A stretch of DNA of 64,000 nucleotides from Selaginella moellendorffii. Lineage: Eukaryota; Plantae; Lycopodiophyta. Below are positions 1 to 64,000 of this stretch, in pieces (within the stretch, counting starts at the first letter, position 1; each line of letters begins with the position of its first letter). Below the pieces are notes generated by a model, which was given only the letters and a program-made list of their open reading frames with translations, was not told where the DNA came from and searched no databases. The translations under genes and the position numbers were made by a program. The stretch is from contig NW_003314300.1 of NCBI RefSeq assembly GCF_000143415.4, positions 961,898 through 1,025,897 of the forward strand, in the 5' to 3' direction.

Positions 1-299
1 GCGATATTGAGGGACTAGTCTCAATATGTGAAGGTTCTTGTCAAGTCAATGCAAGACAAAGCAAAAGAGAACTAACAAGTGGGGCCAAGTATGCTAAACT
101 AAATAGACACTTAGGAATTCCTTCCTTATGCTCGTCTGGCCAAGTGTAGATGTAAAGTTCAGTTTACTAACACTTGAATAAGAGGGACTAATAAAGGGTC
201 TAGCAATACCAACCTCCTGCCATCGTGGCAGTAAGGTAAGAGTGTCCGTAAGGATTAGCCGACATGTAACTTTCGATACCTGAAGTCACATTCATGACA

Positions 300-1337
300 T
301 CTTGTTAGCACCTTTGCAACTACTATTAGATACTTCCTTCTCAATCGAGTGGTGTTCTAGCATTCTTGTCTAGAGCGGATTCTTTTGGATAATGGTCCCA
401 CATTTATAGCTGAGGCATTTCATGTTTTGATGTCTCAGTTGGGGATACACTACACTTTCACGAGTGCTTATCATCCACAATTAGACGATCTAGTGGAATG
501 GCTCATTCGGACATTTAAAGGGATGATTGGGAAGTATGTAAACTTTTAGCATTTCGATTGGGATGATTATTTGCCATCTTTTAGGTATACATATGTCACA
601 GAGGTGCAGAGTTCTGTTGGTGCTTCACCATATAAACTTCTATATGGTCATGATCCAATATTACCAACAAAGTTGGGTTTACCTTTGTGATTGCCACAAG
701 CTGCTGATGCTAGGTCGTGGGATCAATATTTGACGAGCATTCATCCACTTGTCCGAGCAGAGTTTGCCAAACACTTAGGCGGCGTATAAGTGGGACAACA
801 ACAGCGTTACAACTCCCATCATCGTCCACCTATAGAATACAAAGTGGATGATTTAGTGTTACTCCATTTTCCCCATCTTACGGTATGTGGTTTATCCAAG
901 GGGCTCCTTGTGCAGTGGAAAAGACTATATCAGGTGTTGCAGCAAGTTGGACCATAAGTTTATAAAGTTTGGCATGACTCCAGCAGGCCGATCCTCCAAA
1001 AATTGTGCATGTGCAGTGGTTGAAATATTTTATACAAAGGGATCAGGAGCAGTTAATACCATCTATAGATCCGCCAATGCCTCCTCCTGACGTTCCTCCA
1101 GATCCCAGCCCATCTACAAGAGAATTCTAATAGTCTTCCATTATTCCAAGAGGAGGGGATGATGTGAGGGCCAAGTGTACAGCTACGATGCCGTATATTA
1201 ATATTAGCATAGTGGGATTTTGGTAGCCGTCGGATTGGTTTCAATCTGAACCACTCACTCCTATAGATAAGCTAGGGTTTTGGGCTAATTAATATGCATA
1301 TTTTTTGCATTCCCTTTCCATATTCCAAGCACCCACA
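300..1337 (+). mobile_element. Truncated Ty3/gypsy LTR retrotransposon (integrase 3' part, PPT, 3' LTR); same family as 3505-8499
   Basis: Colinear with 7471-8499. PPT AGAGGAGGGGATGA ends at 1162 and the LTR is TGTGAG...CCCACA at 1163-1337. Many stop codons. Confidence 0.9.
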
Positions 1338-1488
1338 TATGTATATATATATACATATACATATACATATATATACATACACACACATACATATACATAT
1401 ACATACATATATATATACATATATATATACATACATACATATACACACATACATACAAATACATATACACATACATACATATATATAT
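1338..1488. repeat. Compound (TA)n/(CA)n/(TACA)n microsatellite
   Basis: Directly visible; abuts the LTR end. It explains the spurious ORFs at 1272-1524. Confidence 0.95.
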
Positions 1489-2809
1489 TGGATTTGCTTT
1501 AGGAAGTGAGACATTAAAATTCATATTTTACAACTATGATATTTGTAAAATGATGTAAATAATTCCTTCTAGCAATGCCAGAATATAGGGCCTCTTGGAA
1601 GACTTAGAGATCTCTCCATAGCAGTGTAAATTGCAAGAGTTCTTTCACAATTTTCTGATTGAAAGTTTTATACATGATTAAAAAAGATGAAGATGTATTA
1701 TCTTTATAAAAATTGTCTAATATAATGGCAAGTACAAACAAAATCATATATTTATTATTAAATCCTAAAACAATATCAGACCAAACATCTAATCTTTCAC
1801 TTCCATCTATATACTACATCTATGGCATCAGAATTTGTAGGTTACCAAGTTTGTACTCTTTTTTTAATTGAGATTTAACCTCATTATATATATTTCCAAT
1901 GAAAAGAAAATCACTATCTTATGGCAAATATAGGAATGAGCCTAACTTAAAGATCAAAGCTCTGCCTTAAATTTAGCCTCAGCCCCCAGATTGATTGCTA
2001 GAAATATTGTTAGATTGAAGTTCTGTGTTTTTATATCTTTATAAAAGACTCTGGTATAATTCTAGCAAAATTTTGCAACAGAAAACCACCATGAAGTGTC
2101 AAGAATTAGCAAGAAAAACTAATGGCTTGAATAAAATTTTCTTGTATCAGTTTTGACTATTCTGGTTGAGATCTATTGTCATACATTCTTGGACATCAGA
2201 ACGTCAAATTCATCATCACATCATCAAATCCCAAGAACATCCTTAGATGTGGATATGGATCTCCTTAGAAACTCAATCTCATTTGAGAAGTGAAAAACAT
2301 CAATTGGAAGGCTTATCTTTCCTAGTTGTAGTTGATTTGATTTATGTTTTACCTTGTGTTATTTAAACTTCTTGTTAATTATTCATGGTTTATTATCTTT
2401 TATTACATGATAAATAAATAATTTACTGCATGTTGCATATAGTAATTGCTTAGTAATGTTATTTTAGTTTAGTATTATTTATGAATCCAATTGATCAATG
2501 TGTTATTCAATTAAGAATTCTCAAATTTTGGCTGAAAGAGAAGTTCAAATGAAACCACATTGACTGTTTTATGCTCCAACTCTACTTTTTCATATTTTAG
2601 ATTGTTGAAGCATCATGTCTCATCATGTTTAAGTTGTTATCATAATTATAAATATGTTTATAATTTATAATACTGTAGATTATGAAATATCTAGTAAATT
2701 TTATAATAAAAAACATGTTTATTAATAAAATAAAATATAAAATTAATCTAAATGAATAAATAAAATGGTAAAATATCCCAAAATATCCAAACATATTTTA
2801 TGTATTTAC

Positions 2810-3313
2810 TATAGGTTTTCTTAAGCAAACCAAAATCCCAATAAAAAAATAAATGGATTTGTAGCATGCTCTTGACGAGTTTTTCTTGCCTGTGAGGAAA
2901 AATGCGTTACAAGCATCTTACATTTTCCCATGTCCCACTGGGTGCCATGGTGAGTTCTTTTTCTGTGAGTTTGGAAGCTTGACAAACTTTCATAGTTTTA
3001 GCTCCATGAACTCTGAGGAAATATAAATGTAGTTTTATATCAAAGAAGATCGCTCTTTACCTCTCTGCAAATCCTTTTGGTGTCTCGTCGACTGCCCAAG
3101 GAGTTTTGGTGGCATCCCAGGAGCTGGGCGGAACAAGGCCTGGAAGCATTTGACAAAATACCCCTCCATCCAATGGCTGCCATTTAGATGTAATGGCCTG
3201 AAAAGTCATCTCTCTTTAGTGCCAGGTATAAGAAGTATTTATTAGTTAAACTAACTATAATTTCCACATACTAATTATTGCCAACATTTTTGGTTTGCTT
3301 AAGCAAATCTATA
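2810..3313. mobile_element. Putative MITE with 26-bp terminal inverted repeats
   Basis: TATAGGTTTTCTTAAGCAAACCAAAA (2810-2835) vs TTTTGGTTTGCTTAAGCAAATCTATA (3288-3313): 24/26 inverted match, TA at both ends, no ORF. Confidence 0.55.
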
Positions 3314-3504
3314 AGGGGAGTGAGTGGATATACATAAAATATATTTATAATTTATAAATTTTTCTAAACATTTCTTAGTATATTCTTGTTTATTCTACCA
3401 TCAAATGGAATTAATCTTTTTTTATAAATTGTAAACATGTTTATAATTATAAACTTTCATTTGATTAATTATATTAATAAATACAAATTATTAAAATCAA
3501 AAAG

Positions 3505-3677
3505 TGTGAGGGCCAAGTGTACGGTTATGATCGTATACTAATATTAGCGTAGTGGGATTTTGGTAGCCGTTGGATTGGTTTCAATCTGGACCACTCGCTC
3601 CTGTATATAAACTAAGGTTTTTGGGCTAATTAATATGCACATTTCTGTATTCCCTTTCCATATTCCAGGCACTCACA
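3505..3677 (+). repeat. 5' LTR (173 bp)
   Basis: TG...CA ends with a 6-bp terminal inverted repeat; about 95% identical to the 3' LTR by eye. Confidence 0.95.
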
Positions 3678-3910
3678 TTGGTGGAGGTGAGGGGCACCTT
3701 TGATTGTCCCTAAGGAGTGCTTGGATTTGGGATTTTGGTTTAGATCTAGCTTTTGCATTGTCTAGATTTAGCTTTTTCCATTTCCTTTCTTTTGTTCTTT
3801 CTTTTCAGGGTTTTGGTTTAGATCTAGCTTTTTGCATTGTCTAGATCTACCATTTCCTTCTAGCTTTTTGTCATTTCTCTTCTTTTGCTCTTTCTTTTTT
3901 GTTCATCTTC

Positions 3911-4843
3911 ATGGTAGATCAGCAATCTCCTCTTTTGACTCTAGAGCAACAGTTGGTACAATTGCTTAATGCTATGCGCTTGCAATTGAACAACTAAACT
4001 CAATTGATGGTGGCATTCACGGCACGTGGTACAACTCCTCCTGCTCTTGGTGCCAATCCTTGCGTTCGGCTAGAGTTCTTTCGCGGGAATCCTGGGGATG
4101 ATGTGTACCATTGGTTCGATCACTTCACGGTGATTGCCACATATCATTCTTGGGATGATGCTTGACGGTTGCGTGAGTTTCCCACGTGTCTCCAAGGGAC
4201 GGCGTTGCAGTGGTACAATGGTTTGAGCACAGCCACTCGTGGGGATTGGAGTGTTCTCCCGGACGTCTTCAAACGCACCTTCGAACGTGCTGATGATTGT
4301 GATGATGCTTTTCAACAATTGCATTGTCTTCGCCAAGGGCCATCTAAGTCGGTAATGCAATTTGGCGTTCGTTTCCGAAGTCTTTTGCTTCGTGTGGAGC
4401 CAAATATGTTGGAGCGGATCAAGCTAGGAATGTTGTGGCCAGCACTTCGTCAAGATCTTGTTGGACTTGTGCATGCACTTGCTCCTGCCACCCTTGATGA
4501 TGCTCTTCGCTTGGCACAACGTTATGAGACGTCGCCTCTTCCACTTCTCGTTGCATGTAATTCCGCTCCACTTCCTATGGGTGATGGTCTTGTTCCAATG
4601 GAGGTTGATGCTGCTGCTGCTCGAGTCCAAGGACAAGCGCGAGGACGTGGTCGTGGCCGTGATGTTCGCTGCTAGGCATGTGATGAAGTTGGTCATACTT
4701 ATCGGCGTTGCCATCGTTTTCCAGATTAGCGACCTCCATTTTCTGGGTGGAGACCTTGGCGTCAGCAACATTTCGTGGGTGTTGTTGCAGTGGAAGCTCT
4801 GGACACCGAGATGCATCTGGGAAATGAGGCGTCGCACGAGTAA
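3911..4843 (+). pseudogene. gag: gag (capsid plus CCHC zinc knuckle) with in-frame stops
   Basis: ATG at 3911 is in frame with ORF 4169-4675 (LQGTALQWY, PMEVD). The knuckle C-*-A-C-D-E-V-G-H-T-Y-R-R-C lies at about 4670-4711. Natural stop TAA at 4841-4843. Confidence 0.85.
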
Positions 4844-7800
4844 CGGAGGGACCTTGCGCGAATAAATCAGTGACCCCTCCATCTTTCTTTCGGGAGTATC
4901 ATCAAAGGGTTCACTCGGCACCAGTTCATCCAGTGTTTACTTTCCAAGCTCGTTTTTATAACAAGAGGTCTCCTATTATTCTCTCCATGTTGGTTGATAT
5001 AGGTTCGAGTTTATCTTCTATTGCTCGACCTATTGCCACACGTTGTCGTCTACACTTGCGTCGTACGGCAGAATCAGTTTTCATTCTTTATGACAACGGC
5101 CGTACACATGCATGTGCATGGGATGAGGTGGACCTAGTTGTGCGTGTGGGCAATCTCGAGCTTGAGTTGCAGTTGTTGCGGGTGGTGCTGAGTCAAACTT
5201 TTGACCTCATTCTTGGTATGGATTAGTTGTAGCGCAATCATGCCAAGTGTGACTTTGAGGCTTCTCCCCCTTGTCTCATACTTCCATATGTTTCATCCAT
5301 TCCTCTCACTTCCATACCTCTTCGTCCCTCTACTTTTACCTCTGCTTCCATTACTTTTGTTCCCCCACTCTTTCCTTCTATGTTTCCATCTTGTTCTGCT
5401 TTTCCCTTTTCCGATCCCTCTGACGATTTTTGTGTTGCAGCAGTTGACCGGCTCATGAAGGAGTATTCTGATCTCTTTGAATTTGACCTATCGTCTGGGG
5501 CCAAGATTGCCACACGTCATCCGATTCCAACCGGGGATGCTCATCCAATCAAGGTTCCTGTTCGTCGTCAGTCACCTAAGGAGATCAAGATTTTACGAGC
5601 AAACGTCAAGGAAATGCTAGAGAAGGGTGTTATTCGGAAGTCGCGGAGTCCTTGGGCATGTGAACCTCATCTTATGACGAAGTCTGATGGGAGTATTCGT
5701 TTCTGCATCAACTATCGTCCGTTAAACGAGTGACGATTCCAGATGTGTATCCTCTTCCTCACACTGCTGATCTCTTGGATCATCTGGGGCGAAATCGTTG
5801 GTTCATCAAGCTAGATCTTGCTTCTGGGTATTGGCAAGTACCGATAGCCGAAGAAGATATTCTTAAGACTGTTTTTTGTATACCATTTGGTTTGTACGAG
5901 TTTTTGGTGATGCTGTTTGGTTTGAACAATGCTCTAGCAACTTTCCAGCGGATGATGGATGAGGTTCTTTGCAATATGCCAGAGGTGACTGCTGACTTCA
6001 TTGATGATGCTTGATCCACTCGGAGGGGACGTGGGAGGAGCATGTTCATGATGTTTGTAAAGTGTTGGATCGGCTACGCGACGTTGGTTTAAAGCTGAAG
6101 CGGTCAAAGTGCGTGTTTGGGTTCAAGGACACAACTTATCTTGGGTACTGTATTTCTCGTGAGGGTTTGCAAGTTGATCTTGACAAACTTGTGGCTGTTC
6201 TAAAGTTCCCTACTCCGAAGTGTGTAAATGATGTGCAGCGCTTTTTGGGTAAGGTGCAGTATCTCGGTCGTTTTGTGGATCATCTTTCCGATCGCACTAC
6301 ACCATTGCGAGCGTTGTTGAAGTCATCAATGTCATCTTTCATCTGGTCTCCAGATTGTGAGCAGGCGTTCGTGGATCTCAAAGAGCTATTGATGACTCCT
6401 CCGGTTTTGGCATATCCTAACTACACTCGACCTTTTATTTTGCGCGTGGATGCTTCTGACATTGGTATTGGAGGTGTGTTGATGCAAGAGAGCTAGAGTG
6501 TGCCTGGTCAGCGCCATCCCATTGCATACATAAGCCGTACATTACAACCAGCGGAGATGAACTACTCCACGACGGAGAATGAGTGTTTAGCAGCAGTCTG
6601 GGGTTTCGAGAAACTTCATGCATATCTACATGGTTCTCGGACGTTACTTGAAGGTGACCATACTGTTGTTACTTTATTATTGAAGCAAAAGAACCTGGTT
6701 GGTCGTACAGCTCAATGGGCTTTGAAGCTTCAGATATATGATTTCGATGTTGTTTATCGCCCAGGGAGTTCTATGGTTGATGCTGATGCCCTTTCTCGAG
6801 CTCCTCTTCCTTCTCCACTCACTTCTCATGTTTCTGACGAACCTGTTCTAGCATCTATGGATTTTCTAGATGAGGATTCTGTGCCATCGGCGGTTGCTGT
6901 CCTTGACGTTCAGTGTCCACAGGGTGCAGAGCAAGATCTACCTTCTCTTGATGAGGTTCGCGAGGCTCAAAAGATTGAGCCATGGATTCAAAGGCTTCGA
7001 GATGGGTTTGAGAATCCTGCATCACTTGCTGATGACTTACCTTTTCGGCATTTACATTCTCAATATCGCCTTGAAGATGGCCCTCTGTATTTTGTGGGGA
7101 CGGATCCTGATGATCATTTACAGCTGGTGGTGCCTTTAGTGTTTATTCCGCGGTTTCTCCATGCCTACCATGATTCTCCTGTTCTAGGTGGGCATATGGG
7201 ACACCGTCGTGTCACCGAGAAGCTGCGCAGGTTTTTCTATTGGCCGGAGATGCGACGTGATATTATCTGGTATGTGCGTAGCTGCGTTTGGTGCCAAGCT
7301 CATAATACTCCCCCTCGTGCTGCGGAAGGATGGTTGGAGTCAATTGTGGTTTCCCGTCCATTTGAGTTAGTGGTGTTTGATCTTATGGGACCTTTTCCAC
7401 GGTCGACTGCTGGCAATGAGTATGTTATTATTGCTTCTAACTACTTGACTCATTAAGTGGAAGTTGGTGCTCTTGCTAGCACCTCTGCAACTACTGTTGG
7501 ATACTTCCTCCTCAATCGAGTGGTGTTCTAGCATTCTTGTTCAGAGCGGATTCTTTCGGATAATGGTTGGCTGAGGCATTTCATGTTTTTACGTCTCAAT
7601 TGGGGATATGCCACAATTTCATGAGTGCTTGTCATCCACAATCAGATGGTCTGGTGGAACGGCTTGTTCGGACATTCAAAGGGATGATTGCGAAGTATGT
7701 GAACTTTTAGCATTTGGATTGGGATGGTTATTTGCCGTCTCTTCGGTATGCATATGTTACAGAGGTGTAGAGTTCTATTGGTGCTTCACCATATAAACTC

Positions 7801-8292
7801 TTATATGGTCATGATCTAATATTACCAACGGAGCTGGGTTTACCTTCGCGATTGCCACGAGTTGCCGATGCTAGATCATAGGATCAGTATCTGACGAGCA
7901 TTCTTCCACTTGTCCCAGCAGAGTCTGCCGAACACTTAGGCCGCGTACAAGTGGGACAACAACGGCGCTACAACTCCCATCATCGTCCACCTGCGAAGTA
8001 CAAAGTGGATGATTTGGTGTTAGTCCGTTTTCCCCATCTTACGGTATGTGGTTTATCTAAGGGGCTTCTTGCGCAATGGAAAAGATCGTATCGTGTGTTG
8101 CGGCAAGTTGGACCACAAGTTTATGAGGTTCGGCATGACGTTCAGCAAGCCGATCCTCCAAAGATTGTGCATGTGCAACGGCTGAAACGCTTCGTACAAA
8201 GGGATCAAGAGGAGTTAATACCACCTACAAATCCACTGATGCCTCCTCCTGACGTTCCTCCAGATCCCGGCCCATCTTCAAGAGAACTCTGA
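4825..8292 (+). pseudogene. pol: pol (protease, RT, RNase H, integrase), disrupted
   Basis: Protease LVDIGSS; RT RFCINYRPLN, KLDLASGYWQV, FIDD; RNase H RVDAS; integrase H-H-C-C (YHDSPVLGGHMG...CVWCQ) and VHVQRLKRF. Stops and a frameshift are present. Confidence 0.92.
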
Positions 8293-8324
8293 TGGTCTTC
8301 CATTATCCCGAGAGGAGGGGATGA

Positions 8325-8499
8325 TGTGAGGGCTAAGTGTACGGTTACGATGCTATATACTAATATTAGCGTAGTGGGATTTTGGTAGCCGTTGGATTGG
8401 TTTCAATCTGGACCACTCACTCCTGTATATAAGCTAGGGTTTTTGGGCTAATTAATATGCACATTTCTGTATTCCCTTTCCATATTCCAGGCACTCACA
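8325..8499 (+). repeat. 3' LTR (175 bp)
   Basis: Follows the PPT; TGTGAG...CTCACA. Confidence 0.95.
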
Positions 8500-8509
8500 A
8501 AAGTTATTA

Positions 8510-9454
8510 TTAAAATTTATATTTCATATTGTACGAGAAATTTTTTAAAAGAAATAAAGCATTGTATGATAAAACATCTAGAATCCTTATCGCATTTGAA
8601 GGGTCGGCACAGAGAAACTTTTTGGAACAGAATTTCTTCACCTTAGTGATAAATGTAGGCCTTTTACCTTCTTTGATGCAATCAGCCAAAGTTTTTCTCA
8701 TGCTGATGAGATAAAACCAAGGAAGAGTTCCCACAAAAACGATTCCAGGAAATACAATATCTTCCAGTGGTACACGTCCCAGGTCATAGAGCTCATGTAG
8801 CCTTTCATTATCTTGTATTGCAGCTATGGATTCTGCCATGAGTTGAGCTTCAGGATTATGACTTCTGAGTTGAAGATGATCAGAGGTTTTGTCTTCAGTA
8901 GCTACCATGATCTTTACCATGGTCACTTCATCTTCCACACACAAATCTGAACTTACTTCTGGCCGTCTAACATCTGCAGTGGAATGGTGACTCCAGTCCT
9001 TATAGAGGAACCATTCCTGTCATAATCTAAGAACTCCAACAACCTCTTACCCACATCGATGGCACAAGACTCACGTCTCCGGTGAGCTCTATTGGCAGAG
9101 ATGATGTCCTTCACAAGTAATTCTACAACACAAGACCTAAATGAGATCTCTGCACTAGATGAGCTCAAGTAAACGTCTATAAGATCCAGATCTAAAAACT
9201 CTTGAACTTCCTCTGCAAAGACAGTGCATGGTGGTTCACCAAAGAATTCCTCGAAGGACCTAACTTGCGTGACCCAATTCCCTGTCGACCCAAGAAGATC
9301 CCACTTCCCTGTTAGCCCGAGAAGATCCCACTTCCCTGTGAGCCCGAGAAGATCCCACTTTCCTGTCAGCCCGAGAAGTTCCCACTTCCTTGCCCTCGTC
9401 TGACTCTTTCCTTTTCGTCCTTGCCATAGGGTTCCTTTCAGACTCTTTCGCCAT
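8510..9454 (-). pseudogene. Frameshifted copy 1 of an intronless PD-(D/E)XK nuclease-like gene
   Basis: Fragments 9260-9454, 8953-9168 and 8510-8944 align with ORF 18618-19553. Relative to copy 2 it has 17-bp (~9271), 4-bp (~8959) and 3' (~8590) deletions. Confidence 0.75.
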
Positions 9455-9829
9455 AGGGTTCTTTGTTTCTTTCAGGGTTGATACGTTTTATACGTGGCAA
9501 GGGCAATTTCTTTTTTAGGCACAATCCGTAATCTGAGCTCTAGTGGCGAGGCCGGTGTTTCGCCTGGAGCAATCGCGCAGTGCCTCGAGTCTGTCAGTAG
9601 TCTGTCACTCGCGAAGATGGCTTTTTGCTAGGAACTCATTGATCGAGGGGAACTGAACTCCCTTCAATGCTGCAGCTTTACGTCCCAGCGAGGGATTCTC
9701 AATCGAATGCCGTGTGAGATATTCTCACCTGGATGGTTGCGGCACTTGCCCACTCAGGGCAACTGTAGCGCTTGTTTGGCGGAAAACCAACTCAGAAATC
9801 TATGAGCACTCTCAGGCTGGCAAAGTTTC

Positions 9830-10560
9830 GTTAATGCAGAACATTTGATGTGGTTCCACAATGATAAAAGTTTTTAGAACACTCTTCACGGATGACTCCC
9901 TTTGCTATGATCATGCAAACGTATCCGCCTTGGGATGGTGCTTTTCTTTTGAGTGTTTTCCAGGTACATAAACTCAGGTTTATGTGACAGCGCGACAATG
10001 TGATCCAAACTTCTTGATCGAGAAAAGCAGTGGAAGGCTGCGATCGATCATCCGCAGGGGATTGCTGTGCATAGCAATGGAGTTGAGACGAAAAGCAAGC
10101 TGGAAAGTAAAACCAAGCTTCAGGAGGGACGCAAGCGTTCTGGAAAGCACTATTTTGCTCATTTTTGCAGAGGGGACTTGCGTGAACAAGGAGGACAATG
10201 TGATGTTCAAGCAGGTTCTTGATTTCGTAGTTTCTCCAGGTAGTTCTTATTTCCTTGCTCTTGATTTTGCGGATTGCATTCGAACTGGATTTCACTGTCT
10301 GCCCCGTTTCTCTGAAAGTAAAACAAGATAATTGTCCACGCTAAGTTTATACTTTTCATCTCGATTGACTTTCAGTTTTTTTTTTTCGTTTAGCTGAAGC
10401 TGATGTCGTCCTGGGTAGTCGTTTGCGATGTCTGGTATGTGGAGCCACAAATGAACGATGCACCAATAGGATTCTCGGAGAAGCATGCAAAGAGCACTCT
10501 TCTTATTTATATTCTATATTCCTTTCAGAGTCTGCGATAGCGAAACGAGCTGAAGTTACG
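9830..10560. repeat. Unknown ~700-bp sequence, copy 1 of 3 (also ~15090-15795 and ~19840-20590)
   Basis: Near-identical ORF-track peptides in all three places (e.g. KEIRTAWRNYEIKNLLEHHIVLLVHASPLC), with frameshifts differing between copies. Confidence 0.8.
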
Positions 10561-11360
10561 AAAGTCGCTTGAAATACTACGTCCAATCTCGAAACTCACA
10601 GAAGAAGAACAGCTCAACGTGGTGCCATTGGAAAATGTAAGATTCTTGCTTTGTTTTCTCTAAATTTTGCGTGAAAGCCTGTAGCCTACGCGTTTTTCCT
10701 CCACGGGCCAGAAACTCCCCTAGACCATGCTAAGAAGATTACGAACAAAGACAAATTCATGGAATGATCGACGTGGTTTTTTTCTTGTTTTTCTTTTTAT
10801 TTCGAAGAAAGCCAATGCCGAATAAAAAATCTCCGCTCCTCTGGGCCGGCTTGGACCAGATGAGAAATGAAAGCGACGAAGAACCGCACGCGCTTGCGAC
10901 GTTTGTGTGTTCATTCTTCGTTTGAGTCAAGCACACGAGTCAGGCACACGAGTCAAGCACCGTTTGATAATGGGAATCGAAATGCTGACGGCCTTGGCCA
11001 AACTCTTTGTACAACGCGCAAGAATGCCACCATACCGCCTTGCTATGGCGCTTGTAAGAAATTTTGTTTTTGGTCCTGACGTAACATGGTTTGGTCCCGG
11101 CATTATGGCTTCCTAGGCAATCTGACGCGCCAGTCCTGTCACACCAGACATTGCGTCAATTCTGCCGTGTGCTGACCGAGGAGCTCTTCGTCACTACGGC
11201 TAGAGGCGACTAGGGCGATGATCGATCGATCGATCGTTCTGTGACCGAAATATCGCGACGAAAATTTCAAGACTATCCTTCGCTACCATGCCTTTATTCT
11301 AAATAACAGGCTATTTTTAGGTCGCAAAGAAATTCTAGCACAGCGACAGCAACCACATCA

Positions 11361-12050
11361 ATGGATGGAGGAGGAGAAGATGGATCACCTCCTTCCCCTG
11401 ACGGAGGAGGAGAAGATGGATCACCTCCTCTTCCCCCTGACGCTGGCGGAGCCGATGGATCACCTCCTCCCCCTGACGGAGGAGGAGAAGATGGATCACC
11501 TCCTCCTCCCCCTGACGCTGGCGGAGCCGATGGATCACCTCCTCCCCCTGACGGAGGAGGAGAAGATGGATCACCTCCTCCTCCCCCTGACGCTGGCGGA
11601 GCCGATGGATCACCTCCTCCTCCCCTCCTGGGCCAGGGTCCGTACGCCCCTGATGCTGGCGGAGTCGATCCTCCCCGCCTGCGGAGTCCGTACGCCCCTG
11701 ATGCTGGCGGAGCCGATGGATCACCTCCTCCTCCCCGCCTGGGCCTGGGTCCGTACGCCCCTGATGCTGGCGGAGCCGATGGATCACCTCCTCCTCCCCG
11801 CCTGGGCCTGGGTCCTCCCCGCCTGGGCCTGGGTCCGTACGCCCCTGATGCTGGCGGAGCCGATGGATCACCTCGTCTTCCAGGAGAAGATGGATCACCT
11901 CCTCCCCCTGACGCTGGCGGAGCCGATGGATCACCTCCTCCTCCCCCTGACGCTGGCGGAGCCGATGGATCACCTCCTCCTCCCCCTGACGCTGGCGGAG
12001 CCGATGGATCATCCGGCGGTGGAGCTCCTCCTCCTCCCCCTGACGCTGGC
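11361..12050 (+). repeat. Coding minisatellite, 33-36-bp units (CCTGACGCTGGCGGAGCCGATGGATCACCTCCTCCTCCC variants)
   Basis: Visible tandem array encoding [13 protein letters not shown] / [12 protein letters not shown] / RLGLGPYAP. Confidence 0.95.
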
Positions 12051-14296
12051 GCGAACATTCTTCCATCTCCTCCTGGCACACCTCCTGCTCCAACGACTAG
12101 CGACAACAGCGGCGGCGGCAGTAGCTCGATTACCGCTGGCGCGATTGTGGGGATTGCCGTGGCCGGGATTTTGATCTTGATCGTGCTCGCGCTGGTGGTT
12201 TGCTGCCTCCGAAGGAAGTCCAAGAGGAAGTATAAACGAGATGACCACGCGTATGGATCAGGGCAATGCAAAGCTGGTAAAGTTTCTTCCTCTCTCTTTT
12301 GCTTGCGTGCTTTTCTTCATCTTTGGTTTTAGCTATCTCAAGCTATCTCTTTTTGCTTGAGTGCTTTGCTTCTTAATAATGTTCGCCAGCTTTAGGGAAT
12401 GCAGGCGACATGAATTCTAAAAGTTTTCTTGCGTCTTCCAGAGATGCATGAAGCCGGCAGGACACCAAGACCAGATCATTATGACCACAAGCCTCCTCCG
12501 CCACCACCGCCGCCGCCGCCTCACTATAATTACGCGTATGGGTCTCCAGTTCCGCCACCACCTCCGCCGCCACCACCGCACTACAGTAATTCGGGAAGAC
12601 AGGATTCCTGGGGGCAACCACCACCGCCCGGTATGAGCCCGAGCATGGGTAGCTCCAGGTCGTTGTTCACGCAACCACCACCGCCCGGTATGAGCCCGAT
12701 CATCGGTAGCTCCAGGTCGTTGTTCACGCAACCACCACCGCCCGGTATGAGCCCGAGCATGGGTAGCTCCAGGTCGTTGTTCACTTACGAGGAACTTGAG
12801 GCAGCGACTGCTGGATTCTCCAGGGCCAATCTTCTCGGCGAGGGTGGGTTTGGATGTGTATACAAGGGATTTCTCCATGGTGGTCAAGTTGTAGCTGTGA
12901 AGCAGCTTAGAGATGGAAGCAGGCAAGGAGAGCGTGAGTTTCGAGCTGAGGTTGAGATTATTAGCAGAGTTCATCACAGGCATCTGGTTTCGCTGGTTGG
13001 ATACTGCATTGAGGATGCTCAGAGGCTGCTGGTTTACGATTTCGTGCCGAATGGAACGCTGGAGCATCACCTGCACGGTACAAGTTTTTGTCCGTGTTTT
13101 TCCTTGTTCTCAGTCTCGTTTTCTCTCTTGTTTTTTCAGGTGAAGGTAGAACCGTGATGGATTGGCCAACGAGATTGAAAATAGCTTCTGGTTCTGCTCG
13201 TGGACTAGCATATCTTCATGAAGACTGTAAGATCTCTATCTCTCCGTTGGAACTTAATCTAAAAGTCATTCGTTCTTGCAGGCCATCCTCGAATCATTCA
13301 TCGGGACATAAAGTCGTCTAACATTCTTTTGGATAACAATTTTGACGCTCAGGTTTGTTGTTACATATTTGCTCACTTTCTTTCAATTGTAACGCTTGTC
13401 CATTACAGGTCTCTGACTTTGGGCTTGCGAAGCTCGCTTCTGACACTTACACACACGTCACTACTCGAGTTATGGGAACCTTCGGGTAAGGACATAACCA
13501 ACCAAATATATCAGTTTCCCATATGAATTTTTCAAACTTCCAGGTACCTTGCGCCTGAGTACGCCTCCACAGGAAAACTGACGGAGAAGTCAGACGTGTA
13601 CTCCTTTGGAGTCGTCCTACTGGAACTTATAACGGGAAGGAGGCCTGTAGATACCACGCAACCTGTGGGAAAAGACAGCTTGGTCGAATGGGTGAGTCTT
13701 TGCAAAACCTCATCCTTGGACATGCTAAAACTTATTGCCTCTTTCAGGCTCGACCATACCTCATGCAGGCTATCGAGAATGGCGACCTCGGTGGCGTAGT
13801 CGACGAAAGACTAGCAAACTACAACGAGAACGAGATGCTACGAATGGTCGAGGCAGCTGCAGCCTGCGTTCGACACTCAGCCAGAGAACGCCCAAGGATG
13901 GCAGAGGTTTGTTTGCATCTTTTGTTTTCTCGAGCAACCACTAAACTCCTTGCATTTTTCTTTCAGGTTGTCCCCGCTCTAAAAAGCGATATCTCCGACC
14001 TCAACCAAGGAGTAAAGCCAGGCCACAACTCGAACTTCACGAGTGCGGACTACAATAGCAACCAATACGTCTCAGACATGAAAAGGTTCCAAAAGGTGGT
14101 GTTTGGAAGCCAAGAACACGGGAGCTCCGAACACAGTGGCCCGCCGACGAGCGATCCCTCGGTGTCGAGCAGTGAAGGGATGAGCAGCATGGAGATGGAG
14201 AGGCGGCGGGCTGGGTTGCTTTGGAGCTCGGACACGACGAGTTCCAGTGAGATCAATGCCAACACCAACAGCAGTAATCGTCTCAATGGCCGGTAA
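11361..14296 (+). CDS. PERK: PERK-family proline-rich receptor-like kinase, copy A (multi-exon; acidic Gly/Asp/Ser/Pro repeat ectodomain)
   Basis: No signal peptide; TM segment [22 protein letters not shown]; kinase motifs [41 protein letters not shown] introns restore the frame (first intron 12277-12441). Confidence 0.9.
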
Positions 14297-14379
14297 AATT
14301 TCGAGAAGAAATATCACAGGGAAGAAGAGAATATTTTTTTAAGTTACTACGTTGTCTCGTTTGTATAATATATTTGATC

Positions 14380-15000
14380 GATGCTTGGCCGCGATGGCCG
14401 GGCTTGTGTGCCTCGGTTATTTGCAAGGCTGGGGAGAAGAAAGCGCCCGCGCGGTTCATCCAGAAGCAGCAGATGATCTCCAGCCGCGAGGCAGCGGCCG
14501 AGGCGGATTATGGCAATCAGCCATCCCTCGGCTCTCGATCGGTGAGTTTCTTGGAGCTGGGAAGGGATTTCGGCTGAGGTTTTCGTTCTAGATCATGTGA
14601 CTGTGAGCTTTGCGAGGAGTGGATGTGCTGGCGGCCAAAATGTGAACAAAGGTGTGATTTTTTTGGTGTTTGGGACTTTGGTGATCAACTTTTTTTTTTC
14701 TTGTTCGACAGTGAACATGAAAGTGGACATGCGATTCAATGTGATGAACGCGCATTGGCTCTCTCTCCAAGTGAGGAACAAGCTGCTTCAAACAGTTTGT
14801 CACGATCTTTGAAATGTGAGACGTCTAGTAGTTTGGAATGAGTTTTTCTATACTAATTCCACGGTTTTGTGAACAGGAGAAGAACCGGATCAACAGCAAC
14901 AGGTGAATTGGTCATTTCAAGGAAACGTCGATGATGCTCTAGCTAACGTTTGTTTTCATCGTGCTTTGTTTCTTCAGTAGCTAACGTTTGTTTCTTCTCC
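14380..15000 (+). pseudogene. Truncated ICT1/ArfB-type peptidyl-tRNA hydrolase pseudogene
   Basis: Homologous to 24402-25125 but lacks the start region, has GCAGGQ for GGAGGQ, a +1 insertion near 14901, an internal deletion and no 3' exons. Confidence 0.85.
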
Positions 15001-15089
15001 CAAGGTTTCTTCCGCGATGGATATCTTTCAAAAATTGTTGGAGTTTCTTGATTACCTCTATAGGGAATTTGGCATTAATGCCCGTGGCT

Positions 15090-15795
15090 CAGAACATCTG
15101 ATTTGGTTCCACAATGATAAAAGTTTTTAGAACACTTCTTCACAGATGACTCCTTTGCTATGATCATGCAAAAGTATCCAGCTTGGGATGGTGAGCTAAC
15201 CATCTTCTATAAATCTTTTCTTTTGAGTGTTTTCCAGGTACATAGACTCAGGTTTATGTGAGAGCGTGAGAATGTGATCCAAACTTCTTGATCGAGAAGG
15301 CTGCGATCGATCATCCGCAGGGGATTGCTGTGCGTAGCAATGGAGTTGAGACGAAAAGCAAGCTGGAAAGTAAAACCAAGCTTCAGAAGGGACGCAAGCG
15401 ATCTGGAAGACACTATTTTGCTCATTTTTGCAGAGGGGACTTGCGTGAACAAGGAGGACAATGTGATGTTCAAGCAGGTTCTTGATTTCGTAGTTTCTCC
15501 AGGCAGTTCTTATTTCCTTGCACTCAATTCTGCAGATTGCATTCGAACTGGATTTCACTGTATGCCCCACAAGATAATTGTCCACGCTAAGTCTATACTT
15601 TTCATCTTGATTGACTTTAAGTTTTTTTTCCCTGTTTAGCTGAGGCTGGTATTTGTTTGAGATGTCTGGTATGTGACCCACAAACAAACGATGCACCAAT
15701 AGGATTCTCAGAGAAGCATGCAAAGAGCACATAACTTTATATTTATATTCTTTTTAGAGTTTGCAATAGCGAAACAAGCTAAAGTTATGAAAGTT
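15090..15795. repeat. Unknown ~700-bp sequence, copy 2 of 3
   Basis: Aligns to 9830-10560 and lies just after the end of duplication unit 1. Confidence 0.8.
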
Positions 15796-16331
15796 AAAGT
15801 GATCATTCATTGATTGTTTTGTATTTGCTCCTTTGAGCACTTTATTGAGATTTTCACTCTTGCTTTTGACTTTCCAAGTTGGAGTTTTTAGTCCAAACAT
15901 GTCATGCTCGTTAGACTTTTGATTCAACCATTATTATATGGCACACCTTTGGCTTTACTTTGGGTATCAGGTGTCTTATATGTTGTTCCCATGTTTAAAT
16001 TCACAATCTAACATCATTTTATATTTAATAAATTTTTATGATTGTCCCAAAGACTAACTCTTAGGACTAAAGTGAGGGGTAAAATAGTGTGTAGGTCAAG
16101 CATGGCTAATCAATTTAAAACATAGTTTAGCTCTTGTTTGTATGCTTATTTTTGTTTTACATCTGTGTTAGGTTTATACTATGCTAGCTTATGAAGTGCT
16201 TATATCCTTGCATTAGTCCACTAATATACTAAAATAATATTAAACTCCATTTGATTATGTTTTGTGTGCTAGTCATGGCATTGGGATGCTGGAAACTCTA
16301 GGATTGTACCAATTGTCTATGTCCTATTCAT

Positions 16332-16431
16332 NNNNNNNNNNNNNNNNNNNNNNNNNNNNNNNNNNNNNNNNNNNNNNNNNNNNNNNNNNNNNNNNNNNNN
16401 NNNNNNNNNNNNNNNNNNNNNNNNNNNNNNN
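16332..16431. other. 100-N assembly gap (others at 31189-31288, 36402-36501, 45532-45631, 62630-62729)
   Basis: Runs of exactly 100 N. Confidence 0.99.
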
Positions 16432-18617
16432 CAAGTGTTGGCTCCATCTTTCGTTCCACTCTGTTACTTTTGGCTCACTTATTCAAAAGTTTAGATTCCG
16501 CTCTATAATTATCTTATAATAAATCACTATATAATAAAGGGTGAAACCACGTGTGCTAGAAGGTATGAAACACCTCTATTGGATAACTTGTCAAGGGGCT
16601 CTGATCTTTGTTCCAACCATATCTTAGCCTCATAAGCATTCCAAAACCATTTGCACCTATCATCAATAAGAAAGCCTTTAACCTAGCTAATCCAAAAAAA
16701 TAAAAGACAATTGATCTTGTAAAAAATGGAGCAATGGCTTACTTGCTTTTATATGATCTACTAATTTTAAAATAGATCAATTTGCCTGCCATACCACACT
16801 GAATACAAAAGATAATTTTGCCCCATTTTCTACCACAAGCAACACAAACCTTATACCCAAGTTATCCAATGTTTGTAACAATCTCTTTTAAATCCAAACT
16901 CACATCTATAGACATATTGTAATTGTAGGCTTCTGAAGTCTATTTGCTTGCTTTAGATACCATGATCAAGGCTTGGACTTTCTATACATAAATTTTATAG
17001 TTTTATAAGAGTGACTTAAGTAATTGCCCTATAAAACTAAAGCTCTATAAGCAAAAGAATCAATCTCTCACAATGCATCTTTCATAGTCCATATCCATTT
17101 GCATAAAAAAGACTAAAGCAAAACAAATGTTGCTAGCAAAATATTATAAATTTCAGAGTATATATTTTTCATATGTAATACTATTCATTGCCTAGCATAA
17201 GCTTCTTAGTTGGCAAAGTTTATTTGATCCATATATTATCAATAATCTCTTACTAGATCTCTAGGGTAGCATTTGAATCCACACAGCTTTTCTACCACTA
17301 ATTGTGATGTTCAGGCTCTGCATATAGCAAATATTAAGTTTGGAGGAAATGCCTTTAAAACTATAAAACACATCATGATATCCTCACAACCTACATTGTC
17401 ACCATTTGCAACATCTCACTATTGTCCATTCCAAGCAACTTGCATATAAGGGGCAAACTTTGCCCCAATATCCTTCCAAATCAAAGTTGTAAGATGACTA
17501 TGAATGATCTGATGACTTTTACAATCAATTATATGTTCACATCCTGATAAATTACAAATTAGATATTGAGTTTGAGCTGGAGCAAGTAAACTAAAGATTA
17601 TGAGTTTAGCCAAGAGTTAAAAGCATATATATGCTCGGGACTCTTTCTCCTGCCATGAAGTGCTGATATTAAGCTTAAGAACTATGTCATAGAAGCTCAA
17701 CTTGAGGCAGCAAGTAGAAAACACAATGTGGTTATTCATGGAGGCAATTGGCAAAAGAAAGTGCAATAATAACATGCCCAGCTTGCTTAAGACTGGACAA
17801 TATTTTAGCTAGAGCTAACAATCTTGTTTACTGTCCCACTACCAAGAAATTCCCAGTTCAAACATTGACCTTAAGCTCATATGGAGATTGACATGTACCT
17901 TTGGAATCTGATCACCAACTTTGTTTAGCACTCTTCACAAGCCAACACCTTAATGCATTTTTGTGTGGTCAAAATTTAAATTTTAATTCACAACTTTGTT
18001 TGCAAATCCATGGAGCACCATCAATCTTGCATGAATCCCCATGCCTAAATCAAGAACTTTAACCTTCAGTCCAAGCCATCGAGAATTGAGGGAGTGGCCC
18101 TATTTAGTGGGAGTGGAATTAAGATTGAGGAAGCAAAAAGTGCCATTTTGACTCTTGCCCAAATGTGCATGTCACATGTGTCAAATTTCTCACAACACAA
18201 CAATCATTGGCCAAAACAAAACCTTATCAAAATATTTTAATAAGACATGGTTAAAGAAATAACTTTTTGACAAAGTACCCCTCCATCCAATGGCTGCCAT
18301 TTAGATGTAATGGCCTGAAAAGTTGGGCAACTCATCTCTCTTTAGTGCCAGGTATAAGAAGTATTTATTAGTTAAACTAACTATAATTTCCACATACTAA
18401 TTATTGCCAACATTTTTGGTTTGCTTAAGCATAAGGGGAGTGAGTGGATATACATAAATAATTTATAAATTTTTCTTAGTATATTCTTGTTTATTCTACC
18501 ATCAAATGGAATTAATCTTTTTTTATAAATTATAAACATGTTTATAATTATAAACTTCAATTTGATTAATTATATTAATAAATACAAATTATTAAAATAA
18601 AAATTTATTATTAAAAT

Positions 18618-19553
18618 CTATATTTCATATTGTACGAGAAACTTTTTAAAAGAAATAAGGCATTGTATGATAAAACGTCTAGAATCCTTAACAAACAATG
18701 CATCTGAAGGGTCGGCACAGAGAAACTTTTTGGAACGGAATTTCTTCACCTTAGTGATAAATGTAGGCCTTTTACCTTCTTTGACGCAATCAGCCAAAGT
18801 TTTTCTCATGCTGATGAGATAAAACCAAGGAAGAGTTCCCACAAAAACGATTCCAGGAAATACAATACCTTCCAGTGGTACATGTAGGTCATAGAGCTCA
18901 TGTAGCCTTTCATTATCTTGTATTGCAGCTATGGATTCTGCCATGAGTTGAGCTTCAGGATTATCTTGAAGATGATCAGAGGTTATGTCTTCATCAGAGG
19001 TTTTGTCTTCAGTAGCTACCATGATCTTTACCATGGTCACTTCATCTTCCACACACAAATCTGAACTTACTTCCTTTTGGCCGTCTAACATCTGCAGTGG
19101 AATGGTGACCCTAGTCCTTATAGAGGAACCATTCCTGTCATAATCTAAGAACTCCAACAACCTCTTACCCACATCGATGGCACAAGACTCACGTCTCCGG
19201 TGAGCTCTATTGGCAGAGATGATGTCCTTCACAAGTAATTCTACAACACGAGACCTAAATGAGATCTCTGCACTAGATGAGCTCAAGTAAACGTCTATAA
19301 GATCCAGATCTAAAAACTCTTGAACCTGCAAAGACAGTGCATGGTGGTTCACCAAAGAATTCCTCGAAGGACCTAACTTGCGTGATCTCGAATTTAAAGA
19401 AACCCAATTCCCTGTCGACCCAAGAAGATCCCACTTCCCTGTGAGCCCGAGAAGATCCCACTTCCCTGTCAGCCCGAGAAGTTCCCACTTCCTTGCCATA
19501 GGGTTCCTTTCAGACTCTTTCCTCTTCCTCTTTGCCATAGGGTTCTTTGCCAT
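18618..19553 (-). CDS. Intronless 311-aa protein with a putative PD-(D/E)XK restriction-endonuclease-like domain (fungal/Crinkler-REase-like), copy 2
   Basis: Open ORF from the ATG at 19553. Motif series RESCAIDVG..LLEFLDYD, IRTR..IPLQM, SSDLCV, MVATEDK, NPEAQLMAESIAA.Q.N, FPGIVFVGT.P.FY, DSRRFIIQCLISFKKF. Family assignment is recalled, not searched. Confidence 0.6.
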   Translation of the reverse strand: MAKNPMAKRKRKESERNPMARKWELLGLTGKWDLLGLTGKWDLLGSTGNWVSLNSRSRKLGPSRNSLVNHHALSLQVQEFLDLDLIDVYLSSSSAEISFRSRVVELLVKDIISANRAHRRRESCAIDVGKRLLEFLDYDRNGSSIRTRVTIPLQMLDGQKEVSSDLCVEDEVTMVKIMVATEDKTSDEDITSDHLQDNPEAQLMAESIAAIQDNERLHELYDLHVPLEGIVFPGIVFVGTLPWFYLISMRKTLADCVKEGKRPTFITKVKKFRSKKFLCADPSDALFVKDSRRFIIQCLISFKKFLVQYEI

Positions 19554-19839
19554 AGGGTTCCTTTCAGGGTTGACACGTTTTATACGTGGCAAGGGCAATT
19601 TCTTTTTTAGGCACAAAATCTGCACTCCTTTTGCGGAGGTGGTGTTTCGCCTGAGTCTGTCAATCGAGGGGAACTGAACCCCCTTCAATGCTGCAGCTTT
19701 ACGTCCCAGCGAGGGATTCTCAATCGAATGCCGTGTGAAATATTCTCACCTGGCACTTGCCCACTCAGGGCAACTGTAGCGCTTGTTTGGCGGAAAACCA
19801 ACTCAGAAATCTCTTAGCACTCTCAGGCTGGCAAAGTTT

Positions 19840-20590
19840 CGTTAATGCAGAACATTTGATGTGGTTCCACAATGATAAAAGTTTTTAGAACACTCTTCAC
19901 GGATGACTCCCTTTTCTATGATCATGCAAAAGTATCCAGCTTGGGATGGTGTCTTCTATAAATCTTCTCTTTTGAGTGTTTTCTAAGTACATAAACTCAG
20001 GTTTATGTGAGACCGCGACAATTTGTACCAAGCTTCTTGGTCGAGAAAAGCAGTGGAAGGCTGTGATTGATCATCCGCAGGCGTAGCAATGGATTTGAAA
20101 CGAAAAGCAAGCTGGAAAGTAAAACCAAGCTTCGGAAGGGACACAAGCGATCCGGAAAGCACTATTTTGCTCATTTTTGCAGAGGGGACTTGCGTAAACA
20201 AGGAGGACATTGTGATGTTCAAGCAGGTTCTTGACTTCGTAGTTTCTCCAGGCAGTTCTTATTTCCTTGCGCTCGATTCTGCAGATTGCATTCGAACTGG
20301 ATTTCACTGTCTGCCCCGTTGCTCTCAAAGTAAAACAAGATAATTGTCCACGCTAAGTCTATACTTTTCATCTCGATTGACTTTAAGCTTTTTTTTTCGT
20401 TTAGCTGAGGCTGATGACATCCTGGGTAGTCGTTTGCGATGTCTGGTATGTGGAGCCACAAACAAACGATGCACCAATAGGATTCTCGGAGAAGCATGCA
20501 AAGAGAACTCTTCTTCGACATAACTTTATATTTATATTCCTTTCAGAGTCTGCGATAGCGAAACGAGCTAAAGTTACGAAAGTCGCTTTG
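19840..20590. repeat. Unknown ~700-bp sequence, copy 3 of 3
   Basis: Aligns to 9830-10560. Confidence 0.8.
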
Positions 20591-21747
20591 AAATACTAAC
20601 GTCCAAGCTCGAAACTCACAGAAGAAGAATAACAACTCAACGTGGTGCCATTGGAAAATGTAAGATTCTTGCTTTGTTTTGTCGAAGTTTTGCGTGGAAA
20701 GCCTGTAGCTTACGCGTTTTTCCTCCACGGGCCAGAGAAACTCCCCTAGATCATGCTAAGAAGATTAAGAACAAAGACAAATCCATGGAATGATCGACGG
20801 GGTACTTTTTATTGCGTTTTTTTTTTGTTTCGATGAAAGAAGAAAAAATCTCCGCTCCTCTCATGTGCAATAATGGGCCGGCTTGGACCATTGAAATGGG
20901 AGATCATGAGCGCGTATTAAGAGAAGTAGCTCTCCAACTTATAGTGGTGGTGGTCACTGTTCTTCACGCGAGCTTGCGACGTTTGTGTGTTTGTTCTCGT
21001 AGCAGTGGATCGCGACACATGTGTCAAGGACCGTTTGATAATGGGGAATCGAAATGGTGACGGCCTTGTCGTGTTGTCCCATGGCCACTGTGGCCCAACC
21101 TCTTCGTACAACGCGCAAGAATGCCACCGTACGGCCTTGCTAAGCCAACTAAATAACAGGCGCTTGTAAGAAAAAAAAAAATTTTTGTTCCTGACATGAC
21201 ATGGACGAATCGTAGCTAGTTATTGTTTTCTTTTGTGGCCTGCAAGGTCAGTGGATGCCAGCCGGTGCTTGCCACGTGGCCGCTATGTCCACGTCATGCG
21301 GCCCGCCCGGCATTATGGCTTCCCTGGTTTGCAAGGCAATCTAGTTCGCTGGAATGTGACGCGCTAGTCCTGTCACCAAAAAGTAAGAGTCTGGGATGCA
21401 TATTCCGTCTGCCAGGTGGCAAGCAGCGTCAATTCTGCCGTGTGCTAACCATGGCGGCTGGCTGCATGAGAGGGAAATCAAGCCGGCTTTGCTGAGGAGC
21501 TCTTCGTCGCCACTAGGGCTAGAGGCGACTAGAGATAGGGCGACGATCGATTCCTCCCCTTTCCACGCATAGATGGATCGATCGGGCGCTCTGGTAGGTA
21601 TCACGCGGATCTGATCTAGGCTAGATCGTACATTTGCGGGGAAGGGACAGGGATTGCGATCGATCGATCGTTCTGTGACCGAAATATCGCGGCTAGAACA
21701 GGCTATTTGCAGGGTCGCAAAGAAATTCTAGCACAGGGGCAGCAAGA

Positions 21748-22541
21748 ATGTCTGCGCCAGCGCCGAGTCCTCCAGCCGGGGGAGGAGGAGGAGCTCCACC
21801 GCCGGCTGTTCCATCGGCTCCAGCTCCAGTGCCGCCAGCCTCACCTCCTCCTCCAGTAGCTCCCGTTGTTCCTTCCTCTCCGCCTCCTACTACTGGTCCT
21901 CCAGTCGTTTTACCACAGCCTGTGGTTCCATCTCCTCCTCCTCCTCCTGTTCTTCCTGGCACACCTCCTGCTCCTCCGGCCTCTCCTCCGCCGGCTATAG
22001 TCAATCCTCCGCAAAATCCAGCTCCAGGCACTCCATCCGCGCCAACACCGCCCATTCCATCAACGCCAACGCCTCCTTCTCGAGGATCTCCTCCGAGAAC
22101 ACCAAGTACTGGCAATGGTGGTGGAAACCCAGCGACTAGCGATAGCGGCGGCGGCGGCGGCAATAGCCCGATTACCACTGGCGCGATTGTGGGGATTGCC
22201 GCGGCCGGGATTTTGATCTTGATCGTGCTCGCGCTGGTGGTTTGCTGCCTCCGAAGGAAGCCCAAGAGGAAGTATAGACGAGATGACCACGAGTATGGAT
22301 CCGGGCAATACAAAGCTGGTAAAGTTTCTTCCTCTCTCTTTTGCTTGCGTGCTTTTCTTCATCTTTGTTTTTCAAGCTATCTCTTTTTGCATGAGTGCTT
22401 TTCTTCTTGATAATGTTCCACTCGGCTTTTGCGAGCTTTAGGGAATGCAGGCGACATGTTCTAAAAGTTTTCTTGCGTGTTCCAGAGATGTATGAAGCTG
22501 GCAGGAGACCAAGACCAGATCATTATGGCCACAAGCCTCCT

Positions 22542-22572
<31 letters not shown>

Positions 22573-24274
22573 CTCACAAGCATTACGCGTATGGCTCTCC
22601 AGTTCCGCCACCACCTCCGCCACCTCCGCCGCCACCACCGCACTATAGCAGCTCGGGAAGCCAGGATTCCTGGAGGCCAGTTCCGCCACCACCACCACCG
22701 CCCGGTATGAGCCCGGGCATGGGTAGCTCCAGGTCGTGGTTCACGTACGAGGAACTTGAGGCAGCGACTGCTGGATTCTCCAGGGCCAATCTTCTCGGCG
22801 AGGGTGGTTTTGGCTGTGTATACAAGGGATTTTTACCTGGTGGACAGGTTGTGGCTGTGAAGCAGCTTAAAGTTGGAAGCGGCCAAGGAGAGCGTGAGTT
22901 TCGAGCCGAGGTTGAGATTATCAGCAGAGTTCATCACAGGCATCTAGTGTCGCTGGTTGGATACTGCATTGCTGATGCTCAGAGGCTGCTGGTTTACGAT
23001 TTCGTGCCAAATGGAACGCTGGAGCATCACCTGCACGGTACAAGTTTTTGTCCGTGTTTTTCCTTGTTCTCAGTCTCGTTTTCTCTCTTGTTTCTATCAG
23101 GTAAAGGTAGACCCGTGATGGATTGGCCAACGAGATTGAAAATAGCTTCTGGTTCTGCTCGTGGACTAGCATATCTTCATGAAGACTGTAAGATTTCTAT
23201 CTCTCCGTTGGAACTTAATCTAAAAGTCATTCGTTCTTGCAGGCCATCCTCGAATCATTCATCGGGACATAAAGTCGTCTAACATTCTTTTGGATAATAA
23301 TTTTGACGCTCAGGTTTGTTGTTACATATTTGCTCACTTGCTTTCAATTGTAACGCTTGTCCATTACAGGTCTCTGACTTTGGGCTTGCGAAGCTCGCTT
23401 CTGACACTTACACACATGTCACTACTCGAGTTATGGGAACCTTCGGGTAAGGACATTACCAACCAAATATATCATTTTCCCATATGAATTTTTCAAACTT
23501 CCAGATACCTTGCGCCTGAGTACGCCTCTACAGGAAAACTGACGGAGAAGTCAGACGTGTACTCCTTTGGAGTCGTCCTACTGGAACTTATAACGGGAAG
23601 GAGGCCTGTAGATACCACGCAACGTGTGGGAGACGAAAGCTTGGTCGAATGGGTGAGTCTTTGCAAAAGCTCATCCCTGGACTTTCTAAAACTTATTGCC
23701 TCTTTCAGGCACGACCATACCTCACGCAGGCTATCGAGAATGGCGACCTCGACGGCATAGTCGACGAAAGACTAGCAAACTACAACGAGAACGAGATGCT
23801 ACGAATGGTCGAGGCGGCTGCAGCCTGCGTTCGACACTCAGCCAGCAAACGCCCAAGGATGGCACAGGTTTGTTTGCCTCTTTGTTTTCTCGAGCAACTA
23901 CTAAACTCCTCGCATTCTTCTTTCAGGTTGTCCGCGCTCTAGAAAGCGATGGAGCAATCTCCGACCTCAACCAAGGAGTAAAGCCAGGCCACAGCTCGAA
24001 CTTCACGAGCGCGGACTACGATAGCAACCAGTACGCCTCGGACATGAAAAGGTTCCGAAAGGCGGTGTTTGGAAGCCAAGAACACGGGAGCTCCGAGCAC
24101 AGTGGCCCGCCGACGAGCGAGTATGGGATGAATCCCTCGGTGTCGAGCAGCGAAGGGATGAGCAGCATGGAGATGGAGAGGCGGCGGGCCGGGTTGCTCA
24201 GGAGCTCGGACACGACGAGCTCCAGCGAGATTAATGCCAACACCAACACCAATGATCGTCTCAATGGCCGGTAA
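21748..24274 (+). CDS. PERK: PERK-family receptor-like kinase, copy B (canonical SP/AP/TP-rich ectodomain)
   Basis: [10 protein letters not shown]... extensin/AGP-like ectodomain, TM helix and complete kinase motifs; same introns as copy A. Confidence 0.93.
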
Positions 24275-24401
24275 AGTTTCGAAAGGAAAGATCACAGGGA
24301 AGAAGAAAAGATTTTTCTACAAGAACTTTTTGATCATACGACGTTGTCTCGTTTGTACAATATATTTTATCGACCTTGGAGAATTTTTAGGGTTCTTGGG
24401 A

Positions 24402-25353
24402 ATGGCTGTTTGGCTTCCTGTTCCTCCGCGATGGCCGGGCTTGCGCGCCTCGGTTCTTTGCAAGGCCGGGGAGAAGAAAGCGCCCGCGCGGCTCGTCCAG
24501 AAGCAGCAGATGATCTCCAGCCGGGAGGAGGCGGCGGCCGAGGCGGATTATGGCAATCAGCCCATCCCTCGGCTCTCGATCGGTGAGATTCTTGGATCTG
24601 GGAAGGGATTTCGGCTGAGGTTTTCGTTCTAGATCATGTGACTGTGAGCTTTGCGAGGAGTGGAGGTGCTGGCGGCCAAAATGTGAACAAAGGTGTGATT
24701 TTTTCGGTGTTTGGGACTTTGGTGATTGGAATCTCTTCTTTGACAGTGAACACGAAAGTGGACATGCGATTCAATGTGATGAACGCACACTGGCTTCCTC
24801 TCCAAGTGAGGAACAAGCTGCTTCAAACGGTTTGTCACGATCTTTGAAATGTGAGGCTGTCTAGTAGTTTGGAATGAGTTTTTCTATACTAATTCCATTC
24901 CGTTTCGTGAACAGGAGAAGAACCGGATCAACAGCGACGGTGAATTGGTCATTTCTTCGACAAGAACAAGGACACAAAAGTAAACGGAATGTCACAAGAG
25001 AGAAAATACTCACCTTTTCTTCTTCAATTTCTTGCCAGGGGAAACATCGATGATGCTCTAGCTAAATTGCAGGCAGGTTTTCATCGCGCTTTGTTTCTTC
25101 GGTAGCTAACGTTTGTTTCTTCTCTTTGTTTACCAGGAATTAGTTGATGCTGCAGCTTATGTGCCACCGCCTCCATCTCAGGAGACCAAGCAACGAATTG
25201 CAAGGCTGTGAGTTATCTTATTTCTTGCGAGTCTTTCCCAGAGTTTAAACTTGGAGTTTTAGTGCTGCTGCCGAAGACATGAAGAGACTCCAGTCCAAGA
25301 AACTGTCTGCTCTCAAGAAATCGGCGAGGAGAGACAAAGGAAGCTGGGACTGA
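24402..25353 (+). CDS. Organelle-targeted ICT1/ArfB(YaeJ)-type peptidyl-tRNA hydrolase (RF-1 domain)
   Basis: VSFARSGGAGGQNVNKVNTKVDMRF (GGQ), RINSDGELVISSTRTRTQ, NIDDALAKLQ, basic tail KKSARRDKGSWD; transit-peptide-like N-terminus. Confidence 0.9.
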
Positions 25354-25409
25354 TACGAGGTAAATTTACAAGTTGTATTTCGCATGAAGCCTAACCGAAG
25401 CTCTCCTAG

Positions 25410-26530
25410 TCAACTCGGAACTTCATCTTGCTCGGAGGAGTCATCGATAAAATGACGATTTACAAGCTGAGAGACCTTGGAATGTGAACAGTGGCTCTTC
25501 TTAAACAACTCTCGCAGCTTGTCATCACATATGACATTGTGGTTACCTGGTTCCTGGATCGAGAAAACGCAAACGCAACTTTTAGAGCTCTAAAACTCCC
25601 GAGAAGAAACTTGCTTTTACCTGGAGATCCTTGTCAAGGATGTACTCCCACACTCTGTCCACCGCCTCGGCTCGAGACATCGTCGTTCTATCAGTGCCGA
25701 GGAAGGATTGGAGAGCCTCGGAGATTGGATATGGAGTGAGGAAATTGGAACGCCTTGGACGATCATCAGATCGATCGAGTTTCTTCTTCTTGGGCATGTC
25801 AATGTCCTCGTAGCCTACAAGCAAGCACACGCTAAGATCAAAGAAACAAAACAATCAAGAGAAACTCACCCTCTTCTAGCGGTAGCAAGTGATCTTGGAG
25901 AACTTTGTTAATGGTAAACATGTTGATCGAATCCACCTTGAAAATGTCGACGAGCTTGTTTCCGGCGCACAGGATCATCTTCCTGTCGCTTGGATCTTGG
26001 AGATTGTTCTCTCGGATGTAGCGCCACAAGCATTGCACAGCCTAATCCTCGAAAAGAAGAACAAGGAAAAGAATTTCTAGCTTTCATTCAACTAGAGCTT
26101 ACTTCGTGTCTCCTGAGAATGTGATGCCCAGTGACCGCTCGAAGCTCCGGAGAGAGGCGAAAGGCCTTGAGGAAGCTATTGTTTCCAGGCGTCCCAGCTC
26201 TATCCGTCCCAGCAAGAGATCAATCGCAAGGAATGCCAAACGAGGAGGAAGAACTTACTGGCTCCTGCGATTGCTCTGGAGGGTGTCCTGGATCTTCTCA
26301 TCTAGCGCCCGCTTGCTCTCGTCCAGCCGGATCTTCTTCTTGAAATACAGCTTGGCGAGCCGCGCTACTTCCTTGGGCTTGACCTTCCCGGCGCCAAATT
26401 CCTTCTCCAGAGCCTTGCGGATGGCCTTGGTCGTCACAAAGGCCGGATCGCCGCCGAAAATCGCAGCTTTCACGCGCCTGCGCAGCTGTGAGTTGGTTGG
26501 AACATCCTTGCTCAAGGGAGGACGACCCAT
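25410..26530 (-). CDS. SWIB/MDM2 domain protein (UAF30/DEK-SWIB-like, two SWIB domains)
   Basis: LWRYIRENNLQDPSDRKMILC, MSRAEAVDRVWEYILDKDLQEPGNHNVICDDKLRELF; spliced; stop at 25410-25412. Confidence 0.85.
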
Positions 26531-27005
26531 GAAAGCCCTAAACCCAAGAGAATATTCAGAAGCAAGATCAGAATATACTCCACAAAAGAATATTCAAACT
26601 AATAACAGAATATCCTACTAACCCCAAAAAGTTTTCACTTCAACAAAGGTAAAACATAAAAAACGTAAAATGTTTTTCGTTTTTTCCAATCCTTTTTTGA
26701 TTTTTTTTTATAAGAAGTGTTTTTCCTTTTTCTTTTTTAACTTTTTGGTGTGGCTGCTTATAAAATTAAGCGCCACAAACGCTTTTTTTTCGTATCAGAT
26801 TTTTCTCTTTTCGTAACGTATCACCACCACGGGGAAATAATCGCGCGGAGGGCCTATTGCGAGCTAAATAGGAGGTAGTATACACTCTGCTTCTACATCT
26901 AGCTGCAGAAACAAGGAAAGAAAAAGGATCAAGAAAAAAAACAAAAAAAAAAACCACCAAGAATAAGTTAATAGCAAACGAGCAAGCAACTCAACTGACT
27001 CTTTT

Positions 27006-28295
27006 TCAGCAAGCCAGCGTTGCCGTCTCCCATGGCTTTGGCGTCGGGGCCTGCGATCGTTGCCATGGAGAGGGAGAAGCTTTGAGCTGCTGCTGCTCGT
27101 CTCGCTTCGCAGTCGCGGCGGTGGCGGTGGCGATGGTGGAGGATCCGTGACTGCTCGGCTTCGCCTTTTTCACAGAAGAAGGCGTCGGCGGCCTGCGCTT
27201 GAGCGAATCCACTCTCTCGAGCTTTCGCTTTGCCGGCTGCTGGTGCTGCTGCGGCTGCTGGTGCTGCTTCTTTCTGTCCAGCTTCGATCTCATCTCGGTG
27301 CACGCCTCGTGCGAGATCGGCAGCTCCGCCGGCGCGCAAGCCAGAGGCTCCGTCCACAGGTAGTCCGACAGCAGCGCCTGCTCGGCCGTGATCCGCTTCT
27401 CGGGGTTGAGCGTCAGCATCTGCTCGAGCAGATCCAGCGCTCTCGGGTCCACGTTGTTGAACGCCTTGCGCAGCCGCCGCGGCTTCTTCCCGTTCTCGGC
27501 CACGAACTTCGCGTAAACCGGCGACTTGGACACCCCCGGCCAGCTCGTCTCGTCCGGAGTGCCGCACATCTTGAAGATCCAGGACAGCTGCTGCTTCTCG
27601 TCCTTGCCCGGGAGGATCGACTGGCAGACGAGCAGCTCCGCGAAGACGCAGCCCAGCGACCACATATCCACGGCGGGGCCGTAGGACGAGAACCCAAGGA
27701 GGAGCTCCGGCGGCCGGTTCCAAAGCGTCACTACTCCACAGTGGAGCGGCCGGGGCGTCTCGGGGATGGGCGTGGACATGCCAAAGTCGGCGAGCTTGAG
27801 CACCCCTTTGCCGCTCACCAGGAGATTGGCCGACTTGATGTCCCTGTGCATCACTCCATTGAGATGGCAGTAGTGGAGGCCCTCGAGGATCTGCTTGAGG
27901 TAGCACTTGATCTCCGGGGCCGAGAACTTATGCCGGTGGATGAGCCCACAAAGGTCGTGCTTCATATACTCGAAGACAAGGAAGATGTCGGTGGCCGCGT
28001 AGATCACATCCAGGAGCTTGACAACGTGATCGTTGTTGAGCAGCCGGAGGACCTTGATCTCGATGGCAATCGACGCCGGCACATCGCGCAGCTCGCCGCC
28101 GGCCTCTCTGACCTTTAGCGTCGCCTCTTTGGGGTCGACCCTTAGCCGCTTGATTGCCACGCGCTCGCTGGTCTGCTTGTCCGTGGCCAGGAACACCTTG
28201 CCATACTTCCCGCGGCCGATCGATTCCACTGCCACATACCTCTCAAGCGCTGGGAACTCCTGTGACAAGATTTCGCCCCCTTCGCTCACTCCCAT
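27006..28295 (-). CDS. Intronless divergent cyclin-dependent kinase (CDKC/CDK9-like)
   Basis: GRGKYGKV, VAIK, VFEYMKHDL, HRDIKSANLL, DFG, VVTLWNRPPELLLG, SHE motif; single 429-aa exon. Confidence 0.88.
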   Translation of the reverse strand: MGVSEGGEILSQEFPALERYVAVESIGRGKYGKVFLATDKQTSERVAIKRLRVDPKEATLKVREAGGELRDVPASIAIEIKVLRLLNNDHVVKLLDVIYAATDIFLVFEYMKHDLCGLIHRHKFSAPEIKCYLKQILEGLHYCHLNGVMHRDIKSANLLVSGKGVLKLADFGMSTPIPETPRPLHCGVVTLWNRPPELLLGFSSYGPAVDMWSLGCVFAELLVCQSILPGKDEKQQLSWIFKMCGTPDETSWPGVSKSPVYAKFVAENGKKPRRLRKAFNNVDPRALDLLEQMLTLNPEKRITAEQALLSDYLWTEPLACAPAELPISHEACTEMRSKLDRKKQHQQPQQHQQPAKRKLERVDSLKRRPPTPSSVKKAKPSSHGSSTIATATAATAKRDEQQQLKASPSPWQRSQAPTPKPWETATLAC

Positions 28296-28423
28296 AGCCT
28301 ATCCACAAACCCTAAAGGAATGAGCCTTATAAACCCTAATAGCCAGCCGTGGATCTCTTTTCGTCCCAGCCGTTGGATCCCAGATCTTTGTAGGAGAGCG
28401 GTTTTCACCTTTTAGGGCTCGAA
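28296..28423. promoter_or_regulatory. 128-bp bidirectional promoter region with two telo-boxes and an MSA-like element
   Basis: AAACCCTAA at 28307 and 28331; AGCCGTTGGA (TCCAACGGCT on the minus strand) at 28368-28377, between the divergent ATGs. Confidence 0.55.
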
Positions 28424-31400
28424 ATGTTGCCCGCGATGGAGGAAGATGACGAGAGCTCCGATTCCAGCTTCTCGACCGTGTCATCGTCGGCGCCGCTGAC
28501 AAGGAATGCAAGCGGCATTGGCTGCTCCTCGATCTTTACCAGGATTCGAGGAGGTCGAGGTAGGCAGCATCGCCAGCATCATCGCGCCAGGGGCGGCGGC
28601 GATCGAGCTGGTGCTGTCAGGATCGGATCGAGCCCTTACAAATTGCAGGAGAGGATTCTGTCCAGGCAGAAGGGAGACGCGAGGAATCGATCGGGGCTGG
28701 GCCAATTGCTCTCGCCGGATCGTCTCAACGTGTCTGTTGCTCGCAATATTTTTCCTGGCGACAATGTGGTGGATGTACAGAAGGAACAGGCCAGCTCCTT
28801 TCGGCGAGATAGAATGTCGCAGAAACTTTGCGAAGCGTCGGGAACCAAGATCGAGCAGCCCCACAAATCTGGAACTCTATCATCAGCCATCGCGGAAATC
28901 TTTCGCTGTTTCATCTGCTTGGGAAAGGTAGTAGTCTTTCTCGTTCCATATAGAGTCTCACTGACCGTTCTTTGTTTTGTTTCTTCATTCCAGCTTATGG
29001 ATGCTCAACTTTGTCCATGCTGCTCTAAGCTGGTGTGCATGCTATGTATCAAAGTACGCCTTGCAGCCTGAATCATTTCCAAGGTCATTTGATAAACTCA
29101 AGCTCTTCTCACTTCTTTTTCTCATCTGTGTCGTCGGCCTGGTTGCAGCGCTGGTTAACCGATCAGAAGCCCGAGTGCCCTCACTGCCGTGCCTCGCTCT
29201 CGGTCTCGCAACTTGTAGGCTGCAAATTCATTTCCGAGATTACGACGGTACGTGAGTTTGCGAGTTCCGACTGACTTCTCATTCATTTTGCTTTCGCAGG
29301 AAGTGGAGAAAATACACGGGAATTTTGACGAGGATGCTCCACCAGAGAAGGTAGAAGGCTACATTTTCGTGTGCTCGCACCGACCTTTTCTATTGCAGAT
29401 TTGCCCAGCTCATGGCAGTCCACTTTCGTATTTCTGCACCACATGCTCGACTGCAGTGTGCTCCGACTGCGCCATCCTGGCCGAGGTCATACTCGCTCTT
29501 TCTTTTTTCACTTATCTTACTCTGGTTTCTATAGAGCCACCAAAACCACTCGTTTGAACGCCTAAATGTGACCTATGGAAGGCATTCCAAAAAATTGCAT
29601 GTCGAGGCATCAGCTCTACGTTCACGTCTTAAAGTAAGGATTATTACGACTGTTAGGTGTAATGCTAAGTCTTCTCTTTTGCTCAGGATTTGTATGATAT
29701 GCTGGCGTCGGTTGACAATGACATTGAAGCTGTCTTGAAGGTATATCATATGTTTGCGTGTGTGACTTATGTCCTTAAGAACAGGCCAAAGATGATCAAG
29801 CGACTGAGATTGAAGCGGCTTTCAAAAGAATGCGGGTGAGAACTGCTTTCTTTTTGCAAGAACAGGAATTGCTATCGTTTTACTGATGTGATATGCAGGC
29901 GAAGCTCGAAGAACAGCTCAAATGCAAGCTGCTGACACTATTGGCACAGAAGGGTGCTGTTTCTCAAGAGGTATGAGATTTTATTTATGCTACGGCTCAG
30001 CCTGATTTGCTGGCCTCTGCAGGTGGAGTTGTTAGAGACCATTTTGCGTCAACTTGATTTTCAATTAACTACATCGTCCAAGAGCGATCTCATCGCTCAT
30101 GAACCGACAATTACATGTATTATACAGGTGATACTGGTTCTTGTTGTGTAGCGCACGATCTCATTCGATAAGTTTCCAGGACTTGCACAAGAAAATCAAT
30201 CTTGAATTAAGGCGGGACCCTGTTTCTTCAGATTTTGTTTCCGAGGTATCCCACACGAGCTAACTTTATGCATATACAATTTTTGTGGTAGGTTATTCCT
30301 CCGTTTGAGCACGGGGAGCTTGTTCTTAAGAACTTCAGAAAGTATTTGCATGCGAAACCAAGCAAGAGCAACGATTCTTCTAGTACAACTGACTCCACAA
30401 GCGACATCGTTTACAGTGCGGTGGGTACCTTAGATGCAGTGGACATAACAAGGAGGTGAAATAATGGCATCTTGTTTGAAACTTGTCACTGCTAACTAAA
30501 ACTTCTTCGTTACTGTAGCCGATTTCTGCCGCCGGGATTACCTGGCGCCTAAAGGTACTTGAACTGTTCGTGCGGTTGCAGTCACGATCCTGACTTGATC
30601 GTGCAGCTGTATCCAAATGGTAGTGGTTCATCGAAGGGAAGCCACATTTCTGCATTTCTTGAGGTCGGCCTCTTCATTCAATGTACCTGAGAAAAACTAA
30701 CGCTAGTCACGTCTAGATGGTCAAAGGTGGCTCTGAGCCTACAACATATGAATATGGCATAGAGATGTTACATCGTTCGCAGCCGCACATGAAAGTTGTG
30801 AGGCGATTCTCTTCGGATTTTGAGGCAATCGATATCTCCAGATCATTTGATTGTAACTTACAAGGGCCACATTACAGGAAGGTGCATGCTGGGGGTACTA
30901 TCAATTTTTCAAGATTGATGACCTTGAAAACGAAGGGTACCTTCTTCCGGGGGAAGATACACTTACGCTGAGCTTTTACGTCCGAGCTCAAACGTCAGTA
31001 ATCCAATCCATTGATTGATGACTGTGACACTTGATGAATTTGACGCCGTGCTTTCGATTCAGGTTCTTGCAACAATGCCTGGATCTGAGAAGAGCACTGT
31101 CATCGTGTCAAGCAGAACGGCAGGAAGCGGTGACGCAGGTAAAGCACGAGCGCCGTCCTTCTCTTAGTTCCGAGTTCTTACACTCAGCNNNNNNNNNNNN
31201 NNNNNNNNNNNNNNNNNNNNNNNNNNNNNNNNNNNNNNNNNNNNNNNNNNNNNNNNNNNNNNNNNNNNNNNNNNNNNNNNNNNNNNNNACAACCAAGGAT
31301 CGATAAAGCAGGTCCTGGCGGGTGCAGTGTCAAGCCTCTTGCCAACTTTTGAACAGCCCAACCCAAAGGCTGCCAGGGACACATTCAGCCGCTTGGACAA

Positions 31401-31716
31401 GATACTCCTCAGCGGTGTTCCAACATCAGACGCTCCCCAGAAGTCTGAGGTGGACGACCGCAGCGACGCCCCATCAATGGCGCTGTCCCAGGCATCGGTG
31501 CAGCCAGAGAGCAGGGAGAAGTGTGAGCTGTGGCTCAAGAGCCGAGACAACTTGTTCCAGATGCCAGCTAGTAGGAGCAAGTTTTATGGTCGCAGGGGCC
31601 ACAGGCACAGGAAGAGCAACAGGGCCTTCGATGTCGTTTCGCTTGCCAAGCGCACCAGAATGGCGACGCTGCCTTGCGCCATACTGGAAGGAAACGACGA
31701 GAGCGTCAATACGTGA
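28424..31716 (+). CDS. TRIM37-like: TRIM37-like E3 ubiquitin ligase (RING, B-box, coiled coil, MATH); many short introns; spans an N gap
   Basis: RING [46 protein letters not shown]; B-box CPAHGSPLSYFCTTCSTAVCSDCA...H..H; MATH GITWRLKLYPNG...SAFLE...CWGY.QF...GYLL..EDTLTLSFYVR. Confidence 0.85.
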
Positions 31717-33249
31717 TTGTCGAGGTAATTTTTTGCTTGGTGGAAAAGTTTGGATTAAGTTTACTCTTCCCGGCTTACTTTAATAAACACTTTTCAGGTT
31801 ACAAACTGAAATGATCAGAAAGTTATTAATGTTCAAGGAATTGGATTAAGTTTAAATGGATTCTTAAAAGTACAAACTGAAATGCTGCTAGTGTATGAGC
31901 AAGTTGTTAATTTTTAGCCAATTAAGGGAACTAACTAGTTGCCTTAGTCAAAATTGATTGGTATCACAAATTCCATTAAACATGATTTCTCTTTCATTGG
32001 TGAAAGATTAATGAAGCTGCATTTCAGATTGTAATCCTTGAGTGACATCAGCCTGGGGTCAGAATTTGCTTGAATTAGGAGGAAGACCAGGCTGAACCTT
32101 CTCAGAGTCAATGCCAATTTTCTGGTGGGACATTGTTGTTTTCAGCTTTTAAATACTTGCCAGCTGCATTATCATTGAAAGTCCCTCCCACTGAATTCTT
32201 ATGCCCACAGAAAGTGGAGGGCAAAGATTGAAATCCCCAAGGCCGTTGACATCTCCATCACCCCAACAGTGGAGTGTGTCAGCAATGCAGCAAGCAACAC
32301 CAACATTATGGTGATGTTGCCCCACAAATCCCTGTGATCCAAACGTCACAAGAGAAAAGAAGAGAAGTGTGGAAGCTCACCTTATCTGATCACACTCTCT
32401 CTCAAGTATCAAATTGAATGAATGGATGCTTCTCTCCACATACCTAGCCCCACTCTTGCAATTTGCCTCCATACTTTTGTTCAGGGATTTTTCTACCATT
32501 TCTCTATTGAGTGTTTGGATTCCTTTGGGATTCTCCATTCCATTCCCACGTTCTAACTCATGCAAGACAACGATTTGGGAGATTCCGAGCTTCCCAAATG
32601 TAGCGATTCACAGCGGTCCAGCAAAAAGAAAGGCCGAGATCGAGAAAACTGGACGAAATTTTGAAGAGACAAGTTGTCTCTTAAAAGGAGTGGGTGAGTG
32701 AGAACTCGCTTTCGCAACTAGCAGCGTATCTCTGTCGCGAATGACAAAAACAAAAGCTTTAGGGCTCCATCTGACGTGGGTCCGACTCGGCGAAGATACC
32801 GCCGCGTGGCGAGACAGCTCGGACGCCACGTCACGCGGTTTGGGCGCGCAATTATTGGTCACGGTGCCCCGTACGGGCACTTTGGGCCTCCGTACAGGTG
32901 ACAACTTGGAGCCAACACGAATGGTTTGGCGAGGGATTTTTTTTTTGAAGGAGAGTAGCGAAGGGGTCAGCGGCGGCGGTGGCGGCGGGGCTTTTCTTTT
33001 CTCTTGTTTCTCCGGCGCGGCGGCTGGATTCTTTCGATAGCAGCGAGGATTTTGGATTGCATTGGATTGGATCGTTGCGGCGCTGCTCCAGGATTGTTGG
33101 GGATTTCGCATCTCCCGCGCGGCGCTGGCGTGTCTAGGGCCGCGGGGCAGCTCCCAGGAGCTGCGCAGCGTTCTTGCTGAGGCGGTGCGGCAAAGAAATC
33201 GGGGATTTCTCCCCGGGATTTTGGAGCTGTCCATGCGCGGCGCCCGAAA

Positions 33250-35117
33250 ATGAGGTGAGCCGGAAGAGCTTTCTTGGTCGAAATTTCTCGCTCTCAGAGT
33301 CCATGGATTGGATTGCAGCAGCACCAGCGTCTCCGGACGAGGCTGTCCATATTTCGACCCGGAATACGACACTCTTTCGCTAAGATTAGATCCTCCAAGG
33401 TGAAATTTCTCCTCGAGCATGCGGTCGAATTCTTTTTGGAGCTAACCTTTCCCCTCTGGCGAATTTGCGTGACTGGCAGTGTCGTGATCGATAACACAAG
33501 CTGTCCGGACGCCACGCTTATCAAGGCAACCCCCTTACCTGTCTGTCTGTGCTCGTCTTAAATACTTTTTTCTTTCCACCAGGTTGATAGCAAAAACAAG
33601 CATGGAATTCTTCTCGAGGTCGTCCAAGTTCTCACAGACCTCGACCTGGCGATTTCCAAGGCCTACATTTCTTCCGATGGTGGCTGGTTTATGGATGGTA
33701 AGAAGGACGAACCTTGCAAAGCTTTTCTATTTGCTTTAGAACGGGAGTAAAGGTAGAACTTTAACCATTCTTTCTGTCAGTCTTCCATGTGACGGATCAG
33801 CTGGGAAACAAGCTCACAGACGAGGGAATCATCGATTACATCCAGCAGGTACCCACTAAGCTCTACACTTCCAGGTACTGTGGTTGCCACTAGCATAATT
33901 TACTAACTGCAAGAGCTTGCTTGCTTGCGGATTTACATGGCAGTCGCTCGGAGCAAAGCAAGATTCCCAGACGACCGAGGTCCAAACTTGTCTCGGCCGG
34001 CGGGTCAGCTTACGGTCCAACACAGAGCAAACTGCCATCGAGCTTTGCGGGAGGGATCGCCCGGGCCTCCTCTCCGACATCTCTGGAGTCCTCAAGGACA
34101 TGATGTGCAACGTTGTGGCTGCGGAGGTGTGGACGCACAACTTGAGAGTGGCTTGCGTGGTCTACGTCACGGACGAAGTCACGGGTGGCCCCATCGAAGA
34201 CGAGAAGAAACTGGCGGTAATCAAGGCGAGGCTGTCCCAAGCTTTGCAAGGTGACGAGAGCGGAAAAGGCTCCAAGACCGATATCCCGATGGCCGTGCTC
34301 CACACCGAGAGGCGGCTCCACCAGATCATGTCCGCCGACTTTGCTGCCATCCAGCCGGAGTCGACGAACACTTTCGTGGCCGCCGCCGATAAGACCAGGC
34401 CAGCCATCTCTGTCCAGAACTGCGCCGAGAAGGGATACTCCGTCGTCAACGTCCGGTGCAATGACCGCCCAAAGCTACTCTTCGACACGGTGTGTACGTT
34501 AACCGACATGAAGTACGTCGTCTTCCATGCCGCTATCCGGTCCGAGGGATCTTTCGCCTATCAGGTACGCACATTTCCGTTTCTCTCCACGCAACTGAAA
34601 TCGCTTTCACCAGGAGTACTACATCCGCCTCATGGATGGCTGCACGCTAAAGTCGGAAGCCGAGCAGGAGTACGTCGTCAAGTGCTTGGAAGCCGCCATA
34701 GAAAGACGAACCGGCGGGGTAAGCTTTCACAATTCATTAAATCTCGGAGAAGAAGAAGAATAGCTTTGATTTTTCTTCCAGGGAATCCGGCTGGAGCTTT
34801 GCACCAAGGACAGGGTGGGCCTCCTGTCCGACGTGACTCGCATCTTTCGCGAGAACGGACTCTCGGTGACGAGAGCGGACGTGTCCACACAAGGTGACAA
34901 GGCCGTCAATGTGTTCTACGTGACGGACGCGTCCGGGAACCCGGTGGACAGGCGGATCGTGGAGGCGACGCGCAAGGAAATCGGGCAAAGCATTCTCCAG
35001 GTGAAGGATTTGACGCCTTCTTCCCCAAACTCCCAGCACGAGGTCGCGAGCAAGTCGAGGTTCTCGTTTGGGACCTTTCTCTACAGCCTCGGCCTGATAA
35101 ACTCGCAACAAGTCTAG
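33250..35117 (+). CDS. ACR: ACT domain repeat (ACR) protein, 4 ACT domains
   Basis: First coding exon is ATGAG (33250-33254), then [75 protein letters not shown]. Confidence 0.92.
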
Positions 35118-35296
35118 AGCTTGAAGCACAGCCGTTGGATGGCGAACGCCGGATGGTCATGACCGTCCGTTTGTATAACAGCCGGAGTTTGAATCACAAC
35201 CGTTGGATGGCGCCGACCGTCCGTTTGTTGGAATCACTTGGGGATATTCTTGGCTAGAGGGTTTTTATAGAACCCTAACGAGGGGGAGATTTTGCG

Positions 35297-37314
35297 ATGG
35301 CGATCCAGCATGCATTGTCCTCCCCTTGCTCGTCTGCTGTGTCTGGGAAGCGCGGATCAAGCGCCGCAGCTGGCGAGCGTCATGGATTTCGTGGATCGCA
35401 GCTCCGATTTGGCTACCGGCATCGGAAATGCGGCCGATCGCTGCAGGTTTTCTGTTGTCAGCCGGCGCCTGCAGCTGCGACGGAGATGGAAGGTGTCGCT
35501 GGCGCGCTGTGTATGTGATTTCATCTTCTTGCTTGCTTTGGATCCATTATAATCTTGGCTCTTTTGTGGGACAGTTGAGCGGCCATGGAAGACTAAAGAC
35601 ACAAGGCTTGTTCTTCAGGATGGATCAGTGTGGAATGGCAAGTCTTTTGGAGCTTCTGGAACGCAAGTCGGAGAAGTTGTTTTCAATACTGCCATGACCG
35701 GGTATGTATTTCTCTTTCCATTTTGGATCACAACCACTTTAAAGTGTTGCATGTCCTTCCCAGGTATCAGGAGATTATCACTGATCCGAGTTATGCTGGC
35801 CAGTTCGTGGTTATGACTCAACCGCACATTGGGAACACTGGCGTCAATTTTGGTCAGTTTTTCCGTTCTCAACCTTGGGTTTTAACATAAAGATGTCTGG
35901 TTTTTCTAGAGGACGAGGAATCCAGTAAGTGCCATCTTTGTGGTCTAATTGTTCGAAGCTTAAGTGACCGGTAAGTACGCTAACCTTTAGAAAATACTCA
36001 TTTTTCTTTTTGGTTTTGTTCTTCTTTCTTCTGTGTCTAGCGTTTCAAACTGGAGGGCTACTCAGACACTGGCAGAATATTTACAAAAGAGGAACATCAT
36101 GGGCATATGTAAGGCGAGAGTCTGTTTTGTTTTTTTTTTTTTCATTTTGTAATGTCGTTATTGCAGCCTATCTGGACACCCGAGCTATCACCAGAAGATT
36201 GAGAAATGATGGAAGTTTGAATGGGGTCCTCAGCACTGATGCAACAAAAACGGATGAAGAGCTCTTACATATAGCTCAAAACTGGACCATTGTTGGTAAG
36301 AGGAATCTTGGATGACACAAATCATTCCTTTTTTTTTCTGACTTCTCGTAAGTTTCTCTTCAGGGAAGGATTTGATCTCAGGTGTAAGCTGTACACGGCC
36401 TNNNNNNNNNNNNNNNNNNNNNNNNNNNNNNNNNNNNNNNNNNNNNNNNNNNNNNNNNNNNNNNNNNNNNNNNNNNNNNNNNNNNNNNNNNNNNNNNNNN
36501 NAAGATACTACACGCCACGAATGGGAGTTTAGCAAGGACGCGGTTGCAGCTTGTGACAAGCTACAGGTAGCTCACTGATTTGTTTGTCTTACTTCAGAAA
36601 ACATGTGTACCTCTATGGCAGGTTGTGGCTTATGATTTTGGTGTCAAGCATAACATATTGCAGCGCTTGGCTTCTTATGGCTGCAACATCACGGTGGTGC
36701 CGTCAAACTGGCCGGTCTCGGAAGTGATGAAGTTAAAACCAGATGGCATTCTTTTCAGCAATGGACCCGGTGATCCATCTGCGGTACCATATGCCGTCGA
36801 AACGGTGAAGGAGCTGCTGGGACAGGTTCCAGTGTTTGGCATTTGCATGGGGCATCAACTCCTGGGACAAGCACTGGGTGGAAAAACGTTCAAGATGAAG
36901 TTTGGCCATCACGGTGGTAACCATCCTGTTCGCCATCTTCCTACGGGACGTGTTGAGATTAGCTCCCAGGTACGAATTACCACAGCTATTCACTGGTCAC
37001 TAAGCTAATGCTTGATAATTTCTTTTTCCTCTTTAGAATCACAATTACGCTGTGGATATTGCGACTTTGCCGGAGGGAGTGGAGGTCACTCACGTCAACT
37101 TGAACGACGGAACTTGTGCCGGGTTAACGTACCCGGCCATGAAGGTGATGGGCATACAATACCACCCGGAGTCGTCTCCAGGCCCGCATGACGCTGATCC
37201 AGGTAAGGCTGCAAATCTCTCAATCAATCAAACGTCTCGCTAACCTTTGTTTTGTTGATGACAGCGTTTTTTGAGTTTGTTCAAATGATGATACAAAACC
37301 GGCTGCTGCAATGA
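35297..37314 (+). CDS. carA: Plastid carbamoyl-phosphate synthase small (glutaminase) subunit
   Basis: [39 protein letters not shown] (catalytic Cys), [14 protein letters not shown]; transit peptide; N gap inside. Confidence 0.95.
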
Positions 37315-38676
37315 CAAGATTTTGATTGAAGGAAACCCGTGATCGTTTCTTTCAGCCCGGAGTAAATAATACCATGGTTTTTGGGGGGTCATGGACCGAA
37401 ATTGTGATTGCCCGTCTCACTCCGGAAGGAACCATTTGGAAATAAATGGCTAAGGTTTTGTGTGACCGTTGGATTGGATTTTGATTGCCACCGCTCCAGC
37501 GATTTGAGATTCCTACAATCTAGCCGAAGGATGGAGAGAAAATTTTTTAAATGACGATAAAATCGTATATGGCGACCGTGGAAATGATTGGAACTTCATG
37601 GTGATACCAACAACTTTGGTGCCGTGGGGATATTCCAAATCTGGTAAAATGGGCAACATTTCGCCAGTGTAAACGAGCCTCCAGCTTAAGGACTCATGTC
37701 CTTGGGCACGTTATCAATCATAATAATTAAATGCGAGGCTGGCATGGCCACAATAAAATCGTGTAATTGGCAGTTTCGGCGCTTCGGCCTGGGGACGGTG
37801 TCTTTCTTTACTGTCCGGCGTCCGGCGCAGTAAAAGCCATATTTTTACTCCGCGATAAGGACCGAGGAAACGGAAGAACGCCGCCGATCCACACCGATTT
37901 TCACACTATGCGCGGGTCAACGTCAAATCCGTTTTTACCGGGCTTCGCGCCATTTTCTCTGACGTGGCTTTTGTATGTCCGTACGTGCCATGTAGGATGG
38001 TATGAATTGTATGTATGAAATTGCTGCAGCTCTTCCTGGTAATCTAGGTAATAGGAGAGTACAGTCGCCGAACACAATACTTCATCGTAGGTTGTACAAT
38101 ATTCCATCGCGCCCCACATATCCTTGTACAAGAAGCGTACGGACGTGTACTTGCATCCACCACCTTATATTTCTTAATGGTTGATAGGCATTTCCAAGAG
38201 TGGTTGTTTGTTTCAAAAGATGAACCACCACTAATTAGCTATGATTCATTGAACATAGTTTTACGTTTTTACCTTTTTCTGCACTCAAATTTTTAAAATA
38301 ACGTGATGGAATTTTTGGGAATAAATCTTGGGATGGAGAAAATCTAGTTGTCAGGAAATAATTCACAATCATCACAGGCTAATATTTATGAGGTTTCAGG
38401 GCAGAACCAGCCAGAGCAGAGATTCTTAACTGGTATTTCCCCTCCATTTTCCACATTTGACCCTGTTGCTGCCACTGCTGCCAGTGGCACCAGAGAGCTA
38501 ATGGTGAAAAGCCTCAAAATCCTGATTTTCTTACCACCTCAACCATGGTAAAATTGGAAGGGATGTCAACATTCCAGTGATGGATGCAATGCAATTGATT
38601 AGCAAGAAAAAGCAGGCCTAGATAAAACCTGTGTGCCTCATATGTAGTATATGATGTGCATACATTGTTCACCAAG

Positions 38677-38764
38677 TCAGCACCCTGTGTTGTGTGGCTG
38701 TGGGGATCCCAGAGGTGTGTTGTCATTGGAAGCTTTGGATTCTTGCAAGAAAGGATAGTGCAAT

Positions 38765-38802
<38 letters not shown>

Positions 38803-40149
38803 CTGTTGCTGTTGCTGTTGATGATGAACCAAAGCTGGTGATGGCGGCAATTGGTGCTGCTGGATTTGAGCCTGGGACCTGGAAGACGAGGAGCAATGCC
38901 CGCCAAACCCAGCGCCATATGATCGCAGTTGTCCTTGCTGCGCAGCGCTGTAGATCATGTTGGAGACATGACTCATGGACGACTGCTGCCTCTGGAGCAT
39001 GAACTGGTGCTGGCAATTCTGGTCTGGCTGCTCCGGGAAGTAGCAGAATTCCTCCTTGATAGCGGGAACTTGGGCGGCGGCGGCGGCGCTCGCGACTACG
39101 GAGCTGGGGAAGAGGTTACTGAGATGCGGATGGAGCGAAGACACCACGCAGTCCCTGCTGCCACTGCTGCTGCTGTCGAGAAATCCCCCGAATTGATTGC
39201 TGGCGGCATTGCCACCGAAGAGGATCGAGGACGTGTTGATGCGAGGAGGAGCCGCCGCTCCCTCGCTGGAAGCCGGGGACACGTATGGCGAGGGCGACGA
39301 GAGGTTGGAGCCGTGATGGACCGCTCCAATTCCAATGTGGCGCGGCGAGGCGGTGGTGGAGCAATCCCCGGCCCGGCCAGCGTCCGCCGCTGCTAGATCC
39401 GCCAGCAGCCTCGTGTATCCCGCCGCTGCCCCTACACTCGAGCCCATGAGGTTGCTAAGACTGTTGTTGGGTCCTGCCGAAAGTAGCCCGCCAATGCTGC
39501 TGGTGGTGACGGTGGTGGTGGCGGTGGCTCCACCCTGGCCTCCGCCGCCAGTGGTGGTGGTCGTCGTCGCCGTCGCTGTGAGAGAGCTCGGCCTTCCGGA
39601 AGAACAAGCGCCATTGTTGCCCACAATGCCGGCTAGTCCGCCGCTGCCCGAGGCAGCGCCACCGAGGCTCGTCGCAGCTCCTGATTGCCCGGCTTGTGAT
39701 TGCTGCAGGAAAAAAGCAAGTGTTAGAAGGGGAAAAAAAAAAAAAAAAAACGCCCAGACAAATCCGCTCTAGAACTCTTCACGAGGAATAAACAAAGAGT
39801 ACAAAAGCAAGCACAGAAAAAAATCCGGAAGGACGAGTACGAATGCTCACGGCCTGGAGAAACTAAACAGGAAGAACAACAGAGAAGATGGAAGAACACA
39901 TTGGATCCATCCAGCATTGGATCGATGCGATGAGAGACTGACCTGGGATCTATAGGTTGTGCCGTCGGGCTCCACGATCCATCCCGCCTCCGTGGCCAAA
40001 GCTCGCAAGACGTCGTTGATGTCGGCCCTGGGCGGGAGATTGTAGCCGCCGTGCTTCCTCAGCCCCGAGTAAATCTTGGACGTGATCGCTCTCCTGTGCC
40101 GCTCCCTCAGCTTCGTCTTCTCCTTCTCCTTCTCGCTGAGCTTCACCAT
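38677..40149 (-). CDS. BZR/BES-family transcription factor, non-canonical type, with polyQ C-terminus (3' end uncertain)
   Basis: Exon 1 [61 protein letters not shown]; exon 2 low complexity with SPYVSPASS and polyQ. Confidence 0.85.
38760..38822 (-). repeat. CAG/CAA trinucleotide tract (about 19 Gln)
   Basis: Visible (TGC/TGT)n on the + strand. Confidence 0.9.
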
Positions 40150-42859
40150 TAGAAGAGAAAGCCGATGGATCGATCGTCACGGCGCGGGGGAGAGAGATGG
40201 AAATATTGGCGGAGATGGAGAGGGAGGATCGATATTTCGAATCGATGATCAGCTATCCGATCCACAGCCACTGCGGCAGCATTCTTGGATCGCCGCGCTG
40301 CTGCATTGGCGCCGCTGCCGCCGCTGCTCTGCCCGATCTTCCAGCCGCTTGCGCCACCGCTGCAAAGAACACGAACGCCACGGCGATTCCTTGGCCTCCA
40401 TTCCCTTGCCCGAGCTCCAGAGACTACTGCCTAGCTCCAACTTTCGATCGATCCCTTGGCAGCGAATCGCGCCGCCACTCCACTCTCTCTCTCTCTCTCG
40501 CTCTTTCTTCTTTCCTACACCTAAAATCTAATCCTCAGAAGCCTCCAAGCGGACAACCACCTCCCAGGGTAGGAAAAAAAACACAGCGCCGCGACGGACG
40601 GCTAGGATGAGTCGTTACACGAATATTCTGCGCACCGGAATCCGATAGGCAATTATTTTTCCTGGGAATGCGAGTTTGAAATAAAATCTTTATTCTTAAC
40701 GTTAAAACGGACGGACGGATTGGACGGACGGGTAGCCACCGGTTTTTACCGGACGATGCCGGTCATTGGTCACTGACAGCTGGCGGCGCTAGGAAACGCC
40801 TGTGTACATGATGCCAAGGACGCGGGGTAAGTAGCTTAACTGTAGTCTACTGCGAGATCTTAAGGGATATAGGCACAAATTCTATTTCTCAAGTAAGAAA
40901 TGGGAATTAGCTAAATATTAAAAATGATAGCAACTTTGGGATTTTGTTTTTTAAAAGGGTTGGTGTAATCAATTAGCAGTAAATCCTCTATTCTAATCCT
41001 CTATTAATCCTCTATTCTAAGTCTTCATAGAGGACTAATGTTTACTGCTAATTGATTACATTACGATACTGAATATATAGTTATTGAGGTATGATTTTTG
41101 GGTTTTTACTTTTACAAAAAAGGGTTGGTAATGTTTTAATATTAGTGTCCCATAAGATCTGGCGAGGATTAATTTTTACTGCAGATTGATTACGTTCGTC
41201 CCCCATGAGATCGATGAAATTGTTGGTGGAGATTAAATTTCACTACCAATTGATTTAAGGTATTTGCTTTGACAGCTATCTTCATTGTATGAAATTTGGC
41301 AATTAACATATTAGATTTGGCCTTATCCTTGGAGAATTTAGAATGAAGGATCATATCTTCATTTTTACAGCTAGTTCATTACATTGCACTTATAGTTGAA
41401 GATTTTTGGGATTTTAGTGATCTATGAGACCTACAAGATTTTTGGCCTTCACTTAGGTGTTGATAGAGGATTAACCAATTGATTACATTATACTTATGTT
41501 TTTTCTTATAAAAAAGAGTTGACATGTGCTAAGTTAACTTATTTTTTATAACAATAAATACATTTTACTGCCAATTGATTACATTTCACTCCTTTTAGCA
41601 TTTGAGGCATGATTTAGAATAATTTCCTTTTAAATTTTAAAATTATTGATGATGTGCATACTTTTACTTTAATTGACCCATTACAACTACATGTATACAA
41701 GTTGCTTTATTCAATTTGTTTTTAAAAATCTGAATTTATTTATAATAAAAACATTATTAGTGGTGTTATATGGAGTCTTGTTTTATTGTCACCCCTAAAG
41801 TTTTTAGAATAATGTAATGCTATTAAACTATATGTTTGGTGCTACTCAAAATTCTACATCACTTAAGATACTCCTGATTTCTAGCTATAAAAAACCTAAT
41901 CAATAAATAAAAAAACTAAAATATTTTAAATTATTCAATTCAATACTTTTGATGCTAATAATGAGTAATCAAGCAAAAATAAATGGGTTTGAGCAAACAC
42001 TCAAATCCATTTTGAGTGTTTGAGCAATCTTTAACCTCCTTAATTTGAATTTCCTATTAAGTGAAGGTAGTGAACAATCAATTTAGCAAAATCTAAAATC
42101 CTTAATTTAAACTTCCCAAAACATCATCCCAATGACAATTAATTTCATCAAGACCCTTAACCAAGAGGAAAGAGATGTGCACTTTTGTTTATATGTCATT
42201 TCATTGTATCAATAGATTGTCTATGATACCATTTTCTTTAGTTCTTTACAATTTACAAAAATGAAAATTAATTTTTTAAGTAGTCATATAAACCCATGTC
42301 ATTTGTTTCGATACCACATGTATAATAATAACTTTTTCTTAAATCTAATTATTATATAAGTTTTATGCTCTATTCAACTTCAAAATAACTATAATAAAAG
42401 TTTTCTCATAGTAGAACATATCCAGTAAAAACATTTGATACATATTTTTAAATGTTTCATAATTATATCTAAAAATAATATAAATTAATAAAAATTTAAA
42501 ATATATTCATAAAAATTAATATAAACTTTTATAATTATCATAATTACCATAATCACTATAGTAGGAATTTAAAGAAACTATGGATATATTCCATAGAAAT
42601 TCTAATTCTAGAATGTAATTCCTCTTTAATTTAGAGATTATTAATATTGTTTATAGTTTCTTTTGAATCTTAATCTTAATCTTAATTAAATGTTTTATTT
42701 CAAGCTTCAAAGATTTGGGAAGATTTTGTGAAGATATAATATAAGTATTTAGTGAAGTTGCATAGGTTAAAATTACATTAATTTCTAAGTATTGATATGT
42801 TTTATAAAAACTAATGTTGAGATATTTTTGATTGCTTGCTTTCAACAATTGTGGTTGTG

Positions 42860-43180
42860 CATTTTAATTTTTGCAAACTATAATATCATGCTTGAGTAAC
42901 AAGTATTACACAAATGAGATGTCCTTAGTATAAAATAATTTGTAAAATTGAACATAAATTTTAATATAAAATGGAGTATGATAAGGAATTTATAATAATA
43001 ATAAATTGTTTTGATTAAACTGATGTTTTTGATTGGGTTGTGCATTTAAATTTGTGTAGATTATAATATCATGCTTGAGTAACAAATATTGCACAAGTGA
43101 GATGTATTTTTTATCAGACCATTTTAAGAAGTTGGATGTATATATTAATACAAAATAGAGTATAATAATTGTTTTGATTA
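42860..43180. repeat. Two-copy ~183-bp degenerate tandem repeat in AT-rich DNA
   Basis: TATAATATCATGCTTGAGTAACAA...GAGATGT at ~42879 and ~43062. Confidence 0.7.
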
Positions 43181-43971
43181 AACTCTTTAGAGTTCATCCT
43201 ATTGCACATCATATTGCATAAATGTTTTATATAAAAATGTATTGTATGTGATCATACAAGAAGATTTGTATAAATTATTACTATAGAACGATAAATAAGG
43301 ATAAAATAGTTACAAAAGGCTTTTTTATTAAATAATTGCCAAAAATAAAGTGTGTTACAGAATTGTTAACATGAATATACATTACATAAAACTTGACAAA
43401 ATCAGGTTTGGTGCTAAATGCATTGTTTAAACAAATATATAAGAAAAATGTTGGAAGCTGAAATTCTTCATTACTATAAGAACTCCATGATTGTTAAAGT
43501 GAAATCCATGCACAACGTTGAACTGTATCAAACTCAAGCCATAGAGATGTAACATCTATGTGGAGTTTGAGTCGCAGAAACTCAATCCAACTACCGCATT
43601 AGGTCCTCACCTCCATGGCTATTTTGCAGATCACTTTGTATATCCCTTGATTTTAAACCTTCTCTTGCTTTTGCAAAGTGGAATAATGTTGGATCCTGTT
43701 GTGCATCTTACCCTCAAAAAGCTTTTTCCATCCATCTCAAAGATGTAAATAACAACCCAGTTCAGAATTCCCCAGTAGTTTTCCCATGCTTGGGAAGGAG
43801 TCCAGACTCTGTGGCAACAGCATGGAGGAGCCCAGCAAGCTTCTTGACCTCTTTTCTACATACCAACCCTTAAATGATTACACAGAATCCATGGCTGGTT
43901 GTTGAGCAGATAAAAAAAAGGTTTGGCGGAGCCTGCATTTCACAGAAATCTTAGCATGCCATCCATCGACT

Positions 43972-45530
<1,559 letters not shown>

Positions 45531-46076
45531 TNNNNNNNNNNNNNNNNNNNNNNNNNNNNNNNNNNNNNNNNNNNNNNNNNNNNNNNNNNNNNNNNNNNNN
45601 NNNNNNNNNNNNNNNNNNNNNNNNNNNNNNNTGAAATCGATGAAGGCGTGGGCGGAGAATGCGGAGGAGGGAGCAAAGAGAGGCGCCCCAAGCCACTCCA
45701 ATGCGTGGGGGAGTATTTTAAAGACCAGATGGGCGCTTTCTTAATAAAATCCAACTGCGGGTCATGGCGCCACGTGTGCCAGTCCACTTGCGAGTGACGG
45801 AATATTACATCCGCGGCAGTCGAATATTCTCAAATTTCGCCACCTACCCAGCTATATCTTTCTTTCCAATGTATTTGTCTCGTGTATAATGACACCTACC
45901 TGGCAGGTATAAGCCATGAAACCTTCACCTTTACCTTTATCAAACGAGAAAACAATGGTTTCTTAGTATGATGAATTTTACTTGCGGGGTTAGCAGTGTC
46001 GATCAATATAAAAATGTGTAGGCACACACCAGAGATACGTACAATGAAGAATATGGATGAGAATTGACTGACCCGA

Positions 46077-49000
46077 TCATAGGTGGAATGGCGGGCTTGG
46101 CGGTGGCGGCGGCGGTAGCGGTGGCGGCGGCGACGATGGTGGCAGTGGACCTCGATTATAATCTTCCTGTCCATCCTCGTGCCTCGTCAACGAAGAGCTG
46201 CTACTGTTATTGTCGTCTCGCGAGTGATTCTCGGCCCGGGGAGAAACGTCCTCCATCTCCAATTCCCCGTCCACGTCCTCCATGACCACTGGAGCTCTTG
46301 CGCCTCTGTCTCTTCGCAGATCATCATCTTCGTCGACTTGACGAACGAGGAGGCCTGGCAACTGGAAGCTCGTGTTGCTGGAGTGAAAGATCACACAGGA
46401 GTAACTCAGCCAGGAAGAACAAAGAAAGGATTACCTCCCATATTCATCGACTAGCATGTCGTCTAGACCACGTAATGGATCGTCGATCGCGCGGTCTTGC
46501 CGCTGGTACTGCCGCTGCGTTGTGTTTAGTCCTGCTTCCAGCTTCGCCATGGTGTCTTTCAGCAGCGATTCTTGCATGATATCCCTCTTGAGCCAGAGAC
46601 TCACCACCTAGGAAGAAATCAATTACTACGAGAAGCTGGCGAACTAAACAAAAAGAAATAAAGTTCTCGCACCAACCTTGACACATTGCTGACGGTTCTC
46701 CGATGGACTGTTTGGGGGCGCTACTGCCGACAGAAAGCGAACCAAGCACGCCTCCACAATGTGGGCATAGCCGCGTCCGGATGTTCCTGAGGCGACTCCA
46801 GACAAAGTCAGCACAGGGACGAACAACAAAGAAAGCATTTCACACACCTTTCTGATGATAGTATTGCGTCAAGGAGTCTACCAGGAATAAGACATCCACT
46901 CGCTTTTTGTGATCCCGCTCGTTCTTAAGCTTGCGCATGATTACGTCCATCACCTGTGCATAGAAGCTCGTCAACTTGAAACGAAAAGTGAGAATGAGAC
47001 TGTGCACCTTTTTCCCGAGGCCTTTATTCGCACACTCCATAGCAAAGCGGGTTGCCTTGGAGATGCTCTCTTTCGACCGTGTGAGAGTTTCCAACATGCC
47101 TCGAAAGGTTTCCAGCTTGTCGACGCCTTTGGTCCTGAGCTGAATGTGCTTCTCGCCACTACTTCGGCGTTGAGATGGACTGGCCTTATGGTACTTATCA
47201 GAGTTGGGCCGCATAAAGAGTGGCGACTCGCGGTTTGAGGTTGTGGAGCTTGTTTGTATTCTCTGCTTCGCCTGAGCTGCAGCTTTTAGGAACTTCATAG
47301 ATGCGGAGGACGTCTCATCTTTTAGAGCTAACCGCTGCTTCATCTCCTTTGCAGCTTCATAACTGTCAGTAAAATTCAAGTCCTTAGTATGAGTTCAAGA
47401 AGAGCGAAGGCAAACAAAGAACTTACGCCGCACGAACTTTGTTGGTATCCTCCTCAAAGAGCTTCGGAGGTGCTGCGGCAGATACCGGAGAAAGCTCAGG
47501 CAGTTCCTTCGCTACCACAGTCACAGTCTTCTTCGTCGTCTGGACGGCTTTCGTTTGGCTCTCTCTTTCTCCTTTCACCCTCTTGTCCAGGGAATCGAAG
47601 TCTTCACGGTCCACTCTCAAAAACTTCTGCCGCTTGGACGGTGGCAAAGTTTCGTCCTTCCTGTCCCTGTGCTTATCCCTTCTCTTCACATCATCTTCAG
47701 AGTCGACCTTCCGTTTCTTTGTAGCATCCGAATCAGTACGCCTAAGCTTCTCATTTTTAGAATTCTTCCCATCGGAAACATCCGCCTTCGATTTCTTCAG
47801 CAGTTTCTTCTCCAGCTTCTCAGTGTTCTTCGTGTCAAGTTTTGTATGCGCTTTCAAAGATTCGCCACTTGGCTGTCCTTTGTCGTCCTTATATTCTTTC
47901 CCACCATCTTGTTTCTTTTCTGATTTTTCACCACTTTTTACCGCCCTCTTCCTCCTCTCGTATGTTTTCAGGATCTTCGCTTCCACCACAATAGCAAGAG
48001 GCGAGACTCCTGCATCTGGTTCCGACTCGGGATTGTTCAGGCCAACGCCTTCTCTGTCATCCAGATTCTCATTTCCCGCTGTCACATTCTCTGTCTCTGC
48101 TCCGAAGCGTTCTCCGCCATCCAGCTCCCTCGTGACATTTTCCTTTTCAGCTTTAGCTTCAGATCCTTCTCTCTCATCCAGCTTCTCGGTGGCATTCTCT
48201 CTCTCAGCTTCAAATCTTTCTCTTTCATCCACCTCTTCATGTATTCTGTCCCTCGCAGCTTCAAATCCTTGCCTAGTTTCCATCTTTTCATCTTTGTCCA
48301 CGGCATCTTCAGCTTTCTCGATCTGCTCTGACACCGTCTTTGCATTATCCTCCACGGACAGACACCTTGAGTTATCTGCCTCGGCAGTTAGCTTATCCAG
48401 CACCAAGCACGCAGCGCTTGCAAAGCTGTTCAAAGGATCCAGCCTTTCCTCCTCACCCAGCGGTTTCGCAGAGTTTCCATCAGCCGTTTCCTCGTGTTTC
48501 CTCCCAAACTCTTGCTCGTCTACAACTTCACCTCGGTCTGTCGTATCGCCGCCAGAAGAAACTGCTGCCGCCGGACCAGCTTCACTATCCCTGCTCACAA
48601 CTCCCATCGAATCCCCACCATCGACATTCCTGGCCGGAGAATCAGTGCCACTACCTGACTGATGGTCTTCGCTCGAAACAGCTTCCGCGAGCTCCTTAGC
48701 CGCTTTTCCTCCATCTATCAGCTTTTCCTTGAAACTGTCGACATAGTCACAGATCCCTTTGACCGCAGCCTTGAAAGATTTGTGCGCAGACTTGGCCTTC
48801 TCGACGATGATGGCCCGAGCCGCAGGTGTAAACTCCGAGACTTCTTTTCTCTGGACGAAGCCACTGAAACAACACCACGAACACAAACCGTCATAGATTT
48901 TCCTGAAAGAACTCTACGAAAGAAAGAAACTTACAGGTCGTTCGTTCCAAAATATTCCACGAAAACTTTCGAGGACTTGGGACTCATCTTGTGCTTCTCC

Positions 49001-49284
49001 GGTGTGCTCACCTAAGGAAACAAAGCGGCAAGAAAAATCTCACAACCCAGAAGCCATTTCCAGCACAATGCGGACCAAGGCAGCGCATTCCAGGCAGAAA
49101 TCACACGATTCTCATCGCAAGCAACACAATGTAGACCAGAAGAACCGAGAAAAACTCGCCATACCTTTGCTGGCCATGCCGGATAGCCCTTCACCTTCGC
49201 CAGAACCAAATCGCCAACATTCCAGGCCTTCCTGGGACCTGCTGGTGCCCCTGCCGACGCCGATTTCCTCCGACCAGGAGCCAT
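46077..49284 (-). CDS. HUA2/HULK-like PWWP plus CID (RPR) domain protein
   Basis: GDLVLAKVKGYPAWPAK (PWWP); LETLTRSKESISKATRFA...RVDVLFLVDSLTQ (CID); EDVDGELEMEDVSP and proline-rich tail. Confidence 0.85.
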
Positions 49285-49497
49285 AGCAACTAAGAACCCT
49301 AGCCTTTGCCCTAGCCCTGCTTCTCCACTATACCATAAAGAAGATAATAGCCCATAGCGAAGAAGACCCCACTCAAAACCACCAAGCAGCTGCTCGAAAA
49401 AAAATAGCTCTATGGAATTCTTGCCGCTGAGAAAGAAAAGCGTTTGATCGAAGCTCCAAACTTTTTTTTGGTTGGATCGAGAAAGATAAGAACTTGG

Positions 49498-51068
49498 CTA
49501 TGAGACGAACCATCGTTGCAAATAGGCCATGGGTGTTGCGAGAGATGGAGCGTATTGGTGGATAAGTGGGTTCACCCTTCTGCCAATAGCCGACCAAGAG
49601 CTTCGGTGATATGGTGCCGTGCTTGGAAGCGCGTACATCATTTTAAGAAGCTGCGATAAGAAATTCGAGAGCTCAGGAATTGCTAGCGAGAAAACACGAA
49701 ATCTAGAAACTTACCCTCCAGTGAACGAATGCTTGGATGATGTTTCGCTGCGGCCTGCATCATCGAAACGAGGATTTAGAGAGAAGAGAGAAAAAAGAAA
49801 CTTACGTTAGTAGCAGGATGATTAGCAAGAAACCAAGTCCGATCTCAGCGTTGGCACTGAGACTCTTCAAAAGGTTTGAGTTGGAAGCCACCCAGTTTGA
49901 TGGCTTGTCGAGATACTTTCTGGAGAATGAAAGAAAAAATTGTAAAGACCACCTCTAGGAAGATCAACGTGACAAGACCTGTAAAGTCGAGTGTTGCTGA
50001 AATTCCGTCTTAGATGGTACACTACTTGCTCCAGAGAGCGTATAGCCAAAGAAATCACAGCAACTGCGCAGACATTTCGTCCACTGAGCCTTCAGAAAGA
50101 ACAAAAGGAAGAAAGAGAGTACCTTTGAGAGGAATAGATGCTGAGACAAAAAAGAACGCGTACAAAAGATAGAGGAAGTCGTTTCCAGTAGTCTCAAAGA
50201 TTGATCGGAGCCAATCTTGCAAGCCTTGAAGATTCCAAGTCGCCGGAGCCTGAAAAATAAGATCAGGCAAACAGGACGATCGAAAAACAATCACTCTACC
50301 CCGTGCTGGTTCGCAATACAATACAAGTTAGTTGCTGCCGAGCCAAGTAGAGTTAACCTGTAAGCCTTCTCCGCTAGTGCATAAGGAAGGAAAGGAAACA
50401 TAGCCAAAACAGCCATCACTGTGACCTGCCAAAGAATCAAACGAGAAATGTTAGCGCAGGAGGATCACTTTTTCAGGATAAAACAAGTAGAACGAAAAGA
50501 TGAACAAGTTTGACATACCCAAGCATTGGCAAGGAACTGTATCGTTGGAGGATCCATTCTGAAAGAGCTCCGCGAAGCAGTAGACGCTGGTGGAGACTGC
50601 TGGCGAGTGGTCTCCGGTGGAGGCGTTGTGCTGCTGCGATCAGCTGCAAAGAGAATTCTCATTTGCTTCTAACGGAGATGGAAAGAAGAAGAAAAAACAG
50701 TACCTCCAGTCGCAGATCGTCTTTGCACTCTTGGCTCCGAGTTGGAAGACGATCTCGGGGAAGAAATCGCTGAAAGAGGATCCACAACAAGGTCCGGATC
50801 CTGGAAAAAATCACAAAACATCTCTCATCCATCAATCTCATGCTTAACGGAGATAGATTTGCAGCAAGAAAAACACTATTTTCTGAGTTCTAGATAAACT
50901 TACAACGTATCTCTGGTAGAACTTGAGCTTGAAATGCCGCAAAACCTCTGGCCTTGCGGCCAAATGCGAGGGCACAAGCACATTGGACCAGTAATCCGCC
51001 CAGCGAGGATCGCCGTCGTAGTCATACGCCACGGCCGCCTCTTTCTTGTGCTGTTGATCCTCCGTCAT
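49498..51068 (-). CDS. TMEM33/Pom33-like ER membrane protein
   Basis: AYDYDGDPRWADYWSNVLVP...HFKLKFYQRYVDPDLVV, IQFLANAW, hydrophobic exons, PQRNIIQAFVHW, ends YLQRWFVS*. Confidence 0.8.
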
Positions 51069-51164
51069 CGCGCCTGGAAGCTGAAAAAGCCCTAACCCTA
51101 AGAAGTAGCACCTTGTCCAAAGAGGTATGGACACGTAGGAAATAATTTTTAATATTTACCAATA

Positions 51165-51245
51165 GTCAGGATGGCCGAGTTGGTCTAAGGCGCTAGTTTC
51201 AGGTACTAGTCCGCAAGGGCATGGGTTCGAATCCCATTCCTGACA
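51165..51245 (+). tRNA. trnL-CAG: tRNA-Leu (CAG)
   Basis: GTCAGGA/TCCTGAC acceptor stem, A box TGGCCGAGTTGG, anticodon arm CTAGT-TTCAGGT-ACTAG, long variable arm, B box GGTTCGAATCC, downstream T runs. Confidence 0.97.
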
Positions 51246-51374
51246 AAGCTTTTGTTTTAGTCCACGTGTCTTGCGTCCGTTGGCTAGAGTTTCGCCTTTG
51301 TGTGATTAGGGTTAGGGCTTTTGCGGGGCAGCAGATGAGTAGAATGTAGCGATCGATCGGCAAGGGCGAGAGGA

Positions 51375-52920
51375 ATGTCGTGGATTTCGCGCTCCTTGAC
51401 AGGGGTTCTCAAGGACAAGGAGGACAAGGAAGAGAAGGATGAGAGTGGAGCAGAATTTTGGGACGATCCGGAGCTTTTTGAGCCGGGGCAGAGCGTGGGG
51501 GAGGATCTGGCTGAATTGCGGAAGTCTCTCACGCAATCGCTGTGGGGGGTAGCTTCTTTTCTTGCGCCGCCGCCAAAGTTACCCAGAGAAAATTCTCCCA
51601 AGGTAGAAGAGGAGACTTCTCGAGATGATTATCAGGCAAATCAAGGAGTGGAGAATGCCAGTGTTGGTATCGTTGAGAAAGAGAAGCTGAGTGGAATGCA
51701 AAGCGACTTTGCGGAACTCAAGGGAGGATTCGCGAAAGGTTTGTCGCGCTTGTCATCGGTGATCCGGGGGGATGAGTCCCGGAGCAGTGACAAGCCGGAG
51801 GGAGCTTCCCAGGATCATGGAATCGCGGGGCTGCTCAAGCCTTTGATTGACAACGTTCTCTCCAGCGACAAACCGGCCGGCCAGGTTACTCCTGTTGATG
51901 ACGAAGAAGATACCAGTCGTGGTGGTGGCGTGGAGTCGTCTTCCAAGATGGGGATTTCGGCGGCGACTCTCGTGGATGGAGTGTCCAAGCTTGCGTCAAG
52001 CTTGTTCTTGTTTGATGACGAGCCAGACGACGCCATCGAGGTCCCGGGGCTCACTGACGAGGTTGTCGCGTTTGCGAGGAACGTCTCTTTGCATCCCGAG
52101 ACGTGGCTCGACTTTCCTCTTGCCTCGGACGATGATCTTCAAAACGGTATGGGAAGTGTTTTGACATTGTTTACCTTGAGGATCGCTTAGCAGGAGAAAA
52201 AAAATCTCTTTTTTCTTGCAGGATTTGAGATGAACAGCTTCCAAAAGGACCACGCTTACGCAGTGGAGCGTGCTGCGTTGAGGCTCGCTGCCTTGAAAGT
52301 CGAGATTTGTCCCCGGCATATGAACGAGGGACGTTTTTGGAAGATTTATTTCGTCCTCGTCCATCCCCGGCTGAGCCAGGAGGATGCCGCGCTTTTGTCT
52401 ACACCACAGGTAAGAGAAGTACTTCTACTTCCACTGTACGCTTGCTACTTTCCTTCCTTTCTTTCAGGTTCTCGAGGCCCGAAAGATTCTTTTGGAACAG
52501 CTTCGTCATGAAGAAGAAGTCCAGGCTACTACTGCTACTGCTATCAAAGCCGACGATTCCCTTGTCGTGGATAAGGACGCTATCCCAAGCACAGTGAAGC
52601 TCGCGGCGGCGAAATCCTCCGAGGAGAACGAGGCGGATGAATGGCTAGACGAGGAAGCTACAGGATCAAACGCAGGGAACACCAACAAAGAGATCTCGGC
52701 GGCAGGGAACGACGAGGATGATGTTTCCTTCAGTGATCTAGAGGATGATCACGACGATGGCAGGATCCAACGCGCCGCTAAAGCCCAAGGCTGGGTGGAG
52801 CTCGACACCAAAGCAAAATCCGAGGAAGAGATCGATGAGGAGTGCGCGAAGAAACACGAGAGGATGGGATCGAACGATTGGCTAACAGTGGACAAGGAGG
52901 ATGCTGGAAACTCGGTGTAA
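51375..52920 (+). CDS. BSD domain-containing protein (3 exons)
   Basis: EVVAFARNVSLHPETWLDFP, HAYAVERAALRLAALKVEICPRHMNEGRFWKIYFVL, DDVSFSDLED, SNDWL. Confidence 0.9.
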
Positions 52921-53078
52921 ATAATCACACAAGTGGTAAATAAGCTGGTGGTATATTTGTTGTGTTGTATATGTAAACAAAGGTAAAAGCCTTGCTTTAA
53001 ATTTACAAAGAGGGTGAAAAGTATCATCTTGATCTTCCTGGGAAGAACGATAGAGACGAGAAAAAAAATTGGACTCCA

Positions 53079-53726
53079 TCACAAGTTGGAGAAGTTAAAA
53101 TCCGAGCTGAATCCTCCGCCAAGGCCATAGCCAGCCAAGGATGAGCCCTGGAGAAGCCTTGGCGAGAATGTGAAGGAGCCAGCGCGCTCGATCTTGCTGC
53201 TATCGTCGCCGCCGGCGATGAGCGCCGAGAAGGAGCTAGATTTGATCTCGGGCGATTCCAATCCGCTGGCCCAGACGCTGTCGCGCGGCGTGAGATCCGC
53301 TAGCGGCGAGAACGTGAGCGGAGCGAAGGCGAATTTGGGCGAGGAGGAGCTGAGGAGCTGCTCGAATTTGGGGCTGAGGCTGGGAGTGTAGAAGGAGGGC
53401 TTGAATGGCGAGATTGGAGGAGGAGCTAAGCCATGGAGCCTCTTGGGCTGCTGCTCCTGCTGGTGATGCTGCTGGTTGTGAGCCATCGAGGAGGAATTGG
53501 GGCCTGTGAGTTCCTGGACCAAGCTCCGGAATCCCTCGGGCTCGATCTTGTACACCGCCGGCGGTGGGCGCTGATTAGATCCAGCTCCAGCTCCAGTGCC
53601 CGCTGCCACCGCCGCTGCTGCTGACCCTCCTCGCCGGAGCTTGGCAATTCTCGTGGAGGATTTGCTGACCGAGAGCGGCCCTCTCCTGTGCGCGTGAGAC
53701 TCTTCGATGAATGTGGCGGTTGCCAT
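53079..53726 (-). CDS. VQ motif-containing protein (intronless)
   Basis: PAVYKIEPEGFRSLVQELTG (FxxxVQxLTG), RLHGLAPPP, SP-rich tail. Confidence 0.9.
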   Translation of the reverse strand: MATATFIEESHAHRRGPLSVSKSSTRIAKLRRGGSAAAAVAAGTGAGAGSNQRPPPAVYKIEPEGFRSLVQELTGPNSSSMAHNQQHHQQEQQPKRLHGLAPPPISPFKPSFYTPSLSPKFEQLLSSSSPKFAFAPLTFSPLADLTPRDSVWASGLESPEIKSSSFSALIAGGDDSSKIERAGSFTFSPRLLQGSSLAGYGLGGGFSSDFNFSNL

Positions 53727-54405
53727 TGCGCACGATCGACTTGAATTTTTCTCTATTCCCTTCAACCCTGTGAGAAGAATTCTAAGTTGAATTCCCCGCG
53801 AGGATCAAGGAAGGTGTTCTTCGCCTCTGTGGTGTGTGAAATTTGCGGTTGGGGCCTGTTCAACTGGGAGGACTATATAAACCCTAAGTCTCTTACGCTC
53901 ATCCACGCGGCGGCCATCGCGTGGCTCCAGCTGCCAGGCTGCGCCCCATCCCAGCCGTCCATCTGCTGACTCTCAGTCAAAGGCGGCCGTAAACGCGCAC
54001 GTGACAGCCCGCCAATCTTCTCAAGATCGGTAAGGCAGCTTCCGCGAAGCTTCATCCTCGGCCGCGATCCGACGATCGCCAGAAGTTCCGTGTTTCAAGC
54101 TGGACACGTGTTACGCGGAGGACTTTTGATCGCCGTTTGACCAAAACACGTGGATGACCGTAATCACAGCCGTCGGATGGACGCAAGGCATTTTCTAAGG
54201 AATATGCCGCTATGCCCTAAAACGCTCTTAGGTCTTGTCATTGTTTTTGATTTTTTACTGTTGGTTGGGCTTTGAGAGGCACTCGCCAACAGCCAAAAGG
54301 CGAAAGGTGTGTGCTCCCCTATTCCCTGTGGTTGGGATTTAGGGTTCTTAGGGCCCGGCGAGCTAGATCTGGGATGCGCTAGGCGATTCCAGGAGCGGGC
54401 GAGCA

Positions 54406-55898
54406 ATGTCGGGGGCCGGCGCCGAGGTTCTGGACCGGGATTTGCTCTTCAAGAAGCTCAAGGCGCGGCCGGAGAACAAGGTAGGGAAGTGCCCAATGCC
54501 GGCGATTCGGAGCTGACAATGTGCGAGGCTTTGGTTCTCTTGTTTTGTAGCTGTGCTTTGACTGCAATGCCAAGAATCCGTCGTGGGCCTCCACAACGTA
54601 TGGAATTTTCGTGTGCCTTGACTGCTCCTCGATGCACAGGAGCCTCGGTGTCCACATTAGCTTCGTGAGGTATGAAAGTTTCTTTGCTTGTTCTTCGTGG
54701 CTTAAAACAAAATCTCTGCTGGATCCAGGTCCACAATCCTAGACTCTTGGAGTCAAGAGCATTTAAAACTCATGGACTTTGGTGGCAATGCCCGAGCGCA
54801 GACCTTCTTTAAGCAGCATGGGTGGACCGAGAGTGGTAAGAACGAGTCCAAGTATAAGTCTAGAGCGGCTGATCTCTACAGGCAGCTTCTTGCCAAAGAA
54901 GCCGCCGCTTGTAACGGACGTTCCTCGACAAACTCCAAGGTTCCGGACGAGAAAACTAGCGATGATTCTTTCTTCTTCGACAATTTTGCTCCTCCAGCAG
55001 TAACAGCAGCAGGAGCTCCAGCTCCAATTCCGGCTGCTGCTACCACCACCACTACTGTTTCTTCAAGGAAGCCTGCGCAAGTTCTCGCAAAGAAAAACGG
55101 CGTGACCAAGTCCGGTGGCCTGGGAATCAAGAAGCTCACAGCCAAGGTACTGTTTGCCTTTCCTTTGTATGGTAGAACTTTTAACGAACTTCGTCAAAAC
55201 GTCTTTGCAGACAAATGATAGTCTTTACGACCAGAAGCCAGAAGAGATTCCTCCTGCGGTGTCCCGAGCGCCCGCTCCTGTCCCTGCGCCCCAGCCTCGA
55301 ATTGCGCGTTTTACTTGGAAAGACGAGGAGTCGTCAAAGTCCACAAATGGGCATATTTCGGCGCCATCGGCTAATGGAGACTTTTTCTCCCAGTTCTCTA
55401 ATGGAAACCACAAGTCGTCTGCTAGCACTGCCCGCTCCAAACATGTAAGTCAAGAGCATTTATTTCTCGTCGTCTCGCTAACGATCCAGATTTTGTAAGG
55501 TCGAAGAAAGCAACGAGGCACAGAAGAAGTTCGCCAACGCCAAATCGATATCGTCGTCCCAGTTTTTCAACGAAAACAAGGTCACCACCGTCGATGCTGA
55601 CAGCCAAACGCGTCTCATGAAATTCTCGGTCAGTCATGGATGTCCTTTCTGGTTTTCCATTTGACGACAGTGCCAACATTTGTGCAGAGCTCCTCGTCAA
55701 TTTCCAGCGATGATTTCTTCGAGCGCCAGAAGCGATACCAACAAGATGGCGACTCCGATCCAACCGATCTCGATCTATCCGCCGCCGACGTTGTGGCGAA
55801 ATTTTCCATGCAGGTAAACAACATCGTCATCTTCGTCTCTCCGTTCTTTATTTTACTCCTTTCTCGTGTAGGTCCTCTCAATCCTGGGAGCTAACTGA
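54406..55898 (+). CDS. ARF GTPase-activating protein (ArfGAP2/3, AGD8-10-like)
   Basis: [74 protein letters not shown]. Confidence 0.92.
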
Positions 55899-58489
55899 CG
55901 GTGGGGAGCTCGATGGAGACAATCATTATTTTATTCTTTCCCGATTCGTTGTAAAAAAAATGGATTGATTCTCAATAATTCTGGTCGAAAAGAATATTTT
56001 GTGCAGCTGCAAAGAACAGTCTTTAGATAAACAGGTGTTAGACTATTGTGCACACAGAAATATATTGGGATGAGGCATGGGATGAAGAACGAGCTGCTGG
56101 AAGTGGTGAAAGAAAACAAGATGACACAAGATTGGAGGGTATGAAAGCAACTATGAAACCATTAAGGACAATGTGAAGGAGCTCAAGGAAGCAATCAAGA
56201 GGATCTAGAATGTAGAAGTGTTAATCATGATCCAGCTCACACCAATTCAAGTAGAGGTACAAATAGAGATGAACCGAACGAGCAAAAGAGCGATTATAAG
56301 GAGAAAATCTATATTCTAATAAGCATAAAACTCAGTTGCATATCTAAATTTAAAGGTTTGTTACTATACAAAGTTCATATTAAACATAAATTTAAGAATG
56401 GTTCAAACATTTTCTAAGAAAAACACAAGAATTTTAACAAAATAAAAATAAAAACATTTCCATAGCAAATCCATGTTAATCAGTATGAATATTTCTAATA
56501 GTCAAATTTAGTTAATATCAACAAAGGTTTGAAACTTTTTGAGCAATAATAGTAAACATATAAATTTAGAGAAACAGCAAGTTCATTAGTAAGTAGTAAA
56601 AAATTTAACTTAAACCATTATTTTATTTTTAAAAAAAAACACCAAAAAACATATATAAAATTTATTTAATATTAAAAATAATAAATATTTTAGAAATAGT
56701 CATAACATTTTTTAATATATTTTACTATGTACGTAGACAAACTAGCATAAACCTTTAGAAAATATTTATTTAATGATTTCAAAATAACTGAAACAAAGTT
56801 TTGGAATTTTATATTTTTTAATAGATATTAGTTTTAGTTTAGCTCTAAGATCCAACTTTAGAAAAATAGAAATTTTGAACTCTCATGCTTAGTCATTCCT
56901 TTATTAAAATAATTTATGCAACGCATAAAAGCCATGGCCATTTTTCTTTGCTCTTCCAAAATTGCATTAACCGTTTTCCAAATCTTCTCACTCAATCCTA
57001 TAATGCTGAATTAAATCATTGCTTCATTGATCTTTAGAAGCTTCTTAGTAGCCTTTACGTGCTCTATAACTAAATCATGAAGTTCTAACCCCTTTAATTC
57101 CTTAAGGAGTTTGTTGCGAACGTCTTACATTAGCAAAGTGACTCTAAAATGTTCTCCTATTCATTCTTAGAGAATTTAGCTCATGTTAACTGACTTGTAA
57201 ATTCTTCTCTAATGTCTTTATAGAAAATTGGCTAATATAAACCCCTTGCTGTTGGTGCTACCGTAGCCAATGGCAATCTAGTTCTCCCTCTCCTTCCTAA
57301 ATGTAAATGACAAATTCAAAGGATAGCACATGGCAACTTAAATATTGAATACATAGTTCCTAAAAAGGATCTCATACTTTTCTTCCACTGTATCGAAATT
57401 TACATACATTTGCTTGAATTCAGACATTTTAAACATGCCAAGCTTTTTCGTGAATTCCAAATCATTTACGCCTTCGAATGGCTTCATTACGCACTGTAAA
57501 CATAATAACAAATAAATAAATTTATAATTAACATTAAATATAATACCAATTAAAAATATTATTTTAATTTAAAAATAGAAATATTTTTAAAATTTCTATA
57601 AATTAAAAAAATTATAAATTTTAATGTATGGAATGGAAAATATTTATATGCTTAAGCTTTTTCAATACATACCAAATGAGTTACATATACATTATTATAA
57701 AGTTAAATATGCCCTTACTTGTTCATGAATATCAATAATTTTTTTATAATTTTTTATAAAACTTTTATGTGATAATGGTGTTAATGCACAAACCAACTTT
57801 TTATATAATTAACGTATCATTTTGTTAAAAGCTAATATGTAACTAATTAAACAATATGTATATATTAATAAGATTTATAATTTATAACAACCTAAAACGT
57901 GGTTAACATCTAATTACGATAATAAAAAGATAATAAATGTGGAAAACTTTATTTGTTTCTTTAGTATCATCAATTAGAATTATTACAAAAGAATGATATC
58001 TGTAATTTAGAAAATATATTATTAAATTTTGAAAACTTAAAGTTATAGAACTTAACACCAAATACTTGCACTTTTACATAAAGTAAAGTTTTGTAAAATC
58101 ACTCAAAATAAAGTTTCTTTAGTTTATAATTTTAAAAATAAGTTGAAACCTTATTAATAAAAGTTCATGTCCCAAGTAAAATAAATAATGAATTTTTTTT
58201 AATTTAAAATAATTAATTTTTATGATTTTTTTTTAAAATTATATAATTATTTCTATAAAGTCTAGAAAAATATATAGATAATTAAATTCTATATAATAAT
58301 TATTTTATTATTGATAGCATAAGGTATTTTCTATATTTTCTTTATCAAAGTTAAAGCTTTATCTAAAACTCTATTATGTCAAAATTCCTTCAAAAAAAGT
58401 TTTTATTTTTATAATATACTAAAAACCATGTTTTAAACTAATATCAAATACCTAAGTTGGGTTTTAGGGCTCTTGGGGAAGGGGCAGAA

Positions 58490-59380
58490 ATGCGGCCCAA
58501 GAGGTATGGCGACATGGTCCGGCGGCTGGGCAAGGCGGGCAGCGAGGTGAAGGTGCGCTCCTTCATGGAGCCGTCGCGCGTGGAGCCCGGCATCGGGGTA
58601 AACATCTGGCAGGTGCTCAAGGCGCGCATGTACAAGCTCGCCCACGCCGACGTCCACGGCGATCCCACATTCCAGATGCCCCTCAGCGACGCCAAGTCCC
58701 ACCTCATGGCACAGAACTACCTGCTCCACCACTACGCCGTCCGCAACAACCTCGACCTCTCCGTGGTCAAGGACGTGCTCCTCCCGCCGCCGGAGCTCCT
58801 CAACGCGCAGCCCCCGCCGCCCGTCAAGGACGACCTCTACAAGGGCCTGCCCGTCTTTGACGGCCCCGTGCCCGTCGTGTGCCCGCGCCCCGACCACGGC
58901 AAGGAGCTCAAGGTGACCGTCTACGACCAGCTCGACGTCAAGCAGATGGTCGGGGTGGCCATGCCCATGGCGTACATTCCCATCGGGGTGTTGATCCATG
59001 GGATTGAGATGCGTCCCGGGCAGGGCGCCAAGCTCGTCCGGGCCAAGGGGACGTTCGCCAAGATCACCAAGAAGCGGACGGACAAGCCGCGGGTGGCGGT
59101 GAGGATGCCGTCCGGGAAGGAGAAGATCTTCGACTCGCGGTGCCGGGCGGTGATCGGGCCGCTCACCAATCCGAATATCGTCAAGCCCAAGATGTACAAG
59201 GCGGGGCAGAATCGGTGGAAGGGTGTCCGGCCGCATGTCCGAGGGATTGCCAAGAACCCCGTGGATCATCCGCATGGCGGGCGGACCAACGGGGGACGGC
59301 CCTCGGTGACGCCGTGGGGGAAGCCTTGCAAGTGTGGGTATAAGACGGTGAGGAAGAGGAAGCCCGGGCTCAAATATTGA
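58490..59380 (+). CDS. rpl2: Nuclear-encoded mitochondrial-type ribosomal protein L2, C-terminal half only (intronless)
   Basis: IHGIEMRPGQGAKLVRAKGT, MPSG, CRAVIG...NP, KAGQNRWKGVRPHVRG.AKNPVDHPHGG, PSVTPWGKP; no recognisable N-terminal L2 RNA-binding domain. Confidence 0.85.
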   Translation: MRPKRYGDMVRRLGKAGSEVKVRSFMEPSRVEPGIGVNIWQVLKARMYKLAHADVHGDPTFQMPLSDAKSHLMAQNYLLHHYAVRNNLDLSVVKDVLLPPPELLNAQPPPPVKDDLYKGLPVFDGPVPVVCPRPDHGKELKVTVYDQLDVKQMVGVAMPMAYIPIGVLIHGIEMRPGQGAKLVRAKGTFAKITKKRTDKPRVAVRMPSGKEKIFDSRCRAVIGPLTNPNIVKPKMYKAGQNRWKGVRPHVRGIAKNPVDHPHGGRTNGGRPSVTPWGKPCKCGYKTVRKRKPGLKY

Positions 59381-60757
59381 GCATGGTTGTTAGTTTGATC
59401 GATCGAACTTTGCTGGAGAGGCACCGCTTGAATGACCAAACAAGTTCGTTGGTGACTTTAATGACCAAGTTCTTCCAAGTTCGTGGGGCGACTTGTAACC
59501 AAGTTCTCAAAGTTCCAGAATAACAAGTCCAGGCTCGAAGTTCATGTGTTTGGGGAAAGGAACTGAGGACGTTTTTCAATGGAGTGTCGCAAAATTGAAG
59601 AAGCGGATGCAAGTTTTCCAAAGGGGACAGGATCAAACATGAGCTCCCTTGAGCGAGATTAAACGTGAACCCAAGGTTAGCAAATTTTATAATTTTATAC
59701 TCCGTTATCTTATTTAACTCTACAATGTCAAAACTATTTCCACTATGCGAAATTATTTCTAATTTATGTAAATATAATATTAGGATTTAACTTATTATAC
59801 CTTTATATAAATTACTTTTATTATACTACTATTTGTGCCTAGTTTGCTCATAATTTAAGATATTAAATAAATTAGTAACTATAATTATTATCATAATTTT
59901 AATATATATCATAAAATAGTAATAAACTATTCACATAATTGTAATAATGTGTAATGATATTTAAATCATTTTTCTAAGCTCAAAAGAAATAAATTAATTT
60001 AGGTAATTTTGAATTATAAACTAAAATAATTTCTTGGAATCTTTTATTGTTTTCTAGTCTTTGTAACTAATTCTTTAGCCATCTCCTCAGCATTAATGCA
60101 TAAGTCTTTTAGATTGTCATTCTTGTCAAAATCAATTTCATTATTAAAATGGAAATATTTATAGTTACCACTGATTTTATTTAATGAATTCCTTAAAAAC
60201 AGCATCTTAATTTTTTATCACATTTTAAAGATTTCTGGTTTACTAATCCCAAAAAACTTTATTTGTAGAATTTGAAAAGTTATAAAGTTCTTTTAATGTT
60301 TCTTCAAATCTAAATCAAAATAAGTTAGTCTTCAAACTTAAAGAAAAAGATACTTTACTTTATTTATCATTTTAAATGAATAATATTTTCCTCTTTAAAA
60401 TAAATAAAGTATTTTATTTTTTCCTGGAATATTTATTACCATTATAAATTATCCAACAAAATAAACTACAAGCTAATAGTAGAAAGCATATTAATTATTA
60501 ATTACTTTTTATGTATACAACATATACTCTCAAATAGTCTCATCAATATAAACCCAAAGTGGGTAGTATTGCAATCATTTCTTTTCTCTTACATGTGTTA
60601 TAGTTCATTTTGCTCCTAAATATTAGTATTCCTCTCAATTAAACTATGCCTTGATCTAATATAATTGGTAGAAAACAAAAGAACATAAAAATAAGGATTA
60701 AAAACAGGGATGTATTTGAAATTTTAAATATTCCTCTCCTTTCAATGATTTACAACT

Positions 60758-62550
60758 TGGTATCAGAGAAAAATATCCTTTTCTATCCATTCTTTATCTG
60801 TTGTTTATCTACTAATAAAGCCCTAAGGATCCAATGTGTCAATATGTTTCTTCTAGAATTCTCAATGGATTGATAATGGGAGTTAAAGAAGATAAGGTGC
60901 TAAGAGGCATTATGGTTGCAAAGAAAGCACCTTCAAGAAAAGTTTTTAAAAGTATGACAAGAAAATCATTACAATAGTGGTAGATTAAATATAGATTTAG
61001 AATCCATTTTCTTCTGAAATTGGAAAATGCATCTATATAACTAAAAATATTATCCAAAGATCCTTTATCTAGATCAGTTAGATTCTTACTATGCCCTAAA
61101 ATCAAGCCATCAATATACATTATTCATTCATATATAAAGTGATATCACAAGTTTAGAAGAATTTTACTTTAGAAACAACATCTAAGGATCATGGTTATAA
61201 CTTGCTTTGAGTTTGTTTTTTTACTTTGATTCTTTTGTTTATCCTTTCTTCTTTTATTTCATTTTTCTCTAGTCTATTCATTTTTTCGTGACAACAGAGC
61301 AAGATAAAGGGTTGCCATTGCTACTATGCTCTCTCATGACACTATGTTTAATTGGTTTCTTCTTGCACAAAGAAAATGGGGTGTGATTTGAAGCTTGATT
61401 TCACTCCCATAATAAGTTTTCTGGAAGAGGAATTAACTCTCTAAAGCATAGCTAACATCTAGGCAAAAACTTTTTGAGAGCTACTCTTAAGAGTTTCTAA
61501 GAAAATAGAATGAGTTGTCGCTTAAAATGGGGCTTTCACAAAATTCAATACCATATTTTAACATATGAAAGTGGATCAACTCCATGCTTTTCATGCCAGA
61601 AGTGCTACTAAAGTTTGGCAAGCTCTCACATAAAGATAAAAACTATCTAGCTCAACTTAATAAAGCTTGTGAATTGCCACATGCTTCCTAACAAGGGTGT
61701 TCATTAAAGGTATGAATATCATTTTCATCTCTAATGTATATGTTTATCTTGAAATAATTGGTTAATCTCCTGGAAACACTTTGGTAAATTGATAGTGGTG
61801 CTTGTTCTTATTAAAACTAAATTTTTCACAATGTGTAACAAATGAGACATCTATTTCTTGGAAACATATTTTTAGAAGCTCTTTTATCATAATCCAAAAA
61901 TATCAAAGACTCTCATTTTATATCAAAGTTTTCCAATGAAGGCATTTTGTCTTTTATTATGGCACTCATGTTGACTTTATTTTTCTTAATAAAGGTCATT
62001 TCAATAGGCTCTATCAAAGGTAATCTATACTAATTACATTCAAAAGTGGTACAATGTAATTATGGCCTAATTTAGACTATGTCAAATTTTGGTATAAAAA
62101 ATCATTTCAAAAAGTATTTATCCTTAATCTCATCTTTATCAATATTTGGTATTCTTCTATAGAAGCCATCCATCATACACATTGTTTTTATTTTTAATAA
62201 TTATCAATAACTACAGCTGCAAGTCATGGATAATTGTACTAAAAAACTGTGTTGAAGCATGCATTGTTCTTTTATACAAATCCAAAATAAAACTAAGCAA
62301 TCTATCAGATAACTTCGAGTAGATAATATTAAAGAATTCATATAGCAAGAATTTCGAAGGCTTTTTTAAGAGTATGGGGATTCACCTCCAATGCTAAAAG
62401 AACACAGCCAAAATAGTGTTGAGAGGAAAATACTTTCTTTAGATATCACTCAATATATTATGAAATATACAGCAAAAGTTTCAAATTCTTTCTAGATAGA
62501 ACCAACTCATCTGTTTATCTTTATAATTAGCTTCCAACTTGTGTTGTTAA
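60758..62550 (+). mobile_element. Highly degenerate Ty1/copia retrotransposon relic
   Basis: tRNA-iMet PBS TGGTATCAGAG at 60758; protease W*IDSGACS at ~61782; integrase-like LRVDN..EF, FKEYG, QNSVERK at ~62310-62430 (PR before INT). Confidence 0.65.
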
Positions 62551-64000
62551 CGCAGTCATACCAGAGCAGTGCTGGTTAGCATGTTCGAGTTTTTGGCTTC
62601 CTCAGTTATACTCATATTCAATGAAGTATNNNNNNNNNNNNNNNNNNNNNNNNNNNNNNNNNNNNNNNNNNNNNNNNNNNNNNNNNNNNNNNNNNNNNNN
62701 NNNNNNNNNNNNNNNNNNNNNNNNNNNNNACATTTATTACTTATATTTTGTGGGTTGTAAACCTTGCAATGGTATCAAATGAACCACAGACTTAAAAAGG
62801 CTCTTTTAGGCATTTGGGAGTGTAGATTAGAATTTTCTTAGATCTTTGGTGATATAAATGTACAAAACTGGTTTTGTGATCAAAGAATACCCTCAAAAAC
62901 AAGCATTGATTATACAGAGATATACTACAATACACCAAGACATGGGAGAGCAAAATGGTTTTAGAGCTGTTCAAAGCTTTTGAAGGTTCAAAGAAATACC
63001 CAGCAAAATGTTGGCTGGTTGGCAAGTCTTAATAGAAGTTCTCAAAAGTTTAAATCTGAGCCAAAAAGATTCTAAGATATGTTGGCTAAGAGTTTTATAG
63101 GCAAAAAAAATGAAAAGAAGCCATCCAACACCTAGATTCCTAGCACCTCATCATGCTCAATGTTCCTTATGCCCATTCTCAGTTTGTTGCTATTTACTAT
63201 CATCATATATTTGAAGCAACATGTAAAACACCAAAAAGTGCAAAGATTACCTACCAGCAGAGACAAATAATCATGATTTTTAGTGTGCCTAAGTGTTAAC
63301 CTTTGCGAATTAGTGTGGTCATTATGAAGCACAACTCCAATTCTGAGACCCTTGTTTTTTATAAAAGAATTCCAGTCATAGAAAGAGACAAGAAGAAATT
63401 CTCCCTAGGAACTACTCCAATGACTATGGCTGGGACGGTCTCTCAGCCGACCCAGAAGTGTTTGCACAAAATCAAGAGCTCAAAGTCATCCATTGCTGGT
63501 AAAATGAATGCCTTCAATTGTGCTCACCCTGCCATGGCAGTATGGCTACTACCGTAAGAGCCAACTTCTCACATGTTGAAACCCAGTATAGAACCTGAAA
63601 ATTGAATTGATTTTGCGTCCTTCGCAAGAACCAAGAAATCTTACCTATTTCTAGCTGAGCAGGAAATTCTTCTGAGAGATGAAACCATACTCTCCAGTTC
63701 TATAACCCCCAGGTGAAGTTGCACCCGTCCAAACACCAGTTTTCACAGAAAGTTGGAGAAGGAACTCAAGCATCCAGCAATGAAAGTGACCACAGTTGTA
63801 AACTCCAAACCTAAGGGCTTAGAGTAAATCTGAAATTCAATCCCTGTATCAAAGAGCCCTTTTGCACTAAAAAACCAACAAGCATTTTGTTCATCACTGG
63901 ATTTGTAACACCTAATTTAGCACACGGCCAAAAAAATTTGCAAAATTCTATGGTACTTTCTAATTCCCTAAGCCGACTCTTGCACAGCTCTAATTGACTG

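Follow-up and report, generated by a model that had tools for sequence, protein, structure and literature searches.

The window analyzed here is a stretch of 64,000 nucleotides from the genome of Selaginella moellendorffii. On its forward (+) strand, to which all coordinates of gene features below refer, it contains an 18-exon gene at positions 28424-31716. In our hand-built model, the product of this gene has 759 residues and consists of an N-terminal extension, a RING finger, a single B-box type 2, a coiled coil, a MATH/TRAF domain and a tail. By sequence, the gene is the S. moellendorffii orthologue of TRIM37 and a member of the family proper. TRIM37 is the one TRIM subfamily that predates animals. 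A kinase gene is located 128 bp away on the opposite strand.

The existence of this gene was already known, as both the Selaginella and the moss genes carry the RefSeq label "TRIM37-like", and plant TRIM37 genes were reported earlier (Marín 2012, PMC3503706). A 2023 survey of plant MATH proteins described the TRIM37 family as absent from green plants (PMC10218331), a statement which the present gene corrects. Here we add to the databases a corrected full-length Selaginella model and the proof that an assembly gap conceals coding sequence, as well as evidence for vertical descent from a streptophyte ancestor and for a plant and fungal range that tracks centrioles.

Gene model and assembly gap

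Exon 1 (28424..28927) encodes a low-complexity, poorly conserved N-terminal extension of approximately 150 residues, followed by the start of the RING finger. A first ATG is located at 28424 and a second at 28436, the latter being the start codon of the GenBank model. Exons were used singly as search queries, and the longer queries were the public proteins P0095 (SELMODRAFT_425390), P0001 (XP_024516254.1), P0019 and P0092. Two of these public proteins, SELMODRAFT_425390 (719 amino acids) and XP_024516254.1 (269 amino acids), confirmed our model exon by exon: the former agrees in every letter with exons 2-14 and 16-18 and includes exon 1 from the second ATG, and the latter covers exons 15-18. 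Both public models are faulty in that SELMODRAFT_425390 omits exon 15 and XP_024516254.1 begins at exon 15.

Every exon is in frame, splice sites are standard, and the reading frame is open throughout, with every residue that is invariant in an alignment of 61 family members retained. The boundary of intron 15 (30825..30877, 53 nt) is GC-AG, and this junction is confirmed by XP_024516254.1. The remaining 16 introns are GT-AG and have lengths of 44-98 nt. The 17 short introns are similar in their smallness to those of a compact gene on the genomic contig L010 (SRR33208241).

A run of 100 N (31189..31288) interrupts the 3' part of the gene. The sister scaffold GL377639.1 is 100% identical to window positions 27832-31188 and 99.5% identical to positions 31289-33225, with no mismatch and one gap in the latter segment, and it has 87 real bases in place of the 100 N. 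These correspond to the last 5 bases of intron 17, of which the 5' part (31139..31188) is visible in the window, and to the first 82 coding bases of exon 18, equivalent to 27 codons plus one base, in frame. As completed from GL377639.1, intron 17 has a total length of 55 nt and begins with GT and ends with AG. The 28 residues encoded across the gap are present in both SELMODRAFT_425390 and XP_024516254.1. The two sides of the gap are thus parts of a single gene and keep the frame, yet they are not contiguous. Interpreting the gap as purely intronic, with 31138 joined in frame to 31312, was rejected because these 28 residues would be lost. Given that the hidden coding piece is positioned after the MATH domain, the visible sequence carries the complete RBCC+MATH architecture. 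The preliminary description had reported this architecture at 28424-31716, and indeed all of its components, RING, B-box, coiled coil and MATH, were found.

Domain architecture and family membership

The RING finger (28907..29187) is encoded by the end of exon 1, exon 2 (28994-29053) and exon 3 (29149-29247), which align to residues 18-31, 31-51 and 52-83 of human TRIM37 (PDB 3LRQ), respectively. Exon 3 alone matched 3LRQ with an E value of 1.2e-8, compared to 0.056 or worse for the next RING, and exons 1-2 are collinear with 3LRQ. The FRCFIC motif at the end of exon 1 provides the first zinc pair of the RING. All eight zinc-ligand positions are retained (C158, C161, C171, C174, C179, C182, C194 and C197, in the numbering of SELMODRAFT_425390). 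An alignment of 61 family members shows no variation in seven of the eight columns and conservation of at least 90% in that of C171. In a predicted model, the RING superposes on 3LRQ with an rmsd of 1.1 Å and 54% identity. The Pfam zf-C3HC4_3 match was below the cut-off, as it was for bird TRIM37. The earlier suggestion that the RING is close to that of animal TRIM37 is borne out by the exon 3 match and the ligands.

Exon 4 (29300..29350) encodes a linker helix between the RING and the B-box type 2 (29402..29549), which is encoded by exon 5 (29399-29485) and the start of exon 6. The B-box was identified by Pfam PF00643 with E values of 3.5e-9 on exon 5 alone and 9.2e-11 on SELMODRAFT_425390, and its C-H-C-C-C-C-H-H ligands are all retained (C236, H239, C247, C250, C255, C258, H265 and H268).

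The coiled-coil region (29562..30206) comprises exons 6 (29535-29633), 7 (29687-29740), 8 (29785-29835), 9 (29899-29970), 10 (30023-30127) and 11 (30180-30245). An AlphaFold model (mean pLDDT 89) predicts that the B-box leads straight into a long coiled coil, in the form of a continuous 100-residue helix (residues 126-225 of the modelled part, pLDDT approximately 95) and a 25-residue return helix. This region also aligns with the coiled coil of bird TRIM37. The best fold matches of the model were the TRIM37 RING first and TRIM tripartite motifs next, with TRIM28/KAP1, TRIM21, TRIM5alpha and TRIM72 among the Foldseek matches.

Exons 12 (30292-30420), 13 (30519-30554), 14 (30607-30663), 15 (30717..30824) and 16 (30878-30993, ending in phase 2) encode the MATH/TRAF domain (30292..30993). 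The profile scan was run on the two separate public proteins, neither of which has all of exons 12-16, and Pfam MATH_2 was accordingly covered in two halves, profile positions 12-55 in SELMODRAFT_425390 and 68-134 in XP_024516254.1. Exon-wise Pfam scans were mostly blank because the exons comprise only 12-43 residues. Exon 15 encodes 36 residues forming the middle strands of MATH. It is absent from SELMODRAFT_425390, which has a 38-residue hole at the same spot when compared to bird TRIM37, and is verified by its presence in XP_024516254.1. A search with exon 16 retrieved TRIM37 MATH proteins from many eukaryotes and no angiosperm MATH protein at an E value of 0.001, and a PDB search with the MATH exon returned no sequence relatives. 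The domain is followed by a conserved post-MATH helix (exon 17, 31063..31138) and by a tail that shows little conservation and carries a basic patch close to its end. The visible part of exon 18 (31289..31716, with a TGA stop codon at 31714-31716) encodes this tail.

Bird TRIM37 is collinear with the Selaginella protein (36% identity over 497 residues, E 7e-103) and has the same set of Pfam domains. The domain order, including the post-MATH helix, is identical to that of human and vertebrate TRIM37 (MUL; TRIM class VIII, Subfamily A of Marín), and the residues at the Mulibrey sites C18, C109 and G322 of human TRIM37 are kept, with G478 corresponding to human G322. By comparison to vertebrate TRIM37, the Selaginella protein has approximately 150 additional N-terminal residues and a much shorter, unrelated tail, and it comprises 759 residues compared to 928 in bird TRIM37. 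Mutations at C18, C109, W120 and G322 disable human TRIM37, and a RING-dead mutant changed at C18 stays on its substrate in human cells. At the position of W120, which belongs to the B-box interface, the Selaginella protein has Leu. This column is hydrophobic in all family members (F 29, W 17, L 11, I 3, V 1).

The nearest clusters in the Atlas bear the name TRIM37. Significant matches to the gene's own RING plus B-box or to plant orthologues nearly all combine a B-box with MATH, the exceptions being Allomyces without MATH and, as MATH proteins without a B-box match, three metagenomic or Logan proteins and one echinoderm (Antedon) isoform. TRAF proteins such as TRAF6, the RING of which was among the fold matches, have an N-terminal RING, a coiled coil and a C-terminal MATH domain in common with the Selaginella protein, and a common origin of the TRIM37 and TRAF families has been proposed (Marín 2012, PMC3503706). 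TRAFs contain TRAF-type zinc fingers and no B-box, however, whereas the Selaginella protein contains a B-box and no detected zf-TRAF match, and we thus reject membership in the TRAF family. Similarly, we reject a plant MATH-BTB (BPM) or MATH-only protein, given that a RING and a B-box are present and that no BTB match was obtained. TRIM5alpha is likewise an RBCC ligase, and the structure of its B-box and coiled coil was a fold match to the Selaginella model. By contrast, TRIM5alpha has a SPRY domain instead of MATH at its C terminus, and it is animal-specific and antiviral.

Descent and taxonomic range

Under the LG+G4 model, the gene tree contains, within the TRIM37 family, a clade (Mesostigma,(Chlorokybus,(Selaginella, mosses, one further group))) with supports of 99/99, 97/93 and 100/100. 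This topology follows the species tree of Mesostigma, Chlorokybus and land plants, and on this phylogenetic basis TRIM37 in Selaginella was inherited vertically from a streptophyte ancestor. The TRIM37-like proteins of Physcomitrium patens and Ceratodon purpureus (e.g., XP_024373646.1) share with the Selaginella protein approximately 60% identity across the RBCC region, rising to 68-72% when only RING and B-box are compared. From RING to MATH, exon sizes and approximate intron positions of Physcomitrium agree with those of Selaginella, including an equivalent of the 36-residue exon 15. In Physcomitrium, GC likewise comes after the BLAST block of this exon, to within a 2-base overlap of blocks. 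After MATH, exon structures differ between mosses and Selaginella. A post-MATH motif is nevertheless common to both, and the Selaginella copy of this motif falls into the N gap. Two or three paralogues, with products of 880-950 residues, are present in mosses (three in Physcomitrium). By contrast, our searches identified only a single gene in Selaginella.

Named plant matches were limited to mosses, Selaginella, Mesostigma and Chlorokybus, and both of these algae have flagellate stages. The matches included two more land-plant-like lineages, and transcript relatives were found in Logan (SRR8274965, SRR8274970, SRR8274988 and SRR21021230). One exhaustive and three word-index searches returned no seed-plant protein, and there was no large plant-dominated cluster in the Atlas. 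This agrees with the initial statement that no angiosperm orthologue is known. The associated proposal, that the gene is retained in plants which build centrioles de novo for flagellated sperm, is supported in part. Its presence in mosses, Selaginella and two algae and the lack of seed-plant matches conform to it, but none of the named proteins came from a liverwort, fern, Ginkgo, cycad, Chara, Klebsormidium or Chlamydomonas, in searches of which the word-index type misses many true relatives (in one of these, four bird proteins were the sole vertebrates). Liverworts, ferns, Chara, Klebsormidium and Chlamydomonas possess flagellate cells. Retention by all flagellate plants is thus a prediction that may fail.

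Outside plants, TRIM37 was found in animals, ciliates, Thecamonas, Diphylleia, Ancoracysta, Ploeotia, Trimastix and Plasmodiophora. The fungal matches returned were from zoosporic groups and Basidiobolus only. Nearly all named holders are, to our understanding, organisms with centrioles or flagella. Protostelium nocturnum also carries TRIM37, and we presume that this species may be without flagella. The range of the family was described earlier as patchy with repeated losses, including losses from the centriole-bearing flies and nematodes (Marín 2012, PMC3503706), and it follows that TRIM37 is dispensable for building a centriole.

Possible functions of TRIM37 in plants

By homology with human TRIM37, the Selaginella protein would be a substrate-templated RING E3 ligase, and we consider E3 ligase activity probable. 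The protein would dimerize through its coiled coil and recognize, through MATH, a partner protein only in its clustered state. Dimers would then line up next to one another by way of their B-boxes, neighboring RINGs would pair, and ubiquitin would be attached to the clustered substrate as well as to the ligase. TRIM5alpha becomes active once a repetitive surface gathers its B-boxes and RINGs, a parallel to TRIM37 that was drawn earlier (PMC11482927). In human cells, TRIM37 polices assemblies of centriole proteins, and both its mechanism and its centrosomal targets have been described (PMC11482927, PMC9014216).

The likeliest plant targets would be precursor assemblies of centrioles or microtubule-organizing centers (MTOCs) in spermatogenous cells, which make centrioles from nothing. 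The ligase might limit the number of such precursor assemblies or clear stray ones. We propose this target tentatively, in view of the mechanism in human cells, of the centrioles or flagella in nearly all named holders and of the lack of seed-plant matches, and a vertically inherited TRIM37 ligase that acts on centriole/MTOC precursors is, as a whole, what we regard as the best explanation of the gene, short of an even chance of being correct. We know of no plant counterparts of the human substrates centrobin and PLK4, and the plant targets would therefore have to differ. A broader interpretation, in which TRIM37 is an ancestral eukaryotic guard of centriole/MTOC assembly, its presence tracks centrioles across kingdoms and, in land plants, it sets or polices the number of centrioles made de novo in the sperm mother cell (bicentriole/blepharoplast), appears rather unlikely to us. 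Under this interpretation, a negative regulator of centriole-protein assemblies would be common to plants and animals, with differing substrates. Early-branching lineages keep ancestral genes in large numbers without any connection to cilia, and this counts against a centriolar function, as do the losses from flies and nematodes, the presence of the gene in Protostelium nocturnum, the lack of named matches from several groups with flagellate cells and the Leu in place of W120. A screen for sperm genes by Koshimizu et al. left out gene families common to animals by design and could thus not have found TRIM37. How plants without centrioles in their ordinary cells make the right number in sperm mother cells is an old question. 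It makes sense to consider for this task a conserved ligase that, in human cells, removes stray assemblies of centriole proteins, and a knock-out is feasible in moss.

It is possible, although we would not presume it, that the gene encodes a true TRIM37 E3 ligase with a plant role apart from centrioles, for example in the control of another large assembly or in vegetative signaling, and that its loss from seed plants was one of many unrelated losses. The missing plant counterparts of the human centrosomal substrates are in accordance with such a role, as is the patchy range with losses even from centriole-bearing animals. One moss paralogue was assembled at full length in 55 RNA runs, which fits better with broad than with sperm-only expression. 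By contrast, the plant and fungal range closely tracks centriole-bearing lineages, and the strong conservation of MATH and the post-MATH helix from algae to animals suggests a common kind of target.

A peroxisomal role is improbable. It would be equivalent to the reported ubiquitination of the import receptor PEX5 by human TRIM37 in support of matrix protein import, for which Wang et al. 2017 is cited in PMC9328179, and an early peroxisomal localization of TRIM37 is noted in PMC11482927. Our searches and the earlier survey of the family place TRIM37 outside seed plants, most fungi, flies and nematodes. To our understanding, all of these organisms have peroxisomes and PEX5, and an ancestral, indispensable peroxisomal role would thus not fit the range of the gene.

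Finally, TRIM proteins are generally viewed as animal proteins, and PMC10218331 found no TRIM37 family in green plants, but the sequence and its context allow us to dismiss with near certainty that the gene is a contaminant, that it was recently acquired from an animal or protist, or that it is a decaying pseudogene, given the short introns, the adjacent kinase gene, the identical copy on a second public scaffold (GL377639.1), the exon structure in common with moss, a gene tree that mirrors the species tree, and the open frame with all invariant residues in place.

A corrected gene model across an assembly gap

The existence of a TRIM37 gene in Selaginella was already known; RefSeq names this gene and its moss counterpart "TRIM37-like", and environmental relatives bear the JGI label "tripartite motif-containing protein 37". 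What the analysis adds is a corrected gene model, the content of the assembly gap, the tree and a range that tracks centrioles.

Reading of the DNA and its three frames identified a compact eukaryotic gene at window positions 28424-31716 (plus strand), with 17 exons placed at 28424-31138 and an open stretch that begins at 31289 and closes with the TGA stop at 31714-31716. Its visible introns measure 44-98 nt and are of the GT-AG type except intron 15 (30825-30877, plus strand), which has a GC-AG boundary. Physcomitrium patens apparently has a GC donor in the corresponding position (after position 4879 of locus L003, where a 2-base overlap of BLAST blocks limits the boundary); if so, this rare splice type is conserved across the very old split between Selaginella and mosses.

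The locus was searched with single exons, longer queries being public proteins that these searches returned. Exon 16 (38 residues) gave a 100% match to XP_024516254.1 in an exhaustive HMMER search, and a plant orthologue used as query brought up the GenBank protein SELMODRAFT_425390, which has 719 residues and is the product of this locus. The latter is identical to our hand-built model in exons 2-14 and 16-18, and in exon 1 from the second ATG, and the former matches exons 15-18, so that together they confirm the model exon by exon. Both public models are faulty. XP_024516254.1 begins at exon 15 and is incomplete, 28424-30663 (plus strand) being absent, and SELMODRAFT_425390 leaves out exon 15 (30717-30824, plus strand) and with it the middle of the MATH domain. 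Because exons 1-15 (28424-30824) each consist of whole codons, the 15 introns after them all being phase 0, skipping any of them keeps the frame, and the model without exon 15 therefore still reads through. Three lines of evidence establish exon 15: it closes a gap of 38 residues that opens when SELMODRAFT_425390 is aligned with bird TRIM37, it contributes the central part of Pfam MATH_2, and Physcomitrium has the same exon of 36 residues. The full protein has 759 residues.

The run of 100 N at 31189-31288 corresponds to 87 bases in scaffold GL377639.1, whose first 5445 bases contain no N. These bases are 100% identical to window 27832-31188 and 99.5% identical to 31289-33225 (no mismatch, one gap); the two sequences do not differ within the gene, and their single indel lies downstream of it. 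GL377639.1 starts 73 bases ahead of the counterpart of window position 27832, which means that the window derives from a different scaffold or assembly covering this region. The hidden bases complete intron 17 (its last 5 of 55 nt; GTAAAG...CTTCAG) and open the last exon with its first 82 bases. The gap flanks belong to one gene and share a continuous frame, yet they do not adjoin: joining 31138 directly to 31312 in frame was rejected because 28 residues lie hidden between. These hold a motif common to mosses and Chlorokybus. Further downstream, a C-terminal tail segment (window about 31486-31610; residues 766-811 of protein P0019; tail of the moss paralogue P0092) recurs in Selaginella, moss and further transcripts, with clustered basic residues after it; it may serve in nuclear targeting or as a binding patch.

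An intronless protein kinase gene (27006-28295, minus strand; 429 residues; Pfam Pkinase, E 4e-60) and TRIM37 are arranged head to head, and the two probably share a promoter region because only 128 bp separate their start codons. The window also holds an ORF with ACR9-like ACT domains (33917-34897, plus strand; Pfam ACT, E 1.2e-13) and a retrotransposon pol fragment with RNase H and integrase zinc-binding domains (6500-7456, plus strand).

Domain architecture and TRIM37 identity

The preliminary description had proposed a complete RING, B-box, coiled-coil and MATH architecture with a TRIM37-like RING, and our analysis bears this out. Exon 3 (33 residues) matches the human TRIM37 RING structure 3LRQ with E 1.2e-8, the next-best RING in the PDB reaching E 0.056 or worse. 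Residues 18-31 of that chain pair with the end of exon 1 and residues 31-51 with exon 2, which makes the RING collinear with that of TRIM37 throughout. A B-box is encoded by exon 5 (PF00643, E 3.5e-9). All four domains are present in visible letters, since the residues hidden in the gap come after the MATH domain. The alignment of SELMODRAFT_425390 with bird TRIM37 runs from residue 8 to about residue 490 (36% identity, E 7e-103) and spans RING, B-box, coiled coil and MATH; the Pfam domain sets of the Selaginella, moss and bird proteins are alike.

In an alignment of 61 family members, 7 RING and 7 B-box ligand positions are invariant, and the one remaining ligand per finger is shared by 90% or more of the members; Selaginella TRIM37 keeps all of them. 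Human TRIM37 is reported to be disabled by mutation of C18, C109 or G322 (PMC11482927). The equivalents of these three are conserved in Selaginella; W120 is replaced by Leu, in a column that is always hydrophobic across the family. The AlphaFold model of SELMODRAFT_425390 (148-486, mean pLDDT 89) has the predicted order RING, linker helix, B-box, an unbroken helix of 100 residues and a return helix; the structure it resembles most is the TRIM37 RING (rmsd 1.1 A), followed by the tripartite motifs of TRIM28, TRIM21, TRIM5alpha and TRIM72. Toxoplasma pre-conoid ring proteins (PDB 9YA0, chains AA-AD) also matched the RING-B-box-coiled-coil model in the fold search (E about 1e-4), so that TRIM-like proteins may be built into another tubulin-based structure.

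Range and descent

Among named matches, TRIM37 is held by Physcomitrium (three genes), Ceratodon (two), Selaginella, Mesostigma and Chlorokybus, by animals, and by the protists Thecamonas, Ancoracysta, Diphylleia, two ciliates, Plasmodiophora, Ploeotia, Trimastix and Protostelium. Two further land-plant-like lineages carry it, one represented by about 40 transcripts from one multi-species project and the other by a compact genomic contig (L010). Named fungal holders are only Phlyctochytrium, Dinochytrium, Sorochytrium, Allomyces (without a MATH domain), Piromyces and Basidiobolus. The first five make flagellate zoospores, and Basidiobolus is a non-flagellate fungus known for a centriole-like body. 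Fungal matches are confined to these zoosporic lineages (P0159, P0157, P0194, P0195, P0196) and Basidiobolus (P0191, P0192), a distribution that parallels the plant pattern.

No search returned a seed-plant TRIM37, and the plant literature agrees for angiosperms, from which the preliminary description knew of no orthologue. PMC10218331 gives TRIM37 as absent from all green plants and thereby wrongly extends the angiosperm absence. The proposed retention in flagellated plants is supported for mosses and Selaginella; no named match came from a liverwort, fern, Ginkgo, cycad, Chara, Klebsormidium or Chlamydomonas, in word-index searches that miss many true relatives (all vertebrates were represented by just four bird proteins). 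In the Atlas, whose clusters have at least 50 members, none dominated by plants lies near the moss protein.

A maximum-likelihood tree of 36 proteins resolved (Mesostigma,(Chlorokybus,(Selaginella, mosses, further transcript group))) with supports of 99/99, 97/93 and 100/100, and animals and fungi formed one group each. This pattern shows vertical descent rather than contamination or gene transfer. From RING to MATH, Physcomitrium exon sizes equal those of Selaginella except two (16 versus 17 and 48 versus 43 residues), intron positions being approximate because exon blocks overlap by a few bases.

Possible functions in plants

By homology, Selaginella TRIM37 is a predicted RING E3 ligase. Its MATH domains would bind a clustered substrate and so bring B-boxes and RINGs together, switching the ligase on, a clustering-activated mechanism described for human TRIM37 at centrosomes (PMC11482927). 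The distribution of the gene in plants and fungi speaks for centriole or MTOC assemblies as its original target, a reading that we put forward tentatively. The literature searched yielded no link between plant TRIM37 and centrioles or sperm, and a review of de novo centriole formation treats TRIM37 and plant work separately. To our knowledge, the human TRIM37 substrates have no plant counterparts, which speaks against centrioles. So do the loss of TRIM37 from flies and nematodes, which nevertheless keep centrioles (Marín 2012, PMC3503706), and the full-length assembly of P0092 in 55 public RNA runs. A non-centriolar role in plants is only slightly less likely than the centriole reading. A peroxisomal role is improbable, an indispensable one being disfavoured by the gene range because organisms with peroxisomes have often lost TRIM37.

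The other two Physcomitrium paralogues, P0093 and P0094, appeared as fragments only, in a few RNA runs, which suggests that the three differ in level or place of expression.
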